Shown: positions 1 through 64,000 of the stretch, piece after piece | How the letters are laid out: every line of letters begins with the position of its first letter | Numbering within the stretch: position 1 is the stretch's first letter | From: Minutocellus sp. GHC0000111 | Lineage: Eukaryota | Assembly: GCA_977018835.1 (NCBI GenBank) | Contig: OZ361260.1 | Location: forward strand, 3,596,001 to 3,660,000 | DNA length: 64,000 nucleotides | Direction: 5' to 3' | Position numbers and translations under genes: made by a program | The notes under the pieces: model-generated | Database searches by the model: none | The model's input: only the letters and a program-made list of their open reading frames with translations | What the model was told of the DNA's origin: nothing

Positions 1-289
1 TGATGATTGTTTCTTGTCTTCTTCTCCGATGTCTGTGTCCGGCAGAAGGTGATGGGTGATGGGTTCTCTCTCCTCTCGTATCTTGCTTGTAATTTCGTCG
101 AGCTTTCGTGCCGTTACGTAGCTTGGAACACCAAAAACAAAAATCCCAGCCAAACAACAAAACAGGAGCCAAACGCAATGGATACGACAGATACCGAACA
201 ACCAAGATTGCTTTGGATGGCAGCTACGCGTCAGATATTGTATCTGGCGATATGATACGCTTCTTCACCTCAAATGTTTCTCGAGGGCA

Positions 290-1937
290 ATGTGCTGCTG
301 CCGGAAGAGCGGGCGCGAAAGTGGAAGTCAACGAGGAAGTTCTCCGCTCTCCGCAGCACCCTGTCCGTCGTCGGGCTTTAGCGATTGCTTGGCCGCCTTT
401 CGACCATTTCGACCGAAGTCGCAAGCAAGATACCCTCTGTCCAAACCAGATACATGTACGATGGGATTCGAGGCCTGTTGCCTCTTCTTTGCCGCACCGC
501 CGGTCGAAGACGATGAGGCGACGCTGGTCTGGTCGCCAGCGGCGGCATTCTCATCTCGCAAGGGCCAAAAGGCAAAAAAGTCACAAGATGCGTCGTCTAC
601 GGATGCCGCCAACAATGCCAGCAGCAGCAGCAGCAATCCCACCAAAGATCTTATTATTGGGGATTTCGAGGGAAGAGACGAAACCGCGTGTACTGACGAG
701 GAGGAGGTGACTCTTCACAGCTATCTGTCCTCTATGGACGATGCCGACGAGATCGCCAACGAAGAAACTGCTGTTGGGCGAGATGGGGAAGAAGCTGACA
801 ACGCTTCTTCTTCCTCATCAACTGCAAAAAACACCATCATCAGCATCGGCATTAGCCCAAGATATCGCTGTTTCCGCCGAGGCTGCCGTCAAAGAGGCAC
901 AAAGGGCGGCTGCAGACTTCGAACGGACGAAACGAGAGCGTGCCATCGCATCCGAATTCGAACGTCGACGTGCAGAGAGGGCCGCAGAACGGGAGAAGCA
1001 GGCATTGGAGCGCGAGGTTCGGCAGGCAGAAGCCAGGGCGGCTCTTTTGGAACGGCAGCGGAAAGAAAAGGAGGAGGCCGATAAGAAGCGTCGTTTGGGA
1101 TCTCGAGCTGCATTCGAGGAGCGACGGAAGGAAGCAGAGGAGCTCAAGCGCAAGAGAGAGGACGCCAAGAGGAGGAGGGAACAACAGCAGGTGCAAGCTC
1201 CTTTTCAACCACAGCAATATCAACAGCAGCACCACCATAATGTTTTTGCCCAGAGCACACCTGGAATTTGGGGGATTGCCAATCCATGGCAGCAACAATA
1301 TCAGCATATGCCTCATCAGCAAATGCACCAATCGCATTACACGCCACAGAAGCCGTATAATCCACAACCCCAACCGCAGCCGCAACCGCAGCCGCAGCCA
1401 CAGACGTGGGCCCGTTCTCAGCCCCAATCTACTTCGCCTCCGACGAATGCGCAGTATCGTGCAAAGGCAGCACCAACATCGCCTCAACCAACTCAGCATC
1501 GACCAAAGCCCCAAAAGATTCCTTCTTCGAGCACATCTACATCTCCCCCTACAAAGACGCAAGCATCTGCAACGCCAGGAGCCACCAAATCGACAGAGGA
1601 AGTGAAAAGGAGCATACTCATTGCCTGGGCTCTCGAGCCGCCCAATTATCAGCAGCTCAAATCTATCGCTACAATGATAGCAAATCTGCAAGTGGTCCTA
1701 CCGCCTTCCTTTGGTGTCAAGTCGCATGAATATTTTGCAAAGTGGAAGCCAATAAACTACCATGATATCTGCCAAAATGAGGAAGCTCTGAAGAAAGCTG
1801 TTCGTAAATGTCGTTTTTTCCTTCACCCGGATAAGCTGCCGTCTGACCTCGATGAAGTCCAAAGCTTTGTGTGTAAAATGATTTGGGATGTAATGAACGA
1901 TGCCTGGGAAAGCCACAAAACAGGAGTCCCTGTATAA
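290..1937 (+). CDS. Auxilin-like C-terminal J-domain protein with coiled-coil and Q/P-rich regions; frameshifted, 5' end uncertain (possible ATG at 178)
   Basis: C-terminus WKPI...ALKKAVRKCRFFLHPDKLP has the HPD motif. ORFs 290..1084 and 741..1937 join if one A is removed from the A6 run at 826-831 (STAKTPSSASALAQD). Confidence 0.7.
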
Positions 1938-2087
1938 TCCGTAAATATTCCGTCAGTTTTGAGTCTATCATTAGATGTATTTATTTGTATTTTCTATTTC
2001 ATGCGTAATTCTCCTACGTGTTTTCCATTATGGCATCATATCTCTTTGCGTTGTCGTCATCAGTTGGCCATCCCGCATTTGTATCCA

Positions 2088-3623
2088 TCATATCCTCCCA
2101 TATTTTTGATAGATTTCTCTCGAATCGTATGGATCGCTCGAAAGAGATTTCTTCTGGTCTGTGCTGAACAAGAATTCCACAAAGCTCTGCAGCATCCCCC
2201 AAGGCTTTTGTGGCATTGGGCCCGTTTGATGAGAAATTCCTGGCACCCACGTGGCCAAATTACCAAACAATTGGTTCTCAAAGTAATCCTCTGGCTGCCA
2301 TTCAACGACATTGGCTCCCTTTGGTAGCCAAAGTAGGTGTGTCAAGCAAGCACCGTGGACCCCTCGCAGCGATTTCGCTCGTGATATGAGTTCTACTTGC
2401 TCTTTAAAGCTCATCTCGTGCAATTTGATTATCCTCGAAGAGGGGAACATCGCTTGCATGTCCGGCAGGGTCCGTGCATCCTTGGTTGCTTTTTCCATAT
2501 CCACTCGCGGATGTGCAAAATAAGGCTGCCTATCAATAACCAAGTCCAAACTTTCATCCATCGTTCGATCCTGAGGAATATCTTAGGCGGTGAGAACTCG
2601 TTCTATGAAGCGATCCATCACACCACAATTTTTGCCGCCGCCATTATTTCCTCCATATTCATCATACGAAAAATCGACGTAAGTCTTGGGAACATCATAA
2701 ACTGGAGAATTCTTGGGCAACCAAACTCCTCGTTCCATACATACAATCCCCTTGTATTGGGACACATAGGTGATATTGGCGTGGAAAATATCGGCCCATA
2801 CCTCATCGATATTGCTTTTGGCGTGTCCATCTAGCCAAATGATTCTAAGCTCCTGAGGACCGTTCTTTCCATATTTCAGCTTTTCCAAGGACCAATGAAC
2901 ATTGAACCAATCGGTGAACGTGTGATATAGGTTGGCGTATTCTATTCGCTCAAACATTAGAGTGAGACCAGGAAGATAGACATCGCATTGGTTTTGGTCT
3001 GGCACTCCCTCCCCGGCAGCTCCAAGGAGCTTTGATTGATACCATTGAGTCCAAAAGGATGGCTTGAACGGCAAGTACACTCCACACTTATCCACAGTAA
3101 ATGACTCTTCGTACTCATCCCGACCCTTGACATCTTCCGGCCGTTCCCCGCCCTTGCTGACATGAAATGCATCCGTATTCAATGCCATGTTGTCGAACCG
3201 ACATAGTCTCGCACTCGAGCTGTAGTGCTCCCAGCACCCATTTGACGACTTCCAACGCAAGCAGGACTCATCCGCTGGTTTTGGCGCGGGAAAATATTTT
3301 GGTTCGCCTGTTCGGAGCAAATATGGTTGCGGTGGTTCTGCCCGTATTATTGGACCATCTTTGGCTGGTGGTAACGGACACTCGGGTTTCTTCGGCAGAT
3401 CGTCTTCCCCGACGCCCCCCTGCGCCTGGTGCTGGTGCAATGCCGCAGCAGCTGATAGACGAAACCTGTTGTAAAATTCAGCCCCCTTGTGTTCCAGACC
3501 ATCTATCAATTCATGGTGGGTCTCTATTTCGACTGTTGCGAAGGCATACAAGACAATGCCGACGTAAAATGAGGCAATGTAAACCAGCGCATTGTAGAGA
3601 AGTCGGATTGCAGCTGGTCTCAT
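2088..3623 (-). CDS. Glycosyltransferase family 61 (EOGT-like), type II membrane protein, with in-frame TAA at 2583-2585
   Basis: N-terminal TM; R-x-EYANLYHTFTDWFN and MSFKEQVELI...GVHGACLTHLLWLP motifs. The two ORFs are in the same frame (RVLTA*DIPQDRTMDES). Confidence 0.8.
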
Positions 3624-4057
3624 TTTCTGCTTTGATGCCTGCACTCTACATGTAGCACCGCTGACCGCGACGCCAGGGCGGTTGAGGGAGTGAAACGGTC
3701 ACGGTTGTCCTACTGGTTGAGCTAGCTAGAGTAGATTAAGCCAGTGATGATGGACGGTAAGGGCAATGCCCCGCTCCATGCCCCTCGACCCGCCCCGCAG
3801 AACCCGCTGAAGAAGCGCAGCGGTTTCCGCGAGGGTTGGACGACGAACAGACTCCTCAGGCTCAGGCTTCTTGCACTTCATTTTTTTACTCCCGCCAAAT
3901 CGCAAAACATGTGAGCTGATGATGATGACGAGTTGAGTTGGCGTTGAGTTCTGCCCAAGCATCATTTGCAGCCGTCATACGAGGTCTCTAGTAGCTACGT
4001 AGCTAGTCTAGTCTAGTTCCTTGTTTACTACGCTACCTTTCCTCCACAATATAAGTA

Positions 4058-5141
4058 ATGGCATTCAATAATGCGGCCGATAACGAGGGTGGAACCCAGC
4101 CTGCTTGGTTGACCGAAGGCATCGAGGCGGATCAGCAAGCTGCATCCACCTCCGTCGATTGGGCGACCGAGAATGTCGACGTCGAAGGCCAGAGGAGCAC
4201 CAAGATCGATGAGCCTGCCAAGAAGGAGTCACTATCTTCGGGTGCTACCACGAGTACTAATATCACCACGACTAACCCTGTCGCTGTTGACAACGCACAG
4301 CGGCACAAGCGTTGGAGCTGGGGGGAAATGATTAAGCGCGATGGTCGCCTTCTAATCATCACGCTTGCGATTATAGTCTTGATGAACATTCCATTCATCA
4401 AGTACGTTTTGTACCCATTCTCCATCTTTTCAACTTACGTGCACGAATTTTGCCACGGATTTTCTGCCCTGTTGGTTGGTGGACGTGTTCAGAAGCTTTT
4501 GATTTTCCCGGACACAAGTGGACAGGCCTACACTTCGCTACCGCCCGGAAACGGCCGTAGAGCATTCGTGGCTGCCAGCAGATATCAAGGTACGGCCATT
4601 GTGGGGTGTCTCCTTCTAATCTTTCGTCGCACCAAGCGTGGGCCGCGCACTGGCACCATGGCTTTGGCGATTGTAATGCTCCTATCGACGGCAATATGGA
4701 TACGGAATGTGTTTGGCTTTATAATGATTGCCTTGCTTGGAATTATTCTAGCCGTCTGTGCGTGGAAATTGCCAAGCGCGAGAATACGCGATGTCTACAC
4801 TTGTGTTGCAGTGACGACAACGCTCAACGCGATAACAAATGTCGTGGATTTGTTTGGAAGCAATCAATATGTATGTAAATGGCGAGCCAAGCCAAACCGA
4901 TGCACATACGGTTGCAGATACGATTGGTGGGCCGAGCTGGATCTGGGCACTATTGTGGCTGCTATTTTCCATTGTAATGGCAGGGGTGGGACTTGTATTT
5001 GCCATTCCTGGACCTGATGAACCCGCCGACTTCAAATGCTGTGGCGTGTGCATTGATCTTGGCGTTTTCAATATCTGCAACAAGGGAAGAGCTGGAGCAG
5101 ATGATGCTATCGGAGGGCAGAGTACTAGCAGTAGCAATTGA
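4058..5141 (+). CDS. Peptidase M50B-like multi-TM protein; frameshift from a 4-nt duplication at 4868-4877
   Basis: YVHEFCHG (HExxH) after a TM segment and several TM helices. The C-terminal 'SQTDAHTVA...WALLW' segment is in ORF 4839..5141. Confidence 0.75.
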
Positions 5142-5292
5142 TTGAGTTCTTCCGGCACTGCATAGGTGCTCTGCGTTTCTTGTACAAGAAGCCCCTGGTA
5201 AAACTAATTAATGTTAGAACAGAAATCATCTACATTTGTTGTTACTGTTTATCCCTCGATGCGATATCTTACTACGTAGCTAGTACAGCGAG

Positions 5293-6358
5293 TCATGCCG
5301 CCCGACTAAACCTCACTGGATTGAGTGATTTGAAGAGATCAACGGCAACACCACCGATTCCCTTGGCCTCCTCCTCCTCTACCTCTTCTTCTTCCTCCTC
5401 CTCCTCAATTACATCTGCTTGTGGAATTACTTGAATCTCAAAATAATCGACCAGACAAATTCCAAATATATCAAGCTTAGCCGCGATGTCCATTCCCTCT
5501 GCTGGTACTTCGATTGGGTTTCCAGATGACATAATGCGCCAGCCAAAAAAGTCAATGACTTCCGTTCATTGGCTTGTCCTCATCGTTGTTATTCTGTGTA
5601 CTAGGACTGCCAAATCTAAGACGATCCAGCAATCATATGGGTGGCTCTGTATGATTCTCCTTTGATGTAAAAAAGAATGTATGGATCATTACGTCTTTCT
5701 TAGCGTCGTATACTGTGAAGGTAAGTCGACAATTTCTAGTGATGGGATAGACTCGCCATAATAGGCGGTAACTGCCTCTGCCGAGAGCTATGGGCTTTGA
5801 GCCTTGAAGTTGTACTCTACGTTTCCCCATAGTGCAAAGGATCGATTTGAACGGGCTGTACTCATCGAAGTGGTCATTGACATCGTCTTTATTCGTCTTG
5901 ATGACTGGTCGCTGCAAGTTCTTTCGACGGAAAGCCTTGTAGGCTTCTATCTTCCAGTGCCGAGCTGAAGCGTTGTCTACGATTTCCACATACTCATCCA
6001 TCAGGCCTCGAAGCATCGCTTTCCATATTTCGCATGCCATCTTCGAGTTCTCTTTGTTGGTACCGAGGAAGGCAGATATATCCCACGGATGAAGAAAAAG
6101 TAGAACGACTTCGACTATATCCTCAGAAAGTAGAACATGAACCAGGTCCATGGGTGTGGCTGTTCCTTTCGTCATCAATGGTGATGCGTCGCTTTGTTGG
6201 CAGGTTTGATCTACATCCAATTCACTGGTTGCTGCAGAAGAAGCAGAAGGATGGTGCTCATCTTCCGTGTTCTTGATCGATTTTGTGGCAGAACATGTGG
6301 AAGGACGAGGAGAGAGAACGAGCTCTCGTTTGAGTTCTTTTGTAATATTTGTTCCCAT
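5293..6358 (-). CDS. F-box-like protein, probably continuing across frameshift(s) into ORF 5293..5532
   Basis: LLSEDIVEVVLLFLHPWDISAFLGTNK resembles an F-box motif; acidic C-terminal ORF downstream. Confidence 0.45.
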
Positions 6359-6596
6359 GATATTTGTGAATTCAAGAGAGGATCACGTACGAATTGATGA
6401 GAACTGGTAACTGCCAGTGGCCGATCGACCCTGAAGCACCATTGCACGACTCAGCCTCCCTGAACAGCTGAACGACTCACGCCGGTGATGTTGAGCGAGG
6501 GCCGCGATGGTTGGAGTATCTTGTGCTGCTTCTTTTGGGGCTTGTTAGGGTTTTGTCAGTCATCCAGTCGGTCATTTATTTGGATGCCCCAGCCAT

Positions 6597-8933
6597 ATGG
6601 CGCTCAGTGACTTGACTGGCGAGCGGAAGCAAACTCTGCCCGCCCAATCCAACGCAGCATTACCAAACGCACCAAACAACTTACGCGCGATCTCAATGAA
6701 GCGCGAACGTGGCGCATCGGCCTCTGCCACCGCGGTATCAGCCACCGCAATTGGCATCGTCTGTATTGGCGCTACAATTGGCATTTCCCTCCTGTCGTCG
6801 AGTGTTTCGATCAAGGCATCGACCTCCTTTTTCCGGAGCCGAACTCTCGCCCTCACTGGCATCGACGCCTATTCAATAATAACTGATTCCTATGGTAACA
6901 CGCAGGAATGTGGTGGGTGGGATAGTGGCTTTTGGGAGGTGTCGCAAAGCTTGCTGAGCCAGTCATTTAGCACCTTCGGCACGCATTGCTTACCAGACGA
7001 TGCCTCGGCGGCAGAATCCTGCGCAGCCGAGTGCGATGCGACGGTAGATTGTAGATCGTTCATGATACATGACAATCTAGGATATCACTCCTGTTTTAGG
7101 CGCCAGAACGAAGACCTATCGCGCCGACACATGGCTGCGTGCTGTTCAGCGAGCCAGCTGCGCATCCTCCCGACGGAACTGATTATGTCCAGTACTATAC
7201 TTCTGGAACCAAGTACAAATGTTATACCAGCAATCACCACCCATCACCATTCACTCAGGGACCAGCCAATACAAACCTTGTACGGTATGGAACCGCGCAT
7301 CAATCTTCGACTTGTCATGATGGTGCTGCATCTCGGGCTCTAAATGGCGACATCAAGCCACTGTTCAGCAAACAGAGTATTTCCCACACCTGGTACGTAA
7401 AGTGGAGGGTCGATCTCATCGATTATCGAAACGATTTTATATTTCACTTCTCACCCTCCACATTCTCGCTTCGCGAAATCTTCCTTTCAGCCAAGGCTTC
7501 GAGGAATGGTGGCAAGCCGACTTTGGGACGATGGGGTTGGTGGACTATGTAGTAATATACAACCGAATGGACGAGGGAACCACTCATCAGCTTTCTTATT
7601 CCAAGGTCGAGCTCCTCGATGATGACTCGCGCGATGGTACCGGTGAGCTGGAAGTTGTAGCATCACGCGAGATCCGATGGCATAGAGAGACTCAAGATCG
7701 ACTTCGATGGTATCAAAGACAAGGCCGTCCGCATTACCAAGCTCAATCCCAAGGGCGTCGCCCAATCGCTCGCCGTCGCCGAGGTTGCCGTTATGGGCCA
7801 AGCTGGCTGCTGGGATCCTACCATGACGTGCGCCGAGGGAACTGATTTGCAGTTTTTGCCTCTCAGAAACAATCTTGTACGCCGGTATGCCCAGGCGAGT
7901 CAGTCGACGACGTGCCACAAAGGTAACGCATACCGGGCAATCGATTCGAAGTTCAGTGGCTTCTGGCGAGATAAGACCATCACTCACACATGCAATGGTT
8001 TGGATGAATATTGGCAGGCCCTTTTCCCCGTTCCTGGTATTGTTGACTATGTGGACATCTATAATCGGCTTGACGACGGCACGTCTGTCTTCTTGTCGGA
8101 CACTATTGTTCAGCTCTTGGACTACAGTGCAGGACAGCTCGTTGTTGTCGACTACAATTCCGATATCAATGACTCAACCAACACCGACAGGTTTCATCTT
8201 ACCTTTAATCATATTCGGGCCGCCGGCATTCGCATCCGTAAGAGACAAGGCGCCCAGGGTGCTATTTCGCTCGCCGAGGTTGTTGTTCAGGGAACAGCCT
8301 ACCCCAAGAAGTCTCTGCCACCTGTCAATCCGCTCATCGACCTTGCAAAGGGGGGGGGTTGCCACACAATCTTCAACATGCAACGGGGCAGTCGCGTCAA
8401 GAGCCATTGATGGCAATGAAAGCCCATACGTTAAAGATCAGGGCATTGCAATGACCTGCAAGGAACCAGGAGCTTGGTTCATGGTCGAATTGCCAATGGC
8501 AGGCCACATCAATTTCGTTGACATTATCAACCGGATGGACGACGGACTGTCGTCCATGCTTTCATTTTCCATTGTAGAATTATTAGACTATGTTACCGAA
8601 GAAGACCGGAAAGCTGGAAAGTGAGTAAAATTTGTTTTGTCGACGAGTAGAATTGGCTTCGTCGAAGTTGAGAGTAAACCAATATATCCAGTATGAATTC
8701 AATGCCAATGCTCTTATTCATCTTTTATCTATTCTCATCCTTCCAACAGACTCACTGTCGTCTACACAAATAAAAAGGAAATCCTGGATACGACGGGCAT
8801 TGAATTGGTACGAGCCCGAATGATGGGCAAACACGCAAGTGCAGTCAGAATTAGTAGACGAGCTCATGAGAATAGAATACTCAATATTCCCGAGATCAAA
8901 GTTATGGGTGTAACCAAAGGGATTTGGATGTAG
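6597..8933 (+). CDS. Membrane-anchored protein with a Cys-rich PAN-like segment and three tandem F-type lectin (fucolectin) domains; introns 7393-7490 and 8621-8749; frameshifted
   Basis: Three repeats of 'A.Q S[S/T]TC..G.A.RA.[D/N]...[H/M]TC......W.......V.I.NR.D'. Canonical GT..AG introns restore frame. Frame breaks at ~7100, ~7670 and the G9 run 8350-8358. Confidence 0.75.
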
Positions 8934-9043
8934 ATTTAGCTAGAGTTTAACCATTCTTTGTAAATGAATTACACAGGACTATTATTGCAAAAAGTCAACG
9001 GTGAAATCTACTATTACTACCTTTCAGATCACGATGCAAACGC

Positions 9044-11517
9044 TTATTCTTTCATCAAGTCGTTGAGCTCGGCATCAGCCGAAGCAAACATCGCATCAAG
9101 CTCGGCCAGGGAGTCATCTCCAACTTCATCGCCGCCAGCACCGGAGATGTCTACAGAATCAGACGTGTTGAGAATGTCTTCAAGAGCACTTGCTCCACTT
9201 GCACCAAGAGCTTCCATATCCTTCTTGGCTTCCAGGAGCATATCGTCAGTCTTTTCGAGGGCGCTATCTTTCTTCTTCACTCCCTTTTTGCCATCACTGT
9301 CCTCCTCATCATCGTCATTCTCGTTCAGCATCCACTCTGGCGACGTCAATACCTCGCCTTCCGGGACTGGCTTGGATGGTGTTGATGCAGCAGCGGGTGT
9401 AGCTTCCTCCTCGGACTTTTTCTTAGATTCGTAGCTTCCATTCAAAATGCTGACAGAAATTGGGTTGGACAGGAACTTCTTCATGTGAGCCATCACCTCC
9501 TTGTGCCGAGAATCACCAGCCTGCTCGCATCGTTCAGCGGCCTGGCGGCATAAATCCATAATCTCATTGACATTTTCCACTGTGGGGTCATGCTCGAGAG
9601 CCCTTTCCTTCTTTTGAATGTCCGCCACAATCGACAACGCAATCTGAATGGACCGCTGCATTGCCGAGTTGGTATGTTTCCCCTTGACACCATGAGCCTT
9701 CAAGACCGTTTGTATTTGTTTGACACAATCGGCGCTCTCAGGCATCATATAAATAAGCGGATCGTCTGGAGCCTCCTTCAAAAATAGAGAGATGGACTCC
9801 TCTCGACGGAACTTCAACTTGGCAAGGCTGGCAATCAACGTTACGAACGTCACCTTCCCGGTCCCGATCGAAAACTTATTCGTCTTGATCTCAATGATGT
9901 ACTGCTCGCTAATCATAAGGAACGATTCCTCCAGAACAGATTTGGCCGAATTGCGAAACGAATTGAAGAAGGCTTTGCCGGCACTTGCGCTCTTTGTGCA
10001 TATAGAACAACAGAGAAGCAATGATGAGTCTGTTACATAATCGAGACGCGTCACACAACAAACAACAGGAAACACTCTATCGAATTGCACACCTACCTTT
10101 TCTTGTTCCTTTGCTTCAGCTTCCGCCTGCGACATGGCCAGTTCAACAAAAAGTGGTCTGCGGATGGCCTTACAGGAATACATCCCTGCGCAAACATTCC
10201 AAGGGCTTTGCGATAGATCAATCTCGTCACCAATGGCAACAACATCGGAACCGACTGCCCGCTTTGCCTTTTTCTTTTCCTCGGCCTTGGCGGTGCCTTC
10301 CTTGTTGCCTACACCAGCAACTGCCGCGGCTGACGTGGCACCACCTCCTGCAGCGGCAGCCACGTTGTGCGGTGCAACTACCTCGCTGGCAACTGCGGCC
10401 ATACTGGAAGCATTTTGTTTGAGCGTCGTGAGGCCGCTGCTGAAGAAGGACGTCACCTTTTCCTTTGCCTTGAGAACCTCGGCCTCCAAGTTGGCACTCG
10501 TCGTGTTGGCTCCATCTTGGTCTTCGACCTTGGAATTAAATGGTTCGCCCCTCCGAATGCTCTCCCTAACCTTGAGGGCAACGTTGAGAATCGCATCATT
10601 CAAATGGAGGCTGGGGGTCCAATCCAAATCGATGTCGAGATAATCCCCGTCATTAATTTCGGATCCGGGTTGCGGAAAAAGATTCGCACCAGATATGAGC
10701 ATGGCTGTCGGTGGCTGAAACGGATACGATGAGGGAGTGGCAGCTGGACCTCCATCGGGAGATGTACCGGTGGAAGCATCAAGCATGATGATCACGTGAG
10801 GAGGGTCCTGGTTGGACGCATCGGCTGAATCTGGTGCCGTTGCCTCGGTCTCTCTGCCAGCGTCCTCCTTGTCATCTGCAGCATTTGCTTCGCCCTCTGC
10901 CGACGCCTCCTTGGGTTTATCATCCGCCTCATCTCTGCCCTTTCCTTCTTCATCCGAACCATCCTTTGCGTTCCCGTCATCGCCCTCCACTTCGGCTCCC
11001 CCAGTCCCACCGACCTTCTCATCATCCGCACCGGGCACGACGCTTGGGGGTTCGACGGCAATCCGAAAGGTGACGTCGCACAGTCCCTTGGCAATGTCAA
11101 TGGTATGGTCCTCCAGGGTGATGAACGGGGGGAGAACACCGACCGTCTCCACATCGTGCTGGTGGGCGGCATCGTCCCCTCCCTCTTTCGTTAAGGCCAA
11201 TATCTCCCGATGCAGCCTGGTGGACCAAATTTCCGCCGTCCGATTCGGTGGCTTGCTTGGGACTGTTGCCGGTGCTGGCGTTGGCGAAGCCTCTGGAGCT
11301 GCCACCGCAGGTTCAGCAGCGGCAGCACCAGCGGCAGGAGGAACTGGGACTGCTTCCGCTTTCTCATCGGCCTCGGGAGCTTCCGACTCCTTCTCATCTT
11401 GATTTGGTTCGGCAGCGGGACTGGATCTGCTGCTGCTACTGCTGCTGCGGCATCGGTGGCCGGGGCAACGGCATCCTCCGCAACAGATGCAGGTGCTGTT
11501 TCTTCTGGAGATGACAT
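9044..11517 (-). CDS. Protein with a UBC-fold (UEV-like, no catalytic Cys) domain, a PH-like domain and a helical C-terminus; intron 9992-10096; frameshift ~11418
   Basis: RLHREILAL...YPFQPP...GDYLDIDLDWTPSLHLNDAIL matches the E2 fold pattern. In-frame GTAGGT..AG intron. ATG 11517 ORF joins the main ORF at a short C run. Confidence 0.6.
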
Positions 11518-12781
11518 TTATCTATCTGGAGTTGTGGCTTAGACTGTATGTGCTGAGCTTCCCGTCGAGTTCGGTTCGGGCCTCAAGTGCAACGGTTGGA
11601 CTGATTGGACAAAAGATTACGACAATTATGGAATATTCACTTGTGGGTTAGATGGCAAAACCAATAGCAGAACCAATACCGAACAAAGTAGATTACATAG
11701 CAACCGCGTTGGCGTTTCTTTAGCAGTCTCTTCGCATATCACGAGGTACACTCGACTCTACGAGTACCTTGCATGCAGCATTCTCGGAGTTGTGGCAAAG
11801 GTCGTCGGATCGTTTTGCAAATTCCAGCACAAGGTTTCAAGGTATGCTGCTGCTTATCCGACGATCAGCTCTGCCAAGCCGAGACTGACTAGAGACATGT
11901 CAACCAACCAGACTCCAAAACTGTTTTGCATCAATGGCTGCGTCAACAATCTTCATCACGTACCTTGCTCCGGAATGCAGCAAAATAATGAACCCGTCAT
12001 TTTTGAGCTCGAGAGATCGCTTTCCCTACTAACGGAAAGCGCACCCATACTCTGGCGGGTGCACTGTTTGTTATGTTCGCAACCAGTCTCATTCTGCATT
12101 CTGCCTGCTCATTCGGCGAACACGCGGCACCCAGCATAGCAGCAGCGGTCTGTGGGCGGTGGGCCGCTCCCCCCCCTCGATTTCAAGTACGACAGGCCTA
12201 GCTAGTCGGCTTTGGGATAGACCATGCCATCAGATCAAAGTGTGGGCGGTTGGTAGATCGCCCAGAAGACGACATGTCCGAGCGAGAGGCAAGTACATAC
12301 TGCGGCACATACATCCATGCATGGCATCGGCAGAGTTGGTAGGTGCCATGAGTAGCAGAGCCGCCGCAAGAGCACCGGCTGTCAATGGGGGCATTAGAAT
12401 GGAGATGCAGTTGTGCGTGGATGTGACTTTGCAATCAATGGCCTTGCGTAGCCATGTGCCCTTGCCGAATCATTGACTCGGTAGGCCTACCTGATCGATC
12501 GTTTGTAATTTGAGTGACCTGAAGTATTGGCGATTATCAGCGTGGTGCTGGTTGTAACTGTAGAACTGCATGCAACAAGTGAAGTGATTTGATCCGTCGG
12601 CACGTCATTGCGTTCATAATGAGAGGTTCAGAGGGTGAAAACGAGAAAATGAGAAAAACAGCAACGGAACTCAGTCCTGCACCAACGATCTCGTCCTGGA
12701 CCTCTTCACAAAAGCACAACGACTGACTCAAAACTCAAATATAACAATCGACTCAATCAAATTAGACGATCTACAATCACC

Positions 12782-14623
12782 ATGATGCGCCGTCTCCCCT
12801 CTATGGAAAATGGACAGGCGGCCTTTGGGGATTTCGCCGCTGCCATGTCCCCTCATCAGACTCATCATCCCCAGCAGTTTGTCCACCGTCAGCATCCTCC
12901 CCCTCCCCCTCAACCCCAGCTGTACGACCACGCCAGTCAGAGTCAGTACAACCAACACTACTATTCCCACCCCCCAAACGTCGGCACCCCCAGTAGCCAC
13001 AGCGGTTATTCCACCAGTGCTGTAGCTGACCCGACGACTCCCACTGCCGCCGCCGCCACCGCCGCCAGCTATTATCAGCCCCCTACACCCAGCGCCGGCA
13101 CCCCCAATCGCCACAATGGATATCCAACCTCCACGACTCCCACTGCTGCTGCTGCTTCCGCCAACGCCACCGCTGCAGTCCTCCCCAATAACGGCGCCTC
13201 CAACTACTCCTTTTCGAATTTCGATGCCCCCGTCCATGCCGGTGGGAATGTTCTCGCCAACAACGCCAACGGCTTTGGCAATGGCTACCATGGTCACCAT
13301 GGTCACCACGGCGACGCCGAGGCGTGGCTGCAGTCCCCGGCGGCCACACTCCTCGTCCAGCGGTGCGTGACCGCGCACAAGTGGGACGAGCCGTTGGCCC
13401 ATCGAGTCCTAGCCGAATACACCCGTTTCTGTCGCCTCAAGATCCGGATGGGTGACGCCAACGATCAGAATATGGTCGCCCCTTCCCTCGTCCATCAAGT
13501 GTGGCAGTCGCACTATCTGGACTCCATCCGCTACATGGAGGACATTCAATCCATCTGTGGCCGCGGTACCTACCTGCATTTCAATCAATACGATGCCTCT
13601 GACGATGGCACCAAGGCCCGTCGCATCCAGTCCACTGAGACGGCCCTTATGGCCATGTTTGGCAACGGTGGCATCGATCGCGACATCTGGACCTATTACA
13701 CGGACGCCTCCACTACCTTTTCTGCGGCAGCAGCCCACACCATCGCCTCCCGGGTTGGGGGAGTCGGCATTGGGTTTGGCTATGGTGCCAATGCCGGTAC
13801 GACTCCCGCTAGTGGCGCCAGCAAGCGTGGTACTCCCAGCAGCATCACTAGCAAGCACGGCGGTGCCGGTACAACTCCTTCGTCTGCCTCCCGCCGCCCA
13901 CCTTCAGTCCTCAGGTCGTCCAACAGGACCAACAATACTCCTCTGTCCACCGTTCGCGAGAATGCCGTATCTTTCAAGGATCAGATCAAAAAGGAGATCA
14001 GCGATGACGGCATCGGCGAGATCGCAGAGGGGGAGGAAGAAGATGGCGACGACGACGGTACCTATAACGACGAGGAGTCCATCAAGAGTAAGGAGGGTAG
14101 CGATGAGGAGAACTCTTTCGAGCCAGTGAAGAAAAGGAGGAAGTCCAAGACCTCCAAGCCGACTCGCAAGACCAAGACAACGCCCAAGGCCTCCTCGGTT
14201 GTCAACCAGGAGACTCCCTCCAGCTCGAGCGAGATGAAGACCCCTTCGAGGAAGGCGAGCTCGAGCAGGACGAAGAAGATTTCGAGCAAGGCTGATTCGT
14301 TGGATAACACCTCCTCCGGAACCATCGCGGCTAGTAGCAAGACGAAGGTGGTCGTGACCAGCTTGTCCGGGGACGAAACAAAGGAGATTCTCGTCGCCCC
14401 GACTACTACCGCCACTTCCTTGAGAGATTACTACTTGCAGTGTATGCATTTGACTGAGCATCTTCCGGAGACATGGAAATTCACACACAAAGGTCTCCTC
14501 CTCGAGAAGGATACGATTCTTTCCTCCCTCGTGCCACCTGGCACGGAGCTCCATCTCCGGGCAATCCTGGACGTTAGTCCCATCCGCATCGACATGTTTG
14601 ATGGTAGCATCATTGAGATTTAG
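12782..14623 (+). CDS. GRDP-like (glycine-rich domain-containing) protein with a C-terminal ubiquitin-like domain
   Basis: WDEPLAHRVLAEYTRF...PSLVHQVWQSHYLDSIRY motif; C-terminal KVVVTSLSG..KEILV...FTHKGLLLEKD.ILS...GTELHL ubiquitin-like pattern. Confidence 0.6.
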   Translation: MMRRLPSMENGQAAFGDFAAAMSPHQTHHPQQFVHRQHPPPPPQPQLYDHASQSQYNQHYYSHPPNVGTPSSHSGYSTSAVADPTTPTAAAATAASYYQPPTPSAGTPNRHNGYPTSTTPTAAAASANATAAVLPNNGASNYSFSNFDAPVHAGGNVLANNANGFGNGYHGHHGHHGDAEAWLQSPAATLLVQRCVTAHKWDEPLAHRVLAEYTRFCRLKIRMGDANDQNMVAPSLVHQVWQSHYLDSIRYMEDIQSICGRGTYLHFNQYDASDDGTKARRIQSTETALMAMFGNGGIDRDIWTYYTDASTTFSAAAAHTIASRVGGVGIGFGYGANAGTTPASGASKRGTPSSITSKHGGAGTTPSSASRRPPSVLRSSNRTNNTPLSTVRENAVSFKDQIKKEISDDGIGEIAEGEEEDGDDDGTYNDEESIKSKEGSDEENSFEPVKKRRKSKTSKPTRKTKTTPKASSVVNQETPSSSSEMKTPSRKASSSRTKKISSKADSLDNTSSGTIAASSKTKVVVTSLSGDETKEILVAPTTTATSLRDYYLQCMHLTEHLPETWKFTHKGLLLEKDTILSSLVPPGTELHLRAILDVSPIRIDMFDGSIIEI

Positions 14624-14929
14624 GTTGGCCTCGCAGCTTAGCAGCGAACGAGTATTTTCATCGACCCATTTGATATCATTCATTTCTTCATTTATCAATC
14701 GGGTCCAGGGGCAACTAACAATACGGGCAATACGTTTATTAGCTGAATCGAATCGAAACTATAGATATATTGTGCGGTGCCCCTTCTAGCTATGTAGCTA
14801 TCTACATGCGTGTACATAGTACCGACAAGCGTGCGCCCAGCAAGCAACTCAACTTGAATCTGAGTCGGTACCAGCCGCCCAATTCCATGACAACGTATTG
14901 CATAGCAACAACCAAAAAGTCCCCTATCA

Positions 14930-15548
14930 TCACCTGGAATTAGTCTTCTTCAAATCATCGATCGTTCTACTCAGTTCCCTTATCCGATTCCTCATCTCTT
15001 CGTTTTCATTCCGCAGGGCATCGACATCGACGTTGGTTGTTGACGAGCTCCCCAGGTACTTTCGCACGTACTCCACAGCCGATTGTGGTCTCTCCGGCTC
15101 CTCGTACAGACCGACCAGTGCCTTGGTCAGCGCGTCGATGACTCCGCTCTTTTCGAGGTATTTGCGGAACTCCTCCTTCTTGGCATCGGCCGACTGCATA
15201 AAATAATAAGCGTGTGAGGGTTGCGTGTGTGGACGGACGTGGTTGGGTAGATGGAGGAGACACGTAGAATGATGTGAGATCCGATACATGTAGAACACAC
15301 CTTGGCACGTGGCAAACGACGATATAATCCACTGAAGACACGGTATAGTTGAGGAACCAATGCATTGCCTCACCACAGCCAAACGAATGGAGTTCATGCT
15401 TTGCCCCGTGTCCACGCATGTCTTACCCAACATAACCTAACAGAACAAAGCAAGCACATCTCAAATTACAAATAATCCAACTTCGACAAATAGACACACA
15501 TCACTATCCCACCTAACTGCATAATATGCGTACCTGATAGTTGGACAT
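14930..15548 (-). CDS. MYCBP: c-Myc-binding protein homolog (AMY-1); exon 1 15548-15534, intron 15533-15194, exon 2 15193-14930
   Basis: Spliced product MSNYQSADAKKEEFRKYLEKSGVIDALTKALVGLYEEPERP is the MYCBP signature. Confidence 0.9.
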
Positions 15549-15805
15549 CCTTCGTGTTATTATTGCCTTGCTGGTGATTACCCATAAGGACCGCCCCCCG
15601 CCGACGCCGCCGCCGGCCGCGCGGGGCCCAGACTAGCTTCGAAGCTAGCAGAGCCTCTGCGCGCCCGCGCGCGACGAGGAGCAGTTTGCCCGCGTACCTT
15701 AGTCAAACTTCTGCGCTCCCGAACATCACATGTCAGGATCGCATCGGATGCATCAATGCATCAATCAGGAGAAAGATACGAATAATTATCTATCGTAGAG
15801 AAAGG

Positions 15806-16462
15806 ATGGACGCCAAGAGAATCTGCGATGGTTGTTCGGATCCGGTCCTGCCAGGCGATCCGGATAAATCCAAGCTTGTTCGGTGTTCTCGGTGTCAAGA
15901 TGCGTGGTATCACAATCGAGATTGTCAGCGTGCGCACTACCCTCAGCACGAACAACTGTGCAAGCAAAAAGCTGTCGCCTTGAGGACGAGTGGCGAGGCA
16001 ATAGATGGCAGCAAGTGTAGCATCTCCTCGTGCGGCGATGCCGTTGTTGCTACTGCTTTCGATATTGACAAGCACATCACTAGTGGCATGTGTAAAAAAC
16101 ACTGGGCTACTATGACAAAGTTCCCTAGGACCGAATATCGCTTGATGTGCAGTGACAAAAGTGGTATGATTCGCCCCCAACCACCAGACATTGCGTTCAA
16201 CATGCTTACATTGGCCGAATGTATTCCTACCGAAGCTGATCTAATGCCGCACCTATCCATTCGACGGTGGGACTATAACGATGGCGTTGTCTACATCATT
16301 TCAACTCCCGCATACATGCCAACGTGGGACGCCATTTGCACTTGCTTCAAGGACGTCCAAAGTGCTGGGGCCGTTTTGAGTGAGGACCCTCAGATGAAAA
16401 TGGGGACTGTCCTGACTTGGAAGAGACCAGGAACAAAGCCTGAGATATTCCGCCTTCATTAA
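15806..16462 (+). CDS. MYND-type zinc finger protein
   Basis: CDGC...RCSRCQDAWYHNRDCQRAHYPQHEQLC. Confidence 0.8.
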   Translation: MDAKRICDGCSDPVLPGDPDKSKLVRCSRCQDAWYHNRDCQRAHYPQHEQLCKQKAVALRTSGEAIDGSKCSISSCGDAVVATAFDIDKHITSGMCKKHWATMTKFPRTEYRLMCSDKSGMIRPQPPDIAFNMLTLAECIPTEADLMPHLSIRRWDYNDGVVYIISTPAYMPTWDAICTCFKDVQSAGAVLSEDPQMKMGTVLTWKRPGTKPEIFRLH

Positions 16463-16840
16463 TCAATACCTTCAAGAATAGTCAAGTGCGTAGTTGATAG
16501 AAAGTCAGTATTTTATTTAATTCCCATGGTTACTTTTGACAAGTGGTACAATTTCTAATCTAAGAATCTCTACCTATGCGATTCTCTTCCCCCACGAGGG
16601 GATAAAAACGGCTTATGCCGACAGATATGTGTGTGCTTATACTCAAATTTGAGAGTGAAAGATATGCATTGTGTGCGTAATTTTTGAAGACAGGTCGACG
16701 GCGGGTAGGTGGCAGGCGCAAGCCGGAGAGTGATCAATCTGAAGATGCCGGAGGTACGTAGCACCGAACACTCGAGGAAGAAAGGCAACTTGGTAGTCGA
16801 TCCAAGATTGATTCATGTGAGGCAAGTATGAGGCCCCAAA

Positions 16841-17306
16841 TCAGCCCACTATGCGCCTTGGTGGATTGGCGATGGCCCTGCCACTGTCGGGTGTTACAGG
16901 AGTTGCGTGGGCACTGACATGTGTCTGAGATTGGCCTCGCTGCCGTTGCGATGAGGTGGAAGATTTTGTTGATGAATTGGACGAATCAAGTATTTCGTCA
17001 ACATCCATGGGAGAAACGGGCCGGGAAGAACGCGTTGACGACGGGCGTCGGTGGTGGTTGGCCACGACGGCCATCGTAGCTCTCACTGCGAGGGCATCCT
17101 GTCTGGCCCGTTCGGCAGCAATTCGCTGTGGCCTGGTCGAATGCCGCAACGATGCAGCACGGAGAGCTTCATCGTCGTCGGCATCCTTATCCCACTGCCG
17201 GTCCTACTCGTCGAGGACAGCGTCTAGGATGGCCTTCTTCACTGCCTTGCGCTCCTGCATGGCGGCAGCGCTTCGCATGTGTTCGATCCCTCGGATGCTG
17301 ACAACT

Positions 17307-17337
<31 letters not shown>

Positions 17338-17605
17338 TATTGTGTGGCACGCCCTGCTGATCTTGTCGGCGTATGGTTTGGATGTCCTGGACGAGATTGC
17401 GCTGGCTGTTGTGCGAGTCCACTTCGGTGGTGTAGGTGGCCTGGTACTCCTCCTCGGTCATGTCATCGAGATGAAGATGGAGAAATACTTTGGATTTTCG
17501 ACTGAATCCAACTCGACGAGTAGGTCGAGCCGATGATGTCGATGATCGCCGGCGAGACCGGGATGGCGTGGAGGCCATGGCCGGTGGCGAAGAATATGTG
17601 GACAT
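16841..17605 (-). CDS. Diatom-type hypothetical protein ('V.FS...RG[I/L]E...VL.EQ.RQ' family) with in-frame TAG at 17204-17206
   Basis: ORFs 17204..17605 and 16841..17149 are in frame: AILDAVLDE*DRQWDKD...AAERARQDA. Confidence 0.6.
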
Positions 17606-18483
17606 CCCGCCAAAAGAATGAGTAGAGACAAAGGTTTCTGAGCTTGTGATTCGAATTCTTGTGCGGCTCGACAGTGCGCGCTCTGAAATCTTTGCGGCTA
17701 CAATCGATGTGTCTGCCGACGCCTAGCTCGCTAGAGAGCTGGCTAGAATCTTGCTCGTGCTACCGAAGTAATCAACCAAATAATATGAGAGATGTGAACT
17801 GAAAACGGGAAATATGATATTGTGCGGGATGAATGGGTGATCAGTCAGTGGCACGTCTGATGGATTGAGTGTAGCTTTGTCGACCACCTCATCTTCTTTC
17901 AGTGCGACCCGACCCATTGATGTGTCGATGCTCCAAAGGCAAAAATCGCAAAAAGACAGCGCGTCATCCTTCCACGGGGTTCCACGGGGAGCCTGAAGAA
18001 TGCTTTCAAAGTGATGGATTCTGAGATGCTCCTCTTTAACAAAGCCTGTCAGAAAGTGATAAAAAGAAACGATAAAAGCCCTGTGATTAGTGACGCTCCG
18101 TCTGAATTATTTATGGGTCCAAAACCGAGTCCCACTTTTTGCCTCTCCAAAGCCATATGGCCAAATGAGCATAAATGTTTCACCTCTTTGGCCTCTCAAA
18201 ACCACTTCGGCCTCTCCATGGCCTCTTTGGCCTCTCAAAATCATGCTCCTGTGGCCTGTGGCGTATGTGTACGTGTGTGGTTTTTGGTCGTGAAGAGTGA
18301 AAAGAGCGTTGAAAGAACCCGCAAGATCAACACACATATTGGCGGCACGCTTATTCCTTGCCAGCGTGGAAGACTTTGGTGCCGGTAGCACTTTGCACAC
18401 ATTTACCGGATTGATTCCGCTGAAGCCCCAACACACATCTACCAAGCACGCGCTGTAAACAAAACAGCGAATACCACAAAATA

Positions 18484-19824
18484 ATGCAATTCCAACTCTC
18501 CGACACGAACATGGACATTATGAACAGCAGTACGAGCGATAGCGAGCGGCTCTCCGTGGTTGACTCGGCAACTTCGAATTCCACTTCACAAACGCCTCAA
18601 AATCAGGTGCTCAAAGAACATCGGCACCAATCGATCGAAGGGGATAATGATAACAACAACAAGACCGCCGAAGAGCACAACAAGCAACACCAAGAGCAAG
18701 AGGCCGAAGCCGAAATTAATATCATTGGACTGATCGTCGAGCACGACGCTGTCGCCACCTCGGACGACATTTGCTTCGACATCTCCATGGGTATCGAGCG
18801 ATTCCACCAGTCGGAAATCATTCTCGAAGATGACATCGTCAAGGGTGAAGAAGGCGATGACGCATGCGACCAAAAAGACGCCGACATGGACGACTACTCT
18901 CAACAGGAATTTGAGATACCCCTCCCCCCACCAGACGAAGATGAGGATGCTGATGACAACAACAACGACGAGCCCGCCCGTTTGGTCCCCTCCTGCAGTG
19001 TCCTTCTTCGTCAGGCACAGTCGAGATCGTCATCGGACCTGACAGACGACTCCGATTTCAATTCCAACGAAACTGGTATGTTGCATAACGGCGACCGTCG
19101 CAGTCTCCTCGCTCGCAACAAGGCCAACTCCGTCGCAGCCATCAAGTGCTGCACCACTCGGCGGGCCTTTAGTGACCACGATGCAATCATCCTCTCCAAC
19201 ATCGACGAGGATGAAGAAGAGGACGAATCCACCAACGATGATTTTGAAATGAGTCTCACTCGCATGAGTATGGACCACCAACGCCGGTACACCGGCAGCA
19301 GCTCCTCCCACTACTCCTACAGCAACCGCCGTCAGTCGAACGACAGCTATGCCTCGGCTTACTCCACCCGTGGCCGTCGACGATCGTCCATGGCCTCGAC
19401 GCAGAGCGGGGCTACTACGGCCTCCGGTGGTCGCGCCCGTCGTCGCGCCTCCCGCCGCATGTCAACCGAGTGCCACGATAGTCTCATCCTCGACGAGCTG
19501 TCGGCGATGGCCGAGGCCACCATGCGCAGAGACCAGACCACTAAGAGCAAGTGCAATCCTAACGACGGCAGCGTCGACACCATCGCGACGGCGGCTAGCA
19601 GCGCTTCCACCTTCCGAAGGCCGTCCATGCTTGCCAGCGCCATCGAGAACAATGACTTCTACCAGCGTCAGCCCGTTGCCAACGAAGACCTGTACGCCTA
19701 CGACGGCAGTTGCATCATCACCAAGCTGAACCGATCCATTGCTAGGGATTGGGACATGTCTGGAGGCTGTCCATTGAAGGATCAGGCCCGCCGTCGGAAC
19801 AATAGACGATCGACCATGATCTAA
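18484..19824 (+). CDS. Hypothetical low-complexity acidic and Ser/Arg-rich protein
   Basis: 446-aa ORF with coding-like codon usage; no recognisable domain. Confidence 0.65.
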   Translation: MQFQLSDTNMDIMNSSTSDSERLSVVDSATSNSTSQTPQNQVLKEHRHQSIEGDNDNNNKTAEEHNKQHQEQEAEAEINIIGLIVEHDAVATSDDICFDISMGIERFHQSEIILEDDIVKGEEGDDACDQKDADMDDYSQQEFEIPLPPPDEDEDADDNNNDEPARLVPSCSVLLRQAQSRSSSDLTDDSDFNSNETGMLHNGDRRSLLARNKANSVAAIKCCTTRRAFSDHDAIILSNIDEDEEEDESTNDDFEMSLTRMSMDHQRRYTGSSSSHYSYSNRRQSNDSYASAYSTRGRRRSSMASTQSGATTASGGRARRRASRRMSTECHDSLILDELSAMAEATMRRDQTTKSKCNPNDGSVDTIATAASSASTFRRPSMLASAIENNDFYQRQPVANEDLYAYDGSCIITKLNRSIARDWDMSGGCPLKDQARRRNNRRSTMI

Positions 19825-20008
19825 AAAAGGACCAAGAGGGAAAAAAAGAAATGAGAATAGTCCTCGTTGTACATGACAATATGCTGATATGTATTCAGCT
19901 ACACACACACACACACACCTTTTGTCATTCAATTCATCCCCTTGCTACCGTAGGTCTACAGAGTGATTTCACGAGAGAGCAGACACCCCCTCCGCGATGT
20001 TTCGTAAA

Positions 20009-20095
20009 CATTGTACCAACTTCCTTTTATTGATGATCCTTACTCAGAAGGGTATTGTAGACCATAATCAACAATAAAAGGAAGTTGGTACAATG
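20009..20095. repeat. Inverted repeat/hairpin with 29-bp arms (one mismatch) and a 29-nt loop
   Basis: CATTGTACCAACTTCCTTTTATTG (20009-20032) is the exact reverse complement of 20072-20095. Confidence 0.9.
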
Positions 20096-21791
20096 ATCTT
20101 GGTGCTCTTTTAGCACATGATATAGATACGGTATTAGAGTGTTTCTTTTGGTACACTATTGTTTGAAAATTTATTTTTATGTCGTAGAATACACTTGTGC
20201 TGTTTCAAGAAAGAAAAAATACATCAAACTTTATAACGAAACAAAACCCATTTCGTTCAACGAATGGGGCCACAACATGTGTCGCCGACGTGCCTCCCAT
20301 TGAGAACAATCAAGACTACGGGGCACCATACCCTTGTAATAGCCTTTCACAACACTGTGGTGCAGCAGGAGACTTGCAATTACTTTTTTGAGCCTTGAAA
20401 AATTCGTTCGCGTTAGACCCGATTTTTTCGACAGTTTCCGACGTTCCATCACGACCATGTTCGCCCGATGTACAGCACCACCCCGGCCATCGCATACACT
20501 CTGACCACCTAGATGCCTTCCTGAATATTACTCGAAGGGATTTTTGGGCGATAGTGGTGCGTCGGTGCGTGCCTGTACCGCGAAATTTGGCCCAGCGCCA
20601 TTACCACCCCCATTACACCACCCATCCGAAAGTTGGTCCGGATGCTTTTATGCGGTCCATGCACCACTTCCGTTGCACTGAGCCGTCGACGCTTCACCCA
20701 TATATATACCAAGCGCATTTGAGTGGGGGGTGGTGGCATTTCTCGACAATTCATAGAGAAAACTATTCCCAAAGTCCCGTGTCTGATGTCGGCACCAGAT
20801 TTCACCTTCATTGCTTCTGCCGCCCGAGAGGAACGAAACCGGAGAAAGCGGCCAAACCATCACGTGAGATCGATGGATGTAATATAGAATGAGCATCGTG
20901 CGTGCTGATATTGCGTGAAGGAACAGTGGTTGAGGCTTGAAGGGGGTTGTAGTTGGGGATTTGCTACTTTCAGATGTTTTTGCTTTCCATGGTGACGGCC
21001 ACAATGATACAAAGATGGGGCCCAATATCGACCCTCTGGCGCAAACTTGCTCCCAATATTACCCAAGTGAAAGTAATGCCGGTCAGGGAGGATTGAAATG
21101 GATGTAGACAAGCATCAGCCATCATTCTTTGCCATTTTGAGGGTAAAAAAATATTGAAAATTTCTGGGCATGAGGAGATGTTGCTAAAATAGCACATGAT
21201 GTACGAATGAGTTTGCTTTCAAGTATGCAATACTCACCTAACGCATGTAGTTGGCGTATACATCGGTTGGCTTGGAGTTATTTATCGTTATACCATCATT
21301 TGGTGGCCTTCTTGTGGAGATGAATTCTCCTTGCTTTCGCCGTGTTGAGAGAGGCCATTTAGTGGGTTCATTTTTGCGCTGCATAAAGTATCGCACAAAA
21401 AAATTTCCTAGTGCGTTTTGTCGGCGGTCTCGTGGAATCACTCTACATGTAGATCTACGACGTAAAAAAGAGATGCCGAGCTGGCCATCTTTATTAGAGT
21501 GCAAAATTTTAGAGCTACATTTAGGAATCCTACCTTGCGTACATGTACTATCATTGACCCCCATTCATGGAGGTCGTCCATCGATCCGCGACGCATGAAT
21601 GGGGGGTGGGTCATCATCTTCTTCGCTCGCGCCTCGATCGCTCAACATAAAAAAGAACCCGGAGCGGAGGCGTCCATCTCTTCGATAAAATAAAAATGCG
21701 CGGAGGCCGCTCAACCGCTCATTTTCGTGCCATGGCGCTCCGCGCTGCTTGAAGGGCTCCAGCAACCCGAGCGAAGGCAATACAAGCAATA

Positions 21792-24700
21792 ATGCTCCGC
21801 GTGACGCCTCTGTACGGATCGTACGGCCACCATCCGGCGTCGGCCTCCCTGTCCATCCCCCCCTCGTCGACGTTGGTGGAGTACGGCGGAGTCCGCGTCT
21901 TGGTCAACGTCGGGTGGGACGAGAGCTACCCCCTCCTCGACGGTCCAGCGGCGGCCGCCAGCGCCAGCACCAGCACCAGCGCCAGCCAACAAATTCCACC
22001 CGCGTCGCTGCCGGACGTGGATGCCATCGTCATTACGGACTCGACTTTGGCCAGTCTCGGCGGGCTGCCCATCTACCTCGGTCGGAGGGGACGGGCGCGT
22101 CGCGCAGCCGCCGCCGCCGCCGAAGGCGAGGATGGCAAGGCAGCTACCGACGGCAAGCCAGATCTGCCCCCGATACCGCCCATCTACGGGACGTATCCCA
22201 CCCTCAAGATGGGCCAGATGACGCTGTACGACTACCACGCCACGCAGTGCCTCGACGGGAGGGATCCGGGATTCGATCTGGCCGACGTCGACGAGCTCTT
22301 CGCGGAGGGCCGGCACTTTCGTCCGCTCAAGTACTCGCAGACGTTGAATCTGCCCCTGCCACCGGTGTCTGCCGAGGTCGGACCGAAGCGTGGCGGTGCT
22401 GCAGCAGCTGGAGTGGCAGTCCCCCAACGGCCACCGTTGCTGGGCATTACCCCTCATCGGGCTGGACATGTCACTGGTGGTGCCTTTTTTGTCCTCCGAA
22501 GGCTGTCGGACGAGACCGAGGTCGTGGTGGCACCTGGACACGCCTACCATCATGCCAAGGAACGGCATTTGGACGGTGCGACGCTGCACAAGTTTGGCGC
22601 CGCGGCCGACGTGCTGGTCACCAGCCCCGGTGGGAGCGGGGGGCTTCTGGGCAGCCTGTACCGACCCCCGCCGTCGGGTGGGGGCAAGGCCATCCTTGCC
22701 AACTCCACCGTGACGCGCCGGGAGACGGAGCTGGTGGAGCTCGTCATGGCCGCCCTCCGTCGTGGCGGCAACGTCCTCCTTCCCGTCGACGCCAGCGGCC
22801 GCGTCCTCGAGCTCCTCCTCGTACTGGGCAGGCACTGGGAGCGGCAGAGGTTGGGAAGCGCCTACAACCTCGTCTGGGTTGGCAGCATGACGTGGAATAC
22901 CATCGAGTTTGCCCGTTCGCAGCTGGAGTGGATGGCAGCTCCGCTTGGTGCTCAGTTCGATTCGCAGAGAGGGTACGTCGACTTCGCAGTGACGGGGCAT
23001 TCTTTTGCTTTGGTCTTGATGTGCGTGTGTGTGTATTGGCGATTATGTGAATGTGCTCTTCTCACCCATCATTTACCCCTGTGTTCCACCATACAGACAT
23101 CCTTATGCTCTCAAGGCATTCAATATATGCTCAAGCCTATCCGAGCTGGATGCCATCGTTGAGGCGTCTAATGGTAACCCTACGGTAGCTCTTGCGTCGG
23201 GAGCATCACTCGATTCGGGTCCCGCCCGTGATCTACTGTTGCGATGGTCGGAGAATCAAGATAACGCTGTTATTCTGACCGACAGCAGTCGATGCGTTCC
23301 CCGCGGTGACGTCGGTGCTGCCAAAGTTCTGGGATTGCCTAGCTTTGGTCAAAAAGTTGGGACCGCTGGTCAAATCGGGGCGGGAACTGTGGCTGGGGAA
23401 ACAGTCGAGGCCGAAGAGGAGGGAGGAGAGGGAGCCACCGCCCTCGTCGGATCGGCCATTCTCGCTGCCGATGTATCTGATCAATCGACAGCAGCGCAGC
23501 TTCTTACCAAGTGGTGCGAAGCAAAGGCCTCGCGAGAGGAGATGGCGGATGTCGTGGACGTTGATGTACCTGTACCTCACAGGTCTCCCCTTGCCGGTGT
23601 GGAGCTCCAAGCCTTCCTTGCGGAAGAAGAGAAAGCGAGAAAACGAAAGCAGGCAGAAAAGGAGCGCAAGGCAATGCTCGCAGAGGTTGAGAAAGCCAAG
23701 GAGAGCCTTCACCTCGGAGATGAAGATGCTGGCGGGGCTGCGACTGTTGCAGTTTCGACTGACAGGATCTCTGGTGCAACATCAAGGATTGCCGGGACAA
23801 AGACCAAGAGTGGAGCAGTCACCGCTAAAAGACCCAGGAAGAAGAGCAGTTTCGATCAGAACCTCTTTCTCAAAGTTCTCCAAACCATTGCACATGACCT
23901 TCGCAGTCAGAGATGAGACTGTTGGTATTGGGCAGGCAGACATAGTGAAAACGTCCTTTGGTATTGCCGAAAGTGCCAGATCAAATGTCGTCTAAGATGA
24001 TTATGGCATCGCCGTCGAACCAGAGAGATTTGTCGATATTGTAACAGGGGTTGACCCGTCGAAGGGAAGTGGACGCATTGCCGACCAAGCCAAGGGACTT
24101 GGATTTGGTGCTGATTGCCGGCCTCTCTTCTCATCTAGTGCGCTGGCTGGATCCGGCGAGGATGGTCCGGCTCCTGAAGAAGGTGACGCTGCTGACGACG
24201 AGCAGGCCCTAGAGGCTGCGGATCTTTCGGAAGGCAGAGGTATCATCCGCGGACGGAATGGTCGCCCTCCCATCAAGGTCACGGCTCTTCCACGTAAGAT
24301 TGAGGTATTGGCAGAGGTTGCCTATGTTTCACTAGAGGGCCGTGTGGATGCTCGAGCTGCGCGTCAGTCAATCCGTGCTCTCCAACCGCGACAGGTTGTT
24401 ATCCTTGGGGGAGGAAAGCCCAAGATCGCTGGCGCTCTAATCCAAGACAAATCCAGTGGAGCAGAAGTGAGCGAAGTGTCGCTTCTTTCTGAGGCTGTCA
24501 AGTCTCTTTCCGTAGACAAAGATAGCCACCCTGTCTTTGCTCCTTCTGACAACGAGACAATCGAACTGAATGTAGGACATGCCGCGTATTCTGTCCGTCT
24601 TATTGATACTCCCTACAGAAACCAAGAGGAGAGAGACGCTGCAGCAGCTGCCGGAGAAGACCTCGAAGAAGAGGCTCTACCTGAGCCCTTCGAGGCAAAG

Positions 24701-25054
24701 ATGGGCGAATGCACTGTCAGTTTGGTTGAAAATGTCGCAACCGGGCAAAGAGTCGCTGCTGATGGATCCATTGTTTTGGCCCCGAGTGCAGCTCTCGCTG
24801 ATGGGAGCAAACATCACCCTAGTGTTATGATTAGTGACGGTGATGTCCTTCTAACTGATTTGAGGGCGGAACTTATTTCGCAGGGAATGAAGGCTGACTA
24901 CAGTACCCGTGCAGGTTACGCCCAATTGATTGTCAATGAAAGGATTGTGGTGCGAAAGGACCAAGCTACTGGAAAGATCGATGTCGAAGGGCAGCTTTGT
25001 CAAGATTTTTTCTCAATCCGCTCTGTAGTCTGCGGGCAGTACGTGACGTTGTAA
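21792..25054 (+). CDS. CPSF2: Cleavage and polyadenylation specificity factor subunit 2 (CPSF100); intron 22973-23096; frameshift at 23872-23874 and in-frame TAA 23993-23995
   Basis: MBL/beta-CASP motifs (LGGLP, KMGQMTLYD, LKYSQ, AGHVTGG, HHAKERHL, RRGGNVLLPVDASGRVLELL, ARSQLEWM) and C-terminal EGQLCQDFFSIRSVVCGQY. Confidence 0.92.
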
Positions 25055-25333
25055 AATTATTAAGCCAGCCCCAAAACGCACCCGCTGCATCTATCTGAGC
25101 TTGCTAAGAAGGGAAGAATTAAATTATTATACTAGCTAGATCTACGTCGTAGCATCTATTGCTGTACATGTAATTTAAATTACGAATGGAATTGCTACCT
25201 ACGACGCGAGGTCCGGGCACTTTCAATAAAATGAAAAGAAAACATGCCTGCAATATCAGAGCTAGAGCCTACCGGTAGATCGTCAACGTTATCGTTTTCA
25301 ATCTCTTTGGGACCGATATAGATGTCTTCTTCT

Positions 25334-27295
25334 TTACCCGATACTCTTTCTATGAAACGAATCGCTGTACGTATTCAGTGTCGCTTCGTCGGTCATTCCG
25401 GTGGTTGACACAGTTGCCGCTTCGGACGTGAGACTTGCAAATGTTTTGGCCAAGCCAGTAATGGCAGCGCTCGGATCGAGGGGAGTTCTACCTGGACTTG
25501 AACTTGAGGTCCGCTTGCGTTCTTTCACGGCTGCTTTGCCATATACGTTGTCCAGGAGCGTACCAACATCTGCAAGACCGGGAATGCTATCCTCTGCATC
25601 CACCGGGGCAAGGGATGGTCTCGGCTGCTGAAGCCTTCGAGTAGCATCTTGTGGGTTGATATTAGATTCAAGCTCATTGATCTTTGCTTCAATTGCCTTG
25701 GGCAATACATCGGACAATTGGATCTCCTTTGGAACAACCAGATAGTAAACGTCTTTTAGAAATCCGCGGACGATAGAACCATCTCGATTTGCCTTTTCGT
25801 ACAGCTTTTCGACACAGTCCAAGGCTCCTTCTGCCTCTGAATCTAAAACACCAGCGGCAACACCGATGATGTCGCACATCGTTTGAATGATTTCCATTTC
25901 TTCGTAAAGCGATTGGCGAAGGGAAGGAATATCGACAGTCCAGTCCTCAAATGCGAACTGAATGAGCTTTAGATCGCCTTGGACTCGAACTGCCGCTCTT
26001 ACCGGATCAACAAATGAGAAGGTTCGCCGGCCAGAAGTTGAACCTCTATCTCCAGATCCACGCCTTCTTTTTTCGGCCTCCCTTTTCTGTAGCTTAAGAG
26101 TGCCCTTGTGGGCCCTCATCGCCTTCTGAATTAGGCACCTCACATAAAACACGATAGTAGCATTCACCAAAGCATCGAGGGCCTTTCTGTAAAGGATGTC
26201 GTCGTCCAAGTATAATTTGAGCTCCGCTTTATATTCTTCCGTAGTCTTGAGGAGGCTTTGAACCACTTCATTGGAAGTGTATTTGCTCTCCCACCGACTA
26301 CCAAACAGGTCAGCCTTGACCTCGGAATCAAGCACACTTTCCATCGCGAAGCCGTACGTCATCTGGGCTGCATAGGTGGAGTCTGCAGCATACAGTTGCA
26401 ATAGCTCGCCCACCTCCACCTGGTTGGGCTCGAGATTGATTGACCTATCTGATTTGCCTGGTTTCACGACAAGCTTGAGATGTGGGTGGGCGCCGTTCAG
26501 TTCCTGAGCCCAATCCTTTAACCAATCAGACAGGCGATGGAAATCATTGGTCGCTGCACAGCATCGCTCGAGATCGGAGAGGAAGCAGTCCCTGTAGTCC
26601 ACTTGGGCCTCAAACAAAACCTTGAAGATGGCATGGACTGCATAACTACGAAGGTCATCTTGATCTACTCGATCTACCTCGAGCGACAACACCTCGTCCA
26701 TCACTTCAAATTGGACAGTAATAACGTAGACAACATCTTCGCACAATCCAATGGACACTTTTCCGCCCCTGGACTTTGACTCCCGAGGTGCTCTCTCAGT
26801 TTGATAGGCTGCTCGGATGCTTTTCGATGCATTATCAACGAGCTGATTCATCAGTTCTCGCCCGGGGTGGTCGTCGTCGTGGACGGACGTCGGACTTGGG
26901 GGATCAGGTTCCATTGGGCGCAACACTTCCTGTTGTATATTCTCGGGTGCAGCATCTCCTGAGGTGACATTATTGCCATTGCCCATGGCCAGAAGCACAT
27001 TTTGCAAGGCAGGGTCGACTCCGAGCGAGGGCTTAATTGTAGACTCTGATACTACTGACGACCCCTTCGACGAACGTCTCTTCCGGGCCTTTTGCGTCGG
27101 TTTGGATGGGAGGGACATGGAGGTCAGGGCCGAGCCCTTTGATGACGAAGCGTGCTCGCCTGGAGCAGACTGGGCGCTTACGCTCACCTCATCGTGCATC
27201 GAGGCAATGTCAAAGTCGAGCGATCCAGTAATCTTCTTTTCGAGTGCCTCGATGCGGCTGTAAAGATTTTTGGTTGGTTCGGTAATGGCTCTCAT
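25334..27295 (-). CDS. Helical protein, possibly exocyst Sec6-like
   Basis: 653-aa ORF; CCAATNDFHRL and helical repeats are reminiscent of Sec6. The family call is weak. Confidence 0.5.
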   Translation of the reverse strand: MRAITEPTKNLYSRIEALEKKITGSLDFDIASMHDEVSVSAQSAPGEHASSSKGSALTSMSLPSKPTQKARKRRSSKGSSVVSESTIKPSLGVDPALQNVLLAMGNGNNVTSGDAAPENIQQEVLRPMEPDPPSPTSVHDDDHPGRELMNQLVDNASKSIRAAYQTERAPRESKSRGGKVSIGLCEDVVYVITVQFEVMDEVLSLEVDRVDQDDLRSYAVHAIFKVLFEAQVDYRDCFLSDLERCCAATNDFHRLSDWLKDWAQELNGAHPHLKLVVKPGKSDRSINLEPNQVEVGELLQLYAADSTYAAQMTYGFAMESVLDSEVKADLFGSRWESKYTSNEVVQSLLKTTEEYKAELKLYLDDDILYRKALDALVNATIVFYVRCLIQKAMRAHKGTLKLQKREAEKRRRGSGDRGSTSGRRTFSFVDPVRAAVRVQGDLKLIQFAFEDWTVDIPSLRQSLYEEMEIIQTMCDIIGVAAGVLDSEAEGALDCVEKLYEKANRDGSIVRGFLKDVYYLVVPKEIQLSDVLPKAIEAKINELESNINPQDATRRLQQPRPSLAPVDAEDSIPGLADVGTLLDNVYGKAAVKERKRTSSSSPGRTPLDPSAAITGLAKTFASLTSEAATVSTTGMTDEATLNTYSDSFHRKSIG

Positions 27296-27994
27296 TTATC
27301 ATTTAAAAATACGTGAGGGTGCTCACAAATGCAAAGTAGATGGATAGATTTAACAATCAAACGCTGATGTATCAATTGAGGGCCGAGATGCGTGCGGGCA
27401 TTCTTGGATGCGAATTTGCGATTGTCTGAGATGATGGGCGTGTTTTCCGTGACGAGCAAGCAAACCCCAAAGCACTTGGCACGGATGGGATGCTGTGCAA
27501 GTCGAGTGATAGTGCGTGAAAGTTGTGGTCTTACTAGTGTCAGGACGCTGGGCTACATAATGGAGAAACGAACAGGGTGAAGTGTGATGGGTGGGCGAGC
27601 GAGGGAGAGGCCCAACGAAACGAAACTCCTGCAAAACGTCAAAACAACAAGAAATCTTGTGTGGGATGGAGCAGTTTAGATCTACAGTTGGCCTGCCATG
27701 CTTCATGACAGGCCGGCCGGACGCGTTGTAGCAGTCAATGAATGCAAATATTGCCCTCGAAAATGTCACTCTCACACACGAACTCGCTTGCTTGCTTTCA
27801 GAGAGTGGAATTGTCCCCCCCCCCCCATCCCCGGGTGTTTGGATCACGAGCATCTTCGGTCGAATAAGTCATCAATTGGCAAATGAGCTCATAACCTTTC
27901 GTCTCTTGGCCACAGAGCCGATCATAAACGATCATAAACGTAAACGAGGCTCACATGTCAAGTAAAGTCAGCATTGGAATCTTGCAGTAAGACG

Positions 27995-28587
27995 ATGCCC
28001 TCCCCAGCTGTTAAATCTCTTACAATTGCCGCGGCCATTCTCGCAGGCCCTTCGTCGGCATTTGTTGCGCCCAACGTGCCATCAACTCCTACTACTAGCC
28101 TCTCTGCCATCACCATCAGTGAAGTGCCCGCCGAGGGTGACCGCTCTATTATCGACGGCCCCGATGGAGCCATCGTTGTTACCAAGGCCGCTGGTTCGTA
28201 CTACGCTGTTGAGGCCAAATGCCCTCACCTCGGACTGGTGAGTTATATTTTCCCCCCATTAATTCAGTATACTTGTGTTGTGTGTAAAATGTCGCCTTTG
28301 CATTTTGATCTCAATACGATGTATCCTCCATATTTAATCACAATTTGCAGCCAATGAAAAAGGGCAAAATTGAGAGTGGACCCGATGGTGTTCCAGAGAT
28401 CACGTGCAGTTTCCACAACTCTTGCTTCAATATGCAGACAGGAGCATGCACCAAGTGGGTGACAGGTGCTTTGGGCGTGGAGAACGGTCTCATCAGCGGC
28501 ATCATGGGAAAGGTCGGGTCGGACCAGTCGGACGTAAAGGCTTATACTGTCACTGAGAATGCAGATGGAACGCTGTCCATCGAGTAG
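27995..28587 (+). CDS. Plastid-targeted Rieske [2Fe-2S] ferredoxin-like protein; intron 28238-28350
   Basis: Signal peptide plus SSAFVAP; CPHLGL|PM...ITCSFHNSCF (CxH...CxxH); GTGAGT..CAG intron. Confidence 0.9.
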
Positions 28588-29376
28588 GATTGTGTAGAGG
28601 AAAATAAAAAAAGGTGAGGGATTTTGCGGCTACAATTTTTTGGTGACTTTAAAGAAGCGGTACGTAGAACGCGCAAGTACCGGTTGTCAGAAAAAAGTGA
28701 GGCCGATGCGCTCACAAATCACTACGTAGTGCCGGTAATGAGAAAAAGTGGGACCGAATCGCTCAAATTGTGATGTGCACGTGATGATTTCAGAATAATC
28801 TATGATAGGAAGAGATGTAGCCAGTAGCAAAAAAGGATGTGGTCGTGGCGGATCTTTCCAAAATGGTTTGTAAATGCCACGCTTCATCTCTGGCTTTGAC
28901 CAAGAATTTTAATATCGACTGCGTCTGATGCATATCTTGAGCTGAGCTTTTCGGCTTCGTACCGCAGGTGGCAGAGAATTCGATTGCTAAGTCCTGCCTT
29001 TCTACGCATTTTGCTTACGATTCAATTATGCATTTCTTTTTTTCTTTGTGCGTGCTTTTGTTACCGGAATTATAATATATAGCACTATGGATGGCTAGCT
29101 ACGTAGATGCGAGATCGAGACCAGGGGATGAAATATATATGATCGGGTTCATCTATTTATTTCACATATATGTGCTGCATCAAGGAACGTTACTCTAGTA
29201 ATACATAGTGATTGGAAAATAGCATTTGATACTTACATATATTATGTAATATAAACCTGAGTTTTCGCCACAGCAAAAAGATAAATGAGATGTTGTTTCT
29301 CACTGCGCTGACTATGCCATAACTTGTCTTATAGGCGACCCTTGCCTTTCTCCCAAACCTTCATCAATCTATCTCT

Positions 29377-29772
29377 CTATATTCCATAAGAGATAAGATT
29401 ATATAATCGCACAAGAAGAAACATGAAGGCGACAACTACTGCCGAGAATGTAATCGAGGCAAGTTGAGGTTCCCTCCTTACGAAGCGTTTGAGTGTCTCA
29501 GCAACTGCGCCCTGGTCGCTGCGGTTGTTTGCGTCCAATATGGGTGTATCCAGAAAGTCATTGATTTGATCAAAAAGAGACGACTCTTCCTTTTGTGCGG
29601 CATTGTTGCTCCTGGTGGATGGGCCATCTTCGCCGTCCTTGGTATCTCCAAGCCTCCACGCCGCCGTCCGTGCAGAAAGTTGATGAGGAGCGAAAGACAC
29701 AGGCACGAATGCTACTGCACCATTCATGATGAATGGCACCACCACGATGGCGCAAAGCACGTTCTTGACCAT
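29377..29772 (-). CDS. Small plastid-targeted protein with a C-terminal TM helix
   Basis: Signal peptide plus AVAFVP; hydrophobic C-terminal segment. Confidence 0.7.
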   Translation of the reverse strand: MVKNVLCAIVVVPFIMNGAVAFVPVSFAPHQLSARTAAWRLGDTKDGEDGPSTRSNNAAQKEESSLFDQINDFLDTPILDANNRSDQGAVAETLKRFVRREPQLASITFSAVVVAFMFLLVRLYNLISYGI

Positions 29773-30105
29773 CGAGCACTTGTTATCGCAAATGAATACT
29801 CGTCGACCTCCTGCCCGCGATTTGGGATGGGATGAATGACGAATACGATACGCACGCACGAGACCCGGAAACCAGCCTAAGTACCGGTGCGTGCACCAGC
29901 GCGAGACGGAAAGAAGAATTACCGGAAATTGAATGAATCGAATCGAAATAACTGACTAGAAATACTACATGTAGTAGTAGAGTCAATACAAATAAAATAG
30001 AGTTACATGTACCTTCGCTGGCCTTATTTGCTTTGTTAGCTATTCGAATTCCTAAATCTACCAATGCCACCAAACGCTACCGGTACGGTGGTGCCTCATC
30101 CATTA

Positions 30106-32860
30106 TTATTGATGATGATACTTCACATTCAAGCTGCCTCCATCAAACTTCTTGCCGTCCTTCCGCCACACATCGAAAATGATTCCATTCTTCTGATAGG
30201 CCAGGTACATGTGCTTTTTGTTTGGACTGAATGCCAATCCTGTCGTCTCCTCCTTGTAGATTGGACTTTCCAAAATGGTGAAGTATCGGCCCTGGGCATC
30301 TCGTCCGTGTATTCCAGCCTCGGCTCCTCCATCTTCGGTCAGGTACATGATACCATCGTCCCCTCCAAGTCGAACCAGCTGGTCCGGACTGACATCGATG
30401 CCCTCTTCTCGGACGATCTTGCGCTCGTAGGTGAAATTATCGAGATCCAAGATGAACAAGTCTTCATCCTTCTTGGAAACAAAGTATAGAATACCGTTGG
30501 CAACGTCGATACCCTCAGCGTTGGGATAATACTGCTGTGCTGACTTTCCAGCCTTGCTTTTATTGTCTATCCATTGGTACGTTCCATTTCGGCCTTCCTC
30601 ATCGGCAGGGATGAGGAAGAGATAGTCCAGAGTACCCTTCTCATCGTGCAGCATACGCGACGGGTTATCCCAATCGACAGTAGCTGGAGTGAAGCGACGC
30701 ACGGCACCATCGGCCTGATCTTCCGTGACAAAGAAACGAGGAAGGTTTTCATCTCGTAAATCATGAGCAAAAGACTCAAAGCTTCCACCATCGGCTCCAC
30801 CAAGAACAGTTCGCGTTTCGCTCTTTTTCTGTATACCCTCAGAGAAAGGATCTACCTGAAAGCAATGCCCAACAGGAGGAGTTCTTCGTGATTCTTCACA
30901 AGTAATGAAGGTATTCCAGGGCGTGGTGCCGCCGCCACAGTTCCGATCCGTCTTTTCCAAAATCATATCGTATCCAATCACTTTGCCATAGCGGTTGAAA
31001 GTAATTCTTCCGACTCCTCCTGCAACACTTTGTCCATTCGACGATTCTTTCTCAATCTCAGAATTGGAAACATAAATCCACCCCCCCTGATTAGTTGGTG
31101 ACGAATCAGGAACTTTGAATGTAGCTCCAAAGTCTGGCCTCTCGTGAAAGACAGTGTCAGACCTACTACCGTCGTTTAAGGGGACCGGTCGTTTGGAGTT
31201 GGCAATAATTCGTATATCAAGACCATTGGAGAGACGAACTCCAAGCTTCATCTGTGTCAGATGGCCAGGAACATATACATTGGGGTCGGATATTTGATCG
31301 ATGGTTGTTGGTGCTATTGTAGGGCTCAGCGTCTCAACAACTAGAGTTGGAGGACGTTGCTTCTTTTTCGGCTTTTCTGTCGGAGATGCTGTTGGCATCA
31401 AGGTTGGCTCGGGAGTCTGCACAGCGGCAAAAATTTTCATGGACTGGACATAGCCCCACTGATCACCCTTCTGGCGACCTTCGAACGTAATGGATTGAAG
31501 AAAAACGTAGTTGTCGAAACGAAAATCGATATAGTCGCCAGTTCTCGCTGACGAGGCACACCACGACCATCCGCTGTCGCACCTGTGCTCGGAGGGTAAC
31601 GCGCCGTTGATAGCTGCGCACGTATAGTCTTTGTGGGAGGATGATGATGTCTGCGATGTTGGGACAACTGTTTGTCCGTAAATATCGGTGAAGCCAACTC
31701 GCAAGCTGGGCCAATTGACGTACGACTTGACCTGAACTCGGATGGCATCGGCAACGACGGGCTCGTCAAATGATCTGGTTATGGTTCCCGAACATCCCTG
31801 GGAGGTTGGGCCTCGCATATCCTTTATGAATTTAAATGTTCCGGCAATCCTGTCCGGTGCAGCTGTTGGTTGGCTCGTTTCGTCAACGTAGTTGACCTTC
31901 CCGGCGACCTTTGGTGCCACAAGGATTGTACCGGCCACGGCAGCGACCATGACCAATCCAACAATGACGCATTTGGTCCTATTGAACCGACTACAAAGTG
32001 AGGTCGACTCTCTGGCTTCGTTTTCATCGAATTCATCGGAGAAGTCAAACGAATTTTCCGTCGTTGGCGTAACGATTGGCTGTTTCTTGATTTTGCTGTG
32101 GTTCTCATCGTCACTACTACCGCTGCTGGTGGAAGACGTATCGACTGTACTGGCAAAAGATTTCATCGAACGCTTCATTGCCATAGAAAGCACGTTGGAC
32201 TGAGGATAGGATGGTCTCGGGGATTCATTGTTTTGTCTGTCACTTTCATTTTCGTCGAAGGTATCATTTTCATCGGAGGGAGGGAACATCGTCGCTGGAG
32301 ACGCGTCGGTGGTTGCAGGGGCAGCAGAAGCAGCATTCCACGCCAGATTCATTCCAGTTCGTGGGAAGGCTCTGTAAGAATAAGGATAGAGGCATACAAT
32401 GCAAGAAAAAGGTTGGGAGGATGAGTCATTACTGACGAACGGTGAAAGTGAAATATCGAAAATCGAAAAAAAACGACAATGCCGTTTGACAGCAGGAGAG
32501 AAGTGAGCACGCGAAAAGATACACATGATATGCGGCCATCATTAGATCTACTCACCGCTCGCTCGCCAAGTCGCTGCACATGCTTTCATCGGCTTCTTCC
32601 ACAATGGTGGAGAGGTTAGGACCGTCGCCAGAGCTTACGACGGGCACAGATTTTTTGTCGTTGGTGGTTTTTCTGTGGCCGCGGCCGGATCTCGTCGTTG
32701 CTGTCAACGACCCACCGGCATGTGCCGATTTGGCTGGCGCCATGGCGTCGGAGGAAGGAGGCGGTGCCGCTTGCTCTACTGATGATGTAGGCTGGTCGGC
32801 GAGATTGTCTCTCTCGGCGTCCCGCTGTTGGTTGTTGGCTCCCTTTGGCTGGAACCACAT
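30106..32860 (-). CDS. PhoX-like (DUF839) alkaline phosphatase, type II membrane-anchored, with a discoidin-like domain and a P/T stalk; intron 32555-32372
   Basis: FHERPDFGA, GGWIYVSNSE, NCGGGTTPWNTFITCEE, EGI, SPDQ, LTEDGG and ETTGLAFSP motifs; one TM. The GTGAGT..CAG intron splices in frame (SER|AFP). Confidence 0.85.
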
Positions 32861-33265
32861 TGTTGAGATTATGTTGAGCCAAGCAGAGCCGGTTGGATGA
32901 AAATGTGGTTCCGTCTTGCTGTCTCTTTGGTTTCGACGGTTTGGATCTGAGCATTTCATATGTACGGCAACGTACGTACACCAAAACGTCTGGACGTCGT
33001 CAGGAGCCAGATTCGATAACCCTCGTAGACTCGACTCAACCCTCAAAGAAGTGGCACTTGTTGTCATCGGCGCAGATGACTGCTATGCTGCCATCAACCA
33101 AACTTCAAGAGGCATCAATCAAGACCAAGCGATTTTTATCAGGCCCATCACCATTTCTCGACCACTCGCTTGCTTCTTTCGGCATACGAACGAACGCAAA
33201 GAAGCATTCCTCTCTCTTATTGCCGCTCATTTATTCTTCTTCGGCTAAAATAACTGCCACCTAAC

Positions 33266-34144
33266 ATGACGATGGCAGCACCATCGACATCCACGTACCG
33301 TCCCCGAGCCCGCTCGGGGAGCATCCTCAGCTCCCAGCGAATCACGTCTCGCGCTTTGGCAACGGGTAATATTGCCGCCGCAACAAGAAAGGAACGTGTG
33401 GGCCAATGCGGCCCTGCAATGACGTCCGCAACTCCTCCCCTTAAGGTCTCCTTCCAGCAGCGGCCTCTCCGCGCCCAGCCCGCGCCGGCGCCTCCCTCGA
33501 CCCTCGTGCACGCCAAGACATCCACGTCCTCACCGTCCCGAGGCGCCAAACGCCCGGCGCCACCGGCCGCGGCGCCCATCCCCCTTCCCTCCAGTCACAT
33601 CCCCCGGACCAAGAGTGAACTTCAACTCCGGGAGGACATCGTCGCCGCCGAGTGGGCCGATCTCGCCATGTTCCACCGTTTAGTCAACGGCATGCGCGAC
33701 CGCCACCAGCAGACATCGACAACAATGCTGGAACAGCAGCAGCAGCACAGGCTTCAAAAACAGAGGAGTCTTTTCGCTCCTGCCCCGCCCTCCCGTGGCA
33801 CCCAGCGGCAGACCGAACAGTGCATCAACTCCATCATCTGCACGAGGCAGGCTGAGCAGTCTCAGCAAGAGCACAACCAAGAAGGTCACAACTCCCGCCG
33901 CCGCCACATCGTGTCCCCCGAGACGACCACCAAGGTTCTCCCCGGTGCCAACGACCAAGACCAACCTCGTCACAGTCACCTCGACACCCTGTACGCCGCC
34001 CTCTCCCAGGCCGCCAACGAGGACTGGTCCCTCGAGGGATATTACGACGACAAGATCACCAACGCGAAGGAGGAGGATGTCATGGTCGACGGCAATGAAG
34101 ATGATGCCGACGCTGATGATGGCATCTTCAGCCTCGACTTGTAA
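33266..34144 (+). CDS. Hypothetical protein (diatom-type, ends GIFSLDL)
   Basis: 292-aa ORF with HIPRTKSELQL...MFHRLVNGM core and an acidic tail. Confidence 0.65.
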   Translation: MTMAAPSTSTYRPRARSGSILSSQRITSRALATGNIAAATRKERVGQCGPAMTSATPPLKVSFQQRPLRAQPAPAPPSTLVHAKTSTSSPSRGAKRPAPPAAAPIPLPSSHIPRTKSELQLREDIVAAEWADLAMFHRLVNGMRDRHQQTSTTMLEQQQQHRLQKQRSLFAPAPPSRGTQRQTEQCINSIICTRQAEQSQQEHNQEGHNSRRRHIVSPETTTKVLPGANDQDQPRHSHLDTLYAALSQAANEDWSLEGYYDDKITNAKEEDVMVDGNEDDADADDGIFSLDL

Positions 34145-34963
34145 CGATTCGCCCCCCTTCTTCATCGATCAACTACCTACGCTATTGCTACGCTGCTACG
34201 CAATACCATGCTTTGTGCTATTCATGACAATGTTTTCCTATAGATTATCAAACGAATGCCAGATCTTAACAAGAGGTCGGCAGATCAGTCAAATGTTCCC
34301 TCCTTTGCCCGCCTTCCCACCTTAGAGACAGCTCTGCTAGCTACGTGTGTAGACTACCGAGCCTACATGCTGTACATAGAAGTGAAAGATGCCCCTGTAA
34401 ATATAATAGACCGATCAATCATTGGCAAATCCTTCTTAGTATTGCAATATCGTAGATCTGTCTTTTATCTTTACCGGTTTGTGAGGGCAGAGTAGATCTA
34501 GAGGGGAGGGGGTGAGCACTTTCTCTCACACTCGCCAATGGCTCTCTCGATGAAATCATCCAATCAGGCGGCGCGGCAAGATCAATCTAGATCTAGATCT
34601 CCCGGTTCTCTAGAGCTAGTCTACACAGAAAAAGAAAGATCAACAAAAAATGCATGGCGTTTCCTCGGAGATCCAAAGCAAAATCGTTGTGGAAGCAATG
34701 ACGAACTTAGGACGTCACAGCTTCTCTGGCGAGTGCGGCAGTTGATGGTGCTTGCTCGCCTTTTTCTATTCTCTGCTTTTCTGACGCTCTCAGTCGATTG
34801 AGTCTCACAATCTTTGTTCCCGAAACCCGAAACAAGCAAACGATCCCGGATTTTGCTACGATTGACAATACCGGCAAGAGCCAACCCAGAATGAAAATCC
34901 AATGACAGTTGATCTATTGCACCACATTTTCACTATTTTTCTTTCCAATCCATACAAATAACA

Positions 34964-36288
34964 ATGCATATCTCCGCCCCTTATTTCGCATTTGCATCTC
35001 TAGCCGCATCTTCCGCGGGTGTAGCTTCGGCTAGTGACGCCAACATGATGCTCCGTGCAATAGTAGATCTTCCAGAGGCGGAAATGCGATCTTTGATTGC
35101 GTCCAAGGCAAAGAGTGCCGAGAAGCTCTCTACATTGCTTCACTTTCTCAAGGATAAGCACGAATCGAACCGATTCTTGCAGGGAGATGCCGTCCCTGAA
35201 CTTTACGAGGGAGACGGCGACGCTCCTCCGGGCTTCGGATTCGACTTTGGTGATGTGGATCTGGGAGACCTGGCGGGCAGCTTTGACCTATGTGGCAAAG
35301 ACAACGATTTGGAATTCATGGGAACCACCTGCTCCTGCTCATTGAGATCGGCCGATAAAGAATATTCTGGACTAATGGATATCATCGGAGACTTCTCGCA
35401 TGTCATGGAGAACGGTCGTAAGTAATTAACGGCATTGTGCATCCATATTTTACCAACTACACCTCGACAACAATTCACATGCTTTTAACATCGCAAATAT
35501 TCTCTTTCATCTTTCATTGAATTTCTCCCCGTTCAGTCGACGTTGGGTTCGGATGCGAGATGCCAACGAGATGTGATACGGCACGCAAGTACTTATTCCT
35601 ATTGTATGCTTTATTTATTACAAGAGTTATATAGACCTCCTTTTTACGTGTACTTACTTTCACGAATCGTTCACTCCCTCCAGTTGGTAAGGACGAGTGC
35701 AGTGCAGGCCAGGTGTCGTGCGAAATGAAAATCGACACCAATGACTTCCTCAACAGCTCATTCGACTTTGATACCTGTGTGAAGTACAAAAACCCGCCCG
35801 GAAGCGATGGGTTGCCTGATGAGACTAGGCAAAGCATGATGACAGGACATGTCCTCTGCGTCGACGTGGACATGTGCTCTCCAACCGTTGCCACAGAGAG
35901 GTCGGCCTTCGACAATTTAGACTTTGATATGTCCAATATTCTATGTGGGTGCACTGCTACTCTGCAGGGTCCCTCCACGTCCGACCTAGAGGAAAGTTGC
36001 ACCTGCGAGTTATGCGATGGCTTCTTGGGAGGTGTTCAGCTTACGTGCGGTCAGGGGAGCAATGAGATCCGCAGCACGTGTGAGGAGACCGGCCTTGAAT
36101 TCGTTAACCCCACCGATATTTCTTCAATTTCCCAGGTCAAGTTTGCACCCCAATTTGCAATCGTTGAGTCAGATGCTCCCACTGAAAACGATACAAGCGC
36201 TGGAATCACCACAACCCCAGGATTCGCCTACACCTCCTTTGTTGCTGCTCTAAGCGTCGGGGCACTTTTGATTTCTGTATTGGCTTAG
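34964..36288 (+). CDS. Secreted, possibly GPI-anchored Cys-rich surface protein; about two introns within 35415-35683
   Basis: N-terminal signal peptide, CxC-rich exons and a C-terminal hydrophobic tail; splice-like sites between the ORFs. Confidence 0.65.
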
Positions 36289-36385
36289 AAAATATATTTG
36301 ATTGTCTCATATATTCGTGTATCGCCATTAAATGTTTAGGACCGACTTTGATTTAGTGTTAACACTGTGCAACTAGCGAAATCAT

Positions 36386-37165
36386 CTACTGGAATGTGAG
36401 CTTCCAAAAGAAGGCAAGGAGGACACATTGGGCTACTCCTCGTCCAGCATGTCCCCAGGGATACGGTATGGCGGGCGCATTCTTCATCTGAGCATCGTGC
36501 GTGAACATATACATGTTTGCTGGAGTCACCGCCGCCACTAGCAGACAGAGGAGGAATGCCGGTATTTGGACAGGAATATCAAAGAGACCAACTCCGCTTC
36601 CAGCCAGTAACAAGCCACCCCCAATCTCGGCAACGCCGGTCCAGTATGAGTGGTATTCTTCATATGTTAGCCCAAGTTCTTCGGCTCCAGGCGCTGGCAC
36701 GTCCCAAAGCCCACCCCAGATACCTCGAGGTGGTACAATGCTCGTGAAGGATTCCTTTAGAGCAAAATGGCTGACGCCAGCGGCAACAAAGATGAGACCG
36801 AGCGGTAGAGGCCACGTATAATCCCTCCACAAATCAAACCACTCATATGGAAGCAAGTCCTCTACAAAACCGAGGAAGCCAACAATGACCGACGTCCCCA
36901 AGAGAATGCCTGCAGATATGGCCCCGACGGCCAACTTTTGCTGGGACGGCTCCATGGCCGAAACCAAGATGGATGGGTCCGGTCGAAGAATGTCGATGCC
37001 GGCCTGCTCTTCCGATTCCGCATGCAATCTCACAACATTTGGGCGTCGAAGACCCAATGCAAGAGAAGGAGCATTTGGTGCAATGCAAGTCGGTGGTGAG
37101 AACGCACTGGTGGAAGCCACCGCCGATGCGACCAGCAGGAGTGCAAACTTCGTTTTCATCGCCAT
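36386..37165 (-). CDS. Plastid-targeted DoxX-like membrane protein
   Basis: Signal peptide plus [20 protein letters not shown]...IVPP...TGVAEIGGG...VTPANMYM pattern. Confidence 0.75.
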
Positions 37166-37334
37166 ATCTCTCGTGCCACCGGCAACCAAAGCAGCACGCG
37201 TCGTTACAGTCGCAAATGGCGCTATGGGGCCTTGCTCATTGCTTGCTCATTGCCTCATTTTTGTTCGTCCGTCGTCCGCAAGCTCGTACGTACGGTTAAT
37301 TGTAACGATAACTGAGTCATTTTTTTCTTTGACC

Positions 37335-38123
37335 ATGGCGAGAGGCAACTTCGTGCTGCTGCTTGCCACGGCGGCGGCGGTACTCGTGTCGCCAGCAAGT
37401 GCCTTCTTCGGCGGCGCCACGACGAATCCATCTGCCTCGGCATCTGCTCAAATTGGAACGACCCCACTCGAACGCTTGGCGGATGTGCAGCTTACCTCGG
37501 TCTCCTCTGGCCAACCAACCCTGCTGACGTCGCAGTGGCGAAACAAAGAGCTGCTGCCCTGGCAGAACGAACGATGTGTCATTGAATTTCTTCGACACTA
37601 TGGATGAGTGTTCTGCTGGGAGAGGGCCGTCGAGTTGAAGCGCGATGCTCTCCCAGCATTGGAGGATAATGGAGTCAAGCTGCTTCTCGTCGGGATTGGC
37701 TCTCTTGAATCTGGTCAGACCTTCGGCGAACGAACAGGATTCCCTCAGGACATGCTGCTTGTTGATGAAAGTGAAGAGACGGAGGCATACAAATCCATCG
37801 GCACTCGCAACTCACAAAGAGATCCTTCCACGAACAAGCAAATATTCGAGGGTGTCGAGTCGATGTGGAGCTCTGCAACAACAGACGCCATTGAGATCCG
37901 TGGACGAGACGACTTAAATGCCATCACGGGTAATCTCTTCAAGCCAGGAATTTACAAGCCAATGATGCCAAGTACAGTGGAAGCTACTCTTGTTCAGGGA
38001 GCAAGCTTTGTTTTCAAGGGAAAGGATGCTCTTTTGGAACATTACGATGAATCGTCTGGGGCGCACGTTTCTGTAGAAGAGCTCTTGGAGGCTGCTCTGT
38101 CGAAAAAAGCAGGAAACTTGTAG
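37335..38123 (+). CDS. Plastid-targeted peroxiredoxin-like selenoprotein (AhpC/TSA-2, PRXL2/SelU-like), with Sec at TGA 37605-37607
   Basis: ORFs 36885..37607 and 37608..38123 are contiguous in frame: EFLRHYG-U-VFC-WERA (UxxC). C-terminal QGASFVF..KDALLEHYD; signal peptide plus ASAFFG; SECIS downstream. Confidence 0.9.
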
Positions 38124-38150
38124 GCAAATTTGCCAGTAACAATTGCCAAG

Positions 38151-38247
38151 CAAGGATCTCCATGCGATTTGCGATGAATGACGGTTTGGTGGAATGTTTG
38201 ATAATATCTCGCCAAACTTGAATATTTCGTGAGCACTGGACCCTTTG
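38151..38247 (+). promoter_or_regulatory. SECIS element (form II) in the 3'UTR of the selenoprotein
   Basis: ATGAC (38178) / TGAA (38219) core, helix II GGTTTGGTG:CGCCAAACT, apical AA with TGTT:AATA mini-stem, lower helix TTTGCGA:TCGTGAG extended by CAAGG..TCCA.TGC:GCA.TGGA..CTTTG. Confidence 0.85.
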
Positions 38248-38366
38248 CGATGTATATTGTACGTGAAGAACATACATAGCAAGATGTATATGATAGCATA
38301 ATCTTATATATACACGATCGTATCTTTATACGTCGTAGCAAAATAATAATTATTCCGATGTACAAG

Positions 38367-40345
38367 CTATGCTACAACAATTTCTTCGCCTTCCAAATCA
38401 TCCTTCAACCCAACCAAATCGTCAGCATTGAGCAGTACACTCATCTCACGGAGTAGTTGCTCTTCATCCTTTTCCGGCACCAAGGCAGCCTTGGACATGT
38501 CGACTCGGTCCATCCTCCACAGCCCCAGGCATGCCGCAGGCTCCTCCACTTCAGACAAATACGGCTTCTCCACAATCATCGCACAGTCTATACGCACATT
38601 CTTTACTTGGCCGAGGACAATATTGCAAATCTTTCGAACGCCAGGATTACCGATCAAGTCGCAGTCTACCTCCAGAAGCGCGCTTTTTTTCTTGCCAGTG
38701 TTAGAATCTATCGATTCATCGTATTCGTGCCATGTAGCCCCGACTCTACCGCCAGCAATCGTTACTTCCTTCTGTGGCAGTCCCATTGCTTTGATTATAT
38801 ATGGGCCGTCTACAAGGCACGGCAATATTTTCCACCTCCTGTTTCGATATTGAACGGTCCCTCTAAGAAAGCGTTTGAAGGCCTTGGTGTCTTCTGTATC
38901 GTCCTCCTCTTCTACAATATCTTCAAATTTCTTGATCCAGCTAGGCATCTGAAAATAGACGACCAAGTTGGCTCCAGGGAGCATAAGATTGACGATGAAT
39001 GTAGGCACATCTCGAAGGCCATTCTGCTCCAAAATTGGTTGCCGACAAATTCGCTCCTGGAGTATGTCAGCTCGGAATACGTCCATACCTCGCAGCTTAA
39101 TGGCTCCACCTCGATATTTGCCTGCAGGATTGAGGCCCGGTCATTCCCCGTATTGACGTGACCCAATCTCTCGGTTTTCATTCGAGCAGCATAAACATCT
39201 TCGGTGACATCTTGTTCTCCAGGAATCGATGATTGTGCATCCGAATCGCTTTCTTGATATGAATAATCGGATGAACTGCACGGCTTGGTTCGAAAGTCGT
39301 CGTACTTGAGCAATCGTTGCATCAATGCCCCCGTGGGCTTATCATACACGTGCTCCTCCCAATACGCTTTGGTCCTTCGAGTGGCATCCCCCAGAGTTGT
39401 CCAAATATCACCAGGAATATCCGCCAGGCTTGACATTGGGGTCAGCGTTGGTCGAGACCGCGCTGGCTCAACACTACCTGGGGTTACCAGATACGAAGAA
39501 ACTCCCCGGAATAGCTGGAATACATAGTCACGCTTGCGCTCAATGTATGTAGGTGGTCTGCTTATCGCGGCGCCTTGTCGTTCTTCGTTGAACGAGACGC
39601 GGCTAATCGACTTGTTCAGAGGACACTTTTGTGGAGAGAGAGACCTGTTTGGTCCTTTCACTCCCTCTTCGCCAGCAACAGCCGTACCAAGAGATGCAAC
39701 TTCATCACGAATCACCGCTTTGTGCATCACCGGCCAAAGCAAATGCCCAGCTAGAACCCCAAGTATGGTCCATAAGACAGCCAAATGCAAAGGGACGACG
39801 CCGTCTGACCGAATCATGTCGGAACTTCGGATCGATGAGATAGTCCCGACAACGAAAATGATTGACAACCGACAAAGCTCTGGCGTAAATCGAAGGAATT
39901 TGAATTTATCGCCATCGTCAGGGGCCGTCGATTCCTCTTCATTGCTAATCACACCAACCATGATACTAGACTGTCTCTTTGGTACTTCGTCGTCACTTTT
40001 GGTAGTGCTCTTAATCGATGCTCCGACGAGCGGTGTTGTCTCGTCGTCCCCATTAGTAGCATTTGAAGATGAGCCGGGCAATGCGACAGCATAATGCCCC
40101 GCCCTAGGCGTATTGTTTGTCAAAACCTTCGGAGGGATAATGCTTCGTACATTGGGCGCAGCTTCATTGACGCTGCCCGCCTCTGTTGTGGTGAGGTGGA
40201 GGGCCTTTTTGCACTTGGCTGTTCCGTCGACATGTGCATTTTTGATCGTCGTTTTGGTTGCTCGGTATGCCTCCTCTGCGGCGTCGGCGACATCCTCAAG
40301 AGCCCCCTTGCCCTTTTGGTCTTTACTGGTACCCCTGGACGTCAT
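38367..40345 (-). CDS. EDR2 C-terminal (DUF1336)-like protein with two TM helices; frameshift ~39098
   Basis: LRGMDVF...PTFIVNLMLP...RNRRWKILPCLVDGPYIIK...LEVDCD pattern; the two overlapping ORFs need a one-base correction. Confidence 0.7.
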
Positions 40346-40710
40346 GCTGCCTATCTCTAGCTACTAGACCTAGCTGCGTGTTTACGCTGGTCTGGTGGCC
40401 GTGCATGGCAATATGGCAATGTGGCAATTGGCGGCCGGCATGCATTGCGAGTGGGCATGCTTTTATAAGGGGGCAAACAGGGCAGAAAATGGTCTGCTCC
40501 CTCAAATTCAAATCGAGCGCGCCATGCATTGGCATGGCGCGGCTTGCGTGCAAATGGCGGGGGCAGCAAAAGTCGAAAAGGCACCAGCCCGTTCCTTCAA
40601 GTTATTCCTTCCAAGTTTTGCATTATCGCGCCATATTACGCTTCGCCGGTCTGGGCTGAAAGTATATTTTGTGCTTGTAGATTCTAGCATTCTGAGTTGA
40701 CCTCCCAAAA

Positions 40711-42841
40711 ATGTCGAGAAATGCGTCTCATTTGGTGCAGGGCGACGACGCTGCCGGCGGCCCCGCCACAACCAATATGCCGATGATGATGACGATGCCG
40801 ATACCGCCCTAACATTCGGCCTGACCGTTGGCCAAATCGTAGCCAAGGATGAAGAAGAAGATGCCGATGCCGTGATGAGTGTCAGCACCATGCTGACCAG
40901 TAGTGGGATCCAGACTGCTTGCCAATCAATTGTTGCATTGCCCACGTCAGGAGCGGCAGATGGTGCATGTGCTACAAATTTTGGCACCCGAGCAGACCCG
41001 ACTACCGGTAGCCCAAACCAAGTCACAGCAAAGCATGAACCTCCCGCCCGATCTATCAGAAAAGGTCGAAGGGGATTTGGAATCATGCTGGCCGATAACG
41101 CCGGTGGCAGTGCCACCGTTGTCGGTACGCATACGGCAGTTTCGAGCAATGAGACGAGCAGGCGCACTGACGAGGCGCAAAAACTACCCTTGGCGGCAGC
41201 ATCGTCTCAAGCCGATGATTCATTCACTGGCAATACCACCTTTGATTCTTCCTTCAGTGGAAGTGGCCATGGATCTCCCGCAAAGAAGACGCAGAGGACG
41301 CCTACGCCAGTGGCTGAACAGACCAAGGCGCCACTTGAAAATGATGACAAGGCAAAGTCAGGAGGAGGGCGTTACTCATCTCGATGCTTGCTGCTTACCG
41401 GTCTCGCCATTCTCTTGATTGTAGGCGGTGTCTTGGGTGCTGTGGCCGGTACTGTAGGGTTGAACAAAACATCTGCTTCCATGCCATCTAGCAGCACCGG
41501 AAATGATGGGCAAGATGAATCTGAATCTGCAATGGTCCCACCCCTTCTCCTCTTACAAAATCTGAGAAGCCCACGAGAGCTTCCAACAAGAAGAAAAATG
41601 GCAACCCTGCTCGCACTTCTCCGACTGTCAGCCCAACAACGGTCTCACCGACCACTATCGATCAAATATCCGACCCAAATGCATATGTTCCTGGTCATCT
41701 AACACAAATAAAGCTTGGCGTGCGTCTATCGCACGGCCTCGACATCAAAGTCATTGCCAACTCCAAGCGAACCGTCAAATACAGCAATGGTAGGTCCTCC
41801 GACCGGCTTTTTCACGAACGCCCAGACTTTGGAGCTACGTTCCAAGTGCCCAACACGGAGGGAGGCTGGGTGTATCTTTCCAATTCTGAGATGGAAAAGG
41901 TGACGAAAAATGGAAAAGTCGTTTCTTCAGGCGGCGTCGGTCGAATTACTTTCGATGCAGATGGAGAAGTAATTGGATACGATATGATTTTGAAAAAGAC
42001 GGATCGAAATTGTGGCGGCGGCAACACACCCTGGAATACTTTTGTGTCGTGTGAAGAATCGCAAAAGGCTCCACCTGTTGGACATTGCTTTCAGGTAGAT
42101 CCCTTCAAGAAGGCGGTGCAAGAAAAGAGTGAAACGCGGACTGTTCTCGGTGGAGCCGATGGTGGGAGCCTGGAATCATTCGCTTATGATGCAAGAAACA
42201 AGAAGTCACCTCGCTTCTTTGTCACGGAAGACCAGGCCGACGGTGCCTTGCGTCGCTTCACTCCAGCTACAGTCGATTGGGACAACCCGTCGCGTATGCT
42301 GCACGATGAGAAGGGAACCCTCCAATACCTCGTCCTCGTTCCTGCCGACGAGGAAGGCCGAAATGGTACATTCGAGTGGACGGGCAACGAAATCAGGGCA
42401 GGAAGGTCTGCACAGCAGTACTATCCCAACGCCGAGGGCATTGACGTTGCCAACGGTATTCTATACTTTGTTTCCAAGAAGGATGAAGACTTGTTCATCT
42501 TGGATCTCGATAATTTCACCTACGAGCGCAAGATCGTCCGAGAAGAGGGCATCGATGTCAGTCCGGACCAGCTGGTTCGACTTGGAGGGGACGATGGTAT
42601 CATGTACCTGACCGAAGATGGAGGAGCCGAGGCTGGAATACACGGACGAGATGCCCAGGGCCGATACTTCACCATTTTGGAAAGTCCAATCTACAAGGAG
42701 GAGACGACAGGATTGGCATTCAGTCCAAACAAAAAGCACATGTACCTGGCCTATCAGAAGAATGGAATCATTTTCGATGTGTGGCGGAAGGACGGCAAGA
42801 AGTTCGATGGAGGCAGCTTGAATGTTAAGTACCATCGTTAG
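40711..42841 (+). CDS. Second PhoX-like (DUF839) phosphatase, type II membrane-anchored; frameshift ~41531, 5' end uncertain
   Basis: Same motifs as the 30106 gene; TM LLLTGLAILLIVGGVLGAVAG. Frame restoration gives the shared TTIDQISDPNAYVPGHLTQ.KLGVRLS. Confidence 0.85.
42443..42804 (+). repeat. 362-bp identical inverted copy of 30146-30507 (3' ends of the PhoX paralogs)
   Basis: Base-by-base comparison by eye shows identity including third codon positions; flanks diverge. Confidence 0.88.
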
Positions 42842-43006
42842 CAGTGAGAATAAAGGATCTTATATATGTATTTACATGTATGCTGCACTGCTTTCAATTT
42901 GATTCTAATAAATGATAGACAATGAATATTACGAATGTCGCATACCCCAAGGGACAATCTCCCAACGGCTGAACAGATCTACATTTCTTAGCGAGACATG
43001 CAATGC

Positions 43007-46000
43007 TTAGCTCCTGCCACTGCTTGGGGGGAGCTCCGTGCCGATGTGTCTTGTGGTGAGCTTGGCATTCTTCCGAACTCTCTTCTCCTCGCGCCATCGC
43101 TTGCCACGCATGCCACCTCGGTAGAGAACGTTGATAATCTGCTGAATGGGAAGGGATCCAGCGCCAAAGACCAAGCTGTAGCCCCAATACTCGGCAGGAA
43201 GACCGCCATCTGCCACATGCACAGCCTCACGGCCGAATTCGACCATGATGACTTGAAGGACGGACGTTACTAGGAGAATTCCACAAAAGATTGGGTTCTT
43301 CAACATACCCTTGAATACGTTCACTTCCCCTTTCAAATTTCTCGAGTTGATTTCATTGAAAAGCTGCATCCAAACGAAAGCGTTGAAAATAAAGGTGTAA
43401 TGAATCGAGTTCTGCTTCTTGTAGCCGGGATAGTAGCTATCATTCTTTTCAACTTTGTACCCAGGTTCGAAGCCAAACACAGAAGGACCGGCAAAGAACA
43501 GGAACATTACCACTGCAATCTGATATGCGGCCTGACCAAGCATGTTCGCCCACATCCTCTTGGTAATCATGTGGTCGGATCTGTTGACAGGAGGCTTCTT
43601 AAGCAGTTCTGGAGTTGGGGGTTCCGACGCCAGAGCAAGAGAAGCGAGAGAGTCCATTAGCAGGTTCACCCATAGAAGCTGAATGGCTGCGAGAGGACTC
43701 TGCTGGTATGCAAACGCACCAACAAGGGCCGTAACAACGGCGGAAATGTTGACTGTAAGCTGGAATTGCAAAAACTTTTGGATACTGGCGTACACATTGC
43801 GTCCCCACTTGGCAGCAGTGACAATAGAGGCGAAGTTATCATCGAGCAAGATGATATCAGCAGCATCCTTGGCAATCTGAGTACCAGCAATTCCCATTGC
43901 GAAACCAATATCGGCCCGCTTCAGAGCAGGAGCGTCGTTCGTTCCGTCTCCTGTCATGGCAATTACCTGACGGTCGGGGAAGATGACGATATTATCCTCG
44001 GCCTTCAATGCCTTGCACGCCTCCTTGTCCGTGAATAGCGTCGATTGGTTCAGTCCGTGAGCAAGCGTAAGCTTATCATCGGGAGAACTACGGGCCAACA
44101 CACGCCAGTGCGGCCAAATCTTGTCGAAATGAGCCTGGTCGAACTCCTTCTTTCCATCCTCCTCCTCGCGGTAGACGAGTCGTCGGAATTCCTTTCCTTC
44201 CAACAGCACAATGGGCTTGAGATTTTCAGCAACCATTTCGGGTTCACCTTCCCCCTTGCCAGCGTCCTCACCACTTGCTTCGCCGAGGTGGGCAAAGTGA
44301 TGACGCTTCAGAATACCAGCCTGATACGCAATGCTGACGGCGGTATTTGGACTGTCACCGGTAACAAGTCGGACATCAATACCGGCCTCGTAGCATTTCA
44401 GGATGGCATCGGGAACCTCAGGACGGAGAGGATCCTCAATTCCAACGAGGGCCGCAAACACCATTTCGGTCTCGCAAACGAGGGCCGGAGTGCCGTCCGC
44501 GTTCAAAACGGACTGACTCTTCTCATCAAAGTCAAATCCAGCGGGAATATCTCTGTAGGCAAGGGCAAGAGTTCGCATGCCCCTCCGGGCATACAGCTCA
44601 GCCGTGTTCAGAACATTGCTTCGGGCACTGTCCGTCATTACCTCGGTGCGCTCGTTATTCGAAGGTCCGTCCACAAGCTGCGACGTGCATCGAGCAATCA
44701 CAACCTCGGAGGCTCCCTTGCTGTACAGCCGGAATCCACCACCCTCCTTCAAGACAGCCCAACTCATCATCTTCCTCGCCGAGGAGAAGGAAATCTGCTT
44801 ACCCTCGTGAAGGAATTCGGCCAAATCTCCAACGTCCGCTCGTCCCTTGGTCCCATTTCGGATGGTGCGATAATCCTTACCGAGCTGATGGACCAGCGTG
44901 AGAAGAGCAACTTCCGTGGGATTGCCGCTGGAACCAGTGAGCTTGCCAATGCCATCCTTCTCCTTGTTGTCGTCATCAAGATACAAAACGGTCTCGTTCA
45001 TGGTATTGATCGAAATCAGATTGATGAGAAGGGCAATGACGGCATCCGGGGGCGGGTCGAGCTCTGCAGCACCATCTCGCCGAGCGTCACGGCGGGGTGG
45101 GTGCAAAGGAAGTTGTTGTTGGCCGTGTAGATGGCCCGGGCCGTCATCTTATTGGCCGTCAGGGTACCGGTCTTGTCGGAGCAAATGGTCGTGGCGCAGC
45201 CCATGGTCTCGCAGGCATCCAAATGCTTCACGAGGTTCTGATCTCTCATCATCTTCTTGGACGAGAAGGCCAAGGCCAACGTCACGGCAAGGGGCAGACC
45301 CTCGGGAACGGCAACGGCCAACACAGTGATACTCAGGATGATGTAATCGATGATGGCCGTGGCCGACTCTCGATTGATGCCCAGACCAATGATGCAGCTC
45401 ACGATGAAGGCGACAGAGGCGGCAACGGTGCCCGCGATGCCAATCTGCTTGGCAATCAGAGTGAGCTTGGTGAACAGTGGGGATTCGTCGTCGCCATCTC
45501 CCAATTCGGCATCGCCGTCGTGATCCTCGGACTCGTACACACGGGCCTTGATCTTGCCAGCGACGGAGTTGATACCGACGGCAATGACGACCATCTTGCC
45601 GGTCCCCTGCGAGGCGGTGGTGCCCGACAGGATGACGTCTCCGGGACGCTTGGCGATCATCTTGGACTCACCGGTGAGGGCGCTCTCGTCCATCTTGAGG
45701 GGGGTACCGGCCTCGGGACCGAGAAGGACGCAGTCGGCGGGGATGGACGCGAGGTTGTGCGCGTTGACGCTGAGGACGTCGCCCACGACGATGTCGGCAT
45801 CGACGACGTTGATCTGCAGTCCGGCACGGATGACGGACTTGGTGTTGGTCATCTCGAGGGACTTGGTCAGCCGGACGAAGGCGAACTGCTTCTGGTAGTC
45901 GATGCCGGCCGTGATGAGGACGACGATGACGACGGCCAGGAGGATGGCGGCACCCTCGATCCAGCACGTGCCGCAGGTCTCCCCCTCCTCGACGCCGACG

Positions 46001-46761
46001 GTGGTATCGACGACGATGGTGATGATGCCCAGCACGATGAGCATGATGAGGACAAAGTCCTGGACGGCCTCCCAGCAAAGCTTGAGGAAGGAGTCGAGCT
46101 TCTTGTCGGCAATGGCATTGGCCCCAAAGGTCTCGATGCGCGATTGGAGGTTGGCCGGGTTGGGATCGAGGCCGGTCTCGGGCGAGGAGCGGAGGACGAG
46201 GGAGGTAAGGGCCGCGGCGGCCACCTCGGCGTCGGCATCGGCGTGCTGCTGCTCGGGAGAGTGGTCCGGGAAGGGCTCCTTGTCGGCATTCTCCTTCATG
46301 CGGGCGATGAGGTTGGCAATGTGCGTTTCCGCCCGAACGACCTCGCTGGGTGCTTCGGCGTCACGGTTATCCGTCTTGGACGCAGAGGCCGACGCCGACG
46401 CCGACGTCTGCTCGTCAATCCTGTCGAGGGCCCTCTCCAACAACTTGGCCAGCGCCAGGCGGGTCCGATCGTTGGCCAGCTCCGACAGATCCTCCTTGCT
46501 CACAGGGAACGGCGCGTGGGCCAAGTCGTCGGCATTGCGCTCGGTAACGTTCTGGACGATGCCCTCCGTCGCGGCCGAGAGGAGGTTGTACTCCGCCCGG
46601 ACCTTGGCGCCCGTCGAGGTCGTCGACCGGGCCGACCCGAGGGAGCGGTTGGAGTCCTCCTTCTTCGTCATGGCGGGCCGTCCTAGTTCGCCGGGAGGGT
46701 CTCTACCGCCGGTGCCGTTACCGTTGCTGCCATTAGCATTCTGCTCGGTTTTCTGCGTCAT
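43007..46761 (-). CDS. P-type Ca2+-ATPase (P2B/PMCA-ACA type); frameshift in the G5 run 45048-45052
   Basis: DESALTGES, VAVPEGLPLAVT, CSDKTGTLT, KGASE, LARSSPDDK, TGDGTNDAPALKRAD and QLLWVNLLMD motifs. Confidence 0.95.
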
Positions 46762-47528
46762 CTTTCAATCTTTCTTGCTCGCTTATGCTGCGACGTGTGG
46801 CAATGTATGCTTTCTACCACCGACCTTGACAACACAAGTCAATCAACCAAAGAAATAAATACTCCAGGCGAAACCTTGCTGCAGTTCAGAGCTCACTGAC
46901 TAACGGTTGGCAAAGCAGCAATGCAATGCGGGTGCGGTATTGGTCGCGATCGATATGCGGACCCTAGCAACCAAGCACAAGGCAAGGCAGGCAAACAACA
47001 GCCAAAGCAAGACCAAGATACCCGGTCGAAGTGAAAGTCTGCCAGAGCCGACACGATCAGGATGCAGGTATGCAATCCCTCCTGAGCGCTTTGCGGGCTG
47101 TGTGAACTGTGACTTGGACTCGACTCGTATCTACTCTAGCTAGGCCTAGCTAGTATCTGCCAGCGGTACCCGACCAAGACTGGCCCACCTTTGCTTCTCC
47201 CCTGCGTTCATTCAGATCGCGATTGTTTGTGGAATACGATGCTTTCTATGTCGTCATAATGACGTTTGTAACACGATTTAAAGGCCTGACTCTGCCGATG
47301 CCGGATCCAAGATGCGATGCTGATGGCATTGTGATGATAGATAGAGCAGATACGACGCATTCTGTTGTCCCCATGCCCAATTCAGCAACGGAACTCGCCT
47401 TGGCTACTTGAATGCCTTCTGATTAGCACTTTGCCCGTCGATCTCGTCCTGGTGCCTCTACTCTCATTTCAAGCACCAAAGCGTTTCGTTGATCCTCTTC
47501 CAAACAGAACCAATCTTACCAAAAAAAT

Positions 47529-48731
47529 ATGCCTCCTTCCATTCCAAGACCTGAACCTGAGGCCTCCACCATGAAGATCCGAGAGCTCAAAGCCGAGCTG
47601 GCATCGCATGGGATATGCGCCGTCAACATATTGGAGAAGTCGGAACTGGTGCTGGCTGTAAATGAGGCGAGAGAGGCGGCAGCGGCGAAGCGCCAGAAGA
47701 AGCGTGGTGATCATCATCCTCGTCATCATCATCATCATCATCATCAAGAGGTGTCCTCCCCATCCTCGTCGAGGAAACAAGACGAGCCACCACATATATG
47801 CGCATATGCGCGTGGCAACGTGGACCACCCCGAGGAACAACGATCAAAGAACGACGAGATCGCTTCCATGTCAGTCAAGCAGCTCAAAATGGAACTGGAA
47901 AAGTGTGGCATCTCCCCCTCTCAATTCTTTGAGAAGGGCGAAATGCAGGACGCCCTGAGATCTGCCCAAAGTATCAACAGGAACGAACACATGTCACATC
48001 AGCATTCCGCAGGTGATGTTGCTGTCCCCACAAATCCCTCCAGAAATTCAAACACTGCCCCACCAACATCTGTATTTCCTGCATCACTTTCGGAATCCTT
48101 TGGTGGGCCGCAGGTTTCTGCTCGTACTACTACTAATGGCATCAGTGCCTCGACACCCTCAGATTCGCACCCGAAGAAACCAGGGAGATCAGCCAAGGTT
48201 TCGGATCAATATTCCTGGTGTAGCAGCAAAGAGGCCTCGAGGGATGTGAAATCCAGTACTTCTAGGAGGAGCGCAAGGCGTCATTCCAGGGAAGAGACTG
48301 GTCAACCAGCCAGCTGTTGCGACACATATGCAGGTAGCCAAGATGGAGGCATGAAACGAATGCCCCAGAGTTTCATGCCTGTCAATACATTCGATTCTGG
48401 AACTGCTGGAGGCGGGCCAATGGGTGGAAGTCCCGGTGCTGGATTGGGTAGTAGCGTGGGTGGCGATGCTGTATTCTCTGATAGTCCGACCGATGGCAAT
48501 ATCGGTGCTGCAAATGAAACGGTTACCGAGACACCATTCGTTCCAGTATCTTTCAAGAAAGCTCCTTTGCACCACAATTCGCAAAGGATGGGCCGTGATG
48601 GAGGGCGAGATGGCATGAAGAGGCGAGAATATGCCAGAGCGCCAGCTCAAGCCTCAGCTCATCAAAGTCCGTCCTCGGTAGCAAACAATTCTTTCGAGCA
48701 GGATGCTCGGCCGGAATGGCTTCAAATGTAA
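47529..48731 (+). CDS. Hypothetical protein with two SAP/LEM-like helical repeats and a poly-His tract
   Basis: MKIRELKAEL..HGI....LEKSELV and MSVKQLKMEL..CGI....FEKGEMQ repeats. Confidence 0.65.
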   Translation: MPPSIPRPEPEASTMKIRELKAELASHGICAVNILEKSELVLAVNEAREAAAAKRQKKRGDHHPRHHHHHHHQEVSSPSSSRKQDEPPHICAYARGNVDHPEEQRSKNDEIASMSVKQLKMELEKCGISPSQFFEKGEMQDALRSAQSINRNEHMSHQHSAGDVAVPTNPSRNSNTAPPTSVFPASLSESFGGPQVSARTTTNGISASTPSDSHPKKPGRSAKVSDQYSWCSSKEASRDVKSSTSRRSARRHSREETGQPASCCDTYAGSQDGGMKRMPQSFMPVNTFDSGTAGGGPMGGSPGAGLGSSVGGDAVFSDSPTDGNIGAANETVTETPFVPVSFKKAPLHHNSQRMGRDGGRDGMKRREYARAPAQASAHQSPSSVANNSFEQDARPEWLQM

Positions 48732-48893
48732 AGCACTATCAAAACCAATACAATTTTTTCCTTGTCTTTATTTACAGTAGTATCGAAATATGTACAATGC
48801 CGGCCAAGCAACCCCAGCAAGTTATCTCATCATATCATTCATCTCGTCCGCCCAATACCAAAATGCAACAGCAGACTTCATCTCTGCAATTAA

Positions 48894-49397
48894 TTATTGG
48901 TGATGGTTGCTTCTTCTCACTTCCATTACAAATGCCTTATTTTCCAGAGTATCAATAGTCAATCCGCCTCCTTCTCTCGGCACGTATCCATACCCCATAC
49001 TTTCAAGTGCAATAGAGCTAATAACAAAGAACCATGCCGCAAAATTGATGACCTTGCCAATCTTATCTGGTAGCAAGAGTCGATTCATCACCCGTCGCGA
49101 TGCCGCCTCCTCTTTCTGTGCGATTTCAGCAAGCGTGAATTTTTGCGAAGTGGCTTTTTCGCCGTCATCTTGATCGGTGTCGTCTTCAGATGCTTCATCT
49201 CGTCTCGCTCTTCTTCGAGTGTTTCCCAGCATTATTCTCGAATGACGTGGTTGGGCAAGCTTTCGGATGTTCCCAGACATGGAGCTGCACCGAACTGATT
49301 CGCCTGAGAATCCCGCAACAGAAGAACACATCGACGCAGCGATTAGCAGGCCCAGTAGGCAGGAGATGGTGGTGGGGAACACGGAACGGGCCATCAT
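48894..49397 (-). CDS. Small signal-peptide (possibly plastid) membrane protein
   Basis: Signal peptide plus VAGFS; one C-terminal TM followed by GYGYV. Confidence 0.65.
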   Translation of the reverse strand: MMARSVFPTTISCLLGLLIAASMCSSVAGFSGESVRCSSMSGNIRKLAQPRHSRIMLGNTRRRARRDEASEDDTDQDDGEKATSQKFTLAEIAQKEEAASRRVMNRLLLPDKIGKVINFAAWFFVISSIALESMGYGYVPREGGGLTIDTLENKAFVMEVRRSNHHQ

Positions 49398-49774
49398 TGT
49401 TCGTCTCGGCTCTGTCTGGTCTACGAGTATTCTCAGTATGTGGCTGCATGCTGTGTGACGCCGAGTGAGTCAAGTCGAGTGAGTCGAGTCAGTCGAGTCG
49501 CGGCGATTCCTCGTCTGTCCTTCGTCCGCTCGCGGCTTTCGAGCGATTATTCGGAAGCAAGCAATCTCATGCAGAGCTGCTGCTGCGGAGCAGCAACTCC
49601 TCCTTGCCTTTCGCTCTCATGTAATGAAACGCTCGTATGTAGCAGATAGCACCTCGGCCAAGGCGAAACGAACGAAACTAAGAAAGGAACGGGCCGTGGC
49701 GAATTTTCCAACCAGTGCTGACCCTGCCGCATCTTTTCCAGATGCGGAAGATGAGGCATCAAATCTGCCAATAA

Positions 49775-50755
49775 ATGCAGTCCGAGCGAGTAGATCCGGA
49801 GCTTCGTGCCCTGCTGAAGAAGATGCCAGCGACGACAACATTCAATAAGCAGTGGAAGATCAACATATTTACCTTCCTCATGTCGATTCCAGGACTGACG
49901 CTCAAGGGAGTCAAATCCACCAAGATCAAGGGCGGGGTTGGCACACTCTACTTTCCTGGTCACAAAGAAAAAGATTCAATCAATAGCACCGGTGGAGCGG
50001 CACTCATATGGATACACGGGGGTGGGAGAATTATGGGTTCCGCATCAGGTGCTACCGAGAGCATCGTTTGCTCAAAATTAGTCAAAAGAATTGGCGTTCG
50101 AGTCCTAAGTGTTTCGTATCGTTTAGCACCGAAACATCCCTTCCCGGCTGCACTTGATGACTTACATTCTGCATACGAGTGGTTGGCTCGATACCTCAAG
50201 GAGGAACACAAGAGTGGTGATGTACGGATTGCAGTTGCCGGTGAAAGCGAAGGAGGTGGCCTTGCTGCGGAGCTTTGTCAGCGTTTGTTAGATGAGAGCA
50301 AAAATGGTGGCACTTTGCCAAATCCAGTGGCGCAGCTGCTTGTTTATCCTATGCTCGATGATCGAACATGCGTCAATGAAAGAAAAGCAAATGGCCCTCC
50401 ACATTTTGTTTGGAACAGTACCAGCAATCAGTACGGTTGGTCGTCTTATCTTGGACCAGATTATAAACCCGGTGATTTGAAATTACCGGAGTATGCTGCT
50501 GCGGCACGACGAGTCGACCTATCATCGCTGCCACCGACGTGGATTGTAGCAGGCGGTCTTGATCTATTTCGAGACGAGTGCAAAGCATACGCTGATAGAC
50601 TGGAAGATGCGGGCGTGGAGACGAAATATGTCGAACTGTGCGGCGCATTTCACGGTTTCTTTGTAATGGGAAAAGATGAAGAGCCCGTCGTGAAAGTGTG
50701 GGAAAGCTTTGTGGAGTTTGGGCGGCGGCACCTCTTGACAAAGCGTGGTGAATGA
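49775..50755 (+). CDS. Alpha/beta hydrolase fold-3 (HSL-family esterase/lipase)
   Basis: WIHGGG, YRLAPKHPFPAALDD, GES(E)GG, YPMLDDRT, DLFRDE and HGF motifs. Confidence 0.9.
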   Translation: MQSERVDPELRALLKKMPATTTFNKQWKINIFTFLMSIPGLTLKGVKSTKIKGGVGTLYFPGHKEKDSINSTGGAALIWIHGGGRIMGSASGATESIVCSKLVKRIGVRVLSVSYRLAPKHPFPAALDDLHSAYEWLARYLKEEHKSGDVRIAVAGESEGGGLAAELCQRLLDESKNGGTLPNPVAQLLVYPMLDDRTCVNERKANGPPHFVWNSTSNQYGWSSYLGPDYKPGDLKLPEYAAAARRVDLSSLPPTWIVAGGLDLFRDECKAYADRLEDAGVETKYVELCGAFHGFFVMGKDEEPVVKVWESFVEFGRRHLLTKRGE

Positions 50756-51365
50756 AGCACAAAGTAGATCTAGATCTAGCAGCAGCTAATAAATACCGGT
50801 ACAAAATTCTTACAACAGTAGATCTACTACAAATGTAGAACATACAATTCTATCGGTAACCCATACATGTAGCAGCAATCATCGGTTTGTTGATAAAACG
50901 ATAGAGCCTCCTCTGACGTTGTTCGCTCTCCTCCCCGTCGTCGGAAAGAAAGTCGGAAAGTAGCCGCGCGGCCGAGTAGAAAAGCTCCTCGTCAAACTTT
51001 CCGATATTCCGAGTTTTTCCCCTTTTTTGAAATACAATAAATTTTGATTTTAAGGGTGTATCCCTTAAACCTCCCTGTATACTTACCTTGGTTCTTTGTT
51101 GTTCGCGGCAATTGCAGGTTCGCACTCGTGTCAATTTTGGTGGGATCTTTTGAATTCATGCGGATTCCTCGCAGAATCCTTTTGACAACTTCCCATTTTT
51201 TGAACAGAACTTGTAGTTGCACACTACATATCCTACCATACCTATCGACCAGCAGTGGCGTTCATCGTTGTTGATTGGTCCACATAGTCTACTCTCCATT
51301 CCCTTCCTCCTCCGCATTGCAATCGCCCTCATTCAACCAACTACCTACTTTTAGCGCAGCCAAGA

Positions 51366-54298
51366 ATGCATCTCCCAGAATTTGCCGTCGCCATCCTTGG
51401 CACCCTAATTCTTTCGAGTTCCGTTTTAGCTCAAGATATTGTCTTACATGATGTCGAGACGACAGCTTCTGATGTAAGCACCATCTTCAAAGGAAAGGAC
51501 TACGACGTCGTCGTAACCGGCGCTTCGTGGGATAGCGACCTTCTGAGCGCCGGCTTGACATCCGGAACCTACACAACTTCTGTCAACGGTGAGGTTCAGG
51601 CTACAGGCGAAGTCAACATCGATCCAAATGATCCCCCCGACGAAGTCCCTGTTGGTTCCATCAAGGTATCAAGTGGTGGCACGAAAACTGTGTCCGTAGA
51701 ATGGGCGTTTGCCCCTCCTCCTCCCAATTCTACCGCCATGCCTGCTGACGTTAGCGGTTCGACTTCAAGAGACTACCAAGCATTTGGTGCCGGCGCATCA
51801 CTCGTCCCTCTCATCGTCATCCTTTTACTTGCCGTTTGCACTGGCATCGTCGAACTTTCACTGACTACCGGTATATTTGTTGGTGCTTGCATCGTGGCAG
51901 GAAACGTTAAAGATGGCTTTAAGGTGAGTTGAGGCAGGCCAGAGGATCAAAGCATAGTGTCAAATAAATAAATGCGAACCCACTCAAATGAATCACTCAC
52001 CACCCAACCCACCTTTTATATAACATCTGTCTCAATCACACAGTTGACCCTTGAAAAGTACATCCTGGAAGCTCTTGCGGATGTCGGCCACGGCTACGTT
52101 TACTTGTTCACTCTATTTCTTGCCGGCCTCGTCGCTATCATGGAAAAGTCAGGTGGCATCAAGGGCCTCACGGTGCAGTTGGCTCGTATTGCGCGTACTC
52201 CCCGCACCGGCCTCCTCGCCGCATTCTTCAGCGGCTGCCTCATTTTCTTCGATGACTACGCGAATTGTTTGGTGATTGGCCAAACAATGCTCCCTATTCT
52301 CGATTCTCTAGGTGTCTCCCGCGAGAAGTTGGCTTATGTCGTCGATGCCACCGCTGCTCCCATTGCCTCGCTCGTTCCTGTAAGCTCATGGGTCGGATTT
52401 GAGGTCGGTCTCATTCAGGTAAGTTTGTTTTATTCCAACCGTAACACAATTGTTGCCAAATCTATTGGTGATTTTCTCTTCTTGCCAGTCAACTGATAAG
52501 TATCACTCATTTATATTTACCATTGTGCCTCTTACATCTACAGGAAGAATTAGACCGCATCGTTGCTCTAGGATGGGACCTCGGTTCCATCAAAGCATCC
52601 GGATATGGAGTTTTCTTGGAGTCTATCAAGTACCGCTACTATCCAATTTTCATGTTGTTCCGTGAGTTCTCTATATTTCTGAAGCGTTGTTTCTTTCTAC
52701 GCTCTGTTTTCGCACTTGCATGTATCTCACCCATCTATCTGATATCCCTCTGCTTCACTTTAGTCCAAATCTTACTCATCATCACCGCGAGAGATTTTGG
52801 ACTTATGCTCACTGCTGAGAGAAAGACTCAGGTGTACGGCCGAACGGACGGAGGCAAGGGCCGTGCGGCCGCCACGGAGAAGCTGTCCTCGGGAAACGCA
52901 CCCAAGGAATCTACTCCCGCCAAGATGTACAACATGCTGATCCCTGTCGCTCTATTGATCTTTTTCATCTTCTACCTTCTTGTTCAGAGTGGCAAGTCGG
53001 GTGATCCTGACGAAACCTTTCAGGATTATATCATGAACAGCGATTCTTATGTTGCCCTCCTATTTGGCACCATGGCCACGGCGCTCTGCACCGCTATCCT
53101 TTATCTGATCCAGTATGTTAATGATGATAGGATCACCCTGATTCCTCCCGTCTGTGGTTGGTTCAACCGTTACCTTCGCCGTGACCGATCTGCCGAGTAT
53201 CCCAAGGCTCTGATGAATGTGAAGGAGCTGGTCGAGTCCTTTCTCTTTGGTATGACAAAGATCTTCCCCGCTCTTATCGTCCTCACGCTCGCGTGGGCTG
53301 CAGGAAGCATGATGGGGGACGTAGGTACCGACCGTCTCTTCTCAAGCTGGATTGTTGGCGGCGTTGATCCTACAACTCTCCCTACTTTGAGCTTCATCAT
53401 TTCACTTCTCATTGCAACCGCCCTTGGTTCTTCGTGGGGTACCATGGCGATTCTTTTCCCGCTTATTACCATCCCTACCTTCGAGGCATCTGGAGGTGAT
53501 CCCGGAATCTTCTATGGTAAGTGGTCTTCTTTTCGTTCCCCAATCTTTATTACTATGATCGATGGAATATAGCGTATCTGATTCGAGTTTTGTAATTGAT
53601 CTATTTCCCTTTCTCCCCGCAAAGGCACTGTCGCCGGTATCCTTTCCGGTAGTGTTGCTGGAGACCACATCAGCCCAATTAGTGACACCACCGTCCTATC
53701 TTCGCTTGCCGCACAGTGCGACCTATTCCGTCATGTGATGACGCAAGCTCCATATGTTGCCGTGGTTGTTCTCTGGTCAATTCTCGTCGGCACGCTTCCT
53801 GTTGGCCGCGGCCGTTACAGCACCGGCGTTGGAATCTTCCTGGGTTTTGTTTTCACTCTCCTCACGGTCTTCCTTCTTGCCGTGCCAGTCATTTCGTCCA
53901 CTGGTCGGTTCGATCCTTTCCAGGAGCTTATGATGCGCTTTGACAAACGCTCCGGCCTTCACCTACTCAAGGAGCACACTGCCCTTTGCCATGCTCGTGG
54001 AGGACCCGTCTCCAAGGGTGAAGAGGTCCGGCCTGAAGATATCCCCGAAGGAGGATATAGACAGAGTATCCTTGGTAGGATGCAGGGTGCTATGCGCAGT
54101 TCAATGGCCGGTCGCCGATCTACCACGGTCCAACTCAACAAGAATACTCTATCGGCCATCCAGGAAGAGAAGGCCAATGCTGCCGGTATGGAAGATGTTG
54201 ATCTTGGCGAAGAGAGCGGAGGCAGCAGTGATCCTAAGGACGTTCCCGAGGCGTTTGTCGAGGAGGACAATGCCGAGGACAAAGCAGATTTTCCTTAG
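51366..54298 (+). CDS. NhaC-family Na+/H+ antiporter-like transporter; introns 51924-52043, 52419-52543, 52662-52763, 53517-53624
   Basis: IFFDDYAN, VSREKLAYVVDATAAP, GSSWGTM and GDHISPISDTTVLSS motifs; four GT-AG introns splice in frame. Confidence 0.9.
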
Positions 54299-54602
54299 AG
54301 ACTGCCAACGACGATTGTGAAGTTTCATCTTCGCTCCCAATTTATTTGTACTTGTTTGATTATTAGAGTTAATTGTATACTATCGTACATGTACCTTGCC
54401 ATGGCACATGGTTCGATACATTTATTTGTCACCGCTCCTGTCGCTGTTTTCTCTGCGCTTTACGCACAAAGACTGGCAACTGTACGAGCAATTTGTATTC
54501 TTAAAAAGAAAAGGTAAACTAGTTTGAGTGTTTCCATACTACGAAGCCATTTGTACTCGTAAACTATGAGCTAGTAGGAAGCTCTAAAGAGCCAGAAGAA
54601 GT

Positions 54603-55325
54603 CTACCCATGCAGAACAAGACCAACAAACAGCAATGCAATTGCGAGGAACATCGGCGAGTGAAGGATTGAGGCATCGCTGCACTCCCCGCCAAGGCCTT
54701 TCAGCGGCACATGGATTGCATCGTACTCCCTTCGAGGACAAGTGAAGTCTTTGAGAAGGCAGTCCTCTTGGCTGCATCGTTTGGGGAATGCATTGCAAAG
54801 CAAATGGCCCGAATTTTTTCAACAGAAATCCCCCTCTCGAATATAGTCCAAGTCTGCCGGTACGGTAGAAAGTTGCAGACAATCACAGCTGCTGACATTC
54901 ATCGCTATCGTCCTTAGCTCATCACTCAAATAGCAGTAGTTGCACATTGTGTCGTGAAGGGCTTGATCACTGACAGGCCCGTGACCTCCCGCAAGCTCTG
55001 TCAGCAACGATGCCAGACCCGATCGACACCATTCTGTCGATAACTCCATCGCTTGGCCGTTGCTGATGGACCCTCTCCCTCGACGAAATTCGAGTTGTGT
55101 CTCGTCGAATTTCATAATCTCCCAAGTTTTTGCTTCATCTCTACGGATGCTGTAGTAAGTCATCAACTCACTCTCAATGATGGTGGCTTGCGGCTCATCT
55201 TCGTAGGGTGACTCATACCACTGGTTGTAGGTGGTCAGACTGCACGCTGTTGAGTTGGCTGGTGATTCCATCACATGATGAGATACATCTGAGGCGTTCA
55301 GGCATGCAAGACAAGATAAGATCAT
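54603..55325 (-). CDS. Cys-rich secreted or anchored hypothetical protein with in-frame TGA at 54819-54821
   Basis: Reads EGDFC*KNSGHLLCNAFPKRCSQEDC..DFTCPRREYD through to a hydrophobic C-terminal tail. Confidence 0.6.
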
Positions 55326-55385
55326 TCGTCACTGCACATCATCCGGCGTCAGCGAAAATGAAACCTGCCCACAATATAACATCCT

Positions 55386-57080
55386 TTAAGCCAACCGAAC
55401 ATTGACCGCTCGATCGGACTTGACTTCACTGTCACTAGTTTCAGGCGCAACCTCGGTGTCAAAAATGACGGACAACGGCAGTCTACTCTCATCGATTGGA
55501 AGCGCTGCATCACCCAAAGCCAAGCCTTCCTGATAGCAAATGAACTCAGATTTCGTGCCCTTGATGCCAACAAAGCCGAATTGACCAGAACGACCAGTGA
55601 TCCACCGCTTCAATATGCCTTCGCAATCTTTCAGAGGACCAGAAGGCACATCGACCGCCTTGCTTGCTCCTCCATTCTCGCCATTTGCTTCGGCTGCTGC
55701 TTTTTTCGCAGCGCGTTCCGCACGAATGATGCGAATCTCTTCTGGCGTTCGCTTGGGTTTTGGATTCCGACCCCTCCTCCTGTCATCGTTGCGCCTTCTG
55801 GCCGGAATATTCGCTAATTCTTCGGTTTCTGCCGACGCGTCCTCGCCATTGCTGATTTCGGCTGCCTGAATATCACGAAATTCGGAGCTCTCAGCAAATT
55901 TGGTGAGAGACTGTACAGCATTCGCATCGCAAGATGAATCCCACAAAATGTGAGAAATGCGCTCGTGAGTTTCCTTATTGCGGCACGTAAGAAGCTGTTC
56001 GAGAGGGGGCATGTCTTCGTATTCCGGAACGATTCGACTTTGGATCAAGGGCGTCTCCCTGGATGCCATCGCCCAATCCCTTTCAGGAAGATCCACATAT
56101 CTGCAAAGGAACTCGAAATGCCAGGGTAAGAAATTGAATGCCTTCTTTTTGCCCATACTATCGTCACCAAAGTGATCCTTCATGTAGGATGCCAGCGTTC
56201 GATACCAGCCAATCCTTTCCGCAGCATCGGGGCTGTAAGATGCACCATCGTCGAATTCTTTGAAGATCCAGGGCTTCATTAGCGCTCCACGTCCAACCAT
56301 GACGGCATCGACTCCGCTTTGCTCCATCCTCATCTTGGCCTCGTAATGTGTCAGTATGTCCCCATTTCCAATTATGGGGACACCAGATTCGGCATTGTCG
56401 ACGACGGCTTGCTGAATCCGATCCCAATCGCATGCCTTGGAGTATCGTTGCTGAGCAGTCCGACCGTGTATGGTCACAGCGGCTGCACCTGCCTCGATGA
56501 TTGCAGGGACCAGCTCCACGACATTGATGGTATCATCCTCACATCCCAATCGAATCTTGACGGTTAGAGGCAGGTCGGAATCTTCGGCCATGCCATTGAC
56601 CAATCTTGCCAGCTTTTTCGGCGAACGGAGCAAGCTAGATCCCAGCCCTCGTCGCGTCGCCTCACTGATGGGACAGCCACAATTCAGGTCGACAAAGTCC
56701 GCCGTCCCCGCCTGGTGGATGAGCTCCATCGCCTTCCGTCCCTCCTCGACGTTGTTGGTGGCAATCTGCACGCCGAAGCATTCCTCGTTGGGTGCACGTC
56801 GGAGGCGGGCTCGCTCGACGGCATCCCCCTTGAGCAAACTGCGAGCGTAGACCATTTCCGAGAGTGATATGCGACATCCCAAGTCGGCGCACAGGCGTCG
56901 GTACGGAAGGTTGCCACCACGAGTGAGCGGTGCCAAGATCATTTGGTTGGTCAAGTCGACGGGCAGGGAGAGGGCGGAGGCAGCATGATGATGGATGGCA
57001 CTGCGAGATGCTGCCAGATAGAGCGACATCTTACACAGACGAGTCAGCGCCTTTCGCCGGCATGGGATGCTTCTGTTCAT
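55386..57080 (-). CDS. tRNA-dihydrouridine synthase (DUS3-like) with an N-terminal presequence and a C-terminal cold-shock-like domain
   Basis: LAPLTRGGNLPYRRLC, FVDLNCGCP, HGRTAQQRYSK, IGNGD and GRGALMKPWIF motifs. Confidence 0.9.
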   Translation of the reverse strand: MNRSIPCRRKALTRLCKMSLYLAASRSAIHHHAASALSLPVDLTNQMILAPLTRGGNLPYRRLCADLGCRISLSEMVYARSLLKGDAVERARLRRAPNEECFGVQIATNNVEEGRKAMELIHQAGTADFVDLNCGCPISEATRRGLGSSLLRSPKKLARLVNGMAEDSDLPLTVKIRLGCEDDTINVVELVPAIIEAGAAAVTIHGRTAQQRYSKACDWDRIQQAVVDNAESGVPIIGNGDILTHYEAKMRMEQSGVDAVMVGRGALMKPWIFKEFDDGASYSPDAAERIGWYRTLASYMKDHFGDDSMGKKKAFNFLPWHFEFLCRYVDLPERDWAMASRETPLIQSRIVPEYEDMPPLEQLLTCRNKETHERISHILWDSSCDANAVQSLTKFAESSEFRDIQAAEISNGEDASAETEELANIPARRRNDDRRRGRNPKPKRTPEEIRIIRAERAAKKAAAEANGENGGASKAVDVPSGPLKDCEGILKRWITGRSGQFGFVGIKGTKSEFICYQEGLALGDAALPIDESRLPLSVIFDTEVAPETSDSEVKSDRAVNVRLA

Positions 57081-57766
57081 CGTCGAGCTGGATACTTTCA
57101 ACTAGCCAGTGTTGTAATGGAAGTAGTGAGCCAGTATTGCATGATGATAGTCGATGCCCGTCTTTTTTCTTGCGGCGGAGATAGAGCTACGTAGCTACCT
57201 AGGTACGTGTAGAACTACGTAGTAGAGCGCGCGTCCTCGTCCTGATGGCGGACGGACTCTATTACGTTGTACTAATAGTAGGACTGTTCTCGGTCCCGTC
57301 ATCGTCATCGTCAGCGTCGCGTCAGGCCGAAGAATATCTGAAAATCTGAAAAGTTGCAAAGGAGGCCTCGGAAAGGTCGTCATTTGAACAGAAGCGAAGA
57401 AGGTGGAAAGCTAGAAAGTCACTCTTATCAAAATGGTCATCAGGACAAGATCAAGATTTCTGATATCTCTATGCGGGTTTCACAAAAGATTGAGACCGAG
57501 AACGAGGCCTGTGTTGGTAACAACGAGAGAGACAGTGGATTGAGACATAGCCTCTCGCTTTCCGATGCGATGTGCATGCCATGCCGAAATGCACAGGCGA
57601 CCACGCTGTACCAGGTACTACGTAGTAAGCCGACGGTCCGAGAAACGTCCCAGCACAACCGGTCGCAATGCATGTCTGTCTAATCTCGTCCCTCGTTGTT
57701 ATTGTCTTGACTGGTACATCTGTAGGATCCCCAGCGCTAATGCTAAGGAAGCATAATAAATAGGAC

Positions 57767-59644
57767 ATGTCATCCGCCGCGGCAACAGCATCAGCGGCCT
57801 CTGCGGCTACGCGTAATGCTGGTAGTGGCACCGGCTCTGACAGCGCTGGTGCGGCGGCGGCTGCTTCGCTGGAGGCAAAACCGTCAGGGCAAACACCAGC
57901 GAAGACGGCAAGGACGAAATGGTCCAAGCCAAAGAAGGGGAAGACGGCATACAACTTCCTTTTCTCCGAGGAGAGACTTCGCATCCTGGCCGAGAGGGAT
58001 CGGCAGGATGGCCAAGGAGGTTCGAAGGGTGCTGGACAAAATGAGCCTTGCGATGCTCCTTCCGTCGCAGCATCAGACATGTCAACTTCATCAAGAAAGA
58101 CGAGGAAGAAGCAGCCCCATGGCAAGATATCGTTCCAGGAGCTGGGGAGCGAAATCTCCAGGCGGTGGAAGCTGGTGTCGCTCGAAGACATGGCCCGGTA
58201 CGACGCTATGGCCAGAGAGGATGCCATACGCTACAGGAAGGAGATGGAGGAGTATGAAACGGAAAAGATGGCGGCAATGTACATGCTCCAGAGCGACATG
58301 ATGGTCAATCGCAATGCCGGCGTTCCTCAACTTTCGGCAGCTGCCAGTACTGCGAATGGTACAGGCGGTAGTGCCGCCGTCGCGCCTCCGGCACCTGTAT
58401 TTCAACAGCATCTTGCCAACAATAATATGAATGCGATGTACCAACCCATGCCACCGAGAGCGGACCATATGCAATCAGTTCCACCAGGACCGCAGATGCA
58501 GACGCAGACACAGGCCTCGTGGGCACCAGCTCAGGCTCAAGCGTCGGCCAACACAGAGGCCAACGTCGCCTTAAATTTTCAAGTGCCGGCGAATATGCCG
58601 ATGTCATTTGCTACTTCTTTTGCTCAGCAGGCAGTAGCAGCACCACCATCAGCACAAATACCACAATGGCCCACAGGAGCGCAATTCTTTTCCGGTGATA
58701 CACCTACTGCCAACGCCCAGACAATGACTCCGAATCAAGGACAGCAACAACAGACACAGTACCATGTCTTTTCGGGAACCGGAAACCTGACTGAGAGTCA
58801 AGTACAGCAAATCACGCAAGCCCTTCAGCAGCAAATGCATCAGCAGGGTGGCACCATACCGAGCAGTGCTCCTGCGTCGATTCCTTTTGGCTTTGAAACC
58901 GCCTCAAGCAGCATTACTTCCTCTCAGACTCTTCCTGCCGCATTGCTGGAGCGTCTCACCTCGACAAGCGGCAATTCTTCCTCATCGTCGTCTCCGTTCT
59001 TCCCAGTGTCGAATCAGGGGACTATGGCAACGTCGCTACCAGTACCACCAAGACCCGGCGGCCAGATGCCATCTTCAATGGCAGTGACCGTCAACGCATC
59101 CACCGTCTCGTCGTCTAGTAGCGGTACGACGACCAAGACGGAGACGGCCACCGCCACAATCGGTGGGCGGCAGGTGCCAGTGCGAATTCACCATCACAAC
59201 CATTACGTCACCATCTCCGAGGAAACGGGAGAGGTTGAAGTTCGATCCAGCAGTAGTAGCTCCGACGAAAAGGAGGGGATAGCAACGTCGACTTCCCGAT
59301 CGAGATCAAGATCGAGGTCGAGGTCATCCAACAAGTCGATGGAGAACGACAGTCTCTCCTCCATGTCCACCCTCACCAGCATCAAGCTCTCCGTAGCTCC
59401 TCAGAAGAAGAAGGACGACTCATCCCTGTCTGACATCAGCACTTCGACCGCCGAGTTGAAGTACTCCAATATTGAAGCGGGCCGTCTTCCACCCAGGAAG
59501 CGACGATCCCCATCTTCCTCTGCCAGCGCCGGTGAGTTTAGCAGCTGTAGCAATAGCAGCGGCGCCGCAAGCAGCGACTCGTCAAGTGTTGACTCGTCCA
59601 ACGCGGTATGTGGCGTCAAAAGAGCCAAGATCGGGGAGGATTGA
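57767..59644 (+). CDS. HMG-box protein (diatom type with HGKISFQEL insert) and a long Q/S-rich tail
   Basis: KPKKGKTAYNFLFSEER...PHGKISFQELGSEISRRWK...YDAMAREDAIRYRKEMEEY. Confidence 0.88.
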   Translation: MSSAAATASAASAATRNAGSGTGSDSAGAAAAASLEAKPSGQTPAKTARTKWSKPKKGKTAYNFLFSEERLRILAERDRQDGQGGSKGAGQNEPCDAPSVAASDMSTSSRKTRKKQPHGKISFQELGSEISRRWKLVSLEDMARYDAMAREDAIRYRKEMEEYETEKMAAMYMLQSDMMVNRNAGVPQLSAAASTANGTGGSAAVAPPAPVFQQHLANNNMNAMYQPMPPRADHMQSVPPGPQMQTQTQASWAPAQAQASANTEANVALNFQVPANMPMSFATSFAQQAVAAPPSAQIPQWPTGAQFFSGDTPTANAQTMTPNQGQQQQTQYHVFSGTGNLTESQVQQITQALQQQMHQQGGTIPSSAPASIPFGFETASSSITSSQTLPAALLERLTSTSGNSSSSSSPFFPVSNQGTMATSLPVPPRPGGQMPSSMAVTVNASTVSSSSSGTTTKTETATATIGGRQVPVRIHHHNHYVTISEETGEVEVRSSSSSSDEKEGIATSTSRSRSRSRSRSSNKSMENDSLSSMSTLTSIKLSVAPQKKKDDSSLSDISTSTAELKYSNIEAGRLPPRKRRSPSSSASAGEFSSCSNSSGAASSDSSSVDSSNAVCGVKRAKIGED

Positions 59645-59826
59645 TTTGCATAGGGGCATTCGAACTTCTGATTTTTGTTGCTACGGAAAACTACCGGTAC
59701 AGTAATTATTAATGACTCTAGCTAGTTTTTTTCGTCTAACATAATGTCTGCTGTCGAACTTTTAGTCTGTTCTTACATAAACGATCGTACTTGATAGCAT
59801 GGTCGAATGCCACTACTCAAATAATC

Positions 59827-60534
59827 TCAAATTTGATCGTACGGAAGGTCTTGGCCCAAGTCTATATCCACATCTAGGCAGGGCCAGATCTCGTAAAAGT
59901 CACAGTACATTGGCGAAGCTGCTGTATTGTCGGCGGAGACAGTGGTAGGTGTTTCATCATCAGTGCCCGTGATAACGGGAAGAGGAAGATCTAAGCCATC
60001 GAGACCACAACCGTTTTCCTCGAAGCCGTCAAGGAGAGCATCAATGACACCTTCGGCAAGCCAATCAACGTCGCCATCTGTAATGAAAAGAAAGGCGTTG
60101 TCGCCAACTCCGGCGGTACCAGGAGTAACATCGGTAAAAGGTCCTTCCTGCCAAGGCAACGCCACGACGGGATTGACAGAGTGGAAGCCCCAGATAATAT
60201 GACGGTGCGTCAGTTTCAGGGGCGACGAGACAGCGCCACGGCTGATGACAAGATGGGCTTCCCCGCTATCGTCATGGCGAATGGTGAGGCCACTGATGCC
60301 GAGACTGTCAAAGATGCAGAGGCCATCGAGGTCATATTCATCGACTCCCTTGCCTCGAAGATATCCAGCATTCGAAGAATCGACAGTACGGCCTCGGTGC
60401 TTGAGGGGCGATCCTGCAGGAGAGCCAAGCGCAACGTCGGCCTTTCTCTTTCGAGTGGTATCGTTGCGATCGAGGACACCAGGGAGCATCTTGTGGGTCG
60501 TGTGGGGGGCGAATGTGTAGTTGGCGGGCATCAT
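59827..60534 (-). CDS. Hypothetical protein
   Basis: 235-aa ATG-initiated ORF; no family recognised. Confidence 0.55.
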   Translation of the reverse strand: MMPANYTFAPHTTHKMLPGVLDRNDTTRKRKADVALGSPAGSPLKHRGRTVDSSNAGYLRGKGVDEYDLDGLCIFDSLGISGLTIRHDDSGEAHLVISRGAVSSPLKLTHRHIIWGFHSVNPVVALPWQEGPFTDVTPGTAGVGDNAFLFITDGDVDWLAEGVIDALLDGFEENGCGLDGLDLPLPVITGTDDETPTTVSADNTAASPMYCDFYEIWPCLDVDIDLGQDLPYDQI

Positions 60535-60743
60535 GTTGGTTGCAATCTTTGTTGAGCAGAATGTTCTCAGACACGCGGAAAAAGGGCGGAATCACAACGG
60601 GCGAGAGCGAGCCCAACGCCCGTCGGATTTGCCATTGGAAACGAAATCACAACCGATTACTCCACAGATTAGAAGATCCCAACATGACACACTACACCCA
60701 CTACCCAGCTGCAAATACCGGTAGTTCATTCTATGCAAACAAA

Positions 60744-61545
60744 TCAATGGCCCTTCCCACTCTTGATGGGCCTCATCGGCCTGGCACCATCAAACCTTCT
60801 TCGTTTGATCTTTAGGTACTGGTCAGTACAGTACAGCCAGGGCAGGCCTTCTGCCATGGCCAAACCCGATAGCAATACCTTGATGCCCGCAGCAACATCG
60901 TCCATGGCCATTACAGAGCGAACGGCACAAACCAACAGTACCAGAATGGTCATCCAACCCAAAACCAGCATATCCAGGGAAGTTTTGCCACTCTGTTGGT
61001 AATCCAAAATTTCGTCGACAGTTTGCTTGGGACAAGCCGACCGAGCATTCTCCGGCAGGCAAAGCATGTCGATGGCACTGCCCCGTTCCATCTTTTGCTT
61101 GTAGCTGTTGAGAGCATACTGCTTGACAAATGTCTTGGTTGGCATCGATTCCGCTACATCGCCGGCATCGCGGAACTGCTGCCGCGGGTTGGAATGGTGC
61201 CTATGCTCTGGCCGTTCGTACATGACTTCCACCAGGTACGATGGCGCTGGTGAAGGCGCGTTGCCGATCGTTCCGGCGGCTGACTTGGTGCCAGCGGCGC
61301 GAGCACTGCTGCTGCTGCCTGACGATGACGACGTCATCGCCTCACACGAGAGGACCCGTCCCTCGACCGCAATACCTCGTCGTCGATATTGCTTCATGAG
61401 GCCTCGGAGGGAGCTCTGCACGTGGTACTGCAGATGCAACGCCGTGAGGGCAATTGCGATGCCACCGAGATAGGGGGCGAGGACACCGATGGCCAAGGCT
61501 ATGGGGTTGGCGGAATCGCCAGTGGCAGCGAGGGTTGGGGCCATT
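60744..61545 (-). CDS. Hypothetical membrane protein (three TM; possible upstream exon at 61597-61821)
   Basis: TM, then GIAVEGRV beta-rich region, then two TM. Confidence 0.6.
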
Positions 61546-61853
61546 GTAGCCAAGAAGTGTCTCTTGGAAATACGAGTGGGTGGCTAAATTAAATCTTCAA
61601 TCGCTTAGGCTGATCCAAACACAACACGAGATGTCCCTTTTGCTCATCCAGCGAAGGAAGCACAAGGAGTGAGCCGCGGAGAATATCAATAGAGCATTTA
61701 TCAACGCCATTGACTCTTGCTCCTCCTCATCCTCGGCATCGATCCTCGCGGCCGCGTCGTCATCATTAGGGTTAGGGTTAGGTATTCCGGGTGTTTCTGT
61801 TGCTGCAATGATGCTCTTCATTCAACCTTTTGCGATTCGATTATTCTTCAGCG

Positions 61854-63047
61854 ATGCCGCCCAATAAGAAGAAACGCGGGCCCAAGAGGGGAAAGAAAGT
61901 GGCAAAGGAGGATGGGTTAGGTGAAGGTGCTGCACGTCGCGATGGGGACGACTTTGATGCCGAGGCGATTGGTCTTCAGGTAGCGGACCTCGTCGCCGAA
62001 GTGCGTGGAGCAAACTTCTCTAACAAATCTGACGAGGACTTCAGCCAAGACGGAGACTGTCCTATTTGTCTTGAGCCTCTCCCCCCGATCTGGGACGTAG
62101 AGAGATCGGCGTGTCTCATTTGCTGCGGCGGCCGGACATGCCGAAAGTGCTGCGCCGATGCCATGGCTGCGATTAATAAATCATACGAGGACCCAAATGC
62201 TGCTTTTCAGTTGGACGACCGGTGTCTCCTTTGCAAGCAAGACGTGGGCACATCTGCTATCACGGATCGGATTCGAATAATATCCCCTCATATTCGAAAT
62301 GGCAAGATTTGGGCCATTGCTCACGTAGCGCAGATCCTTGTTTTTCGCCGATGGAACGAGCGAGAGGACCCGCTCTTCAAAAATGGGCTTGAGCTACTAA
62401 GCGTCGCCGCGGGGGGAGGCCACCCAACCTCCCAGTATCTCATGGGAATGATATTCAACAAATCAGCCCATTCATCAAGGGAGGCGAAATACTGGATGGA
62501 AAGATCTGCTAAGCAAGGTCATGCAATCGCGCAAGCCACTCTCGGTAGCATGCTTGTGAACCAGGAAGAGGAGGGAGCAAACGAAGAGGCAAGGAAGTGG
62601 TACCTCAAGGCGGCGCAGCAGGGATTTCCTGTCGCGCAGCTTCAGCTTGGTCTTGATATTATCAAAGACGGACCCGCTTCGTTGGAGATTCCTTTTGGTG
62701 TAAATTTGATCCGAAATGCTGCATCCTGTGGGTACGTCAAGGCATCGGAGGTTCTGGAAATATTGTCGGAGGACCATCCAATGAGTGAAAATTGCTGGTT
62801 CTGCAGCGAGAAATTCGATGAGCAGTCCCAGACAAGGATGCGCTGTACAAAGTGCAAAGTAGCTTGCTACTGTTCTCGAGAATGCCAGAAATTGGATTGG
62901 CGCGAACGCCATCGAGATGCTTGTAAGCTGCAAGAGAGGGAGATGGCAAAGATCCCGAAGGAGGCGGCCTTCATGTCGAACAGCATGCAGAATGATGATG
63001 TTGATTACAGGCAACAGTACATAAATATCCTGGCACAAGTTCTATAA
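61854..63047 (+). CDS. RING-like Zn finger + Sel1 repeats + MYND finger protein
   Basis: CPICLE...CCGGRTCRKC; AQATLGSM...ARKWYLKAAQQG; CWFC...CTKCKVACYCSRECQKLDWRERHRDAC. Confidence 0.88.
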   Translation: MPPNKKKRGPKRGKKVAKEDGLGEGAARRDGDDFDAEAIGLQVADLVAEVRGANFSNKSDEDFSQDGDCPICLEPLPPIWDVERSACLICCGGRTCRKCCADAMAAINKSYEDPNAAFQLDDRCLLCKQDVGTSAITDRIRIISPHIRNGKIWAIAHVAQILVFRRWNEREDPLFKNGLELLSVAAGGGHPTSQYLMGMIFNKSAHSSREAKYWMERSAKQGHAIAQATLGSMLVNQEEEGANEEARKWYLKAAQQGFPVAQLQLGLDIIKDGPASLEIPFGVNLIRNAASCGYVKASEVLEILSEDHPMSENCWFCSEKFDEQSQTRMRCTKCKVACYCSRECQKLDWRERHRDACKLQEREMAKIPKEAAFMSNSMQNDDVDYRQQYINILAQVL

Positions 63048-63466
63048 GGCGCTGCAAATAAATTTTTCATACATGTAAGGATTGATTCCTAAACTAAATC
63101 ATGTAAAATCGGAATGCCACCGAGAGACGCCACGGGTTGCTTTTCGAAGTGTTATACAAACTTGACTCACTCGACTCGCTCGAAAGCGACTCATTCGAGC
63201 GAAAGCGATGACGTGGCAAGACGGCAAGACATGCGCGTTGTTCGTTCGTCGGAGTTGGACCAAGACATCATCACTTTTTCCATTCGGCTCGCCACCGCAT
63301 GATGGAACGGCCGGAAGTTTTTCAATCAGGGAGACCATAAAAGAGAGAGCATTAATTCAATCAAACGCGAAGATAAATGGCAAGAGAGAGGGAAACATAC
63401 TCTTGTTTACATATCTGTAGCACATATCTTCAATACCTGTGAATCTAAACGAGAACACATATCATC

Positions 63467-64000
63467 ATGTCAGCACGATCGCCAACAAAATTGAGCCGGT
63501 ACCTCGTGACTCCGTCACGAGTTGCGTCCCTGATGGACTGGAAGGCAACTCTAGGCACCGCTACCGGGGCCGTCATGGCCCTGGACATCAACCGAGATCG
63601 CATCGGCGTCGCCGTCGCGTCGCATCCCAACAGCAGTTCCGGCGTGGCGACCGCTCGGGCGCTCGATCCCATCCTTCTTCCGCGAAAGAGATCGGCGAGC
63701 ACCTCCGCAGCAGCAGCACAAGCTTCGCATCCGCACCACGACCGCCTGCTGTCCCATCTGGAGGAGGTGGCCGCCCGCGAGCAGGTCTGCGGCGTCATCG
63801 TCCGCTGGCCTCTCCAGGATGGAGGGCGGATGGGCGCCCAGTGTGGCCGAATTCTCTACCAGCTCGACGACTTTGTCGCGGCTGATGGTGGAAAGAAGAG
63901 AACCCTGATTGGCAAGAACCGGCCCTTTGCCCTGTACGACGACCGACCTCTCACACGAGGCCAGGCCATCGAAATTGACGACAGCATGGACATGCCCGAC
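63467..64000 (+). CDS. YqgF/RuvX-like RNase H-fold nuclease, 3'-truncated by the window and absent from the ORF track
   Basis: Open frame from ATG 63467: VMALDINRDRIGVAVA...VCGVIVRWPLQDGGRMGAQCGRIL...FALYD. Confidence 0.75.
   Translation, partial: MSARSPTKLSRYLVTPSRVASLMDWKATLGTATGAVMALDINRDRIGVAVASHPNSSSGVATARALDPILLPRKRSASTSAAAAQASHPHHDRLLSHLEEVAAREQVCGVIVRWPLQDGGRMGAQCGRILYQLDDFVAADGGKKRTLIGKNRPFALYDDRPLTRGQAIEIDDSMDMPD

What the first reader, a model, noticed from the sequence alone, without database searches (positions are those of the whole stretch)
37335..38247. Hidden selenoprotein: UxxC peroxiredoxin-like enzyme with a 3'UTR SECIS
Seen: two ORFs abut in frame at a single TGA, giving FLRHYG-TGA-VFC. 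About 55 nt after the true TAG lies a hairpin with all SECIS hallmarks: AUGA/GA core, 9-bp helix II, apical AA with mini-stem and a long lower helix. Known: AhpC/TSA-2 (PRXL2/SelU) proteins carry RxxG[C/U]xxC at this position, and eukaryotic Sec recoding needs a 3'UTR SECIS. Inference: a 262-aa Sec enzyme that standard gene callers would split or truncate. Unlike the other in-frame stops in the window, this one falls exactly on the redox residue.
Basis: partly seen in the sequence, partly recalled or inferred. Interest (0 to 1): 0.9.

Follow-up and report, generated by a model that had tools for sequence, protein, structure and literature searches.

The report
Diatom plastid-type selenoprotein, SelU family
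This diatom gene has an internal 'stop' codon exactly at its redox site and a conserved signal hairpin behind it, so it very likely makes a selenium-containing, probably chloroplast-bound enzyme of an already known family; near-identical strains often carry a frame-shifted copy.

Summary
Confirmed, and a known kind. Window 37335-38123 reads as 262 codons with one in-frame TGA (codon 91) in RHYG-U-VFC. It aligns with the first Cys of the CxxC of human PRXL2B. A SECIS-type hairpin starts 54 nt after the TAG. A syntenic orthologue (83% identical) keeps the TGA and all 10 helix pairs despite 6 changed pairs. Of 50 informative database relatives at 50% identity or more, 48 are cut exactly at this codon, 2 read W, none reads Cys. 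Sec forms of this family are published for green algae and Thalassiosira, and this scan noted the kind before in other diatom genomes. The N-terminus has a plastid-type presequence (ASA|FF). A 2-nt deletion at 37934 frameshifts the gene in 4 of 4 near-identical runs that bridge the site, while the window is intact. It lacks the peroxiredoxin motif. Sec insertion, location and substrate are inferred; the Sec machinery could not be checked.

The parts
37335..38123 (+). Intronless coding sequence, 262 codons plus TAG, SelU/PRXL2 (PF13911) family
   Evidence: colinear with L001 without gaps over 786 nt; changes against L001 fall 33/20/121 on codon positions 1/2/3
37335..37403 (+). Predicted signal peptide (residues 1-23) ending in A-S-A
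   Evidence: sequence; same length and V-N-A in L001; SignalP not run
37404..37463 (+). Predicted transit-peptide-like stretch starting with Phe at +1 (ASAFAP-type motif); Ser/Thr-rich, no acidic and no basic residue in the first 20
   Evidence: rule from PMC4329603; low pLDDT in residues 1-32
37605..37607 (+). In-frame TGA, inferred selenocysteine U91 of the U-V-F-C motif
   Evidence: unchanged in contigs of runs X1 and X18
37614..37616 (+). Cys94, inferred resolving cysteine
   Evidence: Cys in 46 of 47 hits that start at residue 92; aligns with Cys47 of PRXL2B
37800..37979 (+). Clade-specific insert region (about residues 156-215) with an RN[S/T] motif
   Evidence: motif in 113 of 144 hits at 50% identity or more and in 0 of 48 Cys-type hits, with slightly different patterns used for the two sets
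37934..37935 (+). Site of a 2-nt deletion allele, absent from the window itself; it shifts the frame from residue 202 and ends at a TGA at 38048-38050
   Evidence: runs X2 and X18, X4 and X19; protein P0041; stop position
38152..38248 (+). SECIS element, type II; core ATGA 38178-38181 and GA 38220-38221, apical AA 38193-38194, lower helix either side
   Evidence: orthologous hairpin in L001

Best explanation
This is a diatom nuclear gene of the SelU/PRXL2 (PF13911) family whose in-frame TGA is very likely read as selenocysteine under the control of the hairpin in its 3' UTR, giving a predicted thioredoxin-fold UxxC oxidoreductase that is probably imported into the plastid. [quoted passage not shown] Inferred from established eukaryotic Sec biology: SBP2 and eEFSec bind the SECIS, and tRNA-Sec decodes UGA 91 in the cytosol. 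Predicted: the signal peptide (1-23) and the Phe-led transit stretch take the protein through the ER into the plastid. Inferred by analogy with human PRXL2B: the Sec91 selenolate at the N-terminus of helix 92-111 attacks a peroxide or disulfide, most likely a lipid (endo)peroxide or a protein disulfide. Cys94 then resolves it to a selenenyl-sulfide, which a thioredoxin- or NADPH-linked system re-reduces. In this species the gene exists as an intact allele (window) and a frameshifted, probably null allele.
For: PF13911 scores 49.5 bits against a cut-off of 27. The TGA aligns with Cys44 of human prostamide/PGF synthase, and R87 with its Arg40 (roles of these residues from PMC12938796). The AlphaFold model (pLDDT 86, pTM 0.81) puts U91 at the start of helix 92-111, and its top three fold matches are PRXL2B chains, best E 1.4e-8. 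Orthologue L001 (83% identity, syntenic on both sides) has TGA at codon 91. Its hairpin keeps 10 of 10 pairs, 5 changed on one side and 1 on both; slid controls pair 20-60%. Of 248 distinct hits from two searches, 144 are at 50% identity or more: 40 start at residue 92, 8 end at residue 90, 2 read W, none reads Cys, and 94 are uninformative. Cys-type hits reach at most 48% identity. Coding changes are mostly silent on both sides of the TGA: 31 synonymous against 15 non-synonymous codons before it, 67 against 19 after it. An RNA-library contig spans 37339-37936 without a gap and with the TGA unchanged. A relative's RNA-library contig runs from the coding region through the hairpin to 38232. The host is a diatom by the named hits of the neighbouring CPSF2 gene. 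Diatoms have tRNA-Sec and 16 to 44 selenoprotein genes (PMC2375036, PMC7539508). A plastid-type [small]-x-[A/G/S]|[F/W/Y/L] site lies at a plausible place in 18 of 20 N-termini examined.
Against: No genome is held, so tRNA-Sec, SecS, eEFSec, SBP2 and other SECIS elements of this organism were not checked. Sec insertion itself is not shown. Only one orthologous DNA locus was obtained (1 of 109 pattern matches); for the other relatives the stop is inferred from where the predicted proteins begin or end. With two sequences the pair-shuffle control is uninformative (262 of 500). In the relative X8 the second apical A reads G, and two differences near the contig end were not shown. All RNA evidence is assembled contigs of low depth from libraries that may contain DNA. 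The transit stretch has no basic residue in its first 20 positions, whereas PMC4329603 says a net positive charge is needed; the cleavage-site pattern is permissive and many of the 20 N-termini are near-copies. The deletion allele is in all 4 near-identical runs that bridge the site, so the enzyme may be partly dispensable here. The substrate is pure analogy.
Confidence: 0.85

Rival explanations
1. The family is a real selenoprotein family, but in this species the gene is decaying: selection is relaxed and the frameshifted allele is the usual form.
For: The 2-nt deletion is in X2, X4, X18 and X19 (3 studies) and in P0041 from a 629-kb contig. It removes residues 202-262, including two core strands and the last helix. 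X18 has a contig that joins 37425-37497 to unlike upstream sequence. The neighbouring gene has a 4-nt frameshift in the window.
Against: An intact allele exists in the window and in P0115 from a 1.48-Mb contig. Assembled contigs drop one side of a heterozygous bubble. X1's contig ends exactly at 37936, the last base the two alleles share, as a fork would give. TGA and SECIS are unchanged in the deletion-bearing contig of X18, and changes against L001 are mostly silent.
Confidence: 0.2
2. It is a selenoprotein, but it works in the ER, the periplastid space or outside the cell rather than in the plastid stroma or thylakoid lumen.
For: The signal peptide is clear, but the transit stretch lacks net positive charge. 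Several relatives have Leu rather than Phe at +1. SignalP and ASAFind were not run.
Against: ASA|F matches the published motif. Land-plant and green-algal relatives among the hits have long N-terminal extensions. Arabidopsis At2g37240 was found in plastid proteomes (PMC10400147); that this locus is the plant orthologue is recalled. The head-to-head neighbour also has a plastid-type presequence.
Confidence: 0.2
3. The TGA is a true stop, and the locus is a pseudogene or two separate short proteins.
For: Gene callers produce the two halves as separate proteins throughout the databases. The window has another frameshifted gene next door.
Against: The break falls at the same codon across diatoms, pelagophytes and a dictyochophyte. 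It splits the fold inside the active site. Both halves are under purifying selection, and the SECIS is conserved.
Confidence: 0.02
4. TGA is read as Trp or Cys through a changed genetic code or generic read-through, or an intron removes it.
For: Two close hits are deposited with W at this position. There are 22 frame-keeping GT..AG pairs of 39-200 nt that span the TGA.
Against: All four Trp of this gene use TGG. The column is Cys, not Trp, in distant relatives, and the W records are most simply a gene caller's choice of code 4 (inferred). The X1 contig and L001 are colinear across the TGA with no gap. A changed code would not explain the conserved hairpin.
Confidence: 0.02
5. It is a true peroxiredoxin with Cys94 as the peroxidatic residue.
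For: Weak PF00578 match (16.9 bits, below the cut-off of 26); PrxQ/BCP structures at fold ranks 4-8.
Against: Residues 87-94 read RHYGUVFC, not the PxxxT/SxxC motif (motif recalled). No Arg lies at or just before strand 223-228. PRXL2B scores at least two orders of magnitude better than any peroxiredoxin.
Confidence: 0.05

Closest known systems
'Trx-fold protein' selenoproteins of Ostreococcus and Thalassiosira pseudonana, and Chlamydomonas 'SelU' (PMC2375036, supplementary file 2)
   Same: R-x-[F/Y]-G-U at the end of the same strand, followed by the same helix. By hand count, 29 of 57 residues around the site are identical to the O. lucimarinus row. All end in a QGGxFxF-like strand and a G-x-H-A/V-like tail. 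The T. pseudonana row also begins with an ASAFAP-type presequence.
   Different: The Ostreococcus rows lack the second Cys (U-F-F-A). The T. pseudonana row has a different spacing (GU-PLC). None shows the RN[S/T] insert motif in the blocks read. The window protein therefore looks like a separate paralogue; no tree including these rows was built.
Land-plant chloroplast thioredoxin-like protein (LLRHFGCxCCWE type; Arabidopsis and rice rows; names AAED1 / PRXL2C / At2g37240 recalled)
   Same: PF13911 family, near-identical motif surroundings, N-terminal extension. Proteins with this motif are among the hits at about 30-41% identity.
   Different: Cys instead of Sec; no signal peptide; they form their own well-supported clade (100/100) apart from the window's clade. 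Function reported as unknown (PMC8195503).
Human PRXL2B, prostamide/prostaglandin F synthase (PDB 9us9, 9usa)
   Same: Best sequence match in the PDB (E 3.4e-5) and best fold match; CxxC and Arg40 align with U91/C94 and R87.
   Different: Cys, about 22% identity, no presequence; Arg41 is His here; its substrate, PGH2, cannot be assumed for the diatom enzyme.
SELENOU1 proper (vertebrate SelU1/PRXL2A and T. pseudonana SelU1, SelU2)
   Same: [quoted passage not shown]
   Different: These have RRPG-U; the window has RHYG-U and a plastid-type presequence. In vertebrates all Sec forms are SELENOU1 (PMC13134290, PMC3316567), whereas this one resembles the plant/PRXL2C-like branch.

Membership tests
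SelU/PRXL2 family (Pfam PF13911) | Score above the curated cut-off | tested here: met
   49.5 bits against 27
SelU/PRXL2 family (Pfam PF13911) | R-x-x-G-[C/U]-x-x-C at the N-terminus of the active-site helix in a thioredoxin fold | tested here: met
   RHYGUVFC; model and fold search; the fold is predicted, not solved
Eukaryotic selenoprotein gene | In-frame TGA aligned with Cys or TGA in homologues, with conserved flanks on both sides | tested here: met
Eukaryotic selenoprotein gene | SECIS in the 3' UTR: RUGA/GA core, helix II, apical adenines, lower helix, conserved in orthologues | tested here: met
   own filter, not SECISearch3; Rfam listed no SECIS family among 6 matches up to E 10
Eukaryotic selenoprotein gene | Transcript keeps the TGA and includes the SECIS | tested here: inconclusive
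   TGA unspliced in an X1 contig; hairpin covered only by a relative's contig (X8); no single contig covers both in an RNA library
Eukaryotic selenoprotein gene | Sec machinery (tRNA-Sec, SecS, eEFSec, SBP2, SPS2) in the same genome | not testable with these tools
   no genome held; reported for diatoms in PMC2375036
Eukaryotic selenoprotein gene | Selenium in the protein | not testable with these tools
   needs 75Se labelling or MS
SELENOU1 subfamily in the strict sense | RRPG[U/C] motif | tested here: not met
   RHYG here; SelU1-type rows
Peroxiredoxin | PxxxT/SxxC motif and conserved distal Arg (recalled) | tested here: not met
   residues 87-94 are RHYGUVFC; PF00578 below cut-off
Diatom plastid-targeted protein | Signal peptide with F, W, Y or L at +1 (ASAFAP motif) | tested here: met
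   ASA|FF by inspection and a pattern scan; SignalP and ASAFind not run
Diatom plastid-targeted protein | Transit peptide rich in hydroxylated residues, few acidic residues, net positive charge | tested here: inconclusive
   7 Ser/Thr, 0 acidic, 0 basic in the first 20 residues
Bacterial SelL-related redox protein (NF040769) | Score above the curated cut-off | tested here: not met
   39 bits against 120; no close relative in the prokaryotic genome collection

The most novel reading that the evidence does not exclude
The gene belongs to an unnamed, apparently Sec-only subfamily of plastid-imported SelU proteins with its own insert, spread across diatoms, pelagophytes and dictyochophytes and split in two by every gene caller. 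It acts as a selenium-dependent reductase of plastid lipid peroxides or endoperoxides. A common natural frameshift allele in this diatom offers a ready-made knockout for finding what SelU-type proteins do.
Probability: 0.3. Interest if true: 0.55.

Novelty: new member of a known kind. Interest (0 to 1): 0.3.

Why it matters
It corrects a systematic annotation error: among the 100 best relatives in the protein collection, none is a full-length record with Cys at this site. It adds a probable plastid redox enzyme to the selenium demand of marine algae. The plant counterpart is described as of unknown function, and a natural frameshift allele in this species could make the function testable. The recoding mechanism and the family are both already known, so the surprise is small.

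Tried and rejected
The whole genome was not available. Rfam listed no SECIS family among 6 weak matches, which says little for divergent elements. The bare SECIS pattern is at chance level. The metagenome scan gave one locus. The prokaryotic genome scan gave none among 99 pattern matches, a search for close relatives only. A scan of viral contigs with the alignment could not be run because no stretch was conserved enough, so viral copies are untested. Run X5 laid nothing on 37880-38280, which proves nothing. RNA contigs of near-identical strains (X1, X2, X4) stop before the 3' UTR, which at depths of 4-10 is no evidence about the transcript end. The pair-shuffle control is uninformative with two rows. 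I considered a programmed +1 frameshift rescuing the deletion allele and rejected it, because the allele is absent from orthologues and an intact allele exists. Sec read-through of that allele's TGA at codon 238 would meet further TGA at codons 295 and 310 and would not restore the fold. No complex prediction was run, as no binding is claimed. The search of earlier findings by sequence returned nothing. Peptide motifs of this clade were absent from the one supplement of PMC6627142. The supplement of PMC7539508, which may list orthologues, could not be read.

Full report
VERDICT. The gene is very likely a real selenoprotein, of a family already known to carry selenocysteine in algae.

1. THE SEQUENCE. 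From ATG 37335 the frame runs to TAG 38121-38123 with one internal stop, TGA at 37605-37607, codon 91. Read through, it is 262 aa with FLRHYG-U-VFCW. The host is a diatom: the window holds eukaryotic genes (CPSF2, HMG box, MYND), and the named hits of CPSF2 are diatoms. No whole genome is held.

2. THE HAIRPIN. ATGA at 38178 starts 54 nt after the TAG and 570 nt after the TGA. It is followed by a 9-10 pair helix, AA at 38193-38194, a mini-stem, GA at 38220-38221 and a lower helix. The region folds at z = -3.56. The bare pattern is at chance level (53 matches against 50.7). Adding helix II at 8 or more of 9 pairs leaves 2 sites in the window against a shuffled mean of 0.27. A stricter filter, set with this hairpin in mind, leaves this site alone and none in 150 shuffles. 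Rfam listed no SECIS family.

3. AN ORTHOLOGUE. The metagenome scan gave one locus, L001 (1 of 109 pattern matches; 83% identity), syntenic on both sides. It has TGA at codon 91 and a hairpin at the same place (z = -3.49), the only site in that locus to pass the loose filter. All 10 helix pairs hold in both sequences: 4 unchanged, 5 changed on one side, 1 on both. Slid controls pair 20-60%; the shuffle control is uninformative with two rows. Differences in the coding region fall 33/20/121 on codon positions 1/2/3, and are mostly silent both before the TGA (31 against 15 codons) and after it (67 against 19).

4. RELATIVES BREAK AT THE SAME CODON. Of the 100 best hits, 35 start at residue 92, 62 start later, 1 ends at residue 90, 2 read W, and none reads Cys. 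Pooling these with the 150 listed representatives of 311 gives 248 distinct rows. At 50% identity or more (144 rows), 40 start at 92, 8 end at 90, 2 read W, 0 read Cys, and 94 are uninformative. Cys-type hits reach at most 48%. For these proteins the stop codon is inferred, not seen. Named cluster members are Pelagomonas calceolata and Octactis speculum. A tree of 69 rows (23 hand-picked close hits, plus representatives that passed length and alignment filters; C-terminal part only) places the window protein in a clade of 24 rows with support 98/86 and no Cys member. The plant-type LLRH[F]GC proteins form their own clade. An RN[S/T] motif in the insert at about residues 156-215 marks the clade: 113 of 144 close hits against 0 of 48 Cys-type hits.

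5. READS. I laid 7 of 21 listed runs; all are assembled contigs. X1 (RNA library) spans 37339-37936 with no gap and the TGA unchanged, which argues against an intron or a base error. X18 spans 37468-38486 with TGA and SECIS unchanged. X8 (RNA library, a relative about 91% alike) runs from 37737 through the hairpin to 38232 with the ATGA core unchanged, though its second apical A reads G and two differences near its end were not listed. No RNA contig covers both TGA and SECIS, and RNA libraries may hold DNA.

6. A FRAMESHIFT ALLELE. Two bases at 37934 are missing in X2, X4, X18 and X19, that is in 4 of 4 near-identical runs that bridge the site, from three studies. X1 ends at 37936, the last base the alleles share; X5 laid nothing. 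Protein P0041, from a 629-kb contig, is the product of this allele, diverging at residue 202. P0115, from a 1.48-Mb contig, is intact with one substitution. The deletion removes residues 202-262, including two core strands and the last helix, and ends at a TGA at 38048. The window's form matches all orthologues, so it is ancestral (inferred). Contigs drop one side of a bubble, so zygosity is unknown.

7. HOW IT LIKELY WORKS. The protein matches PF13911 above its cut-off. U91 and C94 align with Cys44 and Cys47 of human PRXL2B, and R87 with Arg40. The model (pLDDT 86) has U91 at the start of helix 92-111, and PRXL2B is the best fold match. In PRXL2B the free cysteines reduce the endoperoxide of PGH2, and the two arginines make the site positive (PMC12938796, passages). 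By analogy, Sec91 is the attacking residue and Cys94 the resolving one (Cys in 46 of 47 hits starting at 92). The substrate is most likely a lipid peroxide or a protein disulfide; this is inference only. It is not a peroxiredoxin by motif (motif recalled). Residues 1-23 are a hydrophobic leader ending ASA, followed by Phe, which is the published diatom plastid motif (PMC4329603, passages). A similar site lies at a plausible place in 18 of 20 N-termini scanned with a permissive pattern; of the other two, one has its site beyond the scanned stretch and one does not fit the pattern. Against this, the 20 residues after the site hold no basic residue. My odds are about 0.95 for Sec recoding, 0.75 for the plastid, and 0.8 for Sec-first oxidoreductase chemistry.

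8. WHAT IS KNOWN. PMC2375036 (passages; supplement search; supplementary file 2 parts 3-4 of 8) reports 16 selenoproteins in T. pseudonana, including two SelU and a thioredoxin-like protein. It aligns Sec-containing 'Trx-fold proteins' of Ostreococcus and Thalassiosira with Cys proteins of Arabidopsis and rice. These and Chlamydomonas SelU are the closest published relatives (29 of 57 residues around the site identical to the O. lucimarinus row, hand count). PMC7539508 (passages) finds Sec-containing SELENOU in more than half of 36 algal genomes and 20-44 selenoprotein genes in diatoms; its supplement could not be read and may already list orthologues. PMC13134290 and PMC3316567 (passages) give the SELENOU1/2/3 = PRXL2A/C/B scheme. 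Chloroplast-targeted selenoproteins are already reported: two Chlamydomonas GPx (PMC3095285, passages). At2g37240 appears in plastid proteomes and is called of unknown function (PMC10400147 and PMC8195503, one passage each); that it is the plant orthologue is recalled. PMC6627142 (passages and supplement search) added nothing. Searches (listings only, apart from the papers named) showed no paper on this particular clade or on plastid location of a diatom SelU. The library is incomplete, so this is weak. Three earlier notes of this scan describe the same kind of gene in other diatom genomes; they are unchecked, and I had formed this reading before seeing them.

9. SCORE. New member of a known kind; interest 0.3. 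The boldest open reading, a Sec-only plastid subfamily reducing lipid peroxides with a natural null allele in this species, has a probability of about 0.3 and would deserve about 0.55.

Noticed in passing
window 37934-37935: A 2-nt deletion allele that frameshifts the selenoprotein gene is in 4 of 4 near-identical runs bridging the site and in one long-contig protein record; the window and another long-contig record are intact.
   Followed up: partly
window 38367-40345, - strand; break near 39097-39101: The downstream neighbour (EDR2_C domain) lacks 4 nt relative to its orthologue in L001, which shifts its frame; either a broken allele or an assembly error.
   Followed up: partly
window 36386-37165, - strand: A head-to-head neighbour starts about 170 nt from the selenoprotein's ATG. 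It has a plastid-type presequence (STSA|FSPP), several hydrophobic stretches and no Pfam match above cut-off, and is 81% identical and syntenic in L001. A shared promoter is possible.
   Followed up: partly
window 37425-37497: In run X18 one contig matches this stretch and continues upstream into 29 unlike letters, suggesting a rearranged haplotype or an insertion in the 5' part of the gene.
   Followed up: no
distant protein hits, e.g. P0242, P0245, P0250, P0268, P0294: A group of distant paralogues has Asp in place of the first Cys/Sec (13 of 150 representatives); four of the five in the tree form a clade with support 100/97. Most also lack the second Cys, so they are probably redox-inactive or use other chemistry.
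   Followed up: no
distant protein hits P0191, P0200, P0212, P0227, P0244: Five proteins at about 34-40% identity also start exactly at residue 92; four fall outside the window's clade and one at its base, suggesting further hidden Sec paralogues in this family.
   Followed up: no
window 21753-25054: CPSF2 is split into three ORFs; the first break (about 23030-23098) coincides with a gap against four of five homologues and looks like an ordinary intron.
   Followed up: partly
window 30106-32526 (-) and 41525-42841 (+): Two ORFs match the PhoX alkaline phosphatase family above cut-off.
   Followed up: no

What the first reader, a model, noticed from the sequence alone, without database searches (positions are those of the whole stretch)
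37335..37470. The selenoprotein carries a complex-plastid targeting sequence
Seen: MARGNFVLLLATAAAVLVSPASA-FFGG followed by an S/T/A-rich stretch. Known: signal peptide plus ASA-F is the diatom bipartite plastid-import motif. Inference: a Sec-dependent thiol oxidoreductase acting in the plastid. Most characterised eukaryotic selenoproteins are not plastid-localised, so this could link selenium demand to photosynthetic redox control.
Basis: partly seen in the sequence, partly recalled or inferred. Interest (0 to 1): 0.7.

Follow-up and report, generated by a model that had tools for sequence, protein, structure and literature searches.

The report
Plastid-bound selenium enzyme of marine algae
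This algal gene encodes a likely selenium-containing redox enzyme of a known family, and its front end carries a signal that likely sends it into the chloroplast, which is what its plant relatives would lead one to expect, so it is real but only mildly surprising.

Summary
Observation confirmed. Window 37335-38123 (+) is an intron-free 262-codon gene of the SelU/PRXL2/AAED1 thioredoxin-fold family. It has an in-frame TGA in a UxxC site (TGA in 50 of 50 readable related loci) and a SECIS-like 3' hairpin. The leader is a signal-peptide-like stretch with best cut ASA|F; the published ASAFind matrix gives cleavage 7.76 and transit 4.46 (cut-off 2). SignalP was not run. Two corrections. First, the 'S/T/A-rich stretch' is a weak transit peptide: no Lys/Arg in 23 residues, and half of it is a conserved motif that likely belongs to the mature protein. 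Neutral transit peptides stalled in the periplastid compartment in published tests, so stroma is likely but not settled. Second, a plastid location is expected: the nearest cysteine relatives are the plant 'AAED1, chloroplastic' proteins and algal kin. Relatives in Pelagomonas, Octactis and Phaeocystis clusters share the gene, mostly with Leu rather than Phe after the cut. SelU selenoproteins are in print for diatoms; ten searches found no paper placing one in a plastid. This scan noted the same kind of gene twice before in other genomes. Verdict: new member of a known kind, interest 0.35.

The parts
37335..38123 (+). Coding sequence, 262 residues with TGA read as Sec, no intron; SelU/PRXL2/AAED1 family
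   Evidence: (PF13911, E 6.5e-13); RNA contigs bridge the TGA without gaps
37335..37403 (+). Signal-peptide-like leader, residues 1-23, ending in ASA
   Evidence: hydrophobic core 2.63, best cut after A23; SignalP not available
37404..37427 (+). Phe at +1 and the variable, uncharged transit-peptide-like linker, residues 24-31
   Evidence: pLDDT below 50 for residues 17-31
37428..37451 (+). Conserved P-[ST]-A-S-A-x-A-R motif, residues 32-39, likely start of the mature protein; the window has Gln where relatives have Arg
   Evidence: A34 19 of 19, A38 17 of 19, R39 18 of 19; helix 33-39 in the model; RNA contig of X5 has A>G at 37450, giving an Arg codon
37464..38099 (+). Thioredoxin-like folded domain, about residues 44-255
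   Evidence: best fold match human prostamide/PGF synthase, E 6.4e-09; then PrxQ/BCP
37605..37616 (+). UxxC active site (TGA at 37605-37607)
   Evidence: aligns with the CxxC of 9us9
38160..38240 (+). SECIS-like hairpin in the 3' UTR; AUGA at 38178, UGAA at 38219
   Evidence: same core and stem with changed letters in L001; no Rfam match
36386..37165 (-). Divergent neighbour, membrane protein of no Pfam family, with a textbook plastid leader; 169 bases separate the two start codons
   Evidence: cleavage 8.63, transit 5.29; same arrangement in L001

Best explanation
The gene encodes a thioredoxin-fold enzyme of the SelU/AAED1 family whose in-frame TGA likely encodes selenocysteine and whose leader is predicted to carry it into the plastid, most likely the stroma, where it would act as a thiol/peroxide reductase. 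Steps: (1) shown: in-frame TGA in a UxxC site, 3' hairpin, transcription across the TGA; (2) inferred: the hairpin acts as SECIS, so Sec is put in on cytosolic, ER-bound ribosomes; (3) predicted: the signal peptide is cut after Ala23 at the outermost plastid membrane; (4) inferred from published diatom work: the exposed Phe24 commits the protein to onward import, with the short neutral linker helped by basic residues of the mature N-terminus; (5) inferred from fold and family: the selenolate attacks a peroxide or disulfide, Cys94 resolves it, and a stromal thioredoxin re-reduces it. It would be the selenium version of the chloroplast AAED1 protein that plants and green algae keep with cysteine.
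For: ASAFind matrix scores 7.76 and 4.46, with Phe at +1; the cleavage score sits at the 45th percentile of draws from the matrix's own frequencies. No acidic residue in the first 15 positions, as described for plastid rather than PPC proteins (PMC12136025). Phe-Phe-Gly-Gly after the cut is kept in 5 close relatives. A cut-site choice blind to the +1 residue gives F/L/W/Y in 27 of 45 distinct family members against 10.4 +/- 2.7 in 5,000 shuffles (max 21). Named members of the Sec subfamily are all algae with red-type complex plastids: Pelagomonas, Octactis, Phaeocystis. Of 20 more distant clusters that I chose to look up, 11 had an organism name and 10 of these are photosynthetic, two named 'AAED1, chloroplastic'; many have long basic, Ser/Thr-rich leaders. 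No ER-retention tetrapeptide among the tallied C-termini. In Phaeodactylum a 4-residue transit peptide sufficed when the mature protein supplied a Lys (PMC3017844 Table 1).
Against: No Lys/Arg before R47, where the matrix expects 1.8 in 20 positions (chance of none 0.14). The transit score rests on the Phe: 1.21 without it, 1.5th percentile. Phe at +2 occurs in 0 of 166 training proteins. Phe-led but neutral transit peptides went to the PPC in PMC3017844. In the window's clade 9 of 19 have net charge 0 or less over 20 residues, and 12 of 19 have Leu at +1, which scores below the high-confidence cut-off (sites set by hand). Leu is at +1 in only 3 of 166 training proteins. The blind cut-site method mis-called this very protein, so it is crude. 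SignalP was not run. The tree does not resolve the Sec clade's sister (SH-aLRT 80). No substrate or activity evidence.
Confidence: 0.65

Rival explanations
1. The protein is imported but stops in the periplastid compartment (or is shared between PPC and stroma): Phe/Leu at +1 takes it across the second membrane, and the neutral linker does not carry it across the inner two.
For: Neutral linker here and in 9 of 19 clade members; neutral Phe-led constructs localised to the PPC (PMC3017844); close relatives pair an Asp with the Arg, and the window's allele has lost both charges; almost no free linker in pelagophyte- and haptophyte-type members.
Against: Natural PPC proteins are described with scattered acidic residues, which this leader lacks; uncharged spacers of one or two units after FAPA still reached the stroma; another leader in the window with a textbook FxAP start (27995, +) also has no Lys/Arg in 20 residues; plant relatives are listed as stromal (PMC13533914 table, orthology recalled).
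Confidence: 0.2
2. The protein is an ER-lumen or secreted oxidoreductase, and A|F or A|L is a chance feature of its mature N-terminus.
For: Many eukaryotic selenoproteins use the secretory route (recalled; TargetP found SP but no chloroplast peptides among Ostreococcus selenoproteins, PMC8834552); ASAFind's low-confidence class has specificity 0.82 only, and most family members would fall in it.
Against: This protein would fall in the high-confidence class (specificity 0.99) if SignalP cuts at 23/24; F/L enrichment across the family; no ER-retention signal; chloroplast-annotated relatives.
Confidence: 0.12
3. The TGA is a true stop or the gene is split, so that leader and catalytic half are not one protein.
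For: Public gene callers split it this way: most of the 100 hits are pieces that start after the TGA. SECIS-like hairpins were found in only 8 of 43 relatives' 3' regions by my strict pattern. One sample's contig shows a 2-base deletion at 37934.
Against: TGA in 50 of 50 readable loci, never TAA or TAG, at the column where relatives have the catalytic Cys; conservation on both sides; confident single-domain model across it; 0 of 43 reverse-complement controls pass the SECIS pattern.
Confidence: 0.03

Closest known systems
Selenoprotein U (SelU/SELENOU) of algae, Pfam PF13911 AhpC-TSA_2
   Same: Same Pfam family and UxxC site. Two SelU genes are listed for Thalassiosira pseudonana (PMC2375036, passages), and Sec-form SELENOU occurs in over half of 36 algal genomes (PMC7539508, passages).
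   Different: The main text of PMC7539508 has no occurrence of chloroplast, plastid or signal peptide. I could not compare sequences with the published SelU sets, so identity with one of the two Thalassiosira genes is untested.
Thioredoxin-like protein AAED1, chloroplastic (plants; kin in green algae and Cyanophora)
   Same: Nearest full-length cysteine relatives, 30-38% identity, same RH[FL]G-C-x-x-C-WE site in the plant group, N-terminal plastid-type leaders. Arabidopsis At2g37240 was detected in isolated plastid proteomes (PMC10400147, passage); that this locus is AAED1 is recalled.
   Different: Cys instead of Sec; long basic transit peptide instead of signal peptide plus a very short neutral one; the algal Sec proteins form their own clade (SH-aLRT 97) with a clade-specific insert region. 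Function of the plant protein is itself unclear (PMC8195503, passage).
Human prostamide/prostaglandin F synthase (PRXL2B/FAM213B), PDB 9us9, 9usa
   Same: Best sequence (E 3.4e-05) and fold (E 6.4e-09) match; same active-site loop.
   Different: About 21% identity, CxxC, no plastid leader in the aligned part; substrate cannot be carried over.
Diatom bipartite plastid-targeting sequence (ASAFAP motif)
   Same: Signal-peptide-like core, A-S-A before the cut, Phe at +1, hydroxylated residues, no early acidic residue.
   Different: No AP after the Phe, Phe at +2, no basic residue, and only about 8 freely varying residues before a conserved motif.
Chlamydomonas Sec-type GPx1/GPx2
   Same: Described as chloroplast-targeted selenoproteins on prediction (PMC3095285, passages): a precedent for plastid selenoproteins.
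   Different: Different enzyme family and a primary plastid.

Membership tests
Eukaryotic selenoprotein | In-frame TGA aligned with Cys in homologues, with conserved flanks | tested here: met
   TGA in 50 of 50 readable loci; Cys in 34 of 35 longer distant hits that show the motif
Eukaryotic selenoprotein | SECIS element in the 3' UTR | tested here: met
   AUGA..AA..UGA core on a stable stem, z -3.4, kept in L001, joined to the coding part in a relative's RNA contig. Rfam gave no match.
Eukaryotic selenoprotein | Sec shown in the protein | not testable with these tools
   needs mass spectrometry or 75Se
SelU/PRXL2/AAED1 (PF13911) | Pfam match above the curated cut-off | tested here: met
   49.5 bits against 27
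SelU/PRXL2/AAED1 (PF13911) | Thioredoxin fold with (U/C)xxC | tested here: met
   model pLDDT 83, top match PRXL2B
SelL-related redox protein (NF040769) | Score above the curated cut-off | tested here: not met
   39 bits against 120
ASAFind high-confidence plastid protein | SignalP-positive, with the cut at the same site | not testable with these tools
   SignalP not available; hydropathy and A-x-A pattern fit
ASAFind high-confidence plastid protein | F, W, Y or L at +1 and transit score above 2 | tested here: met
   Phe, 4.46
Stromal transit peptide of diatoms | Net positive charge | tested here: not met
   net 0 over 20 and 25 residues in the window's allele; +1 in the X5 allele
Stromal transit peptide of diatoms | Few acidic residues, many hydroxylated residues | tested here: met
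   0 D/E and 7 S/T in 20 residues
Periplastid-compartment protein | ASAFind 2.0 PPC matrix score | not tested
   matrix not fetched; qualitative features from PMC12136025 passages fit poorly

The most novel reading that the evidence does not exclude
A Sec-only subfamily of the plastid AAED1 enzymes is fixed across diatom-type, pelagophyte, dictyochophyte and haptophyte algae, uses a minimal, near-neutral import signal, and works in the periplastid compartment or on both sides of the plastid envelope as a dedicated selenium-dependent redox relay. Gene callers split it at the TGA, so its leader is hidden from plastid proteome predictions, and it is part of why these algae need selenium.
Probability: 0.2. 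Interest if true: 0.62.

Novelty: new member of a known kind. Interest (0 to 1): 0.35.

Why it matters
If the location is confirmed, it gives a concrete, testable selenium-dependent enzyme in the complex plastid of major marine phytoplankton groups, with a natural cysteine counterpart in plant chloroplasts for comparison. The TGA was never replaced by Cys in 50 readable loci. It also shows a blind spot: gene models cut at the TGA separate the leader from the catalytic half, so such proteins drop out of predicted plastid proteomes. The family, its Sec form in diatoms and the plastid annotation of its plant relatives are already known, so the gain is a localisation and an annotation fix, not a new system.

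Tried and rejected
No whole genome is held, so Sec machinery, paralogues and the organism's identity were not checked; 'diatom' is inferred from the leaders and from the clade's place next to Octactis (support 92/86), with no named member in the clade. Rfam found no SECIS; the four weak matches are chance. Searches of the ASAFind supplementary proteome tables for short family motifs found no orthologue; the files are cut in storage and two large ones cannot be read, so this is no evidence of absence. Supplements of PMC5462543 could not be read; they may list the family among ancestral plastid proteins. An upstream in-frame ATG at 37224 was considered and set aside: no RNA contig covers it, it lies between the two divergent genes, and relatives do not keep that frame. 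RNA contigs cannot give a start site: none covers the ATG itself. An ESM Atlas comparison was not obtained, so remote look-alikes by language-model features are untested. A search for an apicoplast selenoprotein precedent gave nothing usable. PMC7230881 and PMC7238072 (passages) say nothing on SelU location. No complex prediction was run.

Full report
What is in the sequence. The ATG lies at 37335 and the frame runs to a TAG at 38121-38123 with one in-frame TGA at 37605-37607. There is no other in-frame Met before residue 140, so any product that holds the active site must carry the leader. No whole genome is held; that the organism is a diatom is inferred, not shown.

The protein. Pfam PF13911 (AhpC-TSA_2) matches above its cut-off, E 6.5e-13. 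The best solved relative by sequence and by fold of an AlphaFold model (mean pLDDT 83) is human prostamide/PGF synthase (PRXL2B), followed by PrxQ/BCP peroxiredoxins. The TGA falls on the first Cys of its CxxC. A metagenome scan gave 53 loci; 50 show the motif and all 50 have TGA there. A hairpin 55 bases after the stop has the AUGA, AA and UGA elements of a eukaryotic SECIS (pattern recalled) and folds better than all 200 shuffles; L001 keeps core and stem with different letters. My strict pattern found such hairpins in 8 of 43 distinct 3' regions and in 0 of 43 reverse complements, so most relatives' elements were missed or differ. Rfam gave no match. RNA contigs from 3 of 8 runs laid bridge the TGA without gaps (X1, X5, X6), and a relative's contig joins coding part and hairpin (X14). 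One sample shows a 2-base deletion at 37934, unexplained.

Is the leader real? I applied the published ASAFind matrix (PMC4329603: parts 1-2 of 6 of the text and supplementary file 8 read; one published row reproduced by hand). The best cut is A23|F24, cleavage 7.76, transit 4.46. The paper's rule (F/W/Y/L at +1, transit score above 2, agreement with SignalP) would make this 'plastid, high confidence', specificity 0.99 on its reference set; SignalP itself could not be run. Only 5 of 682 Met starts in the window pass the same bar, 4 genes in all, against 4 of 13,640 shuffles. RNA contigs begin at 37339 in two studies and at 37340 in a third: a weak hint that transcripts include the leader; none covers the ATG.

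The 23 residues after the cut hold no Lys or Arg. Without the Phe, the transit score is 1.21, the 1.5th percentile of 3,000 draws from the matrix; the three other strong leaders in the window score about 1.8-2.1 on the same measure. Residues 32-39 are conserved over the 19 aligned members of the window's clade (A34 19 of 19, R39 18 of 19) and are modelled as a helix. They likely belong to the mature protein, which leaves a freely varying linker of about 8 residues. The window alone has Gln39; an RNA contig of another population has the Arg codon. In Phaeodactylum, Phe-led but neutral transit peptides went to the periplastid compartment, while a 4-residue one reached the stroma when the mature protein supplied a Lys, and short neutral spacers were also tolerated (PMC3017844, parts 1-2 of 5 read). 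So entry into the plastid import path is well supported, and the final compartment is not settled.

The family. Of the 50 loci, 49 had a usable Met (L033 dropped); with the window and after removing duplicates, 45 leaders remain, 44 with a hydrophobic core (for L028 the script took an inner Met, and its true leader is longer: a hydrophobic anchor plus a basic, Ser-rich linker). A cut-site choice blind to the +1 residue gave F/L/W/Y in 27 of 45 (25 Leu, 2 Phe) against 10.4 +/- 2.7 in 5,000 shuffles. The method is crude (it mis-called the window's own site) and the sequences are related. With hand-set sites in the window's clade, 7 of 19 have Phe and 12 Leu. The tree separates the window's clade, an Octactis group, a Pelagomonas group and a Phaeocystis-containing assemblage. 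Gene sharing between haptophytes and these ochrophytes is reported to be enriched in plastid-targeted proteins (PMC5462543, passages); my trees are unrooted and do not show a direction of transfer.

Nearest cysteine relatives. A search of 1.84 billion representatives with P0007 gave 170 hits, 150 listed. Of these, 35 are at least 170 residues long and show the active-site motif: 34 have Cys. I looked up 20 by choice; 11 carry an organism name: Physcomitrium and Arachis ('thioredoxin-like protein AAED1, chloroplastic'), Wollemia, Mangifera, Acetabularia, Bryopsis, two Pedinophyceae, Cyanophora, Phaeomonas, and one weak hit in Ancoracysta (a heterotroph, recalled). The Sec proteins form one clade (SH-aLRT 97); its sister is unresolved. 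Arabidopsis At2g37240, which I recall as AAED1, was found in isolated plastids (PMC10400147, passage), is tabulated as stromal (PMC13533914, passage) and is called of unclear location and function in PMC8195503 (passage). A plastid role is therefore the family's expected setting.

How it likely works. Sec is put in during cytosolic translation, so no plastid Sec machinery is needed (established knowledge). The signal peptide is cut after Ala23, Phe24 directs onward import, and the mature thioredoxin-fold enzyme would use Sec91/Cys94 to reduce a peroxide or disulfide and be recycled by thioredoxin. Confidence: selenoprotein about 0.97; plastid-directed (stroma or PPC) about 0.85; stroma about 0.65. 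The substrate is not known; lipid peroxides are a guess from the PRXL2B likeness.

What is known. SelU selenoproteins are listed for Thalassiosira and many algae (PMC2375036, PMC7539508, passages). Chlamydomonas Sec-GPx were described as chloroplast-targeted (PMC3095285, passages), whereas no Ostreococcus selenoprotein had a predicted chloroplast peptide (PMC8834552, passages). Ten full-text searches of the held library showed no paper that places a SelU-type selenoprotein in a complex plastid; subscription papers and unread supplements may. Two earlier notes of this scan describe the same kind of gene in other genomes; a search by sequence found no look-alike window.

Verdict. This is a new member of a known kind, with a likely but untested plastid location and an unusually short, neutral import signal. 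Interest 0.35.

Noticed in passing
window 36386-37165 (-): Divergent neighbour with a textbook plastid leader and several hydrophobic stretches; no Pfam or NCBIfam family; RNA contigs cover it; same head-to-head arrangement in L001. The two plastid-type genes may share a promoter of under 170 bases.
   Followed up: partly
window 37449-37451: Gln codon where 18 of 19 clade members have Arg; an RNA contig of run X5 has the Arg codon. A natural allele pair that changes the leader's charge from 0 to +1.
   Followed up: partly
window 37934: Contigs of one sample (runs X2, X3) lack 2 bases here, which would shift the frame; allele or assembly error not decided.
   Followed up: no
L028 1-520: A family member nested among haptophyte-type sequences has a long leader: hydrophobic anchor plus a basic, Ser-rich linker, the layout of plastid leaders in other complex-plastid lineages (recalled).
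   Followed up: partly
protein P0317: A distant paralogue with Trp at the first active-site position (likely a TGA read as Trp by the gene caller) and a classic signal plus basic transit peptide: possibly a second plastid-type Sec member of the family.
   Followed up: no
window 27995 (+) and 29772 (-): Two more genes with strong plastid-type leaders; the first has a Rieske-like CPH motif (recalled) and no Lys/Arg in its first 20 transit residues.
   Followed up: partly
window 38367-40360 (-): Downstream convergent gene, split over two frames in the window (intron or frameshift near 39140) but one 660-residue frame in L001.
   Followed up: no
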